From positions 256,001 through 320,000 of the forward strand of contig JALSOH010000004.1 of assembly GCA_026986575.1 (NCBI GenBank): DNA of 64,000 bases, written 5' to 3'. Shown here in pieces: positions 1 through 64,000 of the stretch; within the stretch, counting starts at the first letter, position 1, and each line of letters begins with the position of its first letter. The notes beneath the pieces are model-generated. The model was given only the letters and a program-made list of their open reading frames with translations, was not told the DNA's origin and ran no database searches. The position numbers and the translations under genes are program-made. The stretch is from Thermoproteota archaeon. Its GTDB lineage: Archaea > Korarchaeota > Korarchaeia > Korarchaeales > Korarchaeaceae.

Positions 1-231
1 CGAGCCGGTGAACTTGACCATGGCGTTGGAATCCAGCCCCTCAGTGTCGCCCAGCACCTGTATGACGACCTTATCCCTGCCGGCCTCCAGCACCTGACCG
101 AACCATTCTCTGCCGTCCTCGGAGTAAATCCTGACCACTTCCTCGTAAGCAGCCCCGGGAACGCCCCTCATTATGACGAGGGGCCCCTTCACCTGATCAA
201 TCCCCTTGTAAGTCAGACCATACACGGACAT
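1..231 (-). CDS. atpB: A/V-type ATP synthase subunit B, 5' part (runs off window)
   Basis: Hand translation from ATG at 231: MSVYGLTYKGIDQVKGPLVIMRGVPGAAYEEVV...GQVLE...VVIQV; directly follows atpA. Confidence 0.9.
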   Translation of the reverse strand, partial: MSVYGLTYKGIDQVKGPLVIMRGVPGAAYEEVVRIYSEDGREWFGQVLEAGRDKVVIQVLGDTEGLDSNAMVKFTGS

Positions 232-232
232 C

Positions 233-2020
233 TCATCTCACCTCCGCGAGAAGGGAGGATATCTCAGCCTCAAGTTGCGCTATAGCCTCCTTGACAGCGT
301 TCTCGAATTCCTCCTCGGGCACGAACTTGAGCCTCCTGAGGAGACCCAGTGATCTCATCTCGGCTATCCTAGATACGGGGACTCCTGCATCTATCATGGG
401 TCTGGCTCTATCGTAGAACTCCAGCAGCGTCTTCAGGAGGAGGGCCTGCTTCTTCGGGGAGCAATAGGTATCTACCTCGTGGTAGGCGTTCTGCACCAAG
501 AACCCCTCCTTGATGAGCTCAGCAGACAGGAGGACGAGCCTGTTCTCATCGGAGAGAGCCGCCTCCCCCACTACTCTGGCCACTTCCTCCAGACTGGAGG
601 CCCTCTGCAGAAGGGCCATGGCCTTATCCCTGTAAGCCATCATGTCATGTCCGGTGTTCTTGATCCACCACTCCTTCAATCCACCGGTATACTTTGAGAA
701 GCTCCTCAGCCAGTTTATGGACGGGAAGTGCCTCTTGAACGCCAAGTCCTTGTCTAGAGCCCAGAAGGCGCCCACGTATCTCATAGTGTGTTGAGTGACG
801 GGCTCGTTGAGGTCCCCTCCGGAGGGACTCACGGCCCCTATAACAGCGACGGACCCTAATTCGTCCCTCCTACCTTGGACCTTAATCCTACCAGCCCTCT
901 CGTAGAACGAGGCTATGTAGTCAGGTAGATAGGCTGGATATCCCCTCTCAGATGGTATCTCCTCAAGCCTAGAGCTGAGCTCTCTCAGCGCCTCGGCCCA
1001 TCTGGAGGTAGAATCTGCCGTAAGGACTACATGAAGCCCCATGTCTCTGTAATACTCAGCGTAAGTGATTCCCATGAAGATGCTGGCTTCTCTAGCGGGG
1101 ACGGGCATGTTGCTGGTGTTGGCTATAAGGACGCTCCTCTCGAGCAGGGGTCTCCCGCTCTTGGGGTCTACCAGCTTCGGGAAGGTGTGGAGCAAATCGG
1201 TCATCTCATTACCTCTCTCCCCGCAACCCACGTACACCACAACATCTGCATCTGCCCATTTCGAGATTTGATGGAGGGTAACCGTCTTACCGGTACCGAA
1301 GCCACCAGGCACGGCGGAAGTGCCTCCCTTAACTATGGGAAAGAAGGTGTCTATCACCCTCTGCCCGGTTACTAGAAGCTCCACGGGGGCTAGCTTCTCC
1401 CTGAAAGGTCTAGGTGTCCTGACAGGCCATTTATGATACATCTTAACCTCTTCCTTACCGCCTATGTGCTCCACCACGACTACAGGCTCCTCTATAGTAT
1501 AGTCCCCCTCAGGAAGGACCTCTATGACCCTGGCCTTCTCTATGGTCGGCGGGAGCATTATCTTATGAGTGACGGATCCCTCTGGGACGGTTCCTAGGAC
1601 ATCCCCAGCGACGACATCGTCTCCAGGCTTGACCAAGGGGGTCCACTGCCACTTCTTATCCCTAGGGAGGGTGGGCGCCTTAATTCCTCTGGTGATGAAT
1701 GGACCACCAGCTTTCTCGGCTATGACTTCTAAGGGCCTGCCCAGTCCATCGAGAACCTGTCCTAGTAGTCCCGGCCCTAATTCAGCTGAGAGAGGCTCCC
1801 CAGTCCTCTCGACAGGTTCACCCGCCTTCACTCCACCAGTAGGCTCGTAGACCTGTATTATCGCTTTGTCTCCTTCTATCCTGACTATTTCACCTATGAG
1901 TCTCTCCTCCCCGACGTAAACGACCTCCCTGATCTTGGCACCCCTCATTCCCTCGGCTTCTACTACGGGACCCTTTATGTGGACGATAACACCTTTACCC
2001 TCATAAACTAACTCGGACAA
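233..2020 (-). CDS. atpA: A/V-type ATP synthase subunit A
   Basis: Walker [40 protein letters not shown]. Confidence 0.98.
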
Positions 2021-2023
2021 GCT

Positions 2024-2692
2024 TTACACCCCCTCAAACAACTTACCTATTAGCTCTATTTCCTTGGCCTCTCTGTAGGCCCTCAGCCTACCATCGAAGG
2101 TGTTGTAGTACCTCCTCTCATCCCCGCTGTCCCTCACCACAACCCCTCCTATGACTGGAACCGTTCTCTTGTCAACGGAGGCCTTTATACCTTCCTTCTC
2201 CAACTTCTTAGCTACCTTTTCGAGCAGAGACCCATCCTTCTCTCTACCCATGAGGAATACCTCCTTCTCTCCTAGGATCTTCGCTCCCTCTAGTGAGTAT
2301 TTCGTCAGTATCTCCTCGTAGTTCCATCCCGGCTCTTGGCCATCGGCTGTAGCGGCTAGCTTCTCGTGCACTCTCCTGAAGAATTCCCTTAGCATCTCGG
2401 ATTTGGTCATGAGAACTATCTGATTAGCCTCTACCTCAGCAGCGCTTCTCTTCCTCGCAATTTCTTCCCTCATCTCCCTCTCTGCCCTTTCCCTCCTAGA
2501 TCTCAGTATCTCCTCCGCCTCTCTCCGAGCTGACTCAATGATCTCCTTAGCTCTCTTCTCGGCCTCCTTCCTGATGGCATTAGCCCGGTCCTCGGCCATC
2601 TTGAGGATAGCCCTGACGATGGCCTCGGAGTCCTTATCCACACTAACTACTTCCTCCCCACTCACCCTCGAGCACCTCCCTAACGACTTCAT
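2024..2692 (-). CDS. atpE: A/V-type ATP synthase subunit E (true start may be slightly downstream)
   Basis: Charged coiled-coil N-terminus, IGGVVV...YNTFDGRL C-terminal motif, operon position. Confidence 0.88.
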   Translation of the reverse strand: MKSLGRCSRVSGEEVVSVDKDSEAIVRAILKMAEDRANAIRKEAEKRAKEIIESARREAEEILRSRRERAEREMREEIARKRSAAEVEANQIVLMTKSEMLREFFRRVHEKLAATADGQEPGWNYEEILTKYSLEGAKILGEKEVFLMGREKDGSLLEKVAKKLEKEGIKASVDKRTVPVIGGVVVRDSGDERRYYNTFDGRLRAYREAKEIELIGKLFEGV

Positions 2693-2963
2693 CGACTAGG
2701 GAACTCATCCTCTCGGATGCAACCCTCTTTAGCTCCTCAGCTTTCACCTTAGCTCTATCAACAATCTCCTTAACTTCTCTCTCTATATCTTCCATTACAG
2801 CTACCTCTACTGGCGTGTTCTTGGCTTCCTCGACTATTTTCTTTGCCTCCTCCTCGGCCTCCTCAATTATCCTTTTGGCTTCCTCCTCTGCCTCCTGAAT
2901 AATCTTGGCAGCCTCCTTCTCGGCCTCCATAATTGCCTCAACTAATCTTGGCATTTCTCTCAC
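2643..2963 (-). CDS. A/V-type ATP synthase subunit H (G-like peripheral stalk)
   Basis: EAEKEAAKIIQEAEEEAKRII repeats, 106 aa, operon position. Confidence 0.8.
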   Translation of the reverse strand: MREMPRLVEAIMEAEKEAAKIIQEAEEEAKRIIEEAEEEAKKIVEEAKNTPVEVAVMEDIEREVKEIVDRAKVKAEELKRVASERMSSLVDEVVREVLEGEWGGSS

Positions 2964-2970
2964 CTCACGA

Positions 2971-3315
2971 TCAGAACTTCAGCTCCTCGCTACCTAAAGC
3001 CCTAGCCAGCAAGGATGCCAGCTCCTTCAACCTCACACCTCTTGCACCTTCCATGTCGGGCACCACTGCGAACACAGGGCTCACTTTACCCCTTCTGAGT
3101 AGATCTTCCCTGTAATCTCTGATCTCCTCAGCTACCCTCTCGTTGATGAATACCACATGTGGTAACTCACTCTCGTTGTCCCTGAAAAATCTTATCAGAT
3201 TCCTGCGACCCTTGATTACCTTCGCAGGCACTCCGATCATCTCGAATCCCAGAGCGAGCACTTCGTCGTCCGTCACAGCTATAGGGGAGCTGGCAATCCT
3301 CGTCCGTTCGCTCAC
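2971..3315 (-). CDS. atpF: A/V-type ATP synthase subunit F
   Basis: IAV..DE..ALGFEMIGV N-terminus, P.F..VPD, 114 aa. Confidence 0.85.
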   Translation of the reverse strand: MSERTRIASSPIAVTDDEVLALGFEMIGVPAKVIKGRRNLIRFFRDNESELPHVVFINERVAEEIRDYREDLLRRGKVSPVFAVVPDMEGARGVRLKELASLLARALGSEELKF

Positions 3316-3376
3316 CGAAGCACCCCATGCCCGAAAGTTGGAAAATTATAAAAAGCCATATAGCCCGCTTACCCTA

Positions 3377-3463
3377 GCGGGGGTGGCCGAGCTCGGACCA
3401 AGGCGGCGGACTTAAGATCCGCTGGGCGTCAGGCCCGCGTGGGTTCGAATCCCACCCCCCGCA
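3377..3463 (+). tRNA. tRNA-Leu(UAA)
   Basis: Acceptor GCGGGGG/CCCCCGC, anticodon arm GCGGA-CTTAAGA-TCCGC, long variable arm, GTTCGAATC T-loop. Confidence 0.96.
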
Positions 3464-3496
3464 CTAGGGCCCCGCCGCCTTTCACCCCTTCATGAG

Positions 3497-4078
3497 GTGA
3501 GCATCTGCTTGGGAGTGGAAAGGGAAGTCAAGCTGAAGATCCCCCATAGCGAATTTCTGAGCCTTTTGAGGAGGAAGAAGATTTCTTTCAAGATACTTGA
3601 AACTATAGAGCAGGAGGATTTCTATGTAGATACTCGCTCCTGTGACCTCCTCACCTCAGGAAGGGTATTGAGGGTGAGGGTCATGGGAAATCTCGTTAGA
3701 GTCACTTACAAGGGGGGAAGGAAAAGCGGAGGTATAGAGAAGGTTAGGGAGGAGATTGAAGGGGAATTAGGGGATGAGAAATGCGGGAAAGCCCTATCTA
3801 AAGCAGGAATAAATGTAAATTGCCCGTCCGAACTCGACGAGCTGATGGACCTGCTCTCCAATGAAGGTTATGAGGTGAAGATCGTTGTGTGGAAGAGAAG
3901 GACGCCTGTCCTTTTGGATGGATTCGATGTAGAAGTCACACTGGATTACGTGAGAGATTTGGGAGAGTTCGTGGAGGTGGAGGGAGACGACGCAATGGAT
4001 TTAGTGCGACTACTCGGCGTAGCATGCAGAGCAGTTATACCCAGCTACGCTGATCTAATCCACGCCCTTAAGCAGTGA
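3497..4078 (+). CDS. CYTH-domain protein (class IV adenylate cyclase/triphosphatase family)
   Basis: EREVK (ExExK), LRVR, TYKG, LGEFVEVE. Confidence 0.88.
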   Translation: MSICLGVEREVKLKIPHSEFLSLLRRKKISFKILETIEQEDFYVDTRSCDLLTSGRVLRVRVMGNLVRVTYKGGRKSGGIEKVREEIEGELGDEKCGKALSKAGINVNCPSELDELMDLLSNEGYEVKIVVWKRRTPVLLDGFDVEVTLDYVRDLGEFVEVEGDDAMDLVRLLGVACRAVIPSYADLIHALKQ

Positions 4079-5389
4079 TTTAACGCCTGATTTCTCAAGC
4101 AAATCCAGAGAGGCCCTCTCTGCCTCAGCAAAGATATCCTCCTCGTCCCTCCTGGTAAATTTGCCGTCTTCTAAGATCACCTCGCCATCTATAAAGACAT
4201 ACCTCACATCTGTGGATCTAGCGGAGTAGACCAGATGGGACACTACGGAGTGAAGAGGTACCCACCAAGGTACTTTGACGTTCAGAAGAACAACATCTCC
4301 CCTGTATCCCCTACGGATCCTACCGATCTTCCATCGGAGGAAATCTCCGGGTATTTTAGTGGCCATGTCCAGCGCCATTTGAGCCGGAATTGCCTTAGGA
4401 TCCCTTTTCGAGACCTTGTGAATGAGAGCGGTCACCTTCATGGTCTCAAACATATCTAGGGTGTTGTTGCTGGCCGGTCCGTCGGTACCAAGGGAAACCC
4501 TAGCCCCCCTCTCCACTAGATCTGGGACCGGGGAGATCCCTGAGGCCAGCTTAAGATTGCTCACTGGATTGTGAGATACTAAGGTGGATGTCTCCCTAAG
4601 GAGAGCGATCTCCCTCTGGCTAGGCCAAACTACGTGCGCAGCGACAGTTCTATCACCCAATATACCGTATTCATGGGCCAGCTCTATCACCCCCTTCCCG
4701 TACCTCTCTTTGATATCAGACACCTCCTTCTCGGTCTCCGCTAGGTGAATCTGGATGATGGACCTATTCTCCCTCGCCTTCTCTGAAATTTCCCTCATCC
4801 TCTCCGGAGAGACCGTGTAGGGAGCGTGAGGACCATAACCCGGCTCGATCAATGGGTGATCATGCCACTTCTGAACGAATCGTTCCGCCAAAACCATACA
4901 CTCGTCTACATTCTTGCATTCCGGCGTTCCAAAGTCTATTATCGCCTCGCTCAACACACCCCTCATCCCCAGATCGCTTAGGACCTCAGCTACAATGTCC
5001 TCAAAGAAGTACATATCGAAGATCGTCGTGGTACCAGTTCGCACCGCCTCTAGCACTCCCAGAGCTGTTCCGGCCCTTATGTGATCCGGTCTTAGATGAG
5101 ATTCCATGGGCCAGATCTTCTCCTGCAACCACGGGAATAGGTCCATGTCATCGGCCACTCCCCTCAGAAGGGTCATCGGTATGTGGGAGTGTGTGTTAAT
5201 CAACCCGGGAATTGCCACCATGCCGCTCCCATCAATCACCTCATCGACAGGCCCCTTCACATCACCCACATCCTCGATCGCTCCGTCCTTTATCAGGATG
5301 CTTGCTCCCTTCAGGATCCTCCTCCCATCGTCCTGAGTGATCACATACTCCAGCCCCTTGATGAGCACTTCCAAGGAAATCCCCCTCAC
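4055..5389 (-). CDS. mtaD: Amidohydrolase, MTA/SAH deaminase family
   Basis: PGLINTHSH, PHAPY, IHLAET, HNPVSNLKL, LGTDG. Confidence 0.8.
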   Translation of the reverse strand: MRGISLEVLIKGLEYVITQDDGRRILKGASILIKDGAIEDVGDVKGPVDEVIDGSGMVAIPGLINTHSHIPMTLLRGVADDMDLFPWLQEKIWPMESHLRPDHIRAGTALGVLEAVRTGTTTIFDMYFFEDIVAEVLSDLGMRGVLSEAIIDFGTPECKNVDECMVLAERFVQKWHDHPLIEPGYGPHAPYTVSPERMREISEKARENRSIIQIHLAETEKEVSDIKERYGKGVIELAHEYGILGDRTVAAHVVWPSQREIALLRETSTLVSHNPVSNLKLASGISPVPDLVERGARVSLGTDGPASNNTLDMFETMKVTALIHKVSKRDPKAIPAQMALDMATKIPGDFLRWKIGRIRRGYRGDVVLLNVKVPWWVPLHSVVSHLVYSARSTDVRYVFIDGEVILEDGKFTRRDEEDIFAEAERASLDLLEKSGVKSLLKGVD

Positions 5390-5442
5390 CAGCAGCCGGA
5401 TAAATTAAATAGACGTTACTGGATTCCAGCTCGGTATCTCAA

Positions 5443-7074
5443 ATGAAGTGGAAGGTCCTTGTCCTATTGACGATTGTTCTGACGTTTCCTGCAGTGATCC
5501 CCTCGACTCAGCAGGAGGGGAGTGGGCATTACACCTACATATACACGGTAAAGGAGAGCGGCTGGATAGACATAGTGACTCGGTTCAACTCGACAGTAGA
5601 GGGAAGTACCTGGGTCCTTGTGCCGAAGTTCAGGGACTACAACTTCACGGTCCTCTCAGGGTCCATTAAGGATAAGAAGCTAATAAGAGACACATCCTAC
5701 TACTTCTACTCGAACCTCACGTTCTCATATACACCAGGAACTAGTGTGGAGATCTCTTGGAGTTACAGATTCGGCGCTCTCATCGTAGAACCCAACGGAG
5801 CGTTCTTCTCCACGCAGATAGCCTTCTCTCGGGGAGATGATGCGACCATACTGGTGAAACTTCCAACAGGCTTCATTCCTCAGGGGATCGAGCCGAAGGG
5901 ATACGAGCTTCGGAGAGAGGGAGACTACAATGTGGTGGAGTACGATGTGGATGGGAGCAAGAACAACACGATGAGGGTCCTCATATCGTTCAAGGTGAAG
6001 AATGGTCAGGAGTTCAGGAAAAGGGAGGTCGGCAAGCTCACTATAAGCTACCCGCCCAGATACGAGGACGTTGTCGACAATATAACCAAGTACTACGAGG
6101 CCACTCTACCCTTAATAGAGGAGTACACATCTGTTAAAGAGGAGATACCTGTCAAAGTCAAGTTGTTCGTGCCGGGGACCATGGAGGAGATAACAACCCT
6201 AGGATACACGGGACCTAGGTTCACTTCTGATGTGATAACTCAAGGAGAGATAAACCTGAACATGATGCTGGTCAGGATGCCCGATTACGAGCTGCCGAAC
6301 ACCTTCGTACACGAACTCCTCCACCAGTACATGCAGGCAGCAGGACTCAGTGTGGACCTGAGGTGGGCTCACGAAGGTTTGGCCCAATATTTAAGCTCTG
6401 TGATAGTTGAGAAGGCGCTTAAATTCCACGTTCCCTACGATAAGGAAGCTGAAAGAGCCGTGATGATGCAAACCGGTGGAGACCTCAGTTTCATCTTAGG
6501 ATGGAAGGGCGGAGGCCTCCCGGGCAATCCCGGTCTATACTACGCGGCTAGTGAGGTCCTGATAAGGAGGCTGGCGAACAAGTACGGAGGACCCGACCTC
6601 TACAAGAGGTTCTTCCAGCTTATCAGGAGAGACAGGGTCATCGTCAAGGAGCCAGGGGACTTCGTCAGGTACCTCAGCGAGGCAGCTGGTCAGGACATCT
6701 CCGACTTTCTCAAGTCATTCGGCATAGACGTAGAATCGATAGATGAGACGACCCTAGCTCTAGTGAGAACAGCTAGGGAGTATGCGGAGGCCACCTCGTG
6801 GTTCAACCCATTTTCAAAGGAGGCGCTCGAGGTTCTGAGCGAGAGCAGGACTAAGGAGGCGGCCATACAGGCAATGGCAATAGTGGCGCTTGGACTTGTC
6901 ACCGAGGCCTTAATCGCCGCGGTGGTAATTTCAGGCGTCGCATTCCTTCTAAGAGGCAGGAACATTCCTTATGAACATGGATCAATCACAAACGAAAGGG
7001 AAGGGGACGGAGAGGATCTCAGAATACCCTCTCCGACTTCTCAAGATGAAGCAGGAAGTTCCACTTCTCCATGA
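5443..7074 (+). CDS. Secreted, membrane-anchored gluzincin metallopeptidase
   Basis: Signal peptide, HELLH plus WAHEGLAQY third ligand, C-terminal TM helix. Confidence 0.8.
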   Translation: MKWKVLVLLTIVLTFPAVIPSTQQEGSGHYTYIYTVKESGWIDIVTRFNSTVEGSTWVLVPKFRDYNFTVLSGSIKDKKLIRDTSYYFYSNLTFSYTPGTSVEISWSYRFGALIVEPNGAFFSTQIAFSRGDDATILVKLPTGFIPQGIEPKGYELRREGDYNVVEYDVDGSKNNTMRVLISFKVKNGQEFRKREVGKLTISYPPRYEDVVDNITKYYEATLPLIEEYTSVKEEIPVKVKLFVPGTMEEITTLGYTGPRFTSDVITQGEINLNMMLVRMPDYELPNTFVHELLHQYMQAAGLSVDLRWAHEGLAQYLSSVIVEKALKFHVPYDKEAERAVMMQTGGDLSFILGWKGGGLPGNPGLYYAASEVLIRRLANKYGGPDLYKRFFQLIRRDRVIVKEPGDFVRYLSEAAGQDISDFLKSFGIDVESIDETTLALVRTAREYAEATSWFNPFSKEALEVLSESRTKEAAIQAMAIVALGLVTEALIAAVVISGVAFLLRGRNIPYEHGSITNEREGDGEDLRIPSPTSQDEAGSSTSP

Positions 7075-7906
7075 CTATTTTCTCCAACTCCTCAATTTCC
7101 TCATCACTTAACCCCCTGAATCTGTCCTGAAGCTCCAAGAACTCCTTAAGGGGTCTCTTCCTCGGTTTCACCGTTATCCTCAATTTCCCATTCTCTATCT
7201 CGTACAGAGGCCAGAAGTATGTATCTACCGCGAGCTTGGCCACTTCAGCGGTTTTACTTACTGGGGAATTCCAGCCAGGCGGACAGGTCGAGAATATGTG
7301 TATGTACCTGAATCCCTTTATTCTCTTGGCCTTCTCGAACTTGTTCGCTAGATCAAAGGGATATCCAACGCTGGCGGTAGCTACATAAGGAACTCTATGC
7401 GCCGCCACTATCATGGGCATGTCCTTAGGCATCTCCCTCTTACCAGTCGGAGTGGTCTTGGTCCAAGCCATGAGAGGTGTGGCGCCTGACCTCTGAATAC
7501 CCGTGTTCATATATGCTTCATTATCGTAACATACGTAGATTATGTCCTCTCCCCTCTCCGCGGCCCCTGATAGGGCCTGTATGCCTATGTCAACGGTTCC
7601 TCCGTCCCCTGCCCAGACGACAACGTTCACATTTCTCCCAATCATCTTATAAGCCCTGTACACCCCAGATGCCGTGGCAGCAGCTGCTGGGAATGCTATA
7701 TTGTAGAGAGGTGCCGAGATGGCGCTCTTGGGGAACGGTGACTGAATGACACTGAAGCATGAGGCAGGGACCACGTATATGGTGTTTGGTCCCAGCACCC
7801 TGGAAGCTATCCTGAACGCTAGAGTCGCTCCGCAGCCGGGACATGCTGCAGATCCCGGAAGATAGGAACCAGATTCCTTCCTCAGATCGTGTATGGTCAA
7901 TGTCAT
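7019..7906 (-). CDS. porB: Pyruvate/2-ketoisovalerate:ferredoxin oxidoreductase beta subunit
   Basis: ACPGCG, GDGGTVDIG, YDNEAYMNTGIQRS. Confidence 0.92.
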   Translation of the reverse strand: MTLTIHDLRKESGSYLPGSAACPGCGATLAFRIASRVLGPNTIYVVPASCFSVIQSPFPKSAISAPLYNIAFPAAAATASGVYRAYKMIGRNVNVVVWAGDGGTVDIGIQALSGAAERGEDIIYVCYDNEAYMNTGIQRSGATPLMAWTKTTPTGKREMPKDMPMIVAAHRVPYVATASVGYPFDLANKFEKAKRIKGFRYIHIFSTCPPGWNSPVSKTAEVAKLAVDTYFWPLYEIENGKLRITVKPRKRPLKEFLELQDRFRGLSDEEIEELEKIVMEKWNFLLHLEKSERVF

Positions 7907-9132
7907 AACCTCACCTCCTCCGAGAGCTCTATCTTCTCATACTCTGGCTTGAGCTTGTACCAGTAGTAGGGTCTCCCTAGCCGATCGGAAGTTATCCTCC
8001 CAATCCCATCTTTGGTCATCTTAACTATGTCCTCATACGTTACGTCCCTGCCTCCTAAACCCGTAACGTAGTTGACTATGGGAGGACTGCCAGATCTGTT
8101 GTAAAGCGAAGATCGTACCTCTATCCCAATGGGACCGCCAGAGCTGAAGGCAATGCTCCTGTCTATGATGATCGCTCCCTTCCTGTCCTGCAGAACCTCA
8201 GCCATGTCCCTATGGGGAAACGGCCTAAACGCTCTCACCTTCAAGAGGCCGACCTTCATTCCCTCCTCCCTGAGCTCGTCCACCGCAACCTCGGCCTCAG
8301 AGGCCATGGTACCGGCCGTTACTATGATGTAGTCGGCGTCCTCCACTTTGTACTTCCAAGTGGCCCCTCCATGGTACCTGCCGAACTTCTGGAAGAACTC
8401 CTCAGCGACATCCTCGATGAGGTCGAGAGCCCTCCTCATCGAGAGGTCCATGGACCACCTCATCTCCTGATACTCATCTGGAAGCGCCAGATTGCCGAAT
8501 GTTATAGGATTCTCAGGATCTAGCTTCCAGTGAGGTGGGCTGTACTCTGGGAGGAACTCATCGACATCCTCCTGCCTCGGGACATTGACGGGCATGTAGG
8601 TGTGACTGAGCACGAATCCGTCCAAACACACCATGAACGGCAGGAGGACATCGGGGTGTTCAGCCACCTTGTACATCATGAGTATTGTATCCAACACTTC
8701 CTGATTTGATGATATGTAGACTTGGAGCCAGCCAGTATCCCTCTGGGACATGGCGTCTTGGTGATCGACATGAATGTTCCAAGGGGGGCCCACCGCCCTG
8801 TTGACGACGGCCATACCTATCGGCAGCCTAGAGCCAGCCGCCCAGTGGAGAACCTCCGACATCAGCAGCAATCCTTGACTGGCGGTGGCCGTGAAGGCCC
8901 TCACCCCGGCTGCTGACGCCCCTATAGCAGCGGCCATGGCACTGTGCTCGCTCTCAACCCTTATATACTCGGCATCCATGTGGCCTGACTCTATGAACGA
9001 AGCTATGTACTCCACTATGGTCGTCTGAGGGGTAATAGGATACGCTGGAACGACCTTAACACGAGCAAGCTTAGCTGCTATGGCTGCGGCATGATTACCA
9101 GTTATTATCTCCCAAGTTCCCTCGACCGCCAT
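7903..9132 (-). CDS. porA: Pyruvate/2-ketoisovalerate:ferredoxin oxidoreductase alpha subunit
   Basis: AYPITPQT, VESEHSA, TATASQGL, DGFVLSH. Confidence 0.93.
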   Translation of the reverse strand: MAVEGTWEIITGNHAAAIAAKLARVKVVPAYPITPQTTIVEYIASFIESGHMDAEYIRVESEHSAMAAAIGASAAGVRAFTATASQGLLLMSEVLHWAAGSRLPIGMAVVNRAVGPPWNIHVDHQDAMSQRDTGWLQVYISSNQEVLDTILMMYKVAEHPDVLLPFMVCLDGFVLSHTYMPVNVPRQEDVDEFLPEYSPPHWKLDPENPITFGNLALPDEYQEMRWSMDLSMRRALDLIEDVAEEFFQKFGRYHGGATWKYKVEDADYIIVTAGTMASEAEVAVDELREEGMKVGLLKVRAFRPFPHRDMAEVLQDRKGAIIIDRSIAFSSGGPIGIEVRSSLYNRSGSPPIVNYVTGLGGRDVTYEDIVKMTKDGIGRITSDRLGRPYYWYKLKPEYEKIELSEEVRL

Positions 9133-9133
9133 A

Positions 9134-9403
9134 TCACTCCTCCTCCTTGGTCATTTGTATGGCCTTCGTGGGGCATACGTCAGCGCAGACACCGCATCCC
9201 TTGCAGAATGTATAATCTATCTGCGGGAACCCGTTGGGTCCCTCGGTTATCACATCCTCAGGACAGTAAAGCCAGCACAGCCAGCACTTTATGCACTTAT
9301 CCTCATCAACTACGGGCTTCTCGACCCTCCAAAGACCAGTTTTACCAGCCGATCCTTTAGACGGCTTAGATACTGGGATGATAATCGGGACACCTAGGCC
9401 CAT
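9134..9403 (-). CDS. porD: 2-oxoacid:ferredoxin oxidoreductase delta subunit, 2x[4Fe-4S]
   Basis: GKTGLWR, CIKCWLCWLYCP, CKGCGVCADVCP. Confidence 0.92.
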   Translation of the reverse strand: MGLGVPIIIPVSKPSKGSAGKTGLWRVEKPVVDEDKCIKCWLCWLYCPEDVITEGPNGFPQIDYTFCKGCGVCADVCPTKAIQMTKEEE

Positions 9404-9468
9404 CTAACAGGCACCAAGGACTCTTACAAGAAAACCTCTATAAACATTGTTAAGCATAGATCGGTCGG

Positions 9469-9507
9469 AAAAAGCCCCTCCTAAAATAAGGAATTTGTAG
9501 GGGCTCA
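9469..9507 (-). terminator. Putative hairpin plus oligo-T terminator after the 9505-9777 ORF
   Basis: Minus strand AGCCCCT...AGGGGCT stem followed by a T-run. Confidence 0.4.
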
Positions 9508-9777
9508 GTAAGCCCCCGCACCGGCTCTAGCAGGCCTCCTCTCGACGGCCTCCTCCTTTACTATGAGCCTCTTGCCCTCGAACTCGAGCTCAAGGGTCTC
9601 CCCAGCAAGAGCACCAGGCTTCACGCTCACCTCAATGGGCTGCTCGTCTCTCATGGGGTAAAAGATCTTCCAGACGTTGGCCTTGAGTCCAGGCCTCTTC
9701 TCCTCAAGGAATTCAAGTATCCGGTCCGTCATGGGAACTCCAACCCTTCTCGTTACCATATTGCTCACCTCTCGCAC
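9505..9777 (-). CDS. Small hypothetical protein (likely start ATG 9759 after GAGGTGA)
   Basis: SD site, upstream TTTTTAAA box, host-like codon usage; family not recognised. Confidence 0.7.
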   Translation of the reverse strand: MREVSNMVTRRVGVPMTDRILEFLEEKRPGLKANVWKIFYPMRDEQPIEVSVKPGALAGETLELEFEGKRLIVKEEAVERRPARAGAGAY

Positions 9778-9848
9778 TGCCCGTTATGGGGCCAGTCTAC
9801 TCCCTCGTGCTACTGTCCATTTAAAAATATAATCTCTGGAAAGGTCGC

Positions 9849-10845
9849 ATGCTTATTAGCGTTGGATGGTCTTACCCTAGGATGGACGAGTCCGAAAGGT
9901 TGGAGGGGCTGCCTCCTTGGGCCATAGATACGCTAAAAACACTCGCACTCAGCAAGTCTCTTAAGGAGGGAACTACCAGACGAGTGGAGACATGTGAAAG
10001 TGAGACTGAGACGAGGAGAAATCCGCGATAAACTCCTCACCAGAGAGGAAGCTCATTGAGGCAGCTCCCTCAGCGAAGGCTAAGGCCCTAGTTGCGGCTG
10101 TCTATGATGGAGCTCTGAGGATTTCCGAAGCTATCTCGTTAAGGGTGAAGGATTTAGTGCCCTTTCATCATGATGGCGCCGTTGTGGGTTATATCACTTC
10201 AGCTAGGGGGGAAATGTGGGAGAGAACAATTCTGTTTGTCGACTCCTATCCTTATTTGAGGGAGTGGTTGTTAGTGCATCCCCTACCAGACCCAGATATG
10301 CCCCTCTTTCCCTCTTCCCTTAACATCTATAGACCTATGAGTAGACGAACCGCAGAGGACTTGTTTAAAACCATTAGAAGGAGAGCGGGATCAGAACATG
10401 TGACATGGCATTGGTTGAGGCATACACGACTCACTGAGCTAGCTTCGAAGCTTATAGAGAGCGAATTGAGACTCGTTGTGGGCTAACACCTAACTCGAAG
10501 ATGGTGGAGACCTACTTGCACCTCTCAGGGCGAGATGCCGTCTCAGCGATGGCAAGGAAGGTTTACGGCCTCGAACCAGAGGGTGAGGAACCAATCACAT
10601 CATCCATAGCTCCCAGAGTCTGCCTCGTATGTGGGTATACGAATCCTACAACAGGGAGGCTTTGCCTTCAGTGTGGCGCTGGGCTGGTCCTGAGTGAAGA
10701 GGAGAAAGTAGAAGTTGTAAAAAGGGAGCTGCTCGTGGATAGTATCATGTCCGCCGTAATGAGCGATGAGGAGGCTGCATCACTATTGAGAAAGGCCGTA
10801 GAGATAGCAGTGAAGCGAGGGCTTATCACATTGAGATTAAACTGA
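9849..10845 (+). pseudogene. Tyrosine recombinase/integrase with C-terminal zinc ribbon, frameshifted
   Basis: LLTREE / KLIEAAP...YDGALRISEAISLRVKD (box I), HWLRH (box II), TPNSKMVETY catalytic Tyr, CLVC..CLQC; split over frames near 10050 and 10485. Confidence 0.9.
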
Positions 10846-11578
10846 AAATCCCGCTTCTTCCTCTTCTACCCCAATTGTATATTTTATAACAGCATTTTTC
10901 TTAGCTCATTCCACATGAGAAGAACACTCTCCTTGCTTATCGAAAAACTAGAAAAAATTTGCACTTCAATAAAGTAAGCCCTCTCCTTTGAGATTCGGGG
11001 AAAATAATCTATTTTGAAGGACTTAAGAAAACTGTCAATGGAGGGGAGGGTAATAAAAATAAGAGGGGTATTAGGGGGCTGGTACTTGCTAACACAAAGA
11101 GAAAGGAGAAATGAGAACAACTTAAGACCCATTCTCTCCTCTTCTTGATCATTAAATTAGGATACCTCCTTCTTGGTACTCTATATAATCTTCCCTCCTT
11201 GCTTCTCTTTCTGGTAGAGAAGGGAAGAGAGCAGCCTCGTGGAGAGTGAAAGAGAAGGGGTTAGGAACACCACGCCCATCACATGAAGATGAAAATGGAA
11301 GAGAGCATCACTCACTCTCATAAAGAGGATGAAAGAGATGTTGTTACCTCAAAGAGCACGCAGAAGAACAGGTATCTTCAAGAAAATGAAAAAGAGGGGG
11401 CTGTAACCACTCCCACCGCGTATAATTCCCATCAAGAGGCTAAAAAACACTATTACAGAGAACGCAGAAAGTGACCTGAGCCCAAGTGAGAACCCAGAAG
11501 ATGTGGAGTAGCCTCGCCCATTAAGAGATCAGGGTAAAGGGAAAGAGAATGAGTAATTTTCACTTTCTACTTTCTGGT

Positions 11579-11995
11579 TTAGTATAGCGTCCTCTCTTTG
11601 AAAGTGCCTAACATGTTTAACACTACTTTGATGGGGATCACCTCCAGCTGACCTTCCCTTCCAGTGAGAAGAACCGGGTAACCCCTTTTCAAGCCTAGAG
11701 CGTTGAAGAAGGGCTTGGGAATTGTGTATCTGACCGAACCGTCTCTTTGTTTGACTACCTTTACTTTCTTGACATTCCACCCCCGCCCCCTCAGTATTTG
11801 AACTGCTTTTTGCTTGCCGAGCTCTGAGTCTAGGTTAGTGAAGAGGATGCGATCCTTCCCTAAAATGGCCAGTACGAAGTCACCTATACGCGAGATGATG
11901 TGAGATGTTTGGATGAAGTAGGAATCACATCGAGGTCTCTTCTGAATCAGAACCACACTGTAGTAGGTATGATCGTCCCTTGTGTACGGCGTCAT
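11579..11995 (-). CDS. AbrB/MazE-type DNA-binding regulator
   Basis: KVVKQRDGSVRYTIPKPFFNALGLKRGYPV swapped-hairpin signature. Confidence 0.75.
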   Translation of the reverse strand: MTPYTRDDHTYYSVVLIQKRPRCDSYFIQTSHIISRIGDFVLAILGKDRILFTNLDSELGKQKAVQILRGRGWNVKKVKVVKQRDGSVRYTIPKPFFNALGLKRGYPVLLTGREGQLEVIPIKVVLNMLGTFKERTLY

Positions 11996-11999
11996 AGTA

Positions 12000-12057
12000 T
12001 CCTATATAGGCTTTTTTCTATTAAATAATTCCTATATAGGATCTACAAGGTTATATT
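12000..12057. promoter_or_regulatory. Divergent promoter with two palindromic CCTATATAGG operator-like sites
   Basis: CCTATATAGG at 12001-12010 and 12031-12040; TATA-like TTATTTAA (minus, 12028-12021) and TTATATT (plus, 12051-12057). Confidence 0.7.
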
Positions 12058-12075
12058 GGAATTCCCACCACCCCA

Positions 12076-13143
12076 ATGGCGGAGGGTACGAGTGTGAAGA
12101 TAGCCATTGACAAGATCGTCGTTAACCCGGATCTCATAGCTAGGTCGAGTTTAAACGACGAGTACCTTGAAATGCTTGCAAAAAGTCTTGATGAGGATGG
12201 TCTCCTCCATCCGATAACAGTCAGACCACTAAGTGACGGTAGGTATGAGCTAATTGATGGTCTTCATAGGCTAAGTGCGGCAAAAAGGCTTGGTTGGAAG
12301 GATATAGAGGCTAATGTAATCGATGCAGATGACCTAGAGGCGAGGTTTCTCTCCCTCAAGGCGAATCTCGTGAGGAGAAGCTTAGAACCTGTTGAGGAGG
12401 GAGAGGTAGTCTATAGGATAATGGTCAAGCATGGTCTTACTGAGAAGGAGGTAGCAAAGAGGCTGGGGGTCACTACCAAGTGGGTATCTGAGAGGTTGGC
12501 CTTGGTGCTCAAGGTTCCAGAGGAAGTCAAGAAGATGGTTGCTGAAGGTAAGCTCGGTTTAGGACACGCGGTTGTTATCTCCAAGATAGAGGAAAAGGAG
12601 AAGCAGTTAAAGTTCGCCAGACTAATAGTTAGAGAGGGCTGGTCAGTCAAAGAAGCAGAGAGAATGCTACCAGAGTTCTTAAACGACACGATCTACACTA
12701 TAGGCTACGATGGGAGAACTTTCGAGGAGCTACTCTCCATCCTCAAAGAGAACGGCATAGTCATGGTGCTCGATGTGAGACACGATGTGGAGTTCGTCAA
12801 ACCGGAATTTTCGATAGAGGTTCTTAAGAGACAGCTTCCAGCCAATGGGATAAAGTATGTGCACGTTAAGGAGCTCGGAGTCCCCAAACTAATTAGGGAG
12901 CCGTATGTAAAGGGTAAAATGTCCTATGAATGCTTCAGACAATGGTATGAGTGGTGGTTAGAGGAAAACTCCGAAATCCTCGAAAGGGCTTTGAGAGAGG
13001 CAAAATCCACTGGTCCAACAGCTTTACTCTGTCAAGAGAGATATCCTACTCCGAAGAAGGGTCAGAAGCACTACTGCCATAGACATATACTCGCTGAGGT
13101 CGCCTTGGAGTTAGGTATATTTGAAAAAAGACTCGATTTATGA
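12076..13143 (+). CDS. ParB/Srx domain + HTH + DUF488 fusion protein
   Basis: GLLHPITVR...LIDGLHRLSAA, ANLVRRSL, HTH; from about 12685 TIYTIGY, LDVR, ELG, LLCQE...YCHRH (DUF488). Confidence 0.85.
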   Translation: MAEGTSVKIAIDKIVVNPDLIARSSLNDEYLEMLAKSLDEDGLLHPITVRPLSDGRYELIDGLHRLSAAKRLGWKDIEANVIDADDLEARFLSLKANLVRRSLEPVEEGEVVYRIMVKHGLTEKEVAKRLGVTTKWVSERLALVLKVPEEVKKMVAEGKLGLGHAVVISKIEEKEKQLKFARLIVREGWSVKEAERMLPEFLNDTIYTIGYDGRTFEELLSILKENGIVMVLDVRHDVEFVKPEFSIEVLKRQLPANGIKYVHVKELGVPKLIREPYVKGKMSYECFRQWYEWWLEENSEILERALREAKSTGPTALLCQERYPTPKKGQKHYCHRHILAEVALELGIFEKRLDL

Positions 13144-14026
13144 GAGGGTATGTAAGCTGCCGAGGGAAAAGATAATAGTTTTGGCAAAAACTTATCCAGA
13201 AGTAAGCTCAAAGTACGGGCCACTTGTCTGCGTTGCAGGAGTTACTCTGAAGGGAGAGTGGAGGAGGCTCTATCCCATCCAGTTCAAGCTTTTCTATGAT
13301 AAGGAATTCGAGCATGCGAAATTCAAGAAATGGGATATCATTGAAGTTGAAACTACCACAGCGGAACACGATCCGAGGAGAGAGAGCAGAAAGGTAGTGG
13401 ATTGGAGAGCTATCAGACCCATTAGTCACGTGAGAGATTGGAGTTTGAGGCTTTACATCACATCGAGATTCTTAGATCCTAGTATCGAGGATATAGTAAA
13501 TAGTGGTAAGAGTCTCGGGATAGTTAAGCCTAGATCTATCAAGAAGTTCTACAGAAAAGAAAGAGCTAGGATCAGAGATAGAGGTGAACTTCAAGTTCTT
13601 GAGAGGATGGAAGCTGTTAGTCTCACCCAATATATTGAGATGGGGGACGAATATTTGCTTCCCGAAGTTAAACGCCGAGAAGTGATTCCCGAAGAATTAC
13701 CTTGGTTGGGATATAGATTCGTGTGTGAGGGTGAAGGTTGTAAGGGACATGACATGATGGTAATAGATTGGGAAATTCAAGAGCTTTACAGAAAATTAAG
13801 ACAGGAGAGGAATGAAGAGGAAGCTTTCGAAAAGACCAAAGAGAAGGCTATGTGGATGGCCACAGAGAGGAACTTATACTTCGTCGTTGGAAACACTTGG
13901 AGATATCACAAAAGCTTCATGATCATCGGCCTTATCTACCCACCGAAGGATGTAAAACCAGTAAATCCATTGGAGGACCTCTTTGAGCAGTCAGAAGAGG
14001 AGGTGCTAACACGGTTTCTTGAGTGA
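13121..14026 (+). CDS. DUF488-associated hypothetical protein (possibly dual OB-fold)
   Basis: KTYP..S.KY..VCVAG...WRRLYP, D.R.ES, SLGIVKP, CEGEGCKGH..IDWE, LYFVVGN; overlaps upstream gene. Confidence 0.75.
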   Translation: MKKDSIYERVCKLPREKIIVLAKTYPEVSSKYGPLVCVAGVTLKGEWRRLYPIQFKLFYDKEFEHAKFKKWDIIEVETTTAEHDPRRESRKVVDWRAIRPISHVRDWSLRLYITSRFLDPSIEDIVNSGKSLGIVKPRSIKKFYRKERARIRDRGELQVLERMEAVSLTQYIEMGDEYLLPEVKRREVIPEELPWLGYRFVCEGEGCKGHDMMVIDWEIQELYRKLRQERNEEEAFEKTKEKAMWMATERNLYFVVGNTWRYHKSFMIIGLIYPPKDVKPVNPLEDLFEQSEEEVLTRFLE

Positions 14027-14097
14027 ATTCATCTTATCTGCAGATGGAGAAATTTCCGTGACCGCTAGAGGTTATCTCGCGCTAATAAGGAGATTAG

Positions 14098-16540
14098 TCT
14101 AAAGTAGTTTTCCCTCATATCCGTATCTCAGTGCTGGTATGTGCACCCTTCACGATCTCAAGGATTCTCTCAACGTCATCCTCCCTACACCATCACGATT
14201 TTCAATCCGAGGGGAACCACCTTTTCTATGTTCCCCTTCACCTGACCGGGCTCATTCCTCACCTCTCCGGGGACTTGACCTCTATTGAGACTGTATCCTC
14301 TAAATCCCAAGTCCATTCTTCTAGAGGGATGGCTAGGAAGTCAGGTTGGAATTCACCCTTCTGCATTAGTGTAACCACTAAGTATCCAGCCTCCTGTAGT
14401 GCATAACAGCTTCCTCGGCCACCGATGGTGACACTTTCCTCACGTTAATCTGTGATCTTAGATATCTCCTTCCCGATCCCGTCGTCTCTAATATCTTTAT
14501 TCTACCCCTCTCCACTTCCTTCCCGGCCTTCAGCCTCATAAGGCCCTGATCTAAGAACTTCTTGATGCGTTTTGGTACATCAGCTCTGCTCAAACCGAGA
14601 CTCTCCTCCATCTCCATCACGTAAGCCTTTTCTCCCAGCATGTCTATGAGATTTAACACTGCATAGTCCTTTGGATCGGGGAGTTTCTCGACATCTATTA
14701 GATAGATCTAAAAACAGAGCTACTCTATTCTCATCTCCCTCTCTGATGCCTTGTACGTCTCCCTCATCCTCCTCACTATTTCCATAGCCTCCTCTCTATC
14801 TCTCAAGGCTCGGGGAGGTGGGCTCATCCTCACTCGATATAATAAGAAGGGCTTTCTTGGATCCGAGGGCCTAATCCCCACCAAAGCGACATGGTTCGGT
14901 AGGCTCACCAAATCGTGGCGTATGTCCTCCTTCATACTTGGGCCTATTATGCTCGCTAATCTACTCGCATCCTCTCCTGAAACGCGAAACATTATCTGGG
15001 TAGCTGTATTAGTGAGAATAGAGGCTATTAATTCATCTAAGAGCTGCTTGAGGTTCTGATGAATGTGTGTGCGTAGTAGCTTATATTTCCTACTTTCAGA
15101 AAGTAGAGAGGTTTTGCAGGTTCTGGAACTCATCAACGAATAACAGGATAGGTGTCCTCTCCTCATAAAGGTATTCCCTAGCCCTAGACAGGACAGCGAA
15201 CCATATGGAAAGCGCTACGGCAGCACTCCCAGCTCAAGCACCTAGCCCGGTAGGTCGGCCTTCGAAAATCTCCAGATTACCAATTTACCATCCTCTAGGA
15301 GCTCCTCCATTCTCACAGTACTCTTTCTCCTTGAGAACGTCCCCCTAAGGAGAGGAGATGTAGCGAAAGCCTGTAACTTGTTTAGAGCTGCTGCAAATGC
15401 ATCAGAAGGAAGCCTCTGTATGAATTCCATGCTCTCTTTTATCGCCTGCTCGTCCTTCAGAACCTGTTGCATCTCCATCGTGAGCATCAAACCCTTCTTT
15501 CTAAGCCTCATTATCACGTTATAGAGATCCCTAAACGTTGGCCTATCACTCTTCAAGTAAAGTAGCGTAGACATGTCTGTAAAACCTAAGTTAGTCTAGG
15601 TGCTTTTTGTGTTGCGATGCTAAATAATTGTTCGAAGATCTTCATCATTTCGGAGATTTTCAGCTCAACAAGAATATCACATTTCTCCTCATCCTCATAC
15701 GGAGCTAGTTCGAGAGGATTCGGTGAGTAGCCGACTTCGATTATATCGAAGTAGTAGAGTGAGCTGGGATCCAGATCTACCTCTAGAAGTTCTCTCGCTA
15801 AATCACTATGTGGATCAATTACATGTATGGCAGCCTTATATCTCTTCTTTCTCAGTCCAACTATGAGATTTTCAGTATTGTGCTCTTTCCGTGCCTGAAG
15901 CCCCTATTACATATGTGTGTAGCTCTAACGCGTAGAATGGGAGCTTAAACAGGTCTCATCTCCTCACTGAGAACCTGCGTCAACTCTTCCTTAGCCTCCT
16001 TAACCAGAGTTTTCAACCTCCCTAAACGTTCCATACTTACAAGATCACCCCCGACGCTATGCTGTCTTCTTAGGGGGATAGCTAGCAGCCCTAACTGAAC
16101 TCCGCAAGCCACTTTAGAGGAAGAGACTCGTCATCGGGTAACCTCACGAAATCAGTGATCTCTTGCGATGTCGCTGGGATTGTGAGTAAATGCTTCATAT
16201 CCAGCCTCTCTTCAATCCTCTTCTTCAATGAGCCCCTATTCACCTTAATTCCACGATATGCGATCTCCTTTATATATCCTTCTAGCTAGGAGACCCTTCA
16301 CGACATATAGTTGAAGAGACTCATAATCCCCTCTCTGTGCCCATGCATCCTTCAAAAGAAGGGAAGCCATCTTCCTAGCCATCTCTCGCCAGTCATATTC
16401 AATTACCAATATCTGGAGCAGGGCCCTTTCTGCTGTGGAGAGGGAACGGAGTGCGTTGTTTATCGAATTCACTCCGCTAGGCTCAATAAACGTAAAACCG
16501 TTCCCTACTGAAAAGGCCAACGATAAAGATGACAGCAAGT
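14098..16540 (-). pseudogene. TraG/VirD4-like (HerA-FtsK superfamily) ATPase with C-terminal wHTH and PD-(D/E)XK domain, multiply frameshifted
   Basis: HTYVIGASGT[G]KS near 15890 (1-nt deletion), IHVIDPHSDL, NPL, LFVDEFQN near 15130, SESRKY..HQNLKQL, NTATQIMFR, QPDFLAIP...IEVKS near 14280-14350; 5' limit uncertain. Confidence 0.8.
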
Positions 16541-16759
16541 GGGTTAGGAGGTACCCAGATCCTCACCTTCCTAAAGCTAACATTCCTATACACTCCTCTC
16601 AGCAGATCGACCATCTCTCTACGCGAGGGAGAGAAGATCCTCGTCCTTATCTTCCCACCCTCAATATGATACTCTATACACCCCCTGAAGCCACTGGCTA
16701 GTTGGAGTGCCTCCTCTTTTCCAATTCAACTGGTGGATACTCTATCTCATATCCAAGAA

Positions 16760-17020
16760 CTACCGTTTCCTCTTCACCTCCACTTCAACATCTGAGAAGA
16801 CGAGTACGGTGTCTCCCTCCAATTCACCCTTCAATAGCACGCGTGTACCCTTATACGAGGTGAAAACACGCGTGAGATTGACGTAATTCTTCCCTTTTCT
16901 CACTGTATAATCCGTGATGGGGCGTACGGCCACCTCCACATTGTATTCTCCCCTCTCCTTCTCTTCTATCTCTCCCTCATCTTCAACAGTGAAAGATACA
17001 GTCAGAGGCATCGTCTCCAA
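16760..17020 (-). CDS. Hypothetical protein of the element
   Basis: One of three overlapping co-oriented small ORFs. Confidence 0.45.
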   Translation of the reverse strand: METMPLTVSFTVEDEGEIEEKERGEYNVEVAVRPITDYTVRKGKNYVNLTRVFTSYKGTRVLLKGELEGDTVLVFSDVEVEVKRKR

Positions 17021-17255
17021 GAGAGGGAAACTTGACAGCTCTCAGCCTCGCAGGTCTGAAAACCAGCTTCACAGTGCACCTTCCATCCTTCATGTATGTG
17101 TACTCCTCGATCGCGAAGAGTAGCTTCTCCTCCGCCCACTTTCCTAACTTGATACCTCTCTTCTCCACCTCCTCTCTCAGCTTCCTGAAAGCCTCGTTCC
17201 TTACTTCATTGTAATCCTTTCCCTCTAGGAGGACGGCTATCTTTTCATCGCTCAC
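16983..17255 (-). CDS. Hypothetical protein of the element
   Basis: Charged, protein-like 90 aa; start overlaps upstream stop. Confidence 0.55.
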   Translation of the reverse strand: MSDEKIAVLLEGKDYNEVRNEAFRKLREEVEKRGIKLGKWAEEKLLFAIEEYTYMKDGRCTVKLVFRPARLRAVKFPSLGDDASDCIFHC

Positions 17256-17545
17256 TCGCGCGCGATGCCTCGATCGGTATCACAGGTACCTCCTCCCTCT
17301 CCAGTGAAGTGATCCTCCAGCCTATGGGTATGAACCTCCTTTGCAGATACTCTACGACCTCCTCCACTATACACCCATAATGGCGGATTGAACATCTTAT
17401 CATCTAGCACTTCACCGCTAGGACCCTTAACGATCAATCTCAGGGAAGGATTGTGGACGTACTCATCAGGTCTCCTAGTAAACATAAAAATACCAGCATT
17501 TGTTGCCGTATACTCACCATTCCTACTTGTTACGCGCGCTTTCAC
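17252..17545 (-). CDS. Hypothetical protein of the element
   Basis: 97 aa ORF in tandem array. Confidence 0.45.
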   Translation of the reverse strand: MKARVTSRNGEYTATNAGIFMFTRRPDEYVHNPSLRLIVKGPSGEVLDDKMFNPPLWVYSGGGRRVSAKEVHTHRLEDHFTGEGGGTCDTDRGIARE

Positions 17546-17557
17546 CGTATAAAGAGG

Positions 17558-17945
17558 CTATTTCATCAGTCTAGCCTTCCTTGTACTTGAACCCATCCTC
17601 AGGTAGACGTCATTCCCAAATACGTAGATCTTATTCTTCTCAGGTGTGACTTTTATCACGAATACTCTCTTATCATCGAGAAATACCCACTCATACTCCA
17701 GACGGGGTTTAGGCTGGAGTGAGTTAAGGAAGTTAGTTAGCTTCTCCACACTATCATCTGGGCCCCCCAACTTCTCCTGAATCGTTAACACCAACAAGTA
17801 CAATCCCTCCTTCCCTATTTGCAAGAGCACAGATAGCCTGCATCAGCTTTTTATTCACCCTCTCCTTGAATTCTAATCGAGGGCCTTCTCCCCTCTTTAG
17901 AAGAGCTACTAACTCCTCCTTCTCTACATACGTACCATGATACAA
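17558..17945 (-). pseudogene. Stand-alone Schlafen/AlbA_2-domain protein split by one frameshift
   Basis: GEGPRLEFKE...ICALANREGG.VLVGVND.G then VFVIKV...YLRMGSST in the +1 frame; junction at a G6 run (17763-17768). Confidence 0.85.
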
Positions 17946-18219
17946 AACATAAACATATATAAATGCAGACGAAAAGTATGCGAATGTTTGAAATAGATTT
18001 GGGAACTTTCCACATGATTTTATATAATATAAGCAGTATAATAGACATAACTTCTAATTATCCCACGATCATATTACATTATCTTACCTACGTTTAATTT
18101 GTCTTCCTACCCAAAGAGAATAGGAATATCTGAGAGAGTTAGGTTTCTCTGTATCATTTACAGCTACCTACGCATCGCTGCACGAGCTGGGCCATTACCT
18201 CGCTAGGATAATATCGAAG

Positions 18220-19420
18220 TTGAGTCCAAGCGACATGGCCTTGATGAGGATGTTTATCCAAGGGCCTGTCAAGCCGTCCGATGTACCCATAATCCTCTCG
18301 ACGGGAACTATCTTCTCTCTCGCAGTCGTCCTGATCTTCCTCATAGTCGCCAAGGCTTCGGGTAAGACCTTCCTAGTCTACGCCGGTTTCGCTGCTAACG
18401 CGGCCTTCAACCTCCTGACGCCTGTGGGCGACGCTCTGTGGCCGATCCTCGACTTGGACACGTCTGCCCTCCTGTTCTACCTCAGGCATGCCCTCCTGTT
18501 CCTCCTGATCCTGTCACTCATCAACGATATGAAGCTCTTCACAACGGATCGCGCGCGGGAACTCGCTTCTTTCCGCGTTGTCGGGGAGGAAGAGAACATG
18601 AAGCTCGCTCTGGCTTCAATCTTCACGAAAGATTTGGAGAAGGGACACTAGGTCAACGTGATAGCTCTGGGGCCCTCAGGAAGCGGAAAAACGACGATAA
18701 TAAAGGGCGCCCTCTCCGTTTTACCTCAAAATCACTACAAGGAGATAGTCCGCGCAACTGACGCGGCGTTCGAGTATGCTGCAGAGGAGCTGAAGCACAA
18801 GGTCATAGCGTTCATACAGATGCCAGCTGGACAGTCGAAGAGCGACACGATACATGTCCTAACGAGCGAGGGAGAGCTGAGGATACTCATAACGGTGAAG
18901 GACGAGGAGACGGGCACTAGGAGAACGGTGGAGAGGAAAGCGAAGGGCCCCGTCGTCTTGCTGGGGGCGATAGTGGACGAGAAACTTGTCAGGATCGACG
19001 AGCAGATGAAAACGAGGACCCTCTTCATCTCCCTCAACCCCTCTGGGTCCCAGACGATCGAGATAATCAGGAACAAGAAGTTACAGTGATGCATGTTCTA
19101 CCTCAACTCGATCTACGAGGATCAGCTCAGGGAGTTCAGGGAGTGTTATGAGTCTTTTTCCGCCGGCGCAATAAGGTAGGTCTATAATCTCCTCTTCCCG
19201 CTCATCGGAATAAACCCCGGGCTGGGGAGAGGGTGAGGAGGGACGTAGCCAAGGTCGAGAGCATCATAGATGTGCTCGCTTACCTGAGGCAGGGTAGGAG
19301 GTACATACTCAGGCTGAAGAAGAGGATAAGCGACAACGGTAAGGAGGAGAGGGTCTGGATGTCATCCCGCCTTCTGTGCAAGACCTGATGGATGCTGTAG
19401 ATATCGTCAAGTCAACACTT
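18220..19420 (+). pseudogene. Mobile-element AAA+ (MCM-like/primase-associated) helicase remnant fused to a hydrophobic fragment
   Basis: VVGEEEN...H*VNVIALGPSGSGKT (in-frame TAG 18649-18651), L.SEG.L..TVKD..TG, IDEQMKTR, later ERVRRDVAKVESII..LAYLRQ. Confidence 0.7.
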
Positions 19421-19636
19421 GAGAAAATAATTTTTTAGAATATTCTCCATACTTAAAGAAAATTCTGGAAGCGCGCGAATTATTAAGAATATTAGGCACT
19501 ATATTCACAGTTTTCAACTCGGTGAATTCATGAAAAAGAGTAGAAACACTATCCTTCGAAAAAGAAGGTCGAGGAAGAGGAAGAAAAGGGCCATTTTAGA
19601 ACAGATTAAGAGGGAAAAGATGAAAGAGGTGATCGT

Positions 19637-19977
19637 ATGAGCGAGAATAACGAACTAATGCGTTTAGTTTAAGAGAGTGTGGTAGGGGTAAAAGAAATCC
19701 CGGTAAAATCTCGAAAGACCTTCTTAATGCTGATTTTGTCTCTCTTGTCTCGCTAAGGGAGGAGAAAGTTGTTCTCCTCGATGAAAGGGACAAAAACGAA
19801 CTCACCAAATCTCTAGGATTAAAAATGAGCTATAATTCGCTTGAAATGAAGAAGAAAGAAGGGAATGGCACTAATTTCGAAGAGAAAAGTGTCTTTGTGA
19901 TCGGAGACCTTCATGTCGGCAACAAGCTTTTTGATCATCCTGCTTTATTCTCTGCTCACTCAAATTCAAGAGAGTGA
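19637..19977 (+). pseudogene. Possible metallophosphoesterase N-terminal remnant
   Basis: GAGGTGA + ATG at 19637, early frameshift, VFVIGDLHVG (DxH motif I) near 19891-19920, then stop. Confidence 0.4.
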
Positions 19978-20168
19978 GGAAAAGATAGATGAAATCGCAC
20001 TCGGTTTATCTTGCGAGAATGAAGCAGAAGAAGGCACGTATTTATATAACGGAGAATGTTGCTCTAATAGTGGCCTACTTGCCTCCCCCTCCCCCCCACT
20101 TCTCCTTTCTAAAAAGGAAGTTGTTGGATCTAAACGCAACTAAGTTGGCAGAATAACTAGTGATTTTT

Positions 20169-20660
20169 TTACATATTCTTTCCCGACTTTGTATTAACTT
20201 TCACAAGTTCATTTATAATTTGATTTATTTGACTGGTTTTATGTCTGTTAATCCTGAAGGATGCTAAAAAGATCATAGCAAACGCCAAAATAGTGATGAA
20301 TATATCTAAATTATATTTTTCAGTAGCAAAAGAATATATAGCCAATAGTAGAAGAGAAATGAGCGAGGATGAGCAGATGGATCCTCCTATATGTCGGATG
20401 TATATAACCCGTTCCAATCCTACAACGACACTTTTCCCATATTTTCTTTCTATAAAGAAGATGGCCTTAAAGAATGCTCCATACCCCTCACCGAATTCAT
20501 GAGGAGGCTTAACTCCCACATCAGTTATCTTGAGAGCTGCAACAGTCTCGCTGGAGAGTATTCCTAAAAAGTAAGATACCATGATAACTTCTAGGAATGA
20601 ATATATGTCAGATGCGGAGATTTTATATATAGACCCAGTCACCTGAGTAGATATATCCAA
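20169..20660 (-). CDS. Hypothetical membrane protein
   Basis: About three hydrophobic segments, AT-rich codons. Confidence 0.5.
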   Translation of the reverse strand: MDISTQVTGSIYKISASDIYSFLEVIMVSYFLGILSSETVAALKITDVGVKPPHEFGEGYGAFFKAIFFIERKYGKSVVVGLERVIYIRHIGGSICSSSLISLLLLAIYSFATEKYNLDIFITILAFAMIFLASFRINRHKTSQINQIINELVKVNTKSGKNM

Positions 20661-20918
20661 TTACAGATAAGATATTGAAACCTCCCATTATATATGTTAG
20701 ATCTCTCATAATGAAGGAAGTGTACAACCTATCTCCCAACAAATCTCCACTGCTGACCAAAGGATCACACCCGAATTGATCCCTCACTATCTACTAATAA
20801 CTTCAGCCTTACTTAGTTGAAATGGTTGAGCGTCGTTGAGGATTATTCCTAAGATATTTGTTAAATGTGCGATCTTCTCAATGTTTAATATAACTGCGAG
20901 AGTTATCCTGTCGGACAG

Positions 20919-21833
20919 GTGGTTTCCCTGAGCGGTCTTGAGGGTAGTATTGTCCCGTATAGCTTTCTAGGGATTCAGGAGAGCTACGAGGATTCGAGTT
21001 ACGTTATAGTAGGTGTCCCTTATGATGCAACTTCCTCTTGGATGCCTGGCTCCAGAGCGGGACCTCTAGCCATAATCGAGGCGTCTCGCTACATGGATCC
21101 CTACGATATGGATCTAGGATGTATACCTGCTGAAGCTGGCCTGCATACCATCACTGAACTCTCAGTGCTTGAATCTACCCCAGAGTCTATGGTGAATACG
21201 GTGAGAGAGGCAGTAGACAAGATAGTAAGCGATGGGAGGGTCCCCATTTTACTGGGAGGAGAGCATACCTTGAGCTTAGGAGGCGTGCAGGGGGTCAAGG
21301 ATGAAGCTGATGTTTACGTGACCCTAGACGCCCATGCAGACTTTTATGATGACTATGAGGGGCGAAGAATATCTCACGCGACAGTCTCCAAGAGAATCAG
21401 CGAGCTAGTGAGGGAGGTAATTATTTACGGGGTGAGGACCTTAGGATGGGAGGAGAAAGAGGAACTAGACTCCTCAGACAATGTTACTCTGATTCCTCTA
21501 CTCTCTCACGGGGGTGAAGGCGTAGACACTTTCCTTAGGAAGATAGAAGGGAAAAAGGTGTACCTGAGCGTGGATGTGGATGTGCTAGACCCATCTGTGC
21601 TTCCGTGCTTGGGAACACCGGAGCCTGGGGGAATGAGCTACAGAGAAGTAATAACGGTTCTCAAGGAGGTCTTCAGGAGGGCGAGCGTCATGGCGATGGA
21701 CTTCGTGGAATTCTCCCCGTGCCCGGGCATGAGGTCCGATGCTTACACCGTGGCTAGGCTAGTCTACAAGTCCATAGGGTATCACATCCTTTACTCTGGG
21801 AAGCAAGACCTCAGATGCGGCGCCGATGAGTAG
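20919..21833 (+). CDS. speB: Agmatinase
   Basis: GGEH, DAHAD, SVDVDVLDP, GTPEPGG. Confidence 0.92.
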   Translation: MVSLSGLEGSIVPYSFLGIQESYEDSSYVIVGVPYDATSSWMPGSRAGPLAIIEASRYMDPYDMDLGCIPAEAGLHTITELSVLESTPESMVNTVREAVDKIVSDGRVPILLGGEHTLSLGGVQGVKDEADVYVTLDAHADFYDDYEGRRISHATVSKRISELVREVIIYGVRTLGWEEKEELDSSDNVTLIPLLSHGGEGVDTFLRKIEGKKVYLSVDVDVLDPSVLPCLGTPEPGGMSYREVITVLKEVFRRASVMAMDFVEFSPCPGMRSDAYTVARLVYKSIGYHILYSGKQDLRCGADE

Positions 21834-22316
21834 TATCTCTATCCACGCCTTTATCAGTATCCCATAAATCACCGCGTCATCGATCCATCCAGATGCTTGG
21901 GGAGCTATCACCGGAATCCATAACTCGAAGCTAGCCCATGTGAAGATGGACTCTGGGATATATCCCACCAGTAGAGCTAGGAGTGGGTGACTCGTTTTTT
22001 TGGCTAGCAGTCCGGTGAATAGACCGGTTAAGGCCTTCCCTGGGAATATCAGGGATCCCGCTAGAGGTCCCAGCCAACCTAGCAGTCCGAATCTGACGAA
22101 GGGCACTAGAGAGATTATCGCTCCCACTAGGGCGGCGTCAACTGGGCCTAGCATGTAGGCAGAGAATACGGTAGCGATATGCGATAGATCCACCGCTATC
22201 TGGGGGTGTAAATTACCTAAAACCATCGAAAGTAGAGCAAGCACGTTACCTAGGGCCCCGAACATCGCTACAGCGGCAACTCTCTTGCTCTCGTCACGGA
22301 CCACCAAGGTAGCCAC
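21759..22316 (-). CDS. ECF transporter S component-like membrane protein
   Basis: About six TM helices, AMFGAL, DLSHI...LGP. Confidence 0.7.
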   Translation of the reverse strand: MATLVVRDESKRVAAVAMFGALGNVLALLSMVLGNLHPQIAVDLSHIATVFSAYMLGPVDAALVGAIISLVPFVRFGLLGWLGPLAGSLIFPGKALTGLFTGLLAKKTSHPLLALLVGYIPESIFTWASFELWIPVIAPQASGWIDDAVIYGILIKAWIEILLIGAASEVLLPRVKDVIPYGLVD

Positions 22317-22361
22317 CAGTGCGGCTATGTTTTCAAAAATAAAAATATTTCTAAAATGAAA

Positions 22362-23468
22362 TTACTCAGCTATCTCTAACTCCGGGGCCCGGACTATCGC
22401 TCTAACGAGTTCTCGGAGTCCTTCCCCACTCTTAGCCGATACTGGGATTATGGGAACCCCATCACCTAGCATTTCCCTAATGACTTCCTCTCTCGCATCG
22501 TACTCGTAGTCCTCTAGCCTGTCCACCTTGTTAGCGGCTATCACCAAAGACTCCCTTCCTTTACCTAGTTCGGATAGGATCTTCAGACTCTCAGCGAGCT
22601 TGACCCTCATGAGGTCCAGCTTGTCGGATACGTCCACCACCAGCACCTGCCTGTGGGAATGAGTTATGTCCAAGAGGTTCAACTGGAAAGAAGCTATCAG
22701 TCGCGGGTCCAGATCTAGAACGAACCCGATGGTGTCCACTAAATAGGTATTCTCTCCCTCTATTCCCCCATATTTGGACGAAAGGGTGGTGAATGGCATG
22801 TCACTGACGGGCTTCTCGAACCCCGTCAAAGCATTGAATAAACTCGTCTTCCCCGCGTTGTAGTAGCCGGTCAATACCGCGATCCTCGCCCCTCCCTCGA
22901 TCCTCTTCATTATTTCGAGCTCCTTCTGCCTGCTGAGCTTGTCTATCTTCCTCCTCAAGATCTTCATCCTCTTCTGTATGGCCCTGATCTGCTTGTGATA
23001 GGCGTACTCACCTCCTCCCCTGAAACCAGCCCTCATCTTCTTGTACTTTATCGATGCCGACAGCTTTACGTAGGGGAACGCCTTCTCTAAGGTGGCCAGC
23101 TCTATCTGGAGCTTCGATAGTATGTCGCTGGCGGCCTCTCTGAATATCATCAGGGTGACATCGTACCTGTCTATGACCTCAACACCTAGTTTCCTCTCCA
23201 GATTCCACTTCTGCTTGCTGGTTAGGGTGTTATAGACGACAAATACGTCAGGATTTATCCTCTTGATCCTTTCACGAATCTCCTCGACCTTACCCTTCCC
23301 GAATACATAGTCCACGGTCTCCTTGGGCCTCACCTGAATTATTCTCTCCACTATCCTGTAACCGAGAGCCCTGAGTAGGGACTCCAGCTCGCCCATCCTT
23401 ATCTTGTACATGTGGTGGTCGTGGACATTCGTCTTGACCATTCCCGTTACGGCCCTGTATCCGGCCAC
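22362..23468 (-). CDS. hflX: GTPase HflX
   Basis: GKGKVEE, VIDR, KLQIELA, GYYNAGKT, DTIGF, NKVD, VSAK. Confidence 0.92.
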   Translation of the reverse strand: MAGYRAVTGMVKTNVHDHHMYKIRMGELESLLRALGYRIVERIIQVRPKETVDYVFGKGKVEEIRERIKRINPDVFVVYNTLTSKQKWNLERKLGVEVIDRYDVTLMIFREAASDILSKLQIELATLEKAFPYVKLSASIKYKKMRAGFRGGGEYAYHKQIRAIQKRMKILRRKIDKLSRQKELEIMKRIEGGARIAVLTGYYNAGKTSLFNALTGFEKPVSDMPFTTLSSKYGGIEGENTYLVDTIGFVLDLDPRLIASFQLNLLDITHSHRQVLVVDVSDKLDLMRVKLAESLKILSELGKGRESLVIAANKVDRLEDYEYDAREEVIREMLGDGVPIIPVSAKSGEGLRELVRAIVRAPELEIAE

Positions 23469-23530
23469 CTACTCTTTCCTCCCTCTCTGTGCATCTGGGT
23501 ATCGAGTAAATAAACTGTTCGCTCTCGAGG

Positions 23531-24883
23531 CTACAGGTAAGGATTACAGGGTCTCTCCGTAAGTTCCTTCGGACCCTTAACAGTGGCATCTATTATCATT
23601 TTGCCTTGAGGGAGTTTGATAAGTCTCTTTTCACCATTCAATTCTATCTCCCTCAGGTTACTGTGATCTAGGGAGGACCCCTTAATCCCGGAGATCACCT
23701 TGAAATCGTCGGGTATATGTGCCCTCTGCAGTATGGCCCTCATGACCTCAACGTAGTCCGACACGTCCACATCATCGTCGACCACAATGACCCTCTTCAG
23801 GCTTTTATGGGCGGATATGGCCATCAACCCCACTAAAGCGGGTTGATCAGGTGAACTCTTCCTTATGGAGATCGCAGCCTCGATCCAGCCAGCCCCGCCG
23901 GGGGTCATTGCCACATCCACCACGTCTGCTACCTCGGAGACCCTGTCCTCGATGAGTGGTTCAACAGGAAGGCCCATCAGGAGCTGATGCTCGCTCCCAG
24001 CTGGAAGTATCGCCTGGTAGAATCCGTCGGGCCTCGCATAGATTTCCTCCACTTCAAAGACCGGTTGTTGTCTAACGATGTCCTTTCCCAATATCTCATA
24101 GAAGGGGCCTTCGGGGGCCATCTCCCTGGCCAGAATCTTTCCACAGATGACTATCTCCGATCTGGAGGGGGCCCACGCTTCAACTTCTTCGCACGGGGAA
24201 ATGCTTACGGACTCTCCAGCTATCCCTCCCGCCAGTGCTATCTTATCCATGTTCTCCGCCGGCACCGCCGAGGCTATCATCACCTCGAGGGGGCTCCCAA
24301 CGGAGATCGCCGCCGGCAAGTCCTCACCTCTCTCCGAAAACCTCTCTATGGTTCTACTGAGTTTTCTGCCCTCAACAGCTCTCAGAACGAGCTTTTTATC
24401 TCCGATAGGCATCATCCTGTGGTAAGATGATGAGAAGACGCCATCCTCGCCCTTGAATACGACAATAGAGGCCGTCATATAAGGACCGGGTTCACCTGTA
24501 TAGTGCTTCAGTATGGGAAGCTCTGATAGGGTTATACCTGCTCTAACCCATTCAGGATCCCCTTCTACTGGTGAGATGGGATTCTTGAGGGCCCTCCTTA
24601 TCCTACTTCTCATCTTCCTCATATCAGAGATGCTGAAGGAAGTAAGGAGGGTCTCCCTCGATGTCGCCACGCCACCCACTACCCGGAAAGCGCTCCTCCT
24701 TCCATCAACTAACAGGGGCTTTTCGAAGAGAACCGCCTTCTTGCCATCCCATTTCTTAAGGTGAGCCGCCATCTCATACTCTACGGAAGTTTCCTTGTCG
24801 ATTACGTGCAGAAGATCTCTTTCCTCCAGTCTTTTTAAGGCAAGCCTGAGATCCATAAGCCTCCCCCTACCCGACCCTAACAT
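23531..24883 (-). CDS. UbiD-family decarboxylase (candidate anhydromevalonate-phosphate decarboxylase)
   Basis: SYHR, EGPF, VVDDDVD, GSSLD, IDAT. Confidence 0.85.
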   Translation of the reverse strand: MLGSGRGRLMDLRLALKRLEERDLLHVIDKETSVEYEMAAHLKKWDGKKAVLFEKPLLVDGRRSAFRVVGGVATSRETLLTSFSISDMRKMRSRIRRALKNPISPVEGDPEWVRAGITLSELPILKHYTGEPGPYMTASIVVFKGEDGVFSSSYHRMMPIGDKKLVLRAVEGRKLSRTIERFSERGEDLPAAISVGSPLEVMIASAVPAENMDKIALAGGIAGESVSISPCEEVEAWAPSRSEIVICGKILAREMAPEGPFYEILGKDIVRQQPVFEVEEIYARPDGFYQAILPAGSEHQLLMGLPVEPLIEDRVSEVADVVDVAMTPGGAGWIEAAISIRKSSPDQPALVGLMAISAHKSLKRVIVVDDDVDVSDYVEVMRAILQRAHIPDDFKVISGIKGSSLDHSNLREIELNGEKRLIKLPQGKMIIDATVKGPKELTERPCNPYL

Positions 24884-24915
24884 CTTTTTATTCCCTACTC
24901 CGGATTCCCACCGAG

Positions 24916-26226
24916 GTGTCCTTCCCCATGTGGAAATTCGGTGAAAGGACTCACTTCATAGGAGAGCTGCGAGACCTTCCCGAGGGAGAACGCGTTAGGA
25001 TAGCGGGTTGGGTGTACAGGAAGAGCGAGTTGGGAGGTGTGGTGTTCATACGACTTAGAGACTCCACAGGCGTTGTCCAAGTGGTGGTGAAAGAGGGAGA
25101 AGTTGGGCAAGACGATCTAGAGCGCGCCAGGAGTGCTGGCATCGAGGCATCCTTGGTTGTGGAGGGCATGGTGAAGAGGGATCCGAGGTCCCCTACAGGA
25201 GTCGAACTTATCGCCTCCAGCATCAAGATAGTTGGTTCCTCTCACGACTTCCCGATAAAACCCGACTCCGGCGAGGAATTCCTGCTGGATAACAGGCACC
25301 TCCATCTCAGAACCACCAAGATGAGGTACGCCCTATTGGTCAGGAGAGAGATCGTGAGGGCCGTGGAGGAGTGGTTCATAACCAACGGCTTCGTCAGGGT
25401 CGAGGGCCCGACCTTTGTGGGGGCGGCGGTCGAGGGAGGAGCCACGCTATTCGAGGTCCCTTACTTCAACAGGAAGGCATATCTAACCCAGAGCTCTCAA
25501 TTCTACCTAGAGGCCGCCATATTCGCGTTCGAGAATGTGTATACGGTGCAACCCAGCTTCAGAGCGGAGAAGTCTAGAACTAGGAGGCATCTGACCGAGT
25601 TCTGGCACGCCGAGGCGGAGATGGCTTGGGCCGATCTCAATGGCATGATGGACGTGGTCGAATCTCTTCTCAAATATGTTTCCCAGAAGGTGGTGGAGAG
25701 AGCTGGCCATGTGTTAGAAGCTCTAGGCAGAAGATTCGAGCCTCTGGAAGGAAACTTCCCTAGGATCACGTACGATGAGGCATTGGACATCGCCAAGAGA
25801 AAGGGCGCATCCATAGAGTGGGGGGAGGATTTCGGGACTGAGGTGGAGAGGGCCATCTCGCTCGAATTCGATCTACCTGTATTCGTGACCCACTATCCGA
25901 AGCAGGCCAAGGCTTTCTACCACAAACCAGATCCTGAAAGACCTGAAGTGGTCCTCTGCGCTGACCTATTGGCACCAGAGGGGATAGGTGAAATAGTGGG
26001 AGGAGGTCAGAGGATAGAATCCGAGGAAGAACTCCTTAGGAGGATAAGGGAGGAGGGACTGAATCCTTCGGACTACAAGTGGTATATAGATCTCAGGAAG
26101 TACGGTAGCGTACCCCACTCCGGCTTCGGCTTGGGAATAGAGAGGACGATAAGGTGGATAGCCGGCCTACCGCACATAAGGGATGCGATACCCTTCCCGA
26201 GGACTCCGACAAGGCTCTATCCCTGA
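24916..26226 (+). CDS. asnS: Asparagine--tRNA ligase
   Basis: YLTQSSQFYLE, FRAEKSRTRRHLTEFW, GSVPHSGFGLGIER. Confidence 0.93.
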   Translation: MSFPMWKFGERTHFIGELRDLPEGERVRIAGWVYRKSELGGVVFIRLRDSTGVVQVVVKEGEVGQDDLERARSAGIEASLVVEGMVKRDPRSPTGVELIASSIKIVGSSHDFPIKPDSGEEFLLDNRHLHLRTTKMRYALLVRREIVRAVEEWFITNGFVRVEGPTFVGAAVEGGATLFEVPYFNRKAYLTQSSQFYLEAAIFAFENVYTVQPSFRAEKSRTRRHLTEFWHAEAEMAWADLNGMMDVVESLLKYVSQKVVERAGHVLEALGRRFEPLEGNFPRITYDEALDIAKRKGASIEWGEDFGTEVERAISLEFDLPVFVTHYPKQAKAFYHKPDPERPEVVLCADLLAPEGIGEIVGGGQRIESEEELLRRIREEGLNPSDYKWYIDLRKYGSVPHSGFGLGIERTIRWIAGLPHIRDAIPFPRTPTRLYP

Positions 26227-26900
26227 TCCCTCACATCCTCCAACTTCGCCTCTTTCACCCGCTTGAAGGGCGTGTTCAGGACCTCTTGGAGTTTCCTAGC
26301 CTTGGCCTCACCCACTACCCTTCTTAACCTGTGGAAATCGGCGCTAAAAACATCCCTTAGCGTTCCAAATTCATTCAACAACTTCTCGGCTGATTTAGGA
26401 CCTATGGAGGGAAAGCTCACGAGGATCGCATAGGCCTCCTCCCAAGACTTGGGCTTCCTCCTCCTCTTGACGGGTATTATTGAGGGTCTGTCCCCCTCGA
26501 CCTTCCTAGATAGGTAGGCTAGGAACCTAGCCGTGTCCTCGGGAGATATGACGTGGATTACTGAGATGCCCCTCAGGGCTAGGGAGGAGAGGGCCCCTAG
26601 GTAATGAGGGACGGCGTCTCGTTTGATGTGGAAGTGAGGCTCCTCTATGATTATTATGATTATCTCACAGTTAGTCCTCATTTGCTCGACCTGATCGAAC
26701 AGTCTACCGTCGTAGATGGACCTGATGAAATCGTTCAGCGATTTTCTTTCCACGCAGACGTTAGTGCCTATCAGATAGTCTGATACCTCTATCCTCCTCC
26801 TCTCAACGATCATCCCCTGCTTTCTAAGCAGTTTTTCTATTAGTTCTGGCTCCCTATCATCCATGATAATCCTCAATGTCCTCACCGCTGAGCCATACAC
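26217..26900 (-). CDS. xpf: Short-form XPF/ERCC4 flap endonuclease (nuclease + HhH2)
   Basis: DDRE, SDY..VERKS..DF..S..DGRL..Q, PSIGPK HhH. Confidence 0.9.
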   Translation of the reverse strand: MYGSAVRTLRIIMDDREPELIEKLLRKQGMIVERRRIEVSDYLIGTNVCVERKSLNDFIRSIYDGRLFDQVEQMRTNCEIIIIIIEEPHFHIKRDAVPHYLGALSSLALRGISVIHVISPEDTARFLAYLSRKVEGDRPSIIPVKRRRKPKSWEEAYAILVSFPSIGPKSAEKLLNEFGTLRDVFSADFHRLRRVVGEAKARKLQEVLNTPFKRVKEAKLEDVRDQG

Positions 26901-28563
26901 CCCTTATTTCCTTAATTAGTTCCCTACTCTCCTCAGCTGAGTTAGCGTACTCCATCTCATCCAGTACCATCCTAACGGCACCGCTCTCCAAGTAGGTGGC
27001 CCTTCCCCTGACTATCACTTCCCGACCCATCATCTCTCCCGCTATCTTATCGGTTGGTACGGAATGGGAGGGCTCTCCTAACTCGTCAGCTGCTTTTATC
27101 ACGTCCTCGGTGCTCATTCCTAGTATCCTCTCAGCCCTATCCCTGAAGGCCACGACCCTCGCTATCCCCGTGCCATCATCTATTGTGAATGTGAGGTAGA
27201 GCAGCGGGGTGGCCCTCTCCAACTCACCGCAATTGGGACAATGAAATCTACCGTACTCAAACTCCACACGCGCACCGCAGTTAGGACAGTGCCAAGTCAC
27301 CCTCGCAGTATCTGAGAACGAGATGACGGTCCCCCTGAACTCCCTTAGGCCATCGGATGACTCGCCTATCCACATCCTCCTGTACTTTATCTTCTTAGCC
27401 GCCTTTTCCAGTTTAGTAGGAATTGGCTGCGAAATCTTCTCGAGAATCTCGACCGTTCCGGACCTACTAAGGACGATTAATCCATCATCATCGGTGTATA
27501 CTGGCCCAAACCTGAGCCTGAAGGGAGGACTCTCTTCGGACAGCAGATCTGCCCAATCTCCCCAGACCCTCAGGATCTCTAAGGAACCATCGATCTCAAC
27601 CAGTAAGTCGAGGAATTTCCTACCCTTGGTTCCTATCTCCTCCAAAGGGAATGAGAAGAGAACTGTACCCTCCAGCATTCCGCTGCTACCCTCTTCTAGG
27701 ACTTCCAATTTAGTGCGCGGCGTGGAGTGCAGCTCTAGTGAGTCGTCCCTCATGACTACCCTAGCATCGGTGAGGATAACGGTAGATCCCTCCACGATTC
27801 TATCCGTCAGGGGGGCCCTGTCTCCCCAGAGAACAACTCTCACCACGTCTCCTTCCTCGTCCCTTATTAGGAAGGAGCCCCTCCTGCCGATACTGCCATC
27901 GCTTCTAGTGAATTCTGAGACAGGATAGACCCTAATAACCGTCCCCTTGAAATCGACCACGTCACCATCTTTGTCGTAGAGTTCCCTCACCTTCAGGATT
28001 TTTCTCTCCTCCACCGGGAGATCCTCATAACCGCTGGGTAGGACCTCTATGTCCGAACCGGAGTCGAGGTGCAGGGCGACCCTACCGAACCTCTCCGAGA
28101 CTCTCGCGTTGGTCACCTTGATCACGTCGCCCTCTCCTATCTCCCCCCTGCGTATCCTGTCGACCAAACTCTTCGACCAGACAATGACATCTATGTGCCC
28201 AGTCTCATCTGCTAGTTTGAACTCGGCCCTCTCAGATGGCTCCCCGCTTCTGTTGACGTAGTTGAGTATACCGTACATCCTCACTATCTTTCCTTGTACG
28301 GTGGCCTTCCTCATACCGGGAACTAGCTTGCTAATCTTGATGGTTGGGTAGTGAACCTGTTCATCCTTGGACACCTGACCTACATCGAGCTCGACGGCTA
28401 TGAGGGAGAGGGCGCCATCGGGTTTAACGAGACCCTTCATTTCCTCCACATACCTCCTTACCCTCTCCAGCACATCCTCTACTGTAAGGCCAGCTTTGGA
28501 AGCCACTAATCTCACTTTCTCCATGAACTCCTCGTCAAAACCCTCATCATGTCCAGTCTCCAA
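26857..28563 (-). CDS. rpa: Replication protein A (multiple OB folds plus zinc finger)
   Basis: LADETG.I.V.VW repeats, CPNC..CPNC, IDDGTG. Confidence 0.9.
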   Translation of the reverse strand: METGHDEGFDEEFMEKVRLVASKAGLTVEDVLERVRRYVEEMKGLVKPDGALSLIAVELDVGQVSKDEQVHYPTIKISKLVPGMRKATVQGKIVRMYGILNYVNRSGEPSERAEFKLADETGHIDVIVWSKSLVDRIRRGEIGEGDVIKVTNARVSERFGRVALHLDSGSDIEVLPSGYEDLPVEERKILKVRELYDKDGDVVDFKGTVIRVYPVSEFTRSDGSIGRRGSFLIRDEEGDVVRVVLWGDRAPLTDRIVEGSTVILTDARVVMRDDSLELHSTPRTKLEVLEEGSSGMLEGTVLFSFPLEEIGTKGRKFLDLLVEIDGSLEILRVWGDWADLLSEESPPFRLRFGPVYTDDDGLIVLSRSGTVEILEKISQPIPTKLEKAAKKIKYRRMWIGESSDGLREFRGTVISFSDTARVTWHCPNCGARVEFEYGRFHCPNCGELERATPLLYLTFTIDDGTGIARVVAFRDRAERILGMSTEDVIKAADELGEPSHSVPTDKIAGEMMGREVIVRGRATYLESGAVRMVLDEMEYANSAEESRELIKEIRGVWLSGEDIEDYHG

Positions 28564-28565
28564 CC

Positions 28566-29606
28566 TTAAACACCCGAGCCCTCCACCTCCACAACCGACG
28601 GCCTATTCAACCCACCCTCCACTCTAAACTTAACCGGTAGGAATTTCTCCACCAGCCATATATTACTTTCAGCGTGCAAAGTCAGCCTCGAGATGCCTAT
28701 CCTCGACCTCCCCGAGGCTATTGCCAAGTAGGGAATTATCATATCCCCTGAATGGTTGTCAAAAGCCATCTCGGTATCCAACTCCTCCAATAACTTGGTT
28801 GCAGCGTTCTTTCCAACCATCTCACTAGGCTTACCCCTCTCTCCAAGATCATCAGCGCCTATAACTGGCTCACTTTCAGTCCAGAGGACTATGCCAGCAC
28901 CCGGACCTAGGTGCCCGTCCTGGGACCAGTCCTCCTCTATTAGCACTTTGAACCCCCTGCCTTTCAATAACTCACTCGCTGCCCTGATCATCCTCCTCGT
29001 GACATGCCTGGGTAGCTTTACCGCGTGTGCTCTTCCCCTGATTAGAGAGATGTCATCCCTCTTCACCTCATCGAGACCTGAGAGGTCCGATGGCTGCACC
29101 CTCAGCTCCACCATTCCGCCGCCCTTTGGATAGTGGCCTCTCTTGATCAGTCTAATTTCCGCATGGGCTCCCATCATAGCGATATTCGGGAGGAAGACCT
29201 CTCTCATGTAGTCGATGGGAGGTGCCATGGGAACATCCGTTCCTCCCCTGATGAGGAACCTCACTCCGCTGTCAGATGTCAGGCAAGCTGGCAGCAACGC
29301 TTGAATCACAAGAGTCACGCTTCCAGCCGTACCTATATCTACCTCAAACGCCCCTCCTCTCTTATTCCTAGGTACGAAGAGCACTCGAGTGGAACCCACC
29401 CTAGCTCCTTCCACATGCGCTTCCGTTAGCTTAGCGAGGGCCATCACAGCATTGAGATGCTGTGGCCTAAGGCCCGGTTTCTTCCTCTTGGCCCTTATAT
29501 TGTACACCTCAACAGGCTTGAGCGTGACGGCGGACAAGGATAAGGCGTATCTGAGTATGGACCCCCCACCCTCTCCGTAACTTCCGTCGATCCTTATAGG
29601 CTCCAT
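28566..29606 (-). CDS. rtcA: RNA 3'-terminal phosphate cyclase
   Basis: IDGSYGEGGG, KPGLRPQH, GGTDV, GHYPKGGG, TLHAESN. Confidence 0.95.
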   Translation of the reverse strand: MEPIRIDGSYGEGGGSILRYALSLSAVTLKPVEVYNIRAKRKKPGLRPQHLNAVMALAKLTEAHVEGARVGSTRVLFVPRNKRGGAFEVDIGTAGSVTLVIQALLPACLTSDSGVRFLIRGGTDVPMAPPIDYMREVFLPNIAMMGAHAEIRLIKRGHYPKGGGMVELRVQPSDLSGLDEVKRDDISLIRGRAHAVKLPRHVTRRMIRAASELLKGRGFKVLIEEDWSQDGHLGPGAGIVLWTESEPVIGADDLGERGKPSEMVGKNAATKLLEELDTEMAFDNHSGDMIIPYLAIASGRSRIGISRLTLHAESNIWLVEKFLPVKFRVEGGLNRPSVVEVEGSGV

Positions 29607-29673
29607 ACAGATGGGAAGGCCCTGTGTTCCCCTTTAAATAGCATTCCCTTGTCCTTTAGACCGGTGAAAGGGG

Positions 29674-30315
29674 ATGGCGGGGACGAGGATAAAGTTCGTC
29701 ATAGAGGAGGTGGACGGTAGGTACGTGGGAATAGGAGTCGGCGGAAGGGAGCTCTACTGCAATACGATCCCCCTTCCCTCCAAAGAGGAGGCGGAGGCCG
29801 ACCTGAGAGCTACCTGCTACTCAGCTTGGGGAGATTCATTGGATCTAATGCCTGAATACCACATACCCTCGGCCTACAGATTGGCCCTCCTGATAAGTAA
29901 GCTATTCTCCGGAGAGAGCGTAGATCTCTCCGGGATCAGACTGGCCCGCCATCCCCGGGAGAAATTTTGGAACGCCATTCTGCTGATGAGCTCCATCCCG
30001 AGGGGCATGGTAACAACTTACGGGGAGCTTGCGAGGGCTTTGGGCACATCACCGAGGGCCGCCGGAAACTACGCCTCTCGAAACCCGTTTCCACTCATAG
30101 TCCCCTGCCACAGGGTGATAAGGAGCGACATGAGGATAGGAGGCTACAGCTACGGCCCTATACTGAAAGCGTCACTGTTAATTGCTGAAGGTGTGAAGGT
30201 GGACTTCGACACCGGCAAGGTAGATCCCTCAAGGGTAATCAGATCCGAGGAATTACTGTCCCTTAAGGAGGTGCGGGGAATTGTCAGTTACCACCAAACC
30301 CATCTTCGCATCTGA
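29674..30315 (+). CDS. ogt: Methylated-DNA--protein-cysteine methyltransferase
   Basis: IPRG..TYGELA, NPFPLIVPCHRV. Confidence 0.93.
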   Translation: MAGTRIKFVIEEVDGRYVGIGVGGRELYCNTIPLPSKEEAEADLRATCYSAWGDSLDLMPEYHIPSAYRLALLISKLFSGESVDLSGIRLARHPREKFWNAILLMSSIPRGMVTTYGELARALGTSPRAAGNYASRNPFPLIVPCHRVIRSDMRIGGYSYGPILKASLLIAEGVKVDFDTGKVDPSRVIRSEELLSLKEVRGIVSYHQTHLRI

Positions 30316-31564
30316 CTTCGGTACCTCATACTACAAGTTCGGGCCTTGGTGGCTCATGAAGACCGGGCCCGACATGGTGGAGAACAGGGGGTACTTTCCC
30401 AGAATATCGAAGCTCTCTGCCGAGGTCAGGGGCATTAAATCGAGGGAGGTAGTTGTAGGTAATGAGGTAACAGAGTACTTGGAATCTAAGGCTGACCTAT
30501 CTAGGCTCTACTACCCCATGAGAAACGGCATAGTGGAGAGGGGAGATGAGAGGGGTTGGAAGGTAATAAAGGAGCTCGTGAGATACGGGCTTCTCAAATA
30601 CCACCCTGGGAGAACGGACTCTACCGGAGTTCCCTTCCACGGTTTCTTCGTAGTCGCATCGCTAGCTGCACAAGCACCGACATACATGTACGAGAGGCTG
30701 TTTGAGATTCACAAGGAGGTGAACGCCGAGGAAGGAGGTGGCCTTGTAAGGGCGGTTACCATAATACCGCAGCCGTTAGCGGTTGCCATAGCGGAGAAGG
30801 CGGTGACGTGTGTTGTGGTTGAGGCAGGGCACGGAAACACCCAGATAACGCCCATAAGCAGGGACGTGATTAAGGCTGCCTTGATCCCCCTCAACAGGGG
30901 AGGAAGCGATTCGGACAGGATCGCAGCTCAGATCCTGAAGGATCTCGGTTACTCCGACTTAGCTAGGGAGGAGAAATTCGTCCGCATATTCAAGGAATCC
31001 GTTGGTCTCCTCCCCTTAGACGTGGATAAAGCCATATCTTGGGCTAAGGATCATCCTAGCGCGCTACAATCAGTCTTCCGCATTCCCGGTACTACAGTGG
31101 AGGTGGACATGGGAGATAAGGCGTGGCAGAGGTTCCTCATAGGCGAGTTCTTCTTCAATCCCGGACACGAGATCTTCGAGAGCTACTACTCTAGGGGCTT
31201 CACACCACCCAAGGACACTCTCGTGGGAGGTGAAGTGATCCCAGGGGACGTGAGTCTGGCTGAAGCTATAAGGGAAGCCATTTCTAAGACCCCAGTGGAG
31301 CTTCAGTCGTCCATAGTGAGGCACATTATCCTATCGGGAGGGGCCTTCAACTGGCAAGTCCCCAAAGGGTTGGAGGGAATAGCCACGGACTCGCCGACCA
31401 AGCTTAAGGTGATGATGAAATCCGTGGGGCTGGAAACCGATCCCAAGATGGTCTCGGATCCCCAGTTCAGCGTGTGGAGAGGGGCCATAGTCTACGGATT
31501 GGCGGTCGGGGAAGGAATTAAGTGGGACTGGGGAAAGATGGAGGGCTGGTTCTATGTGGAATGA
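30281..31564 (+). CDS. Crenactin (archaeal actin)
   Basis: DFGTSYYKFGP, PQPLAVAIAE, EAGHGN, ILKDLGYSDLAREE, RFLIGE, ILSGGAF, PQFSVWRGA. Confidence 0.92.
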   Translation: MSVTTKPIFASDFGTSYYKFGPWWLMKTGPDMVENRGYFPRISKLSAEVRGIKSREVVVGNEVTEYLESKADLSRLYYPMRNGIVERGDERGWKVIKELVRYGLLKYHPGRTDSTGVPFHGFFVVASLAAQAPTYMYERLFEIHKEVNAEEGGGLVRAVTIIPQPLAVAIAEKAVTCVVVEAGHGNTQITPISRDVIKAALIPLNRGGSDSDRIAAQILKDLGYSDLAREEKFVRIFKESVGLLPLDVDKAISWAKDHPSALQSVFRIPGTTVEVDMGDKAWQRFLIGEFFFNPGHEIFESYYSRGFTPPKDTLVGGEVIPGDVSLAEAIREAISKTPVELQSSIVRHIILSGGAFNWQVPKGLEGIATDSPTKLKVMMKSVGLETDPKMVSDPQFSVWRGAIVYGLAVGEGIKWDWGKMEGWFYVE

Positions 31565-32295
31565 ACCATCTCTTGGAATTGAATGGCGTTTTCGAAGCTG
31601 AAATAGGAGTTATTGAACAGCACGTAGTTCTCCCTCAAGGACCACCCCTCCACAATCTCTCTAAGCCTTTCTAACTCTTCCTTCCCGTACTTGTGGGAAT
31701 ATATGATTTTCTTCCCCTCCCTCCTACCATGCAACCTGTAGTATCGGATCTTACCATAAACGGGAGCTTCGTACATGGGATCCACAACGTGAGAGATCCC
31801 TAGGTCCTCCAGAAGGTCCCTGAACTTCGGGCTCTTGAGCCAACCAGCCTCTCTGACCTCCCATGCCAGTAGAAAGCCCCCCGAGATGGTGGAGAAGAAC
31901 TCTCGCGCGTTGGCGAGATTGACCTCGTTGAATTCGAAGGAGGGCGGGCTTTGAAAAACTACAACACTTGCTCCTAGCTCCTTCACCGGAACTTCGAATT
32001 CCTCCCACAGGTTGAAGTTCTCCTTGGTGGGCTTGAGCGACCCATAGGAGTCATCCTTGGGAAGGCCTGTCTTACCCCATATCCTGCTTCTGGGATTATG
32101 GGTGAATGCCATCCAGGCCTTTACAGTGAACTCGAAGTCTTTAGGAGCCTCCTCACGCCACCTCCTCAAGGTTTCAATCTTAGGCGGTTTGTAAAATGTC
32201 TTCTGAACCTCTACCAACCTGAGTTTCTCATAATATCTCTTCCTAGAGACCTGAAATCCGCAGCAACCCACCTTCACGGTAGCAGATATCCCCAT
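31552..32295 (-). CDS. DUF72 family protein
   Basis: VGCCGF, VEVQKTFY, FTVKA, FQSPPSF, YYRLHG, YVLFNN. Confidence 0.9.
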   Translation of the reverse strand: MGISATVKVGCCGFQVSRKRYYEKLRLVEVQKTFYKPPKIETLRRWREEAPKDFEFTVKAWMAFTHNPRSRIWGKTGLPKDDSYGSLKPTKENFNLWEEFEVPVKELGASVVVFQSPPSFEFNEVNLANAREFFSTISGGFLLAWEVREAGWLKSPKFRDLLEDLGISHVVDPMYEAPVYGKIRYYRLHGRREGKKIIYSHKYGKEELERLREIVEGWSLRENYVLFNNSYFSFENAIQFQEMVHST

Positions 32296-33359
32296 TTCTC
32301 CACCATCGCCTCCACATCCTTATCCCTCCTGATTACTGATAAGAGGTTTTCACCTCTCATGAAGGAATCCAGCACCTCTCTTATGGATCTTACTCCAGCT
32401 ATGATCCCTCTGGGGTGATCGTATATTCCTAGATCCCCATTGAGGATCACCTGCAGGTCCTCAGGAATATTGGCGATGGCTATCCCTTGGTGGACTTGGG
32501 GGGAAGTTAACGGCATCGCAGCGCCCTTCCCGCTTCCAATGACCTCATCTAGCTCCCTAACGATCTCCAGATCCTCCCTCCTCCATGCCACGGATCTCTC
32601 GATCAGATCAAAGCCGCTAGCTCTCAAGAGCTTGTAAGTGGCTTTAATTCCCAATCCTACCTCTCTAATGAAGCAGTTCACGCCCCTCGCTGCCAAGAAT
32701 ATGTTGTCCATGAACTCGATCGCGAGCCTGAGCATCCCCAGATCCCAGCACAGATGGACGTAAAACCCCTTTATCCCCAAGGAGATGGCGCGCTCTAGAT
32801 CTTCTGAGGATAAGGGGAGTCTCATGAAGTACAGTACTCGCTTACCTTCCTCCTCTTTTATCCTATCAGTGATTTCGACTATCTGATGAGCCCTATCTAG
32901 GTAAGGAGAAACCTCTCTATCAGTTAAATTGAGGGGATCGAAGCCTACGTGGAGGCCGGCCTTGCACATCTCCCTAAATAATCTTGCATGCGAGAGGGGA
33001 TGCAAGACAACGTTTTTTCCCACCGAGGCCGCTACACCCGGACCTCTAAGCCCTAAGTACTTCTTCAATCCAGATTTGCCCGGGGTGGGAGACCTCACCC
33101 TGTCGAGAGGGAATTCAACCCCCTTCACCTCACAGATCGGGGGAAAATGCTCCAGCAGCGACTCTACAGCATAGTATACGGATGTGAGTAGGAGATCCCC
33201 TCCCACCAGTTCCTCAGGAAGATCGACAGTGTATCGGTACTTTCCTATCTCATCCAATTCAATCTTCGCCTCTACCTCCTCTTCTAAGTCTGCCGGTAAG
33301 GATGCCTTCCCCAAAGGCTTTTTACACTCTAGTTCCAAGATCAAGACCTTTTCACCCAC
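32274..33359 (-). CDS. Divergent RuBisCO large-chain homolog lacking catalytic residues
   Basis: Collinear with form III RuBisCO (GIYDHPRGIIAG, EKWG tail) but KDDE is FDPL. Confidence 0.75.
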   Translation of the reverse strand: MGEKVLILELECKKPLGKASLPADLEEEVEAKIELDEIGKYRYTVDLPEELVGGDLLLTSVYYAVESLLEHFPPICEVKGVEFPLDRVRSPTPGKSGLKKYLGLRGPGVAASVGKNVVLHPLSHARLFREMCKAGLHVGFDPLNLTDREVSPYLDRAHQIVEITDRIKEEEGKRVLYFMRLPLSSEDLERAISLGIKGFYVHLCWDLGMLRLAIEFMDNIFLAARGVNCFIREVGLGIKATYKLLRASGFDLIERSVAWRREDLEIVRELDEVIGSGKGAAMPLTSPQVHQGIAIANIPEDLQVILNGDLGIYDHPRGIIAGVRSIREVLDSFMRGENLLSVIRRDKDVEAMVEKWGYLLP

Positions 33360-33411
33360 ATCTGGTCGTCACCCGGGGTTCTCTTAAATGATTCCGGTGT
33401 GAGTATGTCCG

Positions 33412-34647
33412 ATGCCAGAAGAAGTGGAAATACCTAAGGGTGAAGGGGTATTAGTGAGGTCACCAGCATCTATTAAACTCCTAAGCGGCAATATTGAGGT
33501 CTGGGGCGCCGAGTTCAATGAGATAGCAGTTCAGATGGACGGTGTTGAGCTACTAGTCACATCTTCCACTGACTCGAAAGTGGTTGTAGATGGGCACTAC
33601 GTGAAGTTGGAGAGCCCCATTCCGGACTGGTGGAGGGAGCTTCCTGAAATTGTGATGGACAAGAAGACCATGTTTATAGGCAGAGTTGACTCGGGCAAGA
33701 GCTCCACAATAGTTTTTACGATCAACAAGATAGTGAGAGGGGGTAGCACGGTCTCCATCATCGATTCAGACGTTGGCCAGTCAGATCTGGGACCGCCCGG
33801 GGTGATTTCCAGCAAGGATGTGGAAAAACCAGTAGCCCACACCAAGTTACTGGAACCGGACTTCATGTACTTCATCGGCGACAAAACACCAAGTGGCCAC
33901 TTCCTTCCAATGGTGAAGGGGCTCCTCAATGCCTTAGATAGGTCCAGGAGCAGGACCGTCCTGATAAACACAACGGGCTTCGTGGATGGAGGAGCGGCTA
34001 GGGCTCTGAAGAGGTTCAAAGTAGAGTTCTTGGATCCGGATATCTTGGTACTGATAGAGAAGGAAGAGGGAGACTTGGATCACATAGCTAAGATGGTTCC
34101 TAGGGATGTAAAGGTCCTGAAAGTCAGATCTCCCGTGAGAGATCTGACCAAAAGTAGGAATTACAGGATCGCTGTCAGGAGGGCCCTCCTGAGGAGGTAC
34201 CTATCTGGCGCCACTACGAGAAAGCTCGACCTCCGAGGAATCGAGCTGACGAACACGTTCCTAACGACAGGCAGGGCGAAAGACGAGTACATCCCATTCT
34301 TAGAGCGTATCTTGGGGGTGAGAGTGCGGTGGATGGAGGAGTCTCCCGACATGCTCATAGCGATCACGGAAGGCGAGGTCGACAGGAGGAAAATCGCAAC
34401 GCTCTCAGATCTCCTGAACAAAGAGGTGAGGGTGGGCCCAATGGATGTGTACAAGGGGCTCTACGTGGGTCTCATTCAAGGGAGAGAATGCAAGAGTGTC
34501 GGCATAATACAATCGATGGACATTAAGGAGGGTTGGATGAACATCTTAACCAAGTACGAGGGACCGGTAGATGGAATCGCACTGGGATACATCAGGTTTA
34601 ATGCTGAGGGCGAGGAACTCGGCTCAAGGGGGATGAACCTTCCATGA
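33412..34647 (+). CDS. Clp1/Grc3-family polynucleotide 5'-kinase
   Basis: GRVDSGKS, DSDVGQSDLGPPG, INTTGFV. Confidence 0.9.
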   Translation: MPEEVEIPKGEGVLVRSPASIKLLSGNIEVWGAEFNEIAVQMDGVELLVTSSTDSKVVVDGHYVKLESPIPDWWRELPEIVMDKKTMFIGRVDSGKSSTIVFTINKIVRGGSTVSIIDSDVGQSDLGPPGVISSKDVEKPVAHTKLLEPDFMYFIGDKTPSGHFLPMVKGLLNALDRSRSRTVLINTTGFVDGGAARALKRFKVEFLDPDILVLIEKEEGDLDHIAKMVPRDVKVLKVRSPVRDLTKSRNYRIAVRRALLRRYLSGATTRKLDLRGIELTNTFLTTGRAKDEYIPFLERILGVRVRWMEESPDMLIAITEGEVDRRKIATLSDLLNKEVRVGPMDVYKGLYVGLIQGRECKSVGIIQSMDIKEGWMNILTKYEGPVDGIALGYIRFNAEGEELGSRGMNLP

Positions 34648-36029
34648 GCTCCTCCTACATAAAAAATCTGGATGAGCTTGTTGACAACGGAGCGACTAGG
34701 AGGGACAAGGACGCCAGAAGGGCCCTGCTACTGGCCTTCGATAAGGCGATCACGGCTGCCGACGCTTATAAAGCGGTATTCTCCAGATTCTCGGATCAGG
34801 AGATAATATTCGGTACTTCATCCGTCGATATAGGATCCTTTGAAGGCGTTTACGTGGTGGGAGCAGGAAAAGCTGGAAGCATGATGGCTAAAGCCGTGGA
34901 GGACAGGATAGGGGATCGCATATCGTCCGGTTGGGTCAATGTCCCCGCTAAGACCGAGAAAGCCGTTTCCCTCTCGAAGATCATGTTGAATCCAGCCGGT
35001 CACCCAATCCCCGATGAGGGTAGCCTGAAAGGGGCTAAAGAGATCTTAGATACAGCTAAAAGGGCGGGAGAAAGGGACCTAATCCTCTCCCTGATATCGG
35101 GCGGTGGCTCTGCTCTAATGGAATACCCCATGGAGGGTATCTCTTTGAACGACCTACGAGAGATGAACAGGTTGCTCGTACTTTCAGGGGCGGATATCAG
35201 GGAGATAAACGCCGTCAGGAAGCACGTATCTCAGATAAAGGGTGGTAGGCTCGCCAAGGCCGCCTATCCGGCTACTGTCGTATCGTTGATAATATCCGAC
35301 GTCATAGGAGATCCCTTAGATGTTATAGCCTCCGGCCCAACTGCACCCGATGAGACGACTTTCGAGGACGCTTGGCAGGTGCTTGAAAACTATTCACTCA
35401 TCGATAAAATGCCGGAGTCCGTGATAAAAGTGCTGAAGCGCGGGTTAAAGGGTGAGATACCGGAGACCCCTAAGCCGGGCGACGAGGTATTCGATAGGGT
35501 CATGAACGTTATAGTGGCCAATAATCTGAAGGCCGTCCAGGCAGCTGAGAGGGCGCTGGTTGAGATGGGCTATAACGTGCTAGTGCTCGGCTCTAGGGCA
35601 CAAGGGGAGGCCAGACACATAGGTAAGTTTCTGGCAGGCCTTGCAGTCTCCATAGCGAAGGAGGGGCTGCCTCTCACCCCGCCTGCAGCCGTCATCTTGG
35701 GTGGAGAGACCACTGTGAAGGTGACTGGGCAGGGAATTGGAGGTAGGAATCAAGAACTGGTTTTAGGAGGGATCCCAACGATATCAGGTCTCGAGGGGGT
35801 CGTGCTGGGATCTGTGGGGACTGATGGAGTAGACGGAGTGTCTGACGCAGCGGGAGCGATAGCTGACGGCCGGACTTTGGAAAGAGCTCTCTCAGAAGGA
35901 CTGAGACCGGAGGTTTTCCTGAAAAATAACGACTCTCACACGTTCTTCTCGTGGCTCGGTGATGCTATCTTCACTGGTCCCACTATGACCAATGTGATGG
36001 ATGTTATGGGCTTGGTGGTTCAAGAGTGA
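34644..36029 (+). CDS. Glycerate 2-kinase (MOFRL family)
   Basis: GAGKAG, ISGGGSAL, IASGPT, GGRNQE, GTDGVDG. Confidence 0.93.
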   Translation: MSSSYIKNLDELVDNGATRRDKDARRALLLAFDKAITAADAYKAVFSRFSDQEIIFGTSSVDIGSFEGVYVVGAGKAGSMMAKAVEDRIGDRISSGWVNVPAKTEKAVSLSKIMLNPAGHPIPDEGSLKGAKEILDTAKRAGERDLILSLISGGGSALMEYPMEGISLNDLREMNRLLVLSGADIREINAVRKHVSQIKGGRLAKAAYPATVVSLIISDVIGDPLDVIASGPTAPDETTFEDAWQVLENYSLIDKMPESVIKVLKRGLKGEIPETPKPGDEVFDRVMNVIVANNLKAVQAAERALVEMGYNVLVLGSRAQGEARHIGKFLAGLAVSIAKEGLPLTPPAAVILGGETTVKVTGQGIGGRNQELVLGGIPTISGLEGVVLGSVGTDGVDGVSDAAGAIADGRTLERALSEGLRPEVFLKNNDSHTFFSWLGDAIFTGPTMTNVMDVMGLVVQE

Positions 36030-36092
36030 AGCCTTCAACAATGATTTTTAAGTGGGGAAATCCCACCTATCTAGCGAATCCGTGGGGATAAC

Positions 36093-36401
36093 ATGCCGAG
36101 AAGGAACCCGAAAGGGAACGACTCCTCCCGAGGTTGGAAGGGGAGACTGGGCAGGAAGGCTAAGGGAAGCTTGTATGTGACCAGATTCGACAAGCCGGAG
36201 GAGAGATCCTCCTCTCTAAAGCCTGGGGACTTAATAGAAGTGCTGGTCCAGTCCGTCAACAGGAGGGGCGAGGGAGAAGGGATCTACAGGGGCAGACCCG
36301 TGGTGATAGTAGGCGCCGCAGACCCAGGAATCACCGTAACAGCTAGGGTAAGGAAGATCTCTGGTGGTAAGATAATAGCTGAGATGGTAGAAGTCCACTG
36401 A
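36093..36401 (+). CDS. TRAM-domain RNA-binding protein
   Basis: LKPGD.IEV.V..V...GEG.G...G..V..G..PG; basic N-terminal tail. Confidence 0.8.
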   Translation: MPRRNPKGNDSSRGWKGRLGRKAKGSLYVTRFDKPEERSSSLKPGDLIEVLVQSVNRRGEGEGIYRGRPVVIVGAADPGITVTARVRKISGGKIIAEMVEVH

Positions 36402-36402
36402 G

Positions 36403-37137
36403 ATGAACAGCGAAGACAGAACATTATCCAGTCTGGAGAGGCTTCTAAGAGAGTTGGGTCTCTCCTCGTACGAATCCAAGGCATTAGCTTATCTCGCCCT
36501 CTCTAGGGAACAGGTTAAGGCTAGCGATTTGAGCAAGGCTACAGGAATACCCAGAACCAAGGTGTATGCGGTCTTGGAATCCCTAGAAGACCTAGGCTTA
36601 GTGAAAGTGTTTCCCACTAGGCCGTTGAGGGCATCATCTCCTCCTCCCGAGCTTTTACCAACTCTACTCTCCGAGATGGTGGTAGAGGAAGCCCTCAGAA
36701 AGCTCTCGTTACTCAAGAAGATGTTCAAGATAGAGTTCAGCGAGGGCCTCTGGGTCCTCGGAGAGATCACCCTGCCAGTGGGAGGTAGGAACACCATAAG
36801 AAGGGTCTCCAACGTTCTGCTGAGGGATTTCAAAGACTTCCTTATTTTGGTAACCAATGGGGAAGGGGTAGAATTCGTACCCTTTGGTCTGAGGTGCAGG
36901 AACGTAAGCTTGGTTGTGGATAGTCCGGACACCTATGAGAAGCTGAGGAACAGGGGTCTCGGAACAAGAAGCGTCAGAATGGCAAATCCAGGACTCTTCG
37001 CGTTTGTCACCGAGAAATCAGGTCTTATATCCGATGAAAATATGATGAACGGATTTATCTCGACGGAACCAGGGCTAGTAAAGGCCCTCACGGTCCTTTT
37101 GAGGGCGCTATACCTGACCTCACCTGCTCTTAAATAA
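36403..37137 (+). CDS. TrmB-family transcriptional regulator
   Basis: LGLSSYESK..L, GIPRTKVY.VL.SL..GLV. Confidence 0.88.
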   Translation: MNSEDRTLSSLERLLRELGLSSYESKALAYLALSREQVKASDLSKATGIPRTKVYAVLESLEDLGLVKVFPTRPLRASSPPPELLPTLLSEMVVEEALRKLSLLKKMFKIEFSEGLWVLGEITLPVGGRNTIRRVSNVLLRDFKDFLILVTNGEGVEFVPFGLRCRNVSLVVDSPDTYEKLRNRGLGTRSVRMANPGLFAFVTEKSGLISDENMMNGFISTEPGLVKALTVLLRALYLTSPALK

Positions 37138-37160
37138 AGGTTAAATCCCAACCCGTCAAC

Positions 37161-37547
37161 GTGTGGGGGGATGGGATGGACCCTGAGGAGAAGGAGGGTT
37201 GTGATTGGGAGCTTGAATTGCTGCAACTAAACTCCTTGCTCGATCTCCTAAGGTTAGCAGCGGCATCCAACTCCATTACAGTCCTGCTAGAGTTCAGGAG
37301 TGAGTCACTTGGAAAGAGGGTGATAGGTACCTTCGCGAACAACTACGGGGCTACGAAACCAGACATATTCTCCTACGTCCTCTATGAAGATGAGGATGAA
37401 GGAAGTTTCCTAGTATACAAAGCTGATGAGACGGGAGAGCAGTACAATTTCTCTAACGGAATTTCTCCGGCTGGCAGCATGGCCTTCCCCTTGGTGAAGC
37501 TCCCAAAGGAACCTAAATGGTTTTCAGAGAGGTTCTCCGATGAGTAG
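37161..37547 (+). CDS. Hypothetical protein
   Basis: Acidic ORF filling the gap, upstream TTAAA box. Confidence 0.6.
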   Translation: MWGDGMDPEEKEGCDWELELLQLNSLLDLLRLAAASNSITVLLEFRSESLGKRVIGTFANNYGATKPDIFSYVLYEDEDEGSFLVYKADETGEQYNFSNGISPAGSMAFPLVKLPKEPKWFSERFSDE

Positions 37548-37905
37548 GAGTAGGCTTCCCCTCGCAGCGCTTGTTTCTCTGGGCCTAATCTCAATAATAG
37601 CCGTTTCCCTCTCATACATCTCAGTCTCTTCGCTTAGGACAGATGTCGCTGGAAGCCTCTCCTGCATCGGTGAGGAGGCGATCTTAGAGGTGGTGAATAG
37701 GGGCGGGAGGATCACAGTCTACTACGTGAGCGTGATAAAGGGGGATCGTGTGGTGGAGCTTAGACGGGTGAATACGGTTCTAGACGAGGGCAAAGCCCTA
37801 AACCTGCGGTTAGAACTTCCTAAGGGTTCTAAAGTATCCATACTGCTGGATAAGGGGGTCATTCCGAACCTGTCTTGTGGGGAGAGAGGGCGCTCCCAGC
37901 CGTGA
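37540..37905 (+). CDS. Hypothetical N-terminally anchored surface protein
   Basis: N-terminal TM helix, beta-rich body; overlaps previous stop. Confidence 0.55.
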   Translation: MSRSRLPLAALVSLGLISIIAVSLSYISVSSLRTDVAGSLSCIGEEAILEVVNRGGRITVYYVSVIKGDRVVELRRVNTVLDEGKALNLRLELPKGSKVSILLDKGVIPNLSCGERGRSQP

Positions 37906-37937
37906 AATAGTTTTATTCGATGAGTTCCTTACTGAGA

Positions 37938-38011
37938 GGGGCCGTGGTCTAGCTTGGTAGGATGCCGGCCTTGGGAGCCGGAGGTCCCGGGTTCAAATCC
38001 CGGCGGCCCCA
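37938..38011 (+). tRNA. tRNA-Pro(UGG)
   Basis: GGGGCCG/CGGCCCC acceptor, CCGGC-CTTGGGA-GCCGG anticodon arm, GTTCAAATC. Confidence 0.96.
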
Positions 38012-38023
38012 TTTACGGGGATC

Positions 38024-38224
38024 ATGATGACAGTAAAGGTTTTCACCAAAAGAGGCCTGCTCAAGTTCCTGTCGTCCTACTTAGAGGATGCTGTTTACTC
38101 GGTTGAGATCGGAGAGAACAGCATCTCGATTCGTCGAGTCTCTCCAGTGACTGAAGGAACCTTGGGAATGAAACTGGACGATGAGACGGTTAATTACCTA
38201 ATCTCGAGGGGGGCAACCCTTTGA
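38024..38224 (+). CDS. Probable VapB antitoxin (degenerate AbrB-like)
   Basis: 66 aa, overlaps PIN gene start by 4 nt. Confidence 0.6.
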   Translation: MMTVKVFTKRGLLKFLSSYLEDAVYSVEIGENSISIRRVSPVTEGTLGMKLDDETVNYLISRGATL

Positions 38225-38610
38225 GGGCCGTGGTGGATACCAACGTGCTGATCCATGCCTACTTCAGTGATGCGGAGAGACACGACGAAGCTAGGAAACT
38301 TCTCATCTCATTGGACAAGTGGATAATTCCCTTCGTAGTCGTGGTGGAACTGTTCTGGTTCAGCAGAGGAGCCGGTCTCGATGCTAAAAGGACAAGGGAT
38401 TTGATACTGACGTATCTAGCGGATAAACGGGCTGAGTTGGCGTATAACGAGCTGGATGAGATCTTCGATTCCCTAGTATGCGAGGATCCATTGGACTGGG
38501 AGGATGAGCTCATACTATCCATAGCTGAGAGGGAAGGCGTTCCCCTAGCTACGTTCGATGGCAAGATGAGAGATAAGGCGGGAGGAAGGGGCATCCTAGT
38601 TATTCCATGA
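38221..38610 (+). CDS. vapC: VapC PIN-domain toxin
   Basis: VVDTNVL, VVVE, ED.LI..IA, LATFD. Confidence 0.9.
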   Translation: MRAVVDTNVLIHAYFSDAERHDEARKLLISLDKWIIPFVVVVELFWFSRGAGLDAKRTRDLILTYLADKRAELAYNELDEIFDSLVCEDPLDWEDELILSIAEREGVPLATFDGKMRDKAGGRGILVIP

Positions 38611-38616
38611 GTGAAT

Positions 38617-38728
38617 TGGTGCCGGGGCCGGGATTTGAACCCGGGACCCCCGGATTTCCCAGCGGGAGCACCGTGGGCCCGACTCAACTTATGAGTCCGG
38701 TGCTCTAACCAGGCTGAGCTACCCCGGC
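38617..38728 (-). tRNA. Elongator tRNA-Met(CAU) with 34-nt intron at 37/38 (38656-38689), CCA encoded
   Basis: GCCGGGG/CCCCGGC acceptor, CCGGA-CTCATA[intron]A-TCCGG, T-arm, ACCA. Confidence 0.92.
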
Positions 38729-38816
38729 TCCAGTGGAGTGGATGGATCACCGCACTAATAAAAATTGACCCTCACCATTGACGCGATTCACACGTACGAT
38801 CATTCACATTCACAGG

Positions 38817-38894
38817 GGCCCACGCTCGGTGTGAGCTGGGAACTCCATCTCCGCTAAGGATTCGTTGATGTTCGCTCTCCTCATCGCGTGGGCC
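38817..38894 (-). ncRNA. Candidate double-guide box C/D sRNA
   Basis: 9-bp terminal stem, C-like GCGATGA, D-like CCGA, upstream CTTAAAAA box; guides complementary to conserved 23S segments UGUUCGC and GUGAGCUGGG. Confidence 0.6.
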
Positions 38895-38967
38895 ATGTAG
38901 GATTGGGCTCTCTGGATTTTTAAGGTTATGGAGATATTTTTAACGCATAAGCGAGTCGTACAACTCG

Positions 38968-39690
38968 GTGATGGGCGTGGGCTTCGAAATATCTGAAGAG
39001 TTTGAAGAGGAAATCCCCTACTCACTCACCGATTACCTCCTTCAACCAATGAAGCTAGCCTCATCTGTCTTCAGGGCGCTGGTGATTAGGCCGAAGCTCA
39101 AGTACTGGTTAGTGGCCCTACTGATGGGCTCCGCTTTCACTGGCTTGGGCATGTGGATGGTATTTCAGAAGATAGAGATCAACTTGGTGGGCGGAGGGAA
39201 CATACCGGAGGAGGCCTTAGAGGCGGCCAAGGAGATGATGAACGTATTCATGAAGAATCCGGCAATCATCTACTTAGAAGCCCTTCTTTCGGAGCTCTTC
39301 ATACAGTTAGTAACTGCAGTGGTCCTCTTCGTGCTAGTAAAGCTCATGTCGGGCGAGGGAGGTTTCTCCTCATCGCTGATGGTGGCGGGCCTTAAGAACA
39401 TACCTTCGATACTCTCAGGGCTCCTGATGGCATACATAGGCTATATCATGCCCCCCGTGAGATGGGAGATAGACCTCTCCACCGGGAACGTAGGAGGGTT
39501 CGGTGGGGGAATGCCCCAAGGCCTTGAGGTACAACAGCAAGCCATAAACCTGCTGGTCTCCCTGTGGATGGTAGTTATCGTTTATTTGGCTTGCAGGTAT
39601 GGGTTCAAGATGAACAAGGGAAGATCTCTGCTTATCACGGTCATACTATGGGTAGTCCTCAACTTCACAGTATTCCTGAGTCTCCTGTAG
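38968..39690 (+). CDS. Yip1-like membrane protein
   Basis: L..P...F N-terminus, five TM helices, GEGGF. Confidence 0.7.
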   Translation: MMGVGFEISEEFEEEIPYSLTDYLLQPMKLASSVFRALVIRPKLKYWLVALLMGSAFTGLGMWMVFQKIEINLVGGGNIPEEALEAAKEMMNVFMKNPAIIYLEALLSELFIQLVTAVVLFVLVKLMSGEGGFSSSLMVAGLKNIPSILSGLLMAYIGYIMPPVRWEIDLSTGNVGGFGGGMPQGLEVQQQAINLLVSLWMVVIVYLACRYGFKMNKGRSLLITVILWVVLNFTVFLSLL

Positions 39691-39703
39691 TCTAACCTTA
39701 CCT

Positions 39704-40528
39704 TCACTCCTCTCTATTTATCGAATAAAGGGCCAGATCCCTAAGCAGGTCTCTCTGGGTGGTATTCTCCAGTACCTCCAACCTCTCTATGGCTTCAGCG
39801 GCTAGACTGTTGGCCATCTCCTCCAAGAGCTCCTTCAATCCCTCCTCCTTAAGAAGAGAGGTAAGTTCCCCTGGAGACCCCCAGTCCAATAGATCGTCCT
39901 TTATCTGGTAAGCCATTCCCATATAGAGCCCGTATAAACCTAGGTCATCCGAGATATCGGGCCTACCGGCAATAACAGCGCCCAACGATGTGGCTGCCTC
40001 GAAAAGGACAGCGGTCTTGTACTTGAGTATCTCCAAGTACTCATCCAAGGAGAGGGGATTCTTGGCCTCTAACACTTGTACTTCCCTCATCTCCCCCACA
40101 GACATGAGCTTAGATGCTTTAGATAGGATTTCACCCACTCTTCTGTCTTCATACATGCTCGCTATATCTAGAACCAGCGATAGTATGAAGTCAGCCACGA
40201 GGATGGACATCTCGAACCCGTACTTCAGGTGGAAGGAGAACTCCCCTCTCCTCTGAGTGCTTCTGTCTATTATATCGTCGTGTATCAGGGAAGCCGCGTG
40301 TATGAGCTCTATTGCGGCAGCCGCGGGACCCGGATTTCCACCTCCACCACAGGCATCATGGACGATCAGGAGGAGAGCAGGCCTTACCTTTTTCCCTCCG
40401 CTCAGGAATTCCTTTAAGGGAAGGAAGAAAGGGGTATTCGACTCTTTATCCAATATCTCGTCGATAGCAATTCTAGCCTCGCTGACGTAGTGTTCCAGCG
40501 ATGATTTTATGCGGTCCTTTAACGCTAT
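39704..40528 (-). CDS. Polyprenyl diphosphate synthase (start extended to a putative ATA)
   Basis: GGKKVRP, LIHDDIID..RRG, KTA.LF, YQIKDDLLD. Confidence 0.9.
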   Translation of the reverse strand: MALKDRIKSSLEHYVSEARIAIDEILDKESNTPFFLPLKEFLSGGKKVRPALLLIVHDACGGGGNPGPAAAAIELIHAASLIHDDIIDRSTQRRGEFSFHLKYGFEMSILVADFILSLVLDIASMYEDRRVGEILSKASKLMSVGEMREVQVLEAKNPLSLDEYLEILKYKTAVLFEAATSLGAVIAGRPDISDDLGLYGLYMGMAYQIKDDLLDWGSPGELTSLLKEEGLKELLEEMANSLAAEAIERLEVLENTTQRDLLRDLALYSINREE

Positions 40529-40557
40529 GCGCGCTCACCTCAATAGTGGCTGCCGCG

Positions 40558-41301
40558 TCACTCCTCTAAAATAATGCTCCTCCTCTTGACCACCTTCTCG
40601 GGGTGCACAACTATTCCATTATCCGTAATCTCGAAGGGATGCCTCCTCATGGAGTGGGCGGTCCCCCTCATCTTCCATATTATGAGGCTCCTGACGAGCT
40701 CGCCATCCCACTCATCCAAGTCCAGTCTGATGATACCATCGGCTGCATGCTCGACTCCAGGGCCGCCGAACCCCCTCTCAGTGACCCCCACTTGGCTAAT
40801 CAGGATGGATGTAGTTCCCGTTCCCGATAACACCTTCTTCAGGAGGAGGACGGTTTTCCTCGCCACCACGGGCTTAGTCAGGTAGAGCGCGGTCACCGAA
40901 TCCACAACGACTCTAACAGCCCCTACCTCACTGATAGCGGCCTTCATTTCGTCTATGAGACTGTGGACATCCTCCGGGTCGGTAACAACGTACTTCTCCC
41001 TCTTGGCCGCTCCCCCTATGCCACCTGTGTATGCATCCACTATAGCGAACCTGCCCGCCTCCTCGTAAGGCCTAGGATCCCACCCGAATGCGGACATGTT
41101 AATCCTGACCTGCACCGGATGCTCCTCCAGAGCCACATAGACACCAGCCTCTCCATTCTTCAATCCATTGTACAGGTACTGCATCCCGAAGATCGTCTTT
41201 CCCGTTCCTGGCCCGCCTGAAAGGAGCACGACGTTCCTCTCAGGTATGCCTCCATTGAGGAGCTCATCCATGCCGGGTATGCCAGTCTTTACCCTCCTCA
41301 T
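40558..41301 (-). CDS. Single-domain KaiC-like RecA-superfamily ATPase
   Basis: [29 protein letters not shown]. Confidence 0.92.
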
Positions 41302-41341
41302 AAGCTCACCCGATTCTAACTACCTTTAAAGTAAGTTAATA

Positions 41342-42742
41342 ATGTCAACTCCCGATGGGAAAATGAAGTTGTTCGACATGGAAGAGGGTGAGATAAGGAG
41401 AGCGCTCCGCGATGGTAAGATAAAAGTCTCGGTTTATGGATTGGGTCATGTCGGTTCCCCCATACTAGCGGCATGGCTCCAAGCGGGCGCTAGCGGTATA
41501 GGCGTGGATGTGGACGAGGGAAAGGTACTCAAACTCAACAGAGGGGAGTCTCCAGTTGATGAGCCCTGTCTCACAGATGTCTTCAGAAAAGCTTTAGAGG
41601 AGGGGAGGTTAAAAGCGACGAGTGATGGCGAATGGGCCTCTAGGGAAACTCACGTCAAGATAATAGCTGTTCCGACTCTAATAGATGATGAGGGGAAGCC
41701 GAACCTCGATGCTCTCAGGTCCGCAGCTGAGTCCATAGCCTCGGGACTCAAGGAAGGGGACCTAGTTATACTTGAGAGTAGCGTACCCCCTGGAACCACT
41801 AGAGAAGTTCTCAAACCTATTTTAGAAGAGCTAAGCGGGCTTCAAGCTGGAAAGGATTTCGGTCTTGCTTACAGTCCAGAGAGGATATCAGAGGGAAGGG
41901 CGCTGAGGGACATAGTAGAGTCCTATCCCAAGGTGGTGGGAGGTATCGATGCTAAAAGCACGGAAGTAGCGGCTAGTCTCTACTCGCTTGTAGTTAAAAG
42001 AGGGGTGATAAAGCTGTCAAGCGATTTAGCTGCGGAGCTCGAGAAGTTGGCCGAGGGGATCTACAGGGATGTAAACATAGCTTTGGCCAATGAGATAGCA
42101 GCCCTTTGCAGGAGGTTAGGTGTGGATTACGATGAGGTAAGGATGGCCGCCAATAGTCAACCCCATTCCCACCTACATAAACCAGGCACGGGAGTTGGAG
42201 GTTTGTGTATCCCTGTATACCCGAGATTCCTCATTTGGAAGGCTAAGGACCTAGGCATGGAACTTCCTTTAACTGCTATCGCCAGAACCATAAATGAGAA
42301 CATGCCTGCAGAGGTATCCCGTCTTGTCAGAGAGGGTATGAAAAGGCTCGGTATATCGGACCCTAAATTAGCGATCTTGGGGCTGGCTTTTAGAGGTGAC
42401 GTACCTGACTCACGTCTTTCCCCAACTTACGATCTGATAAACCACATGTTCTCAATGGGAATCAGGGAGATAGTTGTTCATGATCCTATGATAAGGGAGG
42501 ATGTCAAGCTTGATGAAATAGGGGTGCCCCTAACGAACGACTTAATCGAAGCTCTCGGGGGAGCCGACATTGCAGTGATATCCACCGATCACTCCGTTTA
42601 CCGAATGAAATCAAGCGAAATGTTTCAGCTGTCAGATAAGTTGAGGTTGATAGTGGATGGGAGGCATGTGATCGAGGTGGACTCTCTGCCCTCTGGAGTC
42701 CTGTATGTGGGGGTGGGGAGGCCTTGGAGGGAGGGCGGCTAG
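41342..42742 (+). CDS. Nucleotide-sugar dehydrogenase (WecC-like)
   Basis: GLGHVG, ESSVPPGTT, SPER, GVGGLCIP. Confidence 0.88.
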   Translation: MSTPDGKMKLFDMEEGEIRRALRDGKIKVSVYGLGHVGSPILAAWLQAGASGIGVDVDEGKVLKLNRGESPVDEPCLTDVFRKALEEGRLKATSDGEWASRETHVKIIAVPTLIDDEGKPNLDALRSAAESIASGLKEGDLVILESSVPPGTTREVLKPILEELSGLQAGKDFGLAYSPERISEGRALRDIVESYPKVVGGIDAKSTEVAASLYSLVVKRGVIKLSSDLAAELEKLAEGIYRDVNIALANEIAALCRRLGVDYDEVRMAANSQPHSHLHKPGTGVGGLCIPVYPRFLIWKAKDLGMELPLTAIARTINENMPAEVSRLVREGMKRLGISDPKLAILGLAFRGDVPDSRLSPTYDLINHMFSMGIREIVVHDPMIREDVKLDEIGVPLTNDLIEALGGADIAVISTDHSVYRMKSSEMFQLSDKLRLIVDGRHVIEVDSLPSGVLYVGVGRPWREGG

Positions 42743-43341
42743 CCTACTAGCCGCCTCACCAAGTTTATCGTGAACACTTCAACTAGGGAATCCATGGCTG
42801 ATAGTGCAAGCCAAGGATCTTTAGAAACGACAAATGCGCCGTGCCTCGATACCACAACGGCATTAACGTCTTTCAGTGCGTTAGATATGATCTCAGCCAA
42901 TTCCTCAGTACCGTATGGCTTCCAAGGTAGTATTTTCACATCTCTCAGCAGGATCCTCGCTTCTTCTGTCCAATCAAATTCCCTCAATGGAGCTGGAACC
43001 GCTCTATCGATCTCCAAATTCACCATGGACATCGCCAACCCAGTTACCACTGCATGATGACAGTGGAGGATCGCTCCCACATCTGGCCTGATCTCATAGA
43101 CCTTCAGATGAAGCTTCCACTCCGAGCTAGGCCTCCCTTTACCCTCTAAGACTCTTCCTTGATAATCAATCAGTATCATGTCCTCGGCCCTCAACCTTCC
43201 CTTGAATTGGCCCGAGGGGGTTATGAGTATCCCCTCGTCCACACGAGCGCTCGCATTCCCCCCCGCTCCAGTAGTATAACCCCTCTCATAAGCTAACTTC
43301 ATGACTTCAGCCAGTTCTGAGGCTCTACCAATAAGGTCCAT
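42739..43341 (-). CDS. Class II aldolase/adducin family protein
   Basis: GGNASAR, ITPSG, PSSEWKLH, HCH, RHG. Confidence 0.88.
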   Translation of the reverse strand: MDLIGRASELAEVMKLAYERGYTTGAGGNASARVDEGILITPSGQFKGRLRAEDMILIDYQGRVLEGKGRPSSEWKLHLKVYEIRPDVGAILHCHHAVVTGLAMSMVNLEIDRAVPAPLREFDWTEEARILLRDVKILPWKPYGTEELAEIISNALKDVNAVVVSRHGAFVVSKDPWLALSAMDSLVEVFTINLVRRLVG

Positions 43342-44020
43342 GATGGTACCTCTCCATCATCCAGAGCCTCCTCAAGTACCTAACCCTATGCCTGTAAGGA
43401 TACGCCATTAGGACCCCTGCTATGAATCCACCCACATGGGCCCAGTAGGCAACCCCAGTTGCCTCTCCAGCCAGCAGACCTGGAATGAGCTGCCATATGA
43501 ACCAGAACGTTATGTAATACTTAGCCGGTATGGGTTCAACCGTTATGAAATACCAAATGAGGATGGCCGTCATTATCCTAGCTTGGGGGAAGAAGACGAG
43601 ATAGGCCCCCAATACACCGCTTATCGCTCCACTGGCACCTACAGCCGGTATCTCTGATAGGGGGAATACTGCCATGTGGAGGAAGCTCGCAGCAACTCCA
43701 GATATGATGTAGAAAATCAGGTACTTGAGGTGGCCAAAGGCGGCCTCCACATTATCACCGAATATGTAGAGATAGAGCATGTTCCCCAACAAGTGGAGCC
43801 AACCTCCATGCATGAACATCGAGGTGAAGAGCCTGTACGCGTTGGAGGCAGGATCCTCAAGGAAGAACCTAGGGATGAACCCGTACTCGTAGATCAGCAA
43901 CTCGAACCTCACGGGTCCGCCAGCTATTTCCCAGAGGAAGACCAGCGCATTGAATAGGATCAATCCGTAAGTAACCCAAGGGGTTATTGGACTGGGATTC
44001 TCATCCTTAAAGGGGAACAA
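43325..44020 (-). CDS. Rhomboid intramembrane serine protease
   Basis: FMHGG..HL.GNM, GASG, AHVGG. Confidence 0.93.
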   Translation of the reverse strand: MFPFKDENPSPITPWVTYGLILFNALVFLWEIAGGPVRFELLIYEYGFIPRFFLEDPASNAYRLFTSMFMHGGWLHLLGNMLYLYIFGDNVEAAFGHLKYLIFYIISGVAASFLHMAVFPLSEIPAVGASGAISGVLGAYLVFFPQARIMTAILIWYFITVEPIPAKYYITFWFIWQLIPGLLAGEATGVAYWAHVGGFIAGVLMAYPYRHRVRYLRRLWMMERYHHGPYW

Positions 44021-44036
44021 GGGATCATCCTCCCGG

Positions 44037-44099
44037 AGGGCTCAGCTGACCCTCTTCTGGGCCATATACACCCTCTTGCCGAATACTCATCATGGCCCC
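44037..44099 (-). ncRNA. Box C/D sRNA
   Basis: Perfect C box ATGATGA (44093-44087), D box CTGA (44045-44042), GGGC/GCCC stem with 3-nt bulge (canonical K-turn), TTTAAG box about 25 nt upstream. Confidence 0.8.
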
Positions 44100-44123
44100 T
44101 TGGGAAAATTTGGGGAGAGGGGC

Positions 44124-44714
44124 TTAAACTTTTACCCCCTTGAGGAGAGACCCACCTATCTCCTTACCCTTATCCACCGCTCTCAAGTTCAAATCTATGA
44201 ATTGAGGCTTCACCATTCTCCTTATCGCTTCCTTCAAGTTTTCCAAGGGTATGATCCCGGAAACCGTGACGAAAACTCCAAGCATGAGCATGTTAGCCAC
44301 GAGCCTGTTGCCCAGCCTCTCAGCCTCATCGGTGGCGGGGATCTTGTAGATGGTCCTTACCTTACCTTCCACCGGATCGAAGTACTTTATCATCGAGGAG
44401 TCCGCCAAGATTATGGTCTTGTCCAATGGGTATCTCTTGGAGAAGGTGTTGAGAGACATTTGATTCATCGCTATCCAGTAATCCGGACTTATTATCTTAG
44501 GATAGTCAATTTCCTCGTCCGAGATGACCACTTCCGACCTCGTGGACCCCAATCTCGCCTCAGGCCCGTATGTGTAGGTGGCGGCCGCGTAGTAGTTGCT
44601 CAGTACTGAGGCTTGGGATAAAACCGCGCCGGATAACACTACTCCTTGACCACCGAAGCCCGAGATCATTACTTCAATCCTCAAGCCACCACACCCCCTT
44701 CCTAACGACCTCAT
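44124..44714 (-). CDS. korC: 2-oxoacid:ferredoxin oxidoreductase gamma subunit (Kor type)
   Basis: GFGGQG, YGPEARLG, NMLMLG. Confidence 0.88.
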   Translation of the reverse strand: MRSLGRGCGGLRIEVMISGFGGQGVVLSGAVLSQASVLSNYYAAATYTYGPEARLGSTRSEVVISDEEIDYPKIISPDYWIAMNQMSLNTFSKRYPLDKTIILADSSMIKYFDPVEGKVRTIYKIPATDEAERLGNRLVANMLMLGVFVTVSGIIPLENLKEAIRRMVKPQFIDLNLRAVDKGKEIGGSLLKGVKV

Positions 44715-45021
44715 CCCTTTTCCTGACCCTTTCCAACCAGGGCTTCTCGTAATTCTCCTCTACCTCTAGAAGCACCTTCTCCTCCTTCTCGTCCACTATG
44801 ACTTGGAGTGCGAAATCCGGGCAGTACCATTCACAGAGTCTGCAGGCCCTGCACTGGTCTATTCTGGCGGCATAGGGCTTCTTCACCCCTCTCCAATTCC
44901 TTTCCTCGCTTATCTCTAGAACATCCCATGGGCAGGCCCATATACAGAGGTAACAGCCCTTGCAGAGTTTGTCGCTCACTGCTATCTGCTGCACCTTCAC
45001 CGGAGATGCCATCGACTTCAC
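44674..45021 (-). CDS. korD: 2-oxoacid:ferredoxin oxidoreductase delta subunit
   Basis: CKGCYLCIWACP, CRACRLCEWYCPD. Confidence 0.85.
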   Translation of the reverse strand: MKSMASPVKVQQIAVSDKLCKGCYLCIWACPWDVLEISEERNWRGVKKPYAARIDQCRACRLCEWYCPDFALQVIVDEKEEKVLLEVEENYEKPWLERVRKRDEVVRKGVWWLED

Positions 45022-45869
45022 CTCCCCTTGCCCTTTGCCCTCTCCTCCAGCTCCCTCAGCCTCTCAGTGTACTCCTTTCTATCAGTCCGGTGCAGATACT
45101 CTCCTACTATGATCTTGCCCCTCAGCTCCTCAGGGCTCTTATTCTTCGCAACTCCCAAGGGGATAGAGTTCTCCTTGAACCACTGCATCATGTCCCTTGG
45201 ATCGGGACGATTTAGTATGTACCTGCCAGCGTAAGTGGGGCACTGAAACACTATCTCTATGGCAGCGAAACCCTTGTGCTTTACTGCCTTCTTTATGCTG
45301 TTTTTAGCTTGAATGAAATGATAAGTAGTCCATCTAGCCAGATACGTGGCTCCAGCAGCCTTCAAAAGTTCCATCAGGTCAAAGTTGGGTTCTATGTTAC
45401 CGTATGGTGTGGTGTTAGTCTTGGCTCCTTCTGGGGTGGTTGGAGACATCTGGCCACCGGTAAGGGAGTACAGCATGTTTGTAGCTATGATTGCGGTGAT
45501 TCCTATGTTCCTCCTTGCCGCATGGATCAAGTGGTTGCCTCCTATTCCCATGCTATCTCCATCCCCCATTACCACGATGACGTTTAGATCTGGCCTAGAC
45601 GCCTTCAGAGCAGTGGCGAAAGCTAGCGCCCTACCGTGTAGGGTATGAGCCGCGTCCCTCCTGAAGTAGAGGGGAGTCCAACCGGAGCACCCTATACCCG
45701 ACACGAAAACGGTCCTATCCCACTCCTCCTGTCCCAACTCCTCGAAAGCCATCAGGATCATCCTTTCAATGATGCCCAAGCCGCAACCGGGGCAGAAGGC
45801 ATGGGGCATGATCTCAGTTCTCATATACTTCTTAGCTAGGACATGCTCGAATTCTGCTTCAGGAAGCAT
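45018..45869 (-). CDS. korB: 2-oxoacid:ferredoxin oxidoreductase beta subunit
   Basis: CPGCG, SGIGCS, HTLHGR, GDGD, TGGQ.SPT. Confidence 0.92.
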   Translation of the reverse strand: MLPEAEFEHVLAKKYMRTEIMPHAFCPGCGLGIIERMILMAFEELGQEEWDRTVFVSGIGCSGWTPLYFRRDAAHTLHGRALAFATALKASRPDLNVIVVMGDGDSMGIGGNHLIHAARRNIGITAIIATNMLYSLTGGQMSPTTPEGAKTNTTPYGNIEPNFDLMELLKAAGATYLARWTTYHFIQAKNSIKKAVKHKGFAAIEIVFQCPTYAGRYILNRPDPRDMMQWFKENSIPLGVAKNKSPEELRGKIIVGEYLHRTDRKEYTERLRELEERAKGKGR

Positions 45870-45873
45870 AACA

Positions 45874-47031
45874 TCACCTCACAGCACTCTTTATCACAGC
45901 CAAAATTTCATCTGGATGGTGGAGCACTCCTCCCACCTTGGGTACCGACATCACCTTTGCCTGACCTTTGGAGGCCCTGTCCACCTCTCTTACGATCTTT
46001 CCCATGTTCATCTCAGGTACAATTATTGCCTTAACCTGATTGGCGGTCTCCTCTATGAGATGATCATAGAAGGGCCATAATGTGATCATCCTTATCAGAC
46101 CAGCCTTTATACCTTGGTTTCTAGCTTCTCTGACAGCTCTAAGGGCCGTTCTTGCCGTAGAACCGTAGGCAACGACGGCAACCTCAGCATCCTCCATATA
46201 TCTCTTCTCATACATAGCTATCTTGTCCACGTTCTTCTCAATCTTGTAATAGATCCTCTTTATCGTTCTCTCAGCGGCCACATGATCGGTCCCTATCCTG
46301 TGACCGAACTCGTCGTGCATCACGCTCTCCACCAGTACGTTATAACCCTCCCCGAATGCAGGCATGGGAGCCACCCACTCACCCGGATCTGGGAGATAAG
46401 GTATATATTCCTCCGGAGGGACACTGGGTCTCCTTCTCTCGACTATCTCTATCTCCTCGTATGGAGGGACCTTGACAGGTTCCCTGACGTGGGCGATCAC
46501 CTCATCTGCGAGTATTATCACGGGGTTCCTGTAAGTCTCAGCTAGGTTGAAGGCTTTGATGGCTAGATCAAACATGTCCTGAGCGCTAGACGGGGCTAGG
46601 GCTATGGTGGCGTAATCGCCGTGGCTACCCCACCTAGCCTGCATCACATCGCCTTGAGAGGGCAGGGTCACGAGCCCGGTAGAGGGCCCACCCCTCTGGA
46701 CATCCACTATCACGATGGGAGTCTCCGTGATTATCGCGTAACCAAGACCCTCCTGCATTAGGGAGTATCCCGGCCCGCTGGTAGCGGTCATGGACTTCCT
46801 TCCCGCCCAAGAAGCGCCGATGATCGCCATTATAGATGCCAACTCGTCCTCCATCTGCATGAACACTCCACCGACTTGGGGCATACGCCTAGACATCCTT
46901 TCAGCGATCTCTGTGGCTGGCGTAATCGGGTAACCGGCAAAAAACCGGCATCCTGCAATTAGTGCGCCCTCTACTATCGCTTCATCACCCTGCATTAGAT
47001 GGGTTCCAGGCTCGACATACAAGCCTAACAC
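45874..47031 (-). CDS. korA: 2-oxoacid:ferredoxin oxidoreductase alpha subunit
   Basis: GYPITP, QMEDE, TATSGPG, QRGGPSTG. Confidence 0.93.
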   Translation of the reverse strand: MLGLYVEPGTHLMQGDEAIVEGALIAGCRFFAGYPITPATEIAERMSRRMPQVGGVFMQMEDELASIMAIIGASWAGRKSMTATSGPGYSLMQEGLGYAIITETPIVIVDVQRGGPSTGLVTLPSQGDVMQARWGSHGDYATIALAPSSAQDMFDLAIKAFNLAETYRNPVIILADEVIAHVREPVKVPPYEEIEIVERRRPSVPPEEYIPYLPDPGEWVAPMPAFGEGYNVLVESVMHDEFGHRIGTDHVAAERTIKRIYYKIEKNVDKIAMYEKRYMEDAEVAVVAYGSTARTALRAVREARNQGIKAGLIRMITLWPFYDHLIEETANQVKAIIVPEMNMGKIVREVDRASKGQAKVMSVPKVGGVLHHPDEILAVIKSAVR

Positions 47032-47072
47032 CGGCCGTAGCCCCTATCGAGTAGAAGAAAAATATAGCGCAT

Positions 47073-47561
47073 TTACCCCTTAATGAGCCTGCCCTCAGGA
47101 TCTATCTCTCCTGCTCTAATTCTATGAGATTTCAGAGGTGCGCCATCCTCGGCCAGAACGGTTGGCACTACAACTATGAAGAGTTCCCTCAGACCATTTC
47201 TCCTCCTCTCTTCATTTATCATGAGAGCTCTTTCATATGTCTCTGGTGATACGACTATTAGATCGGCCTCCTCATCGGTCCCCGCCGGACCTATCGGTTC
47301 AACGATTTTAACTATCTGAAAGGGTATATTTTTCCCAGTGAGGTAGCTGGTCAGCAGGGCCCTCCTCTCATCGAAGGGCAGTATCCTCTCCCTGAAAGCC
47401 TTCCCTGCCAGCAGGGGACCATCCGCCAGACCAACCATCAAGCTATCGGCCAGCTTAACGGCAGTATCTAGTAAAGCTCTGTGGCCCTTATGAAGTCTAT
47501 CGAATGCCCCACCGACTATAGCCTTCCTAAAAGGTTTCTCACAGCAGTCCCTACCTTCCAT
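47073..47561 (-). CDS. coaD: Phosphopantetheine adenylyltransferase, archaeal type
   Basis: GGAFDRLHKGH, VVSPET, IN..R..GL, S.RIRAGEID. Confidence 0.88.
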   Translation of the reverse strand: MEGRDCCEKPFRKAIVGGAFDRLHKGHRALLDTAVKLADSLMVGLADGPLLAGKAFRERILPFDERRALLTSYLTGKNIPFQIVKIVEPIGPAGTDEEADLIVVSPETYERALMINEERRRNGLRELFIVVVPTVLAEDGAPLKSHRIRAGEIDPEGRLIKG

Positions 47562-48169
47562 ACCTCGTATACCTCCTCAGTCTTCCCGTTCTCCAACACC
47601 TCAGCGCCGTTCTCGGTCATCCGCACCACGAACTTAACACGCGCTTTGATGGCCTCTCTTAATGACTCCTCCGAATTCAAGACATATATCGTTTTATGTG
47701 GGTCGAAATCTCCGGAGAACACGTTTTCCAGCGTATAATCCCCCCCAATCCAGGACTTGTGGATTAGATGGTGTATGTTCAATCTCAAGACCTTCTCCCA
47801 CTCCTTTACTGGATCTCCCCTAGAGAAAACACCAATCTTAAAACCGCTCTCTCTCGCAGCTAAGATGGCGTCTATTATTCCTGGAATTGGCTTCAGAAAC
47901 GCCCTTTTAACGTCATGGTACGCTATGACTCCGGCGGCGATGACCCTGTAATCCTCCTTCAGCCCAAGCTTGATCATCATCTCGTTAAAGTGGAACGGAT
48001 AATCCTCGCCTTTCTCCCTTACGACTTCCATTAAGGTTTCCATAGCCGTGTCAAAGTCCACTGGAAGACCGGCCTCCTTCATTGCGGTAATAGCCCATTC
48101 CCTAGCGATTCCCTTCAGCAGGTTAGAGTCGTATAGGACATTGTCGATCTCAAGTAAAAGGAGCTTCAT
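47516..48169 (-). CDS. HAD-superfamily protein with degenerate catalytic motifs
   Basis: AM..AGLP, AAGVIAYH, WEK.LRL typical of archaeal HAD family; motif I is EID. Confidence 0.7.
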   Translation of the reverse strand: MKLLLLEIDNVLYDSNLLKGIAREWAITAMKEAGLPVDFDTAMETLMEVVREKGEDYPFHFNEMMIKLGLKEDYRVIAAGVIAYHDVKRAFLKPIPGIIDAILAARESGFKIGVFSRGDPVKEWEKVLRLNIHHLIHKSWIGGDYTLENVFSGDFDPHKTIYVLNSEESLREAIKARVKFVVRMTENGAEVLENGKTEEVYEVWKVGTAVRNLLGRL

Positions 48170-49188
48170 TCCCTCACCACCTTTGAGAGCTTCTCAGGCT
48201 TATCAGGATCCAGACCCTTTAAAATGGATGTCTCATAAGAGAGGAGCTGCATCGGTATGACCATTAACATAGGTGAGAATTCATACTCGGTGAGTGGCAA
48301 GGGGAAATCCCCATCCTCACCAACCAATAGGGGTTCACCCCCGAAAGACGACACCTTCTGCACGACCTCCATCACTTCCTTCCAATTGAGGAATATGACC
48401 GGTGTACCTCTATCTACCAGCTGAATGGGCCCATGAAGGAACTCCCTAGCGGCGTATCCGACATAGTGCAGATTAGAGGTCTCCCTGAGTTTCAGTGCCG
48501 CTTCCAGCGCTGTAGGATAGTTAGGACCTTTGCCGAGGACGAACCCCACTGGTTTCTCGGCTATCTTGGGTGCTAGATCGTGAGCGGGGGACCTTGATGC
48601 ATCTATGGAGCGAAGCACTTTATCCGGCAGAAGTTCGAGCTCGGTAATGAGGAGATCCACCTCTTTACCTTGGGTTGAGGCCAAGCTGACGGAGAGTAGG
48701 AAGGATGCCGCTAACTGCGTAGTGTAGCTCTTAGTGGCCGCAACAGCTCTCTCCTCACCGGCCCGGGTCAGGATCACTTGGTCCGATAGCTTAGCAAGAG
48801 TGCTATCTGGAGTATTGGTTATCCCAATTATAGGCGCGGCCGGATTCAACTCCCTAAATCTCCTAACTGCCGTCAGCACATCCTTGCTCTCCCCACTTTG
48901 GGAGAAGGCGACCAAGGCAGAATCTCCCAGGTCATTGGGTAGCCAGTCAGGCAGTTCAGAGGCTTGGATGGAGATCACCCGCAGGCCGGATATCTTCATC
49001 AGCGTTCTCCCTAGAACCAGGGATGCATGGTAGCTAGAACCGCTACCTGTCGTGTAGACGAATCTCTCCTTCAGGCGGCGGGCCGCCTCCATCGCCTCAC
49101 TCCTAGCCTCGTCTAATGTACGCCTTATCGCCTCTGGTTGATCTAAGATTTCAGATATCATGTACTGACCCGGTCTCTTCCCTTCCAT
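48166..49188 (-). CDS. Double-SIS sugar-phosphate isomerase/deaminase (GlmS-like, no glutaminase domain)
   Basis: GSGSSYH, SQSGES, VAATKSY, EAALKLRE, HGP, LSKVV. Confidence 0.88.
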   Translation of the reverse strand: MEGKRPGQYMISEILDQPEAIRRTLDEARSEAMEAARRLKERFVYTTGSGSSYHASLVLGRTLMKISGLRVISIQASELPDWLPNDLGDSALVAFSQSGESKDVLTAVRRFRELNPAAPIIGITNTPDSTLAKLSDQVILTRAGEERAVAATKSYTTQLAASFLLSVSLASTQGKEVDLLITELELLPDKVLRSIDASRSPAHDLAPKIAEKPVGFVLGKGPNYPTALEAALKLRETSNLHYVGYAAREFLHGPIQLVDRGTPVIFLNWKEVMEVVQKVSSFGGEPLLVGEDGDFPLPLTEYEFSPMLMVIPMQLLSYETSILKGLDPDKPEKLSKVVRE

Positions 49189-49247
49189 CGCGATGAGGCG
49201 CTTCGGCTAAGGATAAAGTTATTTACCTGCTAGCAGGGGTAGGTCAT

Positions 49248-50330
49248 ATGGACGAGGAAACGATCTCCTTCTTTTCTAGATTTTCCGAGGCTTTTGGTCC
49301 CTCTGGATTCGAGATGGAACCCCTGAGGATGCTCAAGGACAGGTATTCATCGTTTGCAGACGAGGTACTGACTGACAGGCTAGGTTCGCTCATAATGAAG
49401 AAGACCGGAACGAGCGATAGGCCTCGGATAATGGCGGCTGGCCACAGTGACGAGGTCGGCTTCATAATTGTCTCCATCGAGGACAACGGCTTCCTCAAGT
49501 TCGAGCCCTTAGGAGGCTGGGTCTCCACAACCTTACCCGCCCACAGAGTGGTCATAAGGACGAAGAAAGGGGATTACGTGGGAGTGATAACGAGCAAGCC
49601 CCCTCATCTCATGACCCCAGAGGAGAGAAAGAAACCCCTAGAGATAAAGGACCTCTACATCGATGTCTGCGCTAAGAACAAGGACCAAATAAAGGAGATG
49701 GGAATAAGGATAGGGGATCCCGTGGCGCCTCTAGCTCCGTTCGAGGTGCTAAGGGGCGGCAAAGCATGGTTGGGCAAGGCGTTCGACGATAGAGTGGGGG
49801 CATTCATAGTAATGGAGGCCCTCAAGAGGCTTAGAGAGGATGGAGTCCAGCACTCCAACACCTACTACGCGGTGGCAACCGTCCAGGAAGAAGTCGGTCT
49901 GAGGGGGGCTGAGACTGCAGCGGATGTGGTGGACCCAGACGTCTTTATAGCTGTTGACGTAGACATAGCAGGTGACTCTCCTGGCGTGTCTCCGAGTGAA
50001 GCTCCAGCTAAGATGGGTGAGGGCGTCTCGATACTGACTTGGGACAGGAGTATGATCCCTAACTCCCGCTTAAAGGAGTTCGTGATAGAAGTAGCGGAGG
50101 AGGAGAACATACCCTACCAGCTCTCTGCCGTTAGGGGAGGTACTGACGCTGGAAGGGTGCACCTACACAAGTACGGAGTTCCATCAATCGTACTAGGGGT
50201 TCCCACGAGGCACATTCATTCTCACAGCTCGATAATGTCTCCGGACGATGTGGAGTCCGCCATAAAGCTAGTAATGGCCCTGATCAGGAGGATGGATGAG
50301 GAGACTGTGAGGAGGTTCACGGGAATTTGA
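49248..50330 (+). CDS. M42 (TET) aminopeptidase
   Basis: GHSDEVG, KAFDDR, QEEVGLRGA, GGTD, HIHS. Confidence 0.93.
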   Translation: MDEETISFFSRFSEAFGPSGFEMEPLRMLKDRYSSFADEVLTDRLGSLIMKKTGTSDRPRIMAAGHSDEVGFIIVSIEDNGFLKFEPLGGWVSTTLPAHRVVIRTKKGDYVGVITSKPPHLMTPEERKKPLEIKDLYIDVCAKNKDQIKEMGIRIGDPVAPLAPFEVLRGGKAWLGKAFDDRVGAFIVMEALKRLREDGVQHSNTYYAVATVQEEVGLRGAETAADVVDPDVFIAVDVDIAGDSPGVSPSEAPAKMGEGVSILTWDRSMIPNSRLKEFVIEVAEEENIPYQLSAVRGGTDAGRVHLHKYGVPSIVLGVPTRHIHSHSSIMSPDDVESAIKLVMALIRRMDEETVRRFTGI

Positions 50331-51754
50331 AGGAGCTGAGACTCACCCACCCAATTTCTTGGCTCGACGGAATAGACCTGAGGACTGGTAAGATAATCCA
50401 ACCGGATCACCCCCAGAGAGGGGAAAGCATCGCGGGGAAGGTGCTGTACATACCCCATTCCATTGGATCCACCGTGGGAGCGTATATCTTCTTCAGCCTG
50501 AAAAAATACGGGACGGCTCCTCTCAAGATAGTCTTGGAAGAGCCGGACAGCATAACCATCAGTGCGGAACTGGCTGGAATACCTGTGGAATTGAAGGGAA
50601 GAAGAGAACTAAGGCTTGAGGACCCGGAGGTCCCCGATGAGTTCAGGAGGTACTTGGAGAAGGAGGCCTCCATCTCCGGCGCCGAGGGTTTCGTCAGAGT
50701 GAGCTCAGTGCACATATCTGGGGTCTCGTATGCAACTATAGGCGATGCAGGGAGGAAGTGGCTGGAGGAGATAAAGGAAAGGGTGAAATTCAGGGTTCTA
50801 GCGACAACTAATCCTCTAGGAATGGATCTGACCAAGTGGAGAGATATGGGGATTCCAGAGGGCTTCGCAAGCGGTCAGCTGAGCATAGTAGAATCCCTTC
50901 TGCAGATGGGGGCGACTCCGTCCTTCACATGCACTCCCTACTTGGTGGGCAATCTACCCCACTTCGGGGAGCACATATCTTGGGGAGAATCTAGCGCGGT
51001 TGCCTATGCAAATAGCGTACTTGGGGCCAAGACTAACAGGGAAGGAGGGACTAAGACTATAGTTTCGGCCGCAACAGGGTACACCTCCCTCTACGGCAGG
51101 CATCTAGAGATCAATAGGAGGCCCGATTTCAGAGTGAAGCCACCTGAAATGGAGGATCTCTCGGATTACTACGCTCTAGCCTTCCTCGTGGGTAGAGAAT
51201 ACCCTAATGCCGTCCCAGTATACCTCGTGAGCGGATCCGTACCAGAGATGAAGGCCCTATCGGCTGCTGGAGCGGCTTCAGGCTCCATAGAGGTATTCCA
51301 TGTCCCAGGAGTGACGCCAAACCCTCTTCAACCGGTCGATCGAGAGGTAGAGGTGACCAGAAGCGAGTTGAGGGGGGTATACGAGGACCTGAGCACATTT
51401 GATGGGGGAACAGATCTGGTAGTTTTAGGGTGTCCGCACCTCTCCCTCCAAGAGTTCAGAACCATTGCTCAAATGGTGAACGGGAGGAAAGCCACGACTC
51501 GATTTTGGCTTTATACATCTAGAGCCGTGCTCTCAATGGTTGAGAGATCCGGCCTGAAGAACATACTCGACAGGTTTGGTGCGGAGATATGGGCCGACAC
51601 TTGCATGGTCGTCTCTCCCCTAGAGGACATGGGGGTGAGGAAGGTAACCACTAATTCCGCCAAGGCAGCTAAATACCTGAAGACCTTAAGGGGCCTAGAA
51701 GTCGAGTTTCTAGACCTAAAAGAAATACTGGAGAGATATAGCGTGCTTCGCTAG
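50327..51754 (+). CDS. Single-chain aconitase X (swiveling domain + catalytic domain), candidate phosphomevalonate dehydratase
   Basis: G.D..TG.I..HP..GESIAGK..GSTVG; TCTPY, WGESSA, GCPH, DTCMVV. Confidence 0.85.
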   Translation: MKELRLTHPISWLDGIDLRTGKIIQPDHPQRGESIAGKVLYIPHSIGSTVGAYIFFSLKKYGTAPLKIVLEEPDSITISAELAGIPVELKGRRELRLEDPEVPDEFRRYLEKEASISGAEGFVRVSSVHISGVSYATIGDAGRKWLEEIKERVKFRVLATTNPLGMDLTKWRDMGIPEGFASGQLSIVESLLQMGATPSFTCTPYLVGNLPHFGEHISWGESSAVAYANSVLGAKTNREGGTKTIVSAATGYTSLYGRHLEINRRPDFRVKPPEMEDLSDYYALAFLVGREYPNAVPVYLVSGSVPEMKALSAAGAASGSIEVFHVPGVTPNPLQPVDREVEVTRSELRGVYEDLSTFDGGTDLVVLGCPHLSLQEFRTIAQMVNGRKATTRFWLYTSRAVLSMVERSGLKNILDRFGAEIWADTCMVVSPLEDMGVRKVTTNSAKAAKYLKTLRGLEVEFLDLKEILERYSVLR

Positions 51755-51759
51755 TTATA

Positions 51760-52467
51760 TTATATCCCCAGATAAGCCTTTCTCACGTGCTCATTTCCCA
51801 GAAGATCTTTACCCGTACCTTCCATCACAGTAACGCCGTTCTCAATCACATAAGCTCTGTGAGATATACTCAATGCCATGTAGGCGTTTTGCTCGGCGAT
51901 TAGTATGGTAACCCTCCTCTCCCTGTTTATCTGATTTATCGTCTCGAATATCCTGTCGACCAGCAAGGGCGCCAAGCCTAACGAGGGTTCATCGAGCAGT
52001 AGCAGTTTTGGCCCGCCCATGAGTCCCTTACCTATGGCGAGCATCTGCTGTTCCCCACCACTGAGGGTTCCGGCGAGCTGTTTTTCTCTCTCCTTCAGCA
52101 CCGGAAAGAGCGAGTATACGAACTCCATGTCCCTCTCAATCTCATCCCTATCGGTCCTCATGAACGCCCCCATCTCCAAGTTCTCCCTCACCGTCATATC
52201 GGGGAAGAGACCTCTACCCTCGGGTACATGGATTATTCCCAAGGAGGCTATCTGATAGGGCTCCATACCGACTATACTCTTTTCTTGGAAGACCACATCT
52301 CCCCTCAAGGGCCTGAGTATACCAGTTATTACCCTCAACGTGGTCGTCTTCCCCGCTCCGTTGGCCCCTATGAGGGAGACGATCTCCCCCTCACCTACGT
52401 AAAGCGAGATATCTTTGAGGGCGATTGCCTTCCCATAAGCGGCGGAAATGTCCTTAACTTCTAACAT
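51760..52467 (-). CDS. livF: Branched-chain amino acid-type ABC transporter ATPase
   Basis: GANGAGKT, VPEGR, LSGGEQQM, LDEPS. Confidence 0.93.
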   Translation of the reverse strand: MLEVKDISAAYGKAIALKDISLYVGEGEIVSLIGANGAGKTTTLRVITGILRPLRGDVVFQEKSIVGMEPYQIASLGIIHVPEGRGLFPDMTVRENLEMGAFMRTDRDEIERDMEFVYSLFPVLKEREKQLAGTLSGGEQQMLAIGKGLMGGPKLLLLDEPSLGLAPLLVDRIFETINQINRERRVTILIAEQNAYMALSISHRAYVIENGVTVMEGTGKDLLGNEHVRKAYLGI

Positions 52468-53194
52468 GGAACCTCTCCCCCAAATAAGCCTTTATTACCT
52501 CTTCATTCCTCGAGATCTCCTCCGGACTTCCCTCGGCTATTTTCCTACCGAAGTTGAGGACCATTATTCTCTCGCACACGTTCATTATCACCCTCATGTT
52601 GTGCTCTATTATCACCACAGCGACCCCGGACTCCCTCACTCTCCTCACCACTTCCATAACCTCATCCATCTCCGTAGGAGTGAGCCCTCCAGCCGGTTCA
52701 TCCAGCATGAGGAGCTTGGGTTCGGTAGCCAAAGCCCTAGCAATTTCCAACCTCTTCCTCTCACCATGAGGTAGAGCCTCTGCCAGTATATCCTTCCTAT
52801 GCAGTAGGCCAGCAAACTCCAAAATCTCCTCGGCCTTCTCTACAGCTGCCTTCTCACTAATCCCAGATATCACACCCTTAGTCGCGTAGATAGATACCAG
52901 CACATTGTCCAAGACACTCATCCCTAGAAAGGGCTTCACTATCTGCCATGTCCTCGTTAATCCAAGCTTAGCCAGCTTGTTTGGTCTCATGCCAGTTATG
53001 TCTTTTCCTTGGAACCTCACTCTGCCTGAATCTGGCTTGTAGAAGCCCGTTATTACGTTGAAAAGTGTGGTCTTACCGGCGCCGTTGGGCCCTATTATCC
53101 CGAAGATCTCTCCTTCCTTCACGCTGAAGCTGACATCGTCCACTGCGACGAGCCCACCGAACCTCTTAACTACCCCCTCCACCTCTAAGATCAT
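52454..53194 (-). CDS. livG: Branched-chain amino acid-type ABC transporter ATPase
   Basis: [24 protein letters not shown]. Confidence 0.93.
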
Positions 53195-54147
53195 TCTCTC
53201 ACCTTCCTTAAGATGAACTGAACGATGCCGTAGATCCCCGATGGGAAGAACTTCATCACAAGAATGATCAGCATTCCATAGATTAGGTACCTGTACTCTA
53301 GGTAGGATCTGAGCAACTCCTGAAGTAGTGATAAGACTGCTGCTCCCATGACGGGTCCTATCAGCGTACCGAACCCGCCGATTATGGTCATGGAGAGTAT
53401 GTATATCGACTCTCCCAATGTGGATATCTCAGGACTGATGTACCTGAGGTAATGAGCGTAAAGCCCTCCCGATATTCCAGCGAAGAATGTGGCTATCAGA
53501 AAAGCGTAAACCTTGAATAAGGGGACGTCGACACCCACCGACAGAGCAGCATCCTCGTCCTCCCTTATTGACATGAGTATCTTCCCGATCCTAGACTTCG
53601 TTAGCAGATGCAGTAGGAAGATGGAGATCAAGGTGAAAGCGAGTGCCACATAGTAGAACGCCACCTTACTCCTGAAGTCGATGGGACCTATTCTAGGGAG
53701 AGGAGGAATTCCCGGTATCCCCAACGGTCCTCTGGTGAGCCAATCCAAGTTTATCAGCATCAACCAAACTATTACTCCGAATCCCAGACTGGATATGGCT
53801 AGATAAGGCCCTCTCAGCTTCAAAGAGGGCACTCCAAGTATCAGCCCGAACACGGAGGCCATTAAACCGCCGATGAATATCCCGATCCAGGGACTCACAC
53901 CCCAATTCATCGCGAGGAGGGTTGATGTATATGCCCCAACAGCGAAGAAGGCTGCATGCCCTAGTGAAAGTCTACCGGTATATCCTACCAGTATGTCCAA
54001 GCTGGCAGCCGTCACTGCGTAAAGCATGACCAATATAGTCACGTGAGTGATGTAGTCCCCAGCCAGAGGAACGGGTATCAGCAAGATTAGAGCAATCAGA
54101 TAATACTTGGAGATTTCCGTAACCACATCCTTAGTGATCCCAAGCAT
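53191..54147 (-). CDS. livM: Branched-chain amino acid-type ABC permease
   Basis: GYTG.LSLGH, LRGPY, IREDE. Confidence 0.9.
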
Positions 54148-55064
54148 TACTTCCTCCCCCCTCCTAGGATGCCTTCTGGCCTGACCCAGAGCACTATGAT
54201 CATTATCACGAAAGCCACGACCTGCTTATACTCAGTTCCTAGAAACAGTCCTCCCAAGCTCTCAGCTAGGCCGATGAGAAAGCCTGCCAAGATGCTTCCA
54301 ATTACGTTCCCCATGCCTCCCGTGATCACGACTACGAAGGCCTTAGCGACCACATCCAGACCCATGGTCGGATATACATTGTAAATGGGTCCAAGAATGC
54401 CGCCAGCGAGCGCGGCTAGTCCCGTAGATAGAAACATGGTGATGTCGTATATCCTGTATATGTTCACCCCTACAAGCATTGCCGCTGATGGGTTCTGGGC
54501 CGTTGCTCTTATTGCTCTACCCGTCTTAGTGAACTTGAGGAAAGCATACAGCCCAACAAGCGTTGCTATGGCCACCACAAATGCTATTAGCCTAGCCAAA
54601 CTGAATGATAACCCTCCAGGCAGCTTGATTATGTGCTTGGTCAGAGGGCTGGGTATGGAGATCGGTATGGGTCCCCACAAGACTAGCGCCAGATCCACGA
54701 AGAGTATGCTGAGACCTATGGTGAGCATGATGAACTTCAGATCTTGGAAGTAGAAAGCTGCGGCACCCTTAGCCTCTTTCAGCTCCTCATACAGGGACTT
54801 GAACAGTAGCTTGTTTATGGCTATACCGACCGCTCCGACGGCGATGGCCGCTAGAGGAGCCAAGATGAACGGATCTCCTCCTATTAATGTAACGAAGGTG
54901 TAAGTGAAGTAAGCCCCCAGCATGTAGAACTCTCCATGCGCGAAGTTGCTCAATCTCATGACCCCGAATATCATTGTGAGGCCGACGCCTATCACTCCGT
55001 AGATGCCACCTATCATCAGGCCGAAGAGTATCTGCTCTAGGAGCTCCATGGGCTGTATTACCAC
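54147..55064 (-). CDS. livH: Branched-chain amino acid-type ABC permease
   Basis: GLTMIFG...NFAHG, G.AIRA. Confidence 0.9.
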   Translation of the reverse strand: MVIQPMELLEQILFGLMIGGIYGVIGVGLTMIFGVMRLSNFAHGEFYMLGAYFTYTFVTLIGGDPFILAPLAAIAVGAVGIAINKLLFKSLYEELKEAKGAAAFYFQDLKFIMLTIGLSILFVDLALVLWGPIPISIPSPLTKHIIKLPGGLSFSLARLIAFVVAIATLVGLYAFLKFTKTGRAIRATAQNPSAAMLVGVNIYRIYDITMFLSTGLAALAGGILGPIYNVYPTMGLDVVAKAFVVVITGGMGNVIGSILAGFLIGLAESLGGLFLGTEYKQVVAFVIMIIVLWVRPEGILGGGRK

Positions 55065-55107
55065 GGTTCATCCCTTCCCAAAAGGAAAAAGTGGAAATGA
55101 GGGTTGA

Positions 55108-56313
55108 TCAGCCACCGTAAAGCTTCTCTGGAGGTATGTACTCTCCCTGCTTATCCGACGGTGGGTAAAGGATGACTCTCTTGAGTTTCCCTCCCACTTT
55201 CTGTACTTGAACGAGCAGTACCTTGGTCTGGGCCTGGCCTTTCTCATCGAAGTATATGGTTCCTTGGGCTCCCTCGAACTTGAGAGATCTTATGGCATCA
55301 GCCACTTTATCGACATCCCATGTACCCGCTTTCTCAACGCCCAGCTTGAACGCCAAGAAGGCGTCCCAGACCCCAGCTGCGTACATCGCGGGGTTCCTTC
55401 CCCATCTCTCTCTGAACTTCTTGACGAACTCAGCTGCAGCAGGCCTCTTAGATGTGGGCTCGAAGTAACTCACATGAACTAGCCCAAGAGCGTCGTCATC
55501 CGCCAGCTGTAGGAACTCATCGCTGGTCACTCCGCCTAGCATGACGAATTGCTTGTAGAGGCCTATCTCGTGAGCCTGCCTGAGTATGTTGGCGGCATCC
55601 CTTATGTTAGCGACGACGAATATCACATCAGGATTGGCTGCCTTTATCTTGGATAGCTGCGATGTGAAGTCAGTCGATCCCTTGTCAAAATACTCCTCTG
55701 CAACTATCTTGACTCCCTTCGACTTGGCCCGATCTCCCCATATTTTGAGCCCCTCTCTTCCATAATCGTCATTCACACCCAGCATTGCAGCAGTCTTGGG
55801 TTTCAGATGCTCCACTACCCAATCAGCGTTCTGCGTTGTCTGCATCCACTGATTAGCGCAAGTCCTGAATGTGTACTTGTATCCCTGCTCCGTTATCTTA
55901 GTAGCTACTGAGACTGGGACGAACAGAAGCTTCTTAGCCTCCATGATCGAAGGCTGAACAGCTAAAGTAACCGTAGAACAGTACTCTCCAAATACGGCGT
56001 ATACGTTCTCCTGAGTGAGAAGCCTCTGGACTGCCGCGGTCGCCTTGGTGGGATTGCACTCGGTATCTTCTATAACTAACTCAACCTTCTTACCCAATAT
56101 TCCTCCCTGCTTGTTTATCTCATCAACAGCAAGGATAGCTGCCTGCTTCATATCCAAACCATGCTCAGCCAATCCACCGGTCAAAGGAGCTATTAAACCG
56201 ACTTTCACGGTTCCACCAGCAGTAGGACCAGTCTGGGTCAGATAGAATGCGGCGGCCACGATCACGATGAGGGCTACAACAACGATAACTAATACATTCT
56301 TACTGAGAGCCAT
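55108..56313 (-). CDS. Liv-type ABC substrate-binding protein, N-terminally anchored
   Basis: PLTG, AVDEIN..GG.LG, DYG; substrate unknown. Confidence 0.88.
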   Translation of the reverse strand: MALSKNVLVIVVVALIVIVAAAFYLTQTGPTAGGTVKVGLIAPLTGGLAEHGLDMKQAAILAVDEINKQGGILGKKVELVIEDTECNPTKATAAVQRLLTQENVYAVFGEYCSTVTLAVQPSIMEAKKLLFVPVSVATKITEQGYKYTFRTCANQWMQTTQNADWVVEHLKPKTAAMLGVNDDYGREGLKIWGDRAKSKGVKIVAEEYFDKGSTDFTSQLSKIKAANPDVIFVVANIRDAANILRQAHEIGLYKQFVMLGGVTSDEFLQLADDDALGLVHVSYFEPTSKRPAAAEFVKKFRERWGRNPAMYAAGVWDAFLAFKLGVEKAGTWDVDKVADAIRSLKFEGAQGTIYFDEKGQAQTKVLLVQVQKVGGKLKRVILYPPSDKQGEYIPPEKLYGG

Positions 56314-56604
56314 ACGCTCCCCTACTAATCCAGAGAAGTTACTTTTAAAGATTGATAGTTTAAATGTGCCATCTCATATTCAAGAGCCCTCAGGTCTCCC
56401 TGTTTCTGAAAAAGATGCTTACAATTGGAATATAACCACGTAATACTATACGCGCGCGGTCATTCTGGTAGGAGTTGACAACGCATACCGACGAATTACG
56501 TACTTGATTTGTGGGCGTCAATGAACTAGAGAAGTTATCTCTCGTAGAAAAGTTCTTAGCTTAGCTAACTGATATAATGCATACCAATCAGGGGGGATTT
56601 TCGT

Positions 56605-57546
56605 ATGGCATTATTCGATCTGAGAGGTAGGGATTTCATCACCACAAGGGACTTCACGAGGGAGGAGCTGGAGTACCTTATCCAGATGTCCATGGATCTG
56701 AAGAAGATGTGGTACTCTGGGATAAGGGTTAAGCCCTTGGAGGGGAAAGCTGTTGCTCTCCTGTTTAAGAAGCCCTCTACCAGAACCAGAAACTCATTTC
56801 AGGCAGCTGTTTACCGGTTAGGTGGCTTTTCCGTTTACATGAGGCCTGACGAGCTCCAGCTCAAGAGGGGTGAACCCGTAAAGGATACGGCGAGGGTTCT
56901 CGACAGGTATTATGACGCCCTTGTCATAAGGACCTTCGGTCAGGACGAGATAGAGGAGTACGCTAAGTGGATGAGGAACCCCGTCGTTAATGCGCTCTCC
57001 GACGAGGAACATCCCTGCCAGGCCATGGCCGACCTCATGACCATAAAGGAGAAGTTCGGTTACTGGGAGGGACTCAAGATCGTCTACACTGGTGACGTGT
57101 GGAATGTGGCGCACTCCTTGATCGCCACCGCGCCCGTGTTCGGGATGGATCTGACCCTAGCAGTCCCCCCCGGGTACGAGCCACTGGAGGAGATATGGAA
57201 GTTCGCGGAGCAGGAGGCCGCGAGGAGGGGGACCAAGCTCGAGATAGTCCACAACCTCAAGGAGGCCGTTAAAGGCGCGGATGTGGTCTATGCCAATACT
57301 TGGTGGAGCATGGGCAAGCCGGAGGAGACCAAGGAGAAGAGGAAGAAGGATTTCGCTCCCTTTACAGTCACGCCTGAGGTCATGAGCTTGGCGAAGGAGC
57401 ATGCGATATTCATGCACTGCCTGCCCGCGTACAGGGGCAACGAGATGACTGACGAAGTTATAGAGGGCAGGTGGTCTGTGGTATTCGATCAGGCCGAGAA
57501 CAGGCTTTGGACTGAGGCCGCGATTCTCGCGGCCATCATAAGGTGA
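56605..57546 (+). CDS. Ornithine carbamoyltransferase-like enzyme (atypical substrate motif)
   Basis: PSTRT, HPCQ, HCLP, but YANTWWSMG instead of YTDxWxSMG. Confidence 0.85.
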   Translation: MALFDLRGRDFITTRDFTREELEYLIQMSMDLKKMWYSGIRVKPLEGKAVALLFKKPSTRTRNSFQAAVYRLGGFSVYMRPDELQLKRGEPVKDTARVLDRYYDALVIRTFGQDEIEEYAKWMRNPVVNALSDEEHPCQAMADLMTIKEKFGYWEGLKIVYTGDVWNVAHSLIATAPVFGMDLTLAVPPGYEPLEEIWKFAEQEAARRGTKLEIVHNLKEAVKGADVVYANTWWSMGKPEETKEKRKKDFAPFTVTPEVMSLAKEHAIFMHCLPAYRGNEMTDEVIEGRWSVVFDQAENRLWTEAAILAAIIR

Positions 57547-57571
57547 TACCCCCACTCCCAATTTTTCGAGA

Positions 57572-58516
57572 GTGATGCCTATGGACAGACTGATCACGAT
57601 AGCCCTCGGAGGCAACGCTCTCCTTCAATACGGTCAGAAGGGGACCTTCGAGGAGCAGCTGGCTAATGCTAGAAGGACGAGTAAGCAGCTGGTGGAACTC
57701 CTCAGGAGGGGATACAGGTTGGTCATCACCCACGGTAATGGGCCCCAAGTAGGTGCCATACTCCTCCAACAGGAAGCGGCTACCGACCAAGTCCCTCCCA
57801 TGCCCCTCCACGCCTGCGGAGCTATGAGCCAAGGGCTCATAGGATACATGATCCAACAGTCTATGATAAACGAGCTCAAGAGAGCTGGGATGGATGTACC
57901 TGTCGCCACAGTGGTCACTCAGGTACTCGTAGATAGGGAAGATCCGGCGTTTCAGAACCCAACCAAGTTCATCGGACCGTGGTATCCTGAAGAGGAGGCG
58001 AAGCTCAAGGAGGAGCAGGGGTGGGTTATGAAGTACGATGTAGGCAAGGGTTGGCGGAGAGTTGTACCCTCTCCGGATCCCATAGGACAGGTGGAAATAG
58101 AAGCGATCAGGAGGATGGTGGAAGCGGGAATAGTGGTGATAGCATCTGGAGGGGGAGGGATCCCCGTCGTCGACGATGGAGAATACGAGGGAGTGGACGC
58201 TGTAATCGATAAGGACCTAGCTGGCGAGAGACTGGCCACCTCGCTGAATGCCGACCTCTACATGATACTCACTGACGTGGAGAAGGTAGCGATAAACTTC
58301 AAGAAGCCCAACCAGAGATTCTTGGATGTCATGACGCTGGAAGAGGCCAAGAGATATTATGAGGAGGGACACTTCCCACCGGGGAACATGGGTCCCAAGG
58401 TCAAAGCTGCCATGAGGTTCGTGGAGAGGACAGGCAGGGAAGCCATAATAACGAGCTTGGACAAGGTCATTGAAGCGCTGGAAGGCAAGACGGGTACCAG
58501 AATACTCCCAAAATAA
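57572..58516 (+). CDS. arcC: Carbamate kinase
   Basis: ALGGNAL, HGNGPQVG, RRVVPSP, VIDKD, MGPK. Confidence 0.96.
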   Translation: MMPMDRLITIALGGNALLQYGQKGTFEEQLANARRTSKQLVELLRRGYRLVITHGNGPQVGAILLQQEAATDQVPPMPLHACGAMSQGLIGYMIQQSMINELKRAGMDVPVATVVTQVLVDREDPAFQNPTKFIGPWYPEEEAKLKEEQGWVMKYDVGKGWRRVVPSPDPIGQVEIEAIRRMVEAGIVVIASGGGGIPVVDDGEYEGVDAVIDKDLAGERLATSLNADLYMILTDVEKVAINFKKPNQRFLDVMTLEEAKRYYEEGHFPPGNMGPKVKAAMRFVERTGREAIITSLDKVIEALEGKTGTRILPK

Positions 58517-58526
58517 ATTTAGGGGC

Positions 58527-59810
58527 TTAAAGCCCCAAGACATCCTCATATCCCTTCAGGTCCAGCAACCCATGTCCGGAGAAGTTGAAGAGTATAACCT
58601 TCTCCTCACCCTCTTCTTTAGCCTTCAGCGCCTCATCTATTGCCGCTTTCACCGCGTGGGTAGTTTCCGGAGCTGGGATCAGACCTTCAGTCATGGCAAA
58701 TATCTTCCCGGCCTTAAACACGTCCTCTTGTGGGTAAGCAACTGACTTGATCACTCCCTTGGACTTCAGAAGGCTCACCGTCGGAGCGGCACCGTGATAC
58801 CTCAGACCACCAGCGTGTATAGGTGGCGGCACGAAGTCATGCCCGAGTGTGAACATCTTGATGAGAGGAGTCACCCCAGCGCTGTCTCCGAAGTCATACC
58901 TGTACTCCCCCTCCGTAAGTGAGGGAGACGCCCTCGGCTCCACTGCTATAACCTCGTACTCCTCCCTTCCACTTAGTATCTCCTCTATGAAGGGGAAAGT
59001 GAGCCCAGCGAAGTTGCTCCCGCCCCCAACACATCCTATGAGCACATCTGGCTTCTCGCCCAAGATTTCCATCTGTTTCTTGGCTTCTAGTCCTATTACT
59101 GTCTGATGCAGTATCACGTGATTTAGAACGCTTCCCAGCGAGTACTTCGCTTTCTCGTCCTTCATCGCCGTCTCTATTGCCTCACTTATGGCTATGCCTA
59201 AGGAGCCTGGGTGGTTCGGGTCCTGTTCAAGGTACTTCCTGCCGATTTCGGTTCTGTCGCTCGGCGATGGGACGATATCCGCGCCGTAGAGTTTCATAAC
59301 TAGCTTTCTATAGGGCTTCTGTTGGTACGAGATCCTGACCATGAAAACTAGGGCCCTCAATCCCATCATCGAAGTCGCGTAGGACAGCGCACTTCCCCAC
59401 TGCCCCGCACCCGTCTCGGTCGTCAGGTACTCAAGACCCTCCTTGGCGGCACAGAAGGCCTGCACTAATGCGGTGTTCAGCTTGTGGCTTCCTGTCGGAG
59501 TCACATCCTCTCTCTTGTAGTATATCTTAGCCGGAGTCCTAAGATATTCCTCCAATCTCTTGGCCCTGTACAGGGGTGTGGGCCTACCGATCCTCACGTA
59601 AAACTCCCTGAGCTCCTCGGGTATCTTGATGTACCTCTCCTTGGAGAACTCCTGATCCACACACTCCTTCGGGAATAAGGGGTAGAAATCCTTAGGTCCC
59701 AGTGGCTCCTTCGTCGCTGGATGGATGGGTGGCGGTAGATCGGGCAGATCTGAGACTATGTTATACCAATAGGTAGGTATCTCCTCTTGGCTGAGATCTA
59801 CCCTTATCAT
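58527..59810 (-). CDS. trpB2: Tryptophan synthase beta chain type 2 (TrpB2)
   Basis: [39 protein letters not shown]. Confidence 0.95.
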
Positions 59811-59930
59811 CTGAGTACACCTCCCTCTGAGGAACTGGACGGGTCACTGGACGATCCGGATGTGGCATGGAACGCGGGCATGATGACAATTGCCTTAGAC
59901 AAGGAGAGAGGAGATCTCTTCAGAGGTCTC

Positions 59931-59954
59931 TCAAGGCCAAACTAGATCCCCCAT
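59931..59954 (-). promoter_or_regulatory. Putative trpB2 leader minigene MGDLVWP*
   Basis: ATG GGG GAT CTA GTT TGG CCT TGA, SD GGGGTG 5 nt upstream, TTTTAA box at 60004-59999. Confidence 0.55.
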
Positions 59955-60067
59955 ACTTGCACCCCCTAGAACGGGTTGGGTCGGGGGACCTTCAACAGTT
60001 AAAAGCATTACTGTACAGGGAACTCCGCACAGGTTGCTGGATCCCGATCTCCAAGGAGGCATTCGAT

Positions 60068-61363
60068 ATGGAGAAGCGGAATATCATAATACTCTCACTG
60101 GTTGGATTCGTCATATCCCTGGGATTCGGTGCTATATCTCCAATCCTCCCCTACTACGTGGTCTACTTGGAGGGAGGGATAACTGAGCTCCCCGAGGAAC
60201 TGGGCGTCATCGAGCATGCCTCCCAGTACGCCGTGGAGTATGGTCTGATGATGTCCGCGTTCATGCTAACCCGGGCCTTCTTCGCTAGGTACTTCGGCTC
60301 CCTCAGCGATAGAGTTGGAAGGAAGAAGTTGATAACAGCAGGCTCGATCATATATTCGCTTCTGGCCTATGCGTACATCCTTTCCTCGAGCGTTTACGAC
60401 CTTTATGCTATCAGAGGCCTTCAGGGAATTGCTTCAGCCATGGTCTGGCCCGTCGCCGAGGCATTGCTGATGGACAGCGTTCCGAGCGGGATGAGGGGGA
60501 GATCCATGGCGATATACATGACCTTGACGAATCTAGCAATGATTGGGGGTCCAGCCATAGGCGTGGGTATCTACAAATTAGGTATCCACATATTGGGGAT
60601 AAGAGAGGTTGAACAGGCGCTCAAGTTCCCTTTCATCGGCTTAGCGTTTATATCGGCGTTCTCCATTCTCTTCTCTTTACTACTCAAAGAAGATAGAGTG
60701 GAACTCGCTAAAAAGGCGATGGATTCGCTCAGAGCAGATGTCAGACCTCCCAAATCCATCAGAAGAAGCATAAACACGATTTATGTTATGGCATTGGCTA
60801 ACGGATTTGCGATGGGATTCATAGCCCCAATAATGAGCCTCTACATAATACAATTCATTTCGTCGGACCCGGCCGCAATTGCAGTGGTCACCACGATCTC
60901 TGGGCTCTTTGGATTAGCAGCTGCCTACCCTGGAGGGAGGTTGAGTGACAGATTTGGGCGGAAACCACTGATCTTGATAGCTGGGGTCTTCTCACGTCTC
61001 ATGACCCTGCTTATACCCACCGCTAGAGATGTCGAGGGACTCACAGTCATATCCACCATCAGATCCGTCGCATTCAACATGTACATACCCTCGTTTAGAG
61101 CGCTCCAGGCTGATATAGCCCCAAAGAGCATAAGGGGGAAGGTGTTCGGGACAGTGCAAGCTATGTTCAATGTTGGAGCGGTTTTGGGACCGATAGTTGG
61201 CGGCCAGCTCTACAAAGACTTCGCTCCTCGGATCATACAGGTTGGGGGTATCGTCCTACCGGGTGCCGCGCTATCTTTCATAGCCAGCGCTTCCATCGGA
61301 TTGTTCAGTCTGCTATTGTTCGCTCTGTTCGTGGAAGAGCCAGCTAATCCCCAAGGACAGTAA
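60068..61363 (+). CDS. MFS transporter (start moved to ATG 60068)
   Basis: GSLSDRVGRK and GRLSDRFGRK motif A, about 12 TM helices, AAGGAGG SD. Confidence 0.9.
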   Translation: MEKRNIIILSLVGFVISLGFGAISPILPYYVVYLEGGITELPEELGVIEHASQYAVEYGLMMSAFMLTRAFFARYFGSLSDRVGRKKLITAGSIIYSLLAYAYILSSSVYDLYAIRGLQGIASAMVWPVAEALLMDSVPSGMRGRSMAIYMTLTNLAMIGGPAIGVGIYKLGIHILGIREVEQALKFPFIGLAFISAFSILFSLLLKEDRVELAKKAMDSLRADVRPPKSIRRSINTIYVMALANGFAMGFIAPIMSLYIIQFISSDPAAIAVVTTISGLFGLAAAYPGGRLSDRFGRKPLILIAGVFSRLMTLLIPTARDVEGLTVISTIRSVAFNMYIPSFRALQADIAPKSIRGKVFGTVQAMFNVGAVLGPIVGGQLYKDFAPRIIQVGGIVLPGAALSFIASASIGLFSLLLFALFVEEPANPQGQ

Positions 61364-61748
61364 CTATTACCTTTCTAGTGCGTGGATGGGTGTCCACTTC
61401 AACCCATATGATGCTCTGCCAAGTTCCCAATGCTAGAGATCCGCCGATCACAGGGAACACCTTACTGGGTTCCATTAGGATGGATCTGAGATGGGAATGC
61501 GCATTTATAGGGTGCTTGTATCCAGCGCCACGGGGGATGATCCTCTCAAGGGCCTCACTTAAATCCTCTAGCAGGGATGGATCGTTCTCGTTGATTATAA
61601 TGGCCCCGGTAGCGTGGGGCGCAAAGACCACGGCTATTCCATCTCTAATTCCGCTCTTCTCAACTATCTCCTGAACATTATCTGTTATATCGATGAAGTT
61701 GATCTCCCCGCCCGTCTTGAATGAGAAGGTAGATGTAACTACCTTCAA
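61344..61748 (-). CDS. yjbQ: YjbQ/UPF0047 family protein (likely TTG start 61748)
   Basis: PHATG.I.INE, NAHSH, LGTWQ; GAGGTGA SD. Confidence 0.9.
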   Translation of the reverse strand: MKVVTSTFSFKTGGEINFIDITDNVQEIVEKSGIRDGIAVVFAPHATGAIIINENDPSLLEDLSEALERIIPRGAGYKHPINAHSHLRSILMEPSKVFPVIGGSLALGTWQSIIWVEVDTHPRTRKVIVTVLGD

Positions 61749-61793
61749 GGTCCACTCACCTCGCACCCAAAACGCGGTAAAATGTAAATCTTC

Positions 61794-62495
61794 ATGGGGG
61801 TTCCACAGCCTGTGGGGCTGAGGGAAGAGGCTCTGAGGAGCATCCACCTCCTAGTGAGCGGTAGATGGGACAGGATCCCAGACAGCCTCCTCTCATACTT
61901 CGAGGAGGAGCTAGGAGGGGAGGACCCATGCGGAGACCCAGTTGGAGTGGCCTTTCTCCTCATAAAACTCGGGGTGAGCCCCGAGAAAGCGATAGCGCTC
62001 CTCGATTGGAAGGATTTCGAGGGATTATGCGAGAGAGGACTTCAAATATCCGGATTTTCCACTAAGAGAGGTCTTCGATTCACACTACAAGGAAAGAGGT
62101 ATGAGATAGATGTAGTGGCTTCCGACAATGAGGTGACACTGGCTCTCGATTGCAAGATGTGGTCGAAGGGAAGCTCTCCCAAGGTTTACAAAATACTTGA
62201 GGCTACCGAGCACCAATATATGAGGACAATAGCCCTGAAACAAGCTATTGAACGACGCTTATTAGAGGATGTTCATCCAAAGCCAGGACATGGTGTCCTA
62301 GTACCGTGTGTCGTCACTTGGCTAGATTTCGGCACCAAACTATCTAAATCAGGTGTCCCCATAGTCCCGATTTCCAAGTTCCCTTCCTTCGTGAACGACA
62401 TCAGATCCTTCTTAGAAGGGATAGCTGCCTTGGAGGCCAATTTCAGGGTTAAGATTGGGAGAGAAGCTTCCTCACAGCATCGGTTACCCCTCTGA
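61794..62495 (+). CDS. PD-(D/E)XK nuclease, Mrr-catalytic-like
   Basis: LDWKDFE, EIDVVA, DCK.W. Confidence 0.75.
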   Translation: MGVPQPVGLREEALRSIHLLVSGRWDRIPDSLLSYFEEELGGEDPCGDPVGVAFLLIKLGVSPEKAIALLDWKDFEGLCERGLQISGFSTKRGLRFTLQGKRYEIDVVASDNEVTLALDCKMWSKGSSPKVYKILEATEHQYMRTIALKQAIERRLLEDVHPKPGHGVLVPCVVTWLDFGTKLSKSGVPIVPISKFPSFVNDIRSFLEGIAALEANFRVKIGREASSQHRLPL

Positions 62496-63771
62496 GGCTC
62501 ACAGTCGTTCTCGCCTGCTCCGTGTAGAGCGTGACGGTTTCGGATTCTTCCTCCTTGGGACCCACGAACGCCATGATTTCAGCCCCCAATTTACGAGCGT
62601 ACTCCCTCTGACCTGACTGGCTCCTTCTCATCAGATCGAGGGAAACGTAGAACCCTCCTCTCCTCAGAATCTCAGCGACCCTCCAAGCGTATTTCCAGCT
62701 ATCCCTCTTGACGCTGATCACGAACACCTGCACGTAACTCCTCTCATCCAAGTTGAAGATCCCGAGCTCCAGTCCAGCATCGATGAGTCGCTCAACGCCC
62801 ACGCTCACTCCAGTAGCCGGGACATCTCTGTTAGAGTACATGCCAATTAGCCTGTCGTATCTTCCACCCCCGGCCAGTGAACCTATTCTGGGCTCCCTAA
62901 CCACTGTCTCGAACACAGGTCCGGTGTAGTACTCAAGACCTCTAACCAGCGACAGGTCGAAGATCAGTCTCTCATCACCTACTATAGAGAAGATCTCCTC
63001 CAAGTGTTTGAGTGCCTCGGAAACAGCTTCATTCCTCATCGAGCTCAAACCCTCGACCATTTCGGAGAACCGGCCCCTCTTGGAGATGAGGTCCATTATT
63101 CTATCGACCAGATCCTCATGCATTCCCTTAGATAGGAGCTCTGCCCTCACTCCTCCTTCACCGATCTTGTCCAGCTTATCTATAGATCTGTAGACGGGGA
63201 TCGGATTGGAAATACCGAGTTCCTCCTCGAAGACGCCCGTTAGGAGCCGTCTGTCGTTCAATTTCACTGTGAAATCCCTGAAACCGAATTCCCTCATTAC
63301 CTCGATGTTCAGGCTTATCACCTCGGCGTCGGCCTCGGGATAGGGGCTGCCCACCACATCCGCATCGCACTGCCAGAATTCCCTGTACCTACCTCTCTGA
63401 GGTTCCTCGTGCCTCCATACTCTCCCTATGTGATACCTCTTGAACGGTAAAGGCGTCTCCGGGTGCATGGCCATGTACCTAGCTAGGGGAAAGGTAAGCT
63501 CGTACCTCAAGGTGTACCACTCCTTGCTGAGGAAGTCCGGAAATATGAACATGAGCCGGCTCTCTGCCTCCTCACCCAATTTGCCCTTGACGGTCTCCCA
63601 GTACTCCAATGCGGGAGTCTCGAACGGGTCGAAGCCGTAGCGCTTGAACACCTCCTCTATCCTCGACATGATTCGCTTCCTTAGGATCATAAATGGAGGG
63701 GGGAAGTCCCTGAACCCCCTCGGTATTGAGACCAAAATTTTCCACCCTAGGCTGCGAGCACCTGCTCCCAT
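62449..63771 (-). CDS. hisS: Histidine--tRNA ligase
   Basis: PRGFRDF, LRYELT, GRYREFWQCD, RGLEYYTG, GGGRYD. Confidence 0.96.
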   Translation of the reverse strand: MGAGARSLGWKILVSIPRGFRDFPPPFMILRKRIMSRIEEVFKRYGFDPFETPALEYWETVKGKLGEEAESRLMFIFPDFLSKEWYTLRYELTFPLARYMAMHPETPLPFKRYHIGRVWRHEEPQRGRYREFWQCDADVVGSPYPEADAEVISLNIEVMREFGFRDFTVKLNDRRLLTGVFEEELGISNPIPVYRSIDKLDKIGEGGVRAELLSKGMHEDLVDRIMDLISKRGRFSEMVEGLSSMRNEAVSEALKHLEEIFSIVGDERLIFDLSLVRGLEYYTGPVFETVVREPRIGSLAGGGRYDRLIGMYSNRDVPATGVSVGVERLIDAGLELGIFNLDERSYVQVFVISVKRDSWKYAWRVAEILRRGGFYVSLDLMRRSQSGQREYARKLGAEIMAFVGPKEEESETVTLYTEQARTTVSLRGVTDAVRKLLSQS

Positions 63772-64000
63772 ATATCGTTGATCTTGGCTCTCTTCTCGTC
63801 GGTCATCACTGGAGATAGATACAACCTCTTCATGAGGTCAGGTGGAGGTATGAGAGCGGGCTCCTCAGCCAGCTCAGACGGGAGGAGCTTCTTGGTTGCC
63901 GGTATGGGCATCGCTATGTAGACGGAGATCGTCTTGTAAGCCGCCACCAGCGGATCTATGAGGTAGTTTATGAGAGCTTGGGCGGCCTCCGGATTAGGAG
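63747..64000 (-). CDS. PotD-like ABC substrate-binding protein, 3' part
   Basis: PNPEAAQALINYLIDP...P.L.PP...W C-terminus; runs off window. Confidence 0.7.
   Translation of the reverse strand, partial: PNPEAAQALINYLIDPLVAAYKTISVYIAMPIPATKKLLPSELAEEPALIPPPDLMKRLYLSPVMTDEKRAKINDIWEQVLAA

What the first reader, a model, noticed from the sequence alone, without database searches (positions are those of the whole stretch)
32274..33359. Intact but apparently catalytically dead RuBisCO homolog
Seen by manual alignment (spinach numbering): GGxDFxKDDEN is AGLHVGFDPLN (K201F, D203P, E204L), K177 lost, H294A, H327E, loop-6 K334 lost, SGG is SPQ, while K175, R295, HPxGxxAG and a form III-like EKWG tail remain; the N-terminal domain is shortened. 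Established: RuBisCOs and nearly all form IV RLPs keep the metal-binding acidic residues. Inference: a maintained pseudo-enzyme, possibly a hetero-oligomeric or regulatory subunit or a sugar-phosphate sensor. It overlaps DUF72 and is divergent from Clp1 and glycerate kinase.
Basis: partly seen in the sequence, partly recalled or inferred. Interest (0 to 1): 0.8.

Follow-up and report, generated by a model that had tools for sequence, protein, structure and literature searches.

The report
Catalytically stripped RuBisCO homolog, still selected
This archaeal gene encodes a well-preserved relative of the CO2-fixing enzyme RuBisCO that has lost essentially every residue needed for RuBisCO chemistry, yet is still kept by natural selection, so it probably does some other, still unknown job.

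Summary
The ORF at 32274-33359(-) is real. Its likely true start is TTG 33344, which gives 356 aa. It has the two-domain RuBisCO large-subunit fold (VIA-align Z 23.8; hhalign prob. 99.3 against form III). It lacks the carbamyl-lysine, both metal ligands, K177, H294, H327, loop-6 K334 and both phosphate-binding glycine pairs. Only 1-3 of 19 canonical sites remain.

It is not decaying: dN/dS is about 0.1.

It belongs to a monophyletic clade without the K-D-E motif, found in 22 of the 43 genomes of its small archaeal phylum. Outside the window's genus, all 12 members lie tail-to-tail with the genome's ribose-1,5-bisphosphate isomerase. Those genomes also carry true form III RuBisCO and AMP phosphorylase.

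The window's genus (21 genomes) has none of these three enzymes. Ten of the 21 still keep the homolog, here overlapping DUF72. A hetero-oligomer with active RuBisCO is therefore excluded in this genome.

It was deleted cleanly at least twice, once where the pathway persists, so it is an accessory gene.

Best reading: a non-carboxylating, probably non-catalytic RuBisCO-fold protein that began as an accessory of pentose-bisphosphate metabolism. Its present function is unknown. It is a new variant of RuBisCO-like proteins.

The parts
32274..33359 (-). RuBisCO-like protein gene (361-codon ORF from GTG). The likely real start is TTG at 33344, giving 356 aa.
32931..32942 (-). Codons for F140-D141-P142-L143, which replace K201-D202-D203-E204. 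The carbamyl-lysine and both metal ligands are lost.
   Evidence: G139, D141 and P142 are invariant in the family; F140 is Leu in 1 of 10 members.
32598..32600 (-). Codon for E254, at the H327 position. It is followed by a shortened loop 6 without K334.
32496..32504 (-). Codons for S286-P287-Q288, which replace S379-G380-G381.
32427..32435 (-). Codons for D309-L310-G311, which replace G403-G404-G405. The P1 phosphate-binding glycines are lost.
   Evidence: invariant in the family
32277..32300 (-). Form III-like C-terminal tail EKWGYLLP. It lies in the most conserved part of the protein.
31552..32295 (-). DUF72 TIM-barrel gene. Its start overlaps the RLP stop by 22 nt (ATG) or 4 nt (GTGA).
33345..33411 (.). 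Short divergent intergenic region with one AT-rich TATA-like element (TTTAAGA / TCTTAAA) between the RLP and Clp1 genes.
   Evidence: sequence only; promoter function is inferred
33412..34647 (+). Clp1-type P-loop kinase gene, divergent from the RLP. This pairing is kept in every family-f1 locus where the RLP is present.
34644..36029 (+). Glycerate 2-kinase family gene, overlapping the Clp1 stop by 4 nt.

Best explanation
The gene encodes a member of a previously uncharacterised clade of RuBisCO large-subunit homologs. It is best filed as a form IV-type RuBisCO-like protein without the K-D-E motif.

The protein keeps the whole two-domain fold but has lost the carbamyl-lysine/Mg2+ site, the acid-base residues, loop 6 and both phosphate-binding sites. 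It therefore cannot carboxylate RuBP. It also cannot run the Mg-carbamate enolisation chemistry that, from my recall of the literature, characterised RLPs use.

The clade arose at least as far back as the common ancestor of two families of a small archaeal phylum. [quoted passage not shown]

In the window's genus the whole pathway has been lost. The homolog survives in about half of the species under purifying selection, shortened and now translationally coupled to DUF72.

Inferred mechanism (not shown): it acts without catalysis, as a RuBisCO-fold binding or scaffolding protein. It is probably a homodimer like its relatives. Its original role was accessory to pentose-bisphosphate metabolism. 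Its present role in this genus is independent of that pathway.

Steps shown: fold, loss of residues, selection, phylogenetic distribution, gene neighbourhoods.
Steps inferred: absence of any catalysis, oligomeric state, binding partner.
For: Fold.

Residue loss: 1 (hhalign) to 3 (hmmalign) of 19 canonical sites are kept. The same losses occur in all 17 clade sequences that could be aligned at the motif.

Selection:
- Whole-gene dN/dS is 0.09-0.14 at dS<1.
- By region it is 0.13-0.31 in the N-domain, 0.05-0.12 in the barrel and 0.06-0.10 in the C-terminus.
- In the other genera it is 0.05-0.22, against 0.03-0.07 for the adjacent isomerase.
- In the same genome a second RuBisCO-family paralog has decayed to a 78-aa fragment with a stop.

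Clade: monophyletic with 100% SH-aLRT for 20 rows of an 83-row tree. It is not a recent copy of the resident form III (AU p=0.0035).

Distribution: clade members occur in 22 of 43 genomes of the phylum, 10 of 21 in the window's genus.

Link to the pathway:
- All 12 members outside the genus abut a TIGR00511 equivalog (420-443 bits, cut-off 314). One of these is a genome of another family with otherwise different neighbours.
- Those genomes have form III RuBisCO and AMP phosphorylase above cut-off.

Orphan state in the window's genus: form III 0 of 21, AMP phosphorylase 0 of 21, isomerase above cut-off 0 of 21. No PRK in the window's genome.

Against a conserved new active site:
- Across the clade only D141 (= D202, conserved in the whole superfamily) and R255 are near-invariant polar residues at strand ends.
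- Within the genus family, invariant positions are not enriched at the predicted barrel mouth (17 of 48 against 77 of 313, p=0.12).
Against: - No experiment or expression data exist; no RNA run holds the locus.
- Ten polar residues at the predicted barrel mouth are invariant in the genus-level family: D141, C204, D206, R225, C229, E254, R255, H290, D309 and Y313. An acidic residue replaces G403 in most of the clade (DE or DL). A rebuilt catalytic or metal site is therefore not excluded.
- The model is weak (pLDDT 43-51) over residues 270-300, which include strand 7. I had no coordinates to inspect.
- The gene pair with the isomerase is convergent, not co-transcribed. Gene order in this lineage is conserved in general, so adjacency alone is moderate evidence of a functional link.
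- The gene is dispensable. It was deleted without trace in 9 of 9 examined loci of RLP-less genomes of the genus. It was also deleted in 2 genomes that keep the pathway.
- The homodimer prediction could not be run.
Confidence: 0.5

Rival explanations
1. It is still an enzyme. The old Mg-carbamate site was replaced by a new constellation of residues at the barrel mouth (for example D141, D206, E254, R255, D309, C204, H290), which catalyses a different reaction on an unknown substrate.
For: - Ten invariant polar residues lie at predicted strand ends in the genus-level family.
- An acidic residue at the G403 position recurs across the clade.
- Purifying selection on the barrel is strong, with dN/dS 0.05-0.12.
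- TIM barrels often change chemistry (general knowledge).
Against: - These residues are not conserved in the wider clade, whose members are positional orthologs. Only D141 and R255 are near-invariant.
- There is no enrichment of invariant sites at the mouth (p=0.12).
- The N-domain completes the active site in all known family members (recalled knowledge). Here it is truncated, and it is the least conserved part: 4 of 90 residues invariant.
Confidence: 0.25
2. It is a partner of the DUF72 protein. The two are made in fixed proportion from overlapping genes and act as a complex.
For: The RLP stop and the DUF72 start overlap in all 10 RLP-bearing genomes of the genus. These include the most divergent one, with a 333-aa RLP.
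Against: - In the other genera the isomerase gene lies between the two, on the opposite strand, so the coupling is recent.
- DUF72 is present in 20 of 21 genomes of the genus, with or without the RLP.
- DUF72 function is unknown; it is a TIM barrel related to UV-damage endonuclease (PMC11791011, one passage seen).
Confidence: 0.1
3. It is a hetero-oligomeric or regulatory subunit of an active RuBisCO or of ribose-1,5-bisphosphate isomerase.
For: In 12 related genomes the clade member co-occurs with form III RuBisCO and abuts the isomerase gene. As far as I recall, RuBisCO-family proteins dimerise with active sites shared between subunits.
Against: - This genome and its whole genus lack both proposed partners, yet the gene stays under selection.
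- Two genomes keep the pathway without the RLP.
Confidence: 0.07
4. It is a slowly decaying relic with no function.
For: - It has been lost repeatedly.
- It evolves 3-4 times faster than the adjacent isomerase at non-synonymous sites.
- It is progressively shorter, from 422 aa through 364-406 aa to 333-361 aa, and progressively poorer in canonical sites, from 9 of 19 down to 1-3 of 19.
Against: - All 22 clade genes found have intact reading frames.
- dN/dS is about 0.1 in every unsaturated pair.
- 94 of 361 positions are invariant down to 47% identity.
- A truly dead paralog in the same genome is reduced to a fragment.
Confidence: 0.05

Closest known systems
Archaeal form III RuBisCO (Pyrococcus horikoshii 2d69/2cwx; Thermococcus kodakarensis 1geh/3kdo; 8dht; 6hun)
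   Same: - Best sequence and structure matches: phmmer 4.5e-13, clade profile 157 bits, Z 23.8.
- Same two-domain fold.
- GPxxG linker, HPxG motif and EKWG C-terminal tail.
[quoted passage not shown]
   Different: - 16-18 of 19 catalytic or substrate-binding residues differ, and loop 6 is shortened.
- The N-domain is about 45 aa shorter.
- TIGR03326 scores 50.9 bits against a cut-off of 497.
- It branches apart from the resident form III genes.
Form IV RLPs of known function: MtnW/YkrW DK-MTP-1-P enolase (2oej, 2zvi) and OiaX decarboxylase
   Same: RuBisCO fold without carboxylase residues. Comparable sequence scores: 2oej 3.2e-10, PRK09549 41.8 bits.
   Different: - The MtnW-type sequences in my set keep K201-D203-E204 (for example P0034, P0055 and P0062). 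The window protein has F-P-L at these positions.
- It reaches no equivalog cut-off.
- In the tree the MtnW-type sequences lie in a different group.
Chlorobium tepidum RLP (IV-Photo; 1ykw, 1tel) and other RLPs of unknown mechanism (3nwr, 2qyg)
   Same: RuBisCO-fold proteins with non-carboxylase roles. The structural match is similar, Z 22.4-23.2.
   Different: Sequence similarity is marginal (E about 0.003). I did not examine their motif state here. From memory they keep the Lys and the acidic ligands.
Highly divergent 'form IV-like' RLPs of phages and Beckwithbacteria (Jaffe et al. 2019, PMC6389311; passages seen)
   Same: Short, divergent RuBisCO homologs missing several conserved residues. 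ESM-Atlas look-alike clusters of 333-368 aa include viral ones.
   Different: No specific relationship was shown. The window's clade is archaeal, chromosomal, positionally conserved and linked to the isomerase gene.

Membership tests
RuBisCO large-subunit superfamily (PF00016 / PF02788 fold) | Significant sequence match to the catalytic-domain profile | tested here: met
   PF00016 31.4 bits against cut-off 30.1; hhalign prob. 99.3 against form III; clade profile 157 bits to 6hun
RuBisCO large-subunit superfamily (PF00016 / PF02788 fold) | N-terminal alpha/beta domain plus C-terminal TIM barrel | tested here: met
   AF2 model aligns over residues 1-361 with Z 22-24 to forms I-IV. The N-domain is shortened.
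Bona fide RuBisCO (forms I-III) | Carbamylated K201 and Mg ligands D203 and E204 | tested here: not met
   F140, P142 and L143 in four alignment methods
Bona fide RuBisCO (forms I-III) | K175, K177, H294, H327 and loop-6 K334 | tested here: not met
   K177, H294, H327 and K334 are absent. K175 is alignment-dependent and not conserved.
Bona fide RuBisCO (forms I-III) | Phosphate sites S379/G380/G381 and G403/G404; R295 | tested here: not met
   S-P-Q and D-L; R295 is ambiguous
Bona fide RuBisCO (forms I-III) | NCBIfam equivalog score (TIGR03326 form III) | tested here: not met
   50.9 bits against cut-off 497.45
Form IV RuBisCO-like proteins (RLP), broad sense | RuBisCO homolog lacking the residues needed for carboxylation | tested here: met
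Form IV RLP, characterised subfamilies (MtnW/YkrW, OiaX) | Equivalog score and retained K201/D203/E204 Mg-carbamate site | tested here: not met
   PRK09549 41.8 bits against 409; TIGR03332 30.4 against 513.6; OiaX 36.3 against 700. The motif is absent. It forms a separate group in the tree.
Form IV RLP, Tabita subclades (IV-Photo, IV-NonPhoto, IV-DeepYkr, IV-AMC, IV-GOS, IV-Aful) | Phylogenetic placement with labelled reference sequences | not tested
   No labelled reference set was available. The defining reviews (PMC2168653, PMC2606765) are not held.
Pentose-bisphosphate (AMP) pathway gene set | Co-occurrence with AMP phosphorylase, ribose-1,5-bisphosphate isomerase and form III RuBisCO | tested here: not met
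   Not met for this genome and its genus: 0 of 21 for each enzyme. Met for the 12 clade members outside the genus.

The most novel reading that the evidence does not exclude
This clade would be the first family of true 'pseudo-RuBisCOs'. In this reading it is an old, catalytically empty RuBisCO paralog. It was kept as a non-enzymatic accessory (binding, sequestering or regulating) beside ribose-1,5-bisphosphate isomerase in the archaeal pentose-bisphosphate pathway. In one genus it was then exapted to a pathway-independent role after RuBisCO, the isomerase and AMP phosphorylase were all lost.
Probability: 0.3. Interest if true: 0.75.

Novelty: new variant of a known kind. Interest (0 to 1): 0.6.

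Why it matters
RuBisCO-like proteins are used to reason about how RuBisCO chemistry arose. As far as I recall, every characterised one still uses the Lys-carbamate/Mg2+ site.

This clade has kept the fold for a long time (at least across two families) after losing that site completely. It sits next to the enzyme that makes RuBP. That would show the RuBisCO scaffold can be selected for something other than enolate chemistry.

It also gives a natural test case, because related genomes fall into four states:
- pathway and homolog both present;
- pathway without the homolog;
- homolog without the pathway;
- neither.

Practically, such genes score just above the Pfam threshold. They can therefore be miscounted as RuBisCO in metabolic reconstructions of these archaea.

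Tried and rejected
The queue was always full, so no job ran and there is no result.
- Expression: the look-up of sequencing runs listed 5 DNA-type holders from 3 studies and no RNA holder.
- Metagenome scan with P0013, the least degenerate clade member: 487 pattern matches, none confirmed. The origin and context of P0013 remain unknown.
- The search of earlier findings by place, by sequence and by words returned nothing.
- Literature: six searches and passages of PMC6389311, PMC13454268, PMC12787533, PMC10667645, PMC5575542 and PMC11791011 gave no description of this clade. The two papers on the related archaeal lineage report only form III-b RuBisCO with AMP-pathway genes (passages only). I did not see their supplementary RuBisCO trees, which might include these genes. 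The Tabita reviews and Erb 2012 are not held.
- ESM Atlas returned only generic RuBisCO-family clusters.
- I first read the C11 fragment as a relic of a true form III RuBisCO. I rejected that. It is 71% identical to residues 229-306 of a different 412-aa paralog that is intact in one genome of the genus. That paralog has KDDE, HR, H327 and SGG but lacks K177 and the GGG/HPxG region.
- I considered and rejected the idea that the RLP-DUF72 coupling is ancestral.
- The test for enrichment of conserved residues at the barrel mouth was inconclusive.
Full report
**1.

The window has an intact ORF at 32274..33359 on the minus strand, 361 codons from a GTG. The ten database homologs start five codons later, and most of them with Met. 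In the window that codon is TTG at 33344. It is preceded by GGTGA about 8-9 nt upstream and by a TTTAAGA element about 37 nt upstream. The real product is therefore probably 356 aa.

Evidence that the protein is a RuBisCO large-subunit homolog:
- Pfam RuBisCO_large scores 31.4 bits, just over the 30.1 cut-off.
- phmmer against PDB sequences is led by form III RuBisCOs (8dht 4.5e-13, 6hun, 3kdo/1geh) and by the MtnW enolase (2oej 3.2e-10).
- A profile of the wider clade reaches 157 bits on 6hun.
- hhalign against an alignment of 12 K-D-E-bearing RuBisCO sequences (five of them the phylum's own form III genes, which score above the TIGR03326 cut-off) gives probability 99.3 over 321 columns.
- An AlphaFold2 model built on the 10-sequence family alignment has mean pLDDT 72.6 and pTM 0.79. 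It is weak at residues 18-31 and 276-300.
- Foldseek returns only RuBisCO and RLP structures at the top (prob. 1.0, TM 0.66-0.69).
- VIA-align gives Z 23.8, rmsd 4.0 Å and 324 aligned residues on P. horikoshii RuBisCO. The alignment spans model residues 2-357, so both domains are present. Forms I-IV all tie at Z 22-24, so the structure does not assign a form.

**2. The catalytic apparatus is gone**

Four alignment methods agree on the core substitutions: pairwise HMMER, MAFFT, hhalign and hmmalign to the form III profile. In spinach numbering, which I recall from the literature:

| Canonical residue | Window residue |
|---|---|
| K201 | F140 |
| D203 | P142 |
| E204 | L143 |
| K177 | N116 or V117 |
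| H294 | A224 or V227 |
| H327 | E254 |
| K334 | none; it falls in a shortened loop |
| S379-G380-G381 | S286-P287-Q288 |
| G403-G404 | D309-L310 |

The N-terminal stretch that carries E60, T65 and W66 is missing or unalignable. N123 aligns with a non-Asn residue.

- HMMER places K115 at K175 and R225 at R295.
- MAFFT places G114 at K175 (K115 falls on P176) but still places R225 at R295.
- hhalign places G114 at K175 and leaves R295 opposite a gap.
- K115 is Leu in 3 of the 10 family members.

So between 1 and 3 of 19 canonical sites survive.

For context, I scanned the 118 nearest relatives found among 1.84 billion cluster representatives. Of these, 102 lie outside the clade and cover the motif. 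Among the 102:
- 71 keep K-D-E;
- 85 keep both acids;
- only 3 have lost both acids.

The window protein is at the extreme end, but it is not unique in sequence space.

**3. The gene is under selection, not decaying**

I took DNA of seven orthologs from named metagenome-assembled genomes, titled Thermoproteota or Crenarchaeota archaeon. Pairwise Nei-Gojobori dN/dS for the unsaturated pairs is 0.14, 0.10, 0.095 and 0.115. This is close to DUF72 (0.07-0.12) and Clp1 (0.10-0.17). It is higher than glycerate kinase and crenactin (0.01-0.07).

By region, dN/dS is:
- 0.13-0.31 in the N-domain;
- 0.05-0.12 in the barrel;
- 0.06-0.10 in the C-terminal part.

Ninety-four of 361 positions are invariant down to 47% identity: 4 of 90 in the N-domain and 34 of 81 in the last part.

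The same genome provides an internal contrast. Contig 11 holds a 78-aa fragment with an in-frame TAG. It is 71% identical to residues 229-306 of a different 412-aa RuBisCO-family paralog that is intact in one genome of the genus. That is what a dead RuBisCO-family gene looks like in this genome.

**4. It belongs to a wider clade without the K-D-E motif**

The nearest relatives outside the family are P0012-P0017 and P0024 (334-422 aa). They also lack the GxDxxKxDE motif and show GxDxGxDP-like sequences instead.

I searched the 43 species genomes of the window's GTDB phylum with a clade profile. Twenty-eight had a match:
- 22 carry a clade member (286-505 bits);
- 6 have only other RuBisCO-type genes (164 bits or less).

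I built a quick IQ-TREE tree of 83 rows. I left out eight near-duplicate loci, one truncated gene, hits beyond P0089 and proteins outside 340-520 aa. The 20 clade rows form one group with 100% SH-aLRT. They are separate from a form III-type group, which holds the phylum's own form III genes, and from an RLP/MtnW-type group.

Forcing the clade together with the resident form III genes costs 65.8 log-likelihood units (AU p=0.0035). Two caveats apply: I named the group after seeing the tree, and long branches are involved. The tree is unrooted. I could not place the clade relative to the named form IV subclades, because I had no labelled references.

Within the clade there is a graded series:

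| Member | Length | Canonical sites kept |
|---|---|---|
| P0013 | 422 aa | 9 of 19, including K175, K177, E60, T65 and W66 |
| Other genera | 364-406 aa | 1-3 of 19 |
| Window's genus | 333-361 aa | 1-3 of 19 |

**5. Gene context points to the pentose-bisphosphate pathway**

In the window's genus the order is: RtcA, an MGMT-like gene, crenactin, then DUF72 and the RLP on the other strand, then the Clp1-like kinase and glycerate 2-kinase running divergently. The RLP stop overlaps the DUF72 start in all RLP-bearing genomes of the genus.

In the other genera of the family the RLP occupies the same position, next to Clp1. There, a 333-345-aa gene on the opposite strand lies between it and DUF72. 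That gene is an IF-2B family protein. It is a ribose-1,5-bisphosphate isomerase by NCBIfam's equivalog model, at 420-434 bits against a cut-off of 314.

From the coordinates:
- All 12 clade members outside the genus abut the only above-cut-off isomerase of their genome, tail to tail (3' ends from 6 nt overlapping to about 100 nt apart).
- One of these is a genome of a different family. Its other neighbours are quite different: a metallophosphoesterase, an amidohydrolase, a carbamoyltransferase-like gene and an ABC transporter.

These genomes also carry form III RuBisCO and AMP phosphorylase above cut-off. Across the phylum, 17 of 43 genomes have form III, 18 of 43 have AMP phosphorylase and 16 of 43 have the isomerase.

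The 21 genomes of the window's genus have none of the three: 0 of 21 for each. Their IF-2B homolog is of the MtnA type (TIGR00512, 381 bits). The window's genome is 99.7% complete and also lacks PRK. Yet 10 of the 21 keep the RLP.

**6. The gene is dispensable**

In nine genomes of the genus that lack the RLP, Clp1 and DUF72 are direct neighbours. No trace of the gene was found by a six-frame profile search.

Two genomes of another genus have the order Clp1-isomerase-DUF72, again without a trace of the RLP. Both keep the isomerase, form III RuBisCO and AMP phosphorylase.

DUF72 occurs in 20 of 21 genomes of the genus, whether or not the RLP is present.

So the RLP is needed neither for the pathway nor for DUF72. 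It has been lost at least twice.

**7. What it most likely is**

Shown:
- It is a RuBisCO-fold protein that cannot use RuBisCO or RLP chemistry.
- It is old, positionally conserved and selected.
- It is an accessory gene, ancestrally placed beside the isomerase gene.
- In this genome it is orphaned from the whole pathway.

Inferred: it works without catalysis, as a binding or scaffolding protein. I put about 0.5 on the whole statement, and about 0.9 on the part that is shown.

Arguments for a non-catalytic role:
- Across the clade no new constellation of polar residues is conserved at the strand ends. Only D141 (equivalent to D202, conserved in the whole superfamily) and R255 are near-invariant.
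- The N-domain completes the active site in known family members. Here it is truncated and is the least constrained part.
- Invariant positions are not enriched at the predicted barrel mouth (17 of 48 against 77 of 313, p=0.12).

Argument against: within the genus ten polar mouth residues are invariant, and an acidic residue replaces G403 in most of the clade. A rebuilt site remains possible (rival, 0.25).

Other readings:
It stays open for the relatives.
- A complex with DUF72 is possible but recent at best (0.1).
- Neutral decay is disfavoured (0.05).

**8. Novelty and limits**

Six full-text searches and passages from six papers gave no description of such a clade.
- Two papers on the related archaeal lineage mention only form III-b RuBisCO and AMP-pathway genes. 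I saw passages only, not their supplementary trees.
- The reviews that define the form IV subclades were not available.

Three other things are missing:
- I could not run the complex prediction, because the queue was full at every try.
- No RNA data were listed.
- I had no model coordinates to inspect.

The taxon is unnamed. It has crenactin (625.8 bits, cut-off 630) and belongs to a phylum of only 43 species. This is compatible with Korarchaeia-like archaea, but I did not verify that.

I rate it a new variant of a known kind (RuBisCO-like proteins), with interest 0.6.

Noticed in passing
L001:1501-1731 (= G000 contig C11:3672-3902, minus strand; outside the window): A 78-aa pseudogene fragment with an in-frame TAG, from a second RuBisCO-family paralog. 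It is 71% identical to residues 229-306 of an intact 412-aa protein in one genome of the genus (L065:1369-2607, minus strand). That protein keeps KDDE, HR, H327 and SGG but lacks K177 and the GGG/HPxG region, so it is an RLP type of its own.
   Followed up: yes
window:10100-20700: A low-GC stretch (0.45-0.47 against 0.51-0.55 around it). It starts with a short phage-integrase-family ORF (10145-10486). It then has a ParB_N/HTH_ParB/DUF488 fusion (12076-13143), many small ORFs without Pfam matches and an AAA/T2SSE-like fragment. It is probably an integrated element or its remnant.
   Followed up: partly
window:33412-36029: A Clp1-type P-loop kinase gene and a glycerate 2-kinase gene overlap by 4 nt. 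The pair is kept across at least three other genera of the family. This is an unexplained pairing of an RNA-kinase-like gene with a carbon-metabolism kinase. A TRAM-like 102-aa ORF and a TrmB-family regulator follow.
   Followed up: partly
window:30281-31564 and 31552-32295: The crenactin gene (NCBIfam 625.8 bits, cut-off 630) converges on DUF72 with a 13-nt overlap of their 3' ends. Its 5' end overlaps the MGMT-like gene (29674-30315) by 35 nt. Packing is very tight around the finding.
   Followed up: no
window:33345-33411: Only 52-67 bp separate the divergent RLP and Clp1 starts. A single AT-rich element (TTTAAGA on one strand, TCTTAAA on the other) could serve as a TATA box for both.
   Followed up: no
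proteins P0036, P0038, P0060 (also P0074, P0090): Other metagenomic RuBisCO homologs outside this clade have also lost most canonical sites: 1-9 of 19 are kept. P0036, P0038 and P0060 have lost both acidic ligands. Degenerate RuBisCO-fold proteins may be more widespread than the named RLP clades suggest.
   Followed up: no
L079:7752-10596 (G007 contig C6): In a genome of another family the RLP/isomerase pair lies in a different setting. Its neighbours are a metallophosphoesterase, an amidohydrolase, a carbamoyltransferase-like gene and an ABC transporter. Two AMP phosphorylase genes lie 35-50 kb away on the same contig. This may be a nucleoside-utilisation region.
   Followed up: partly
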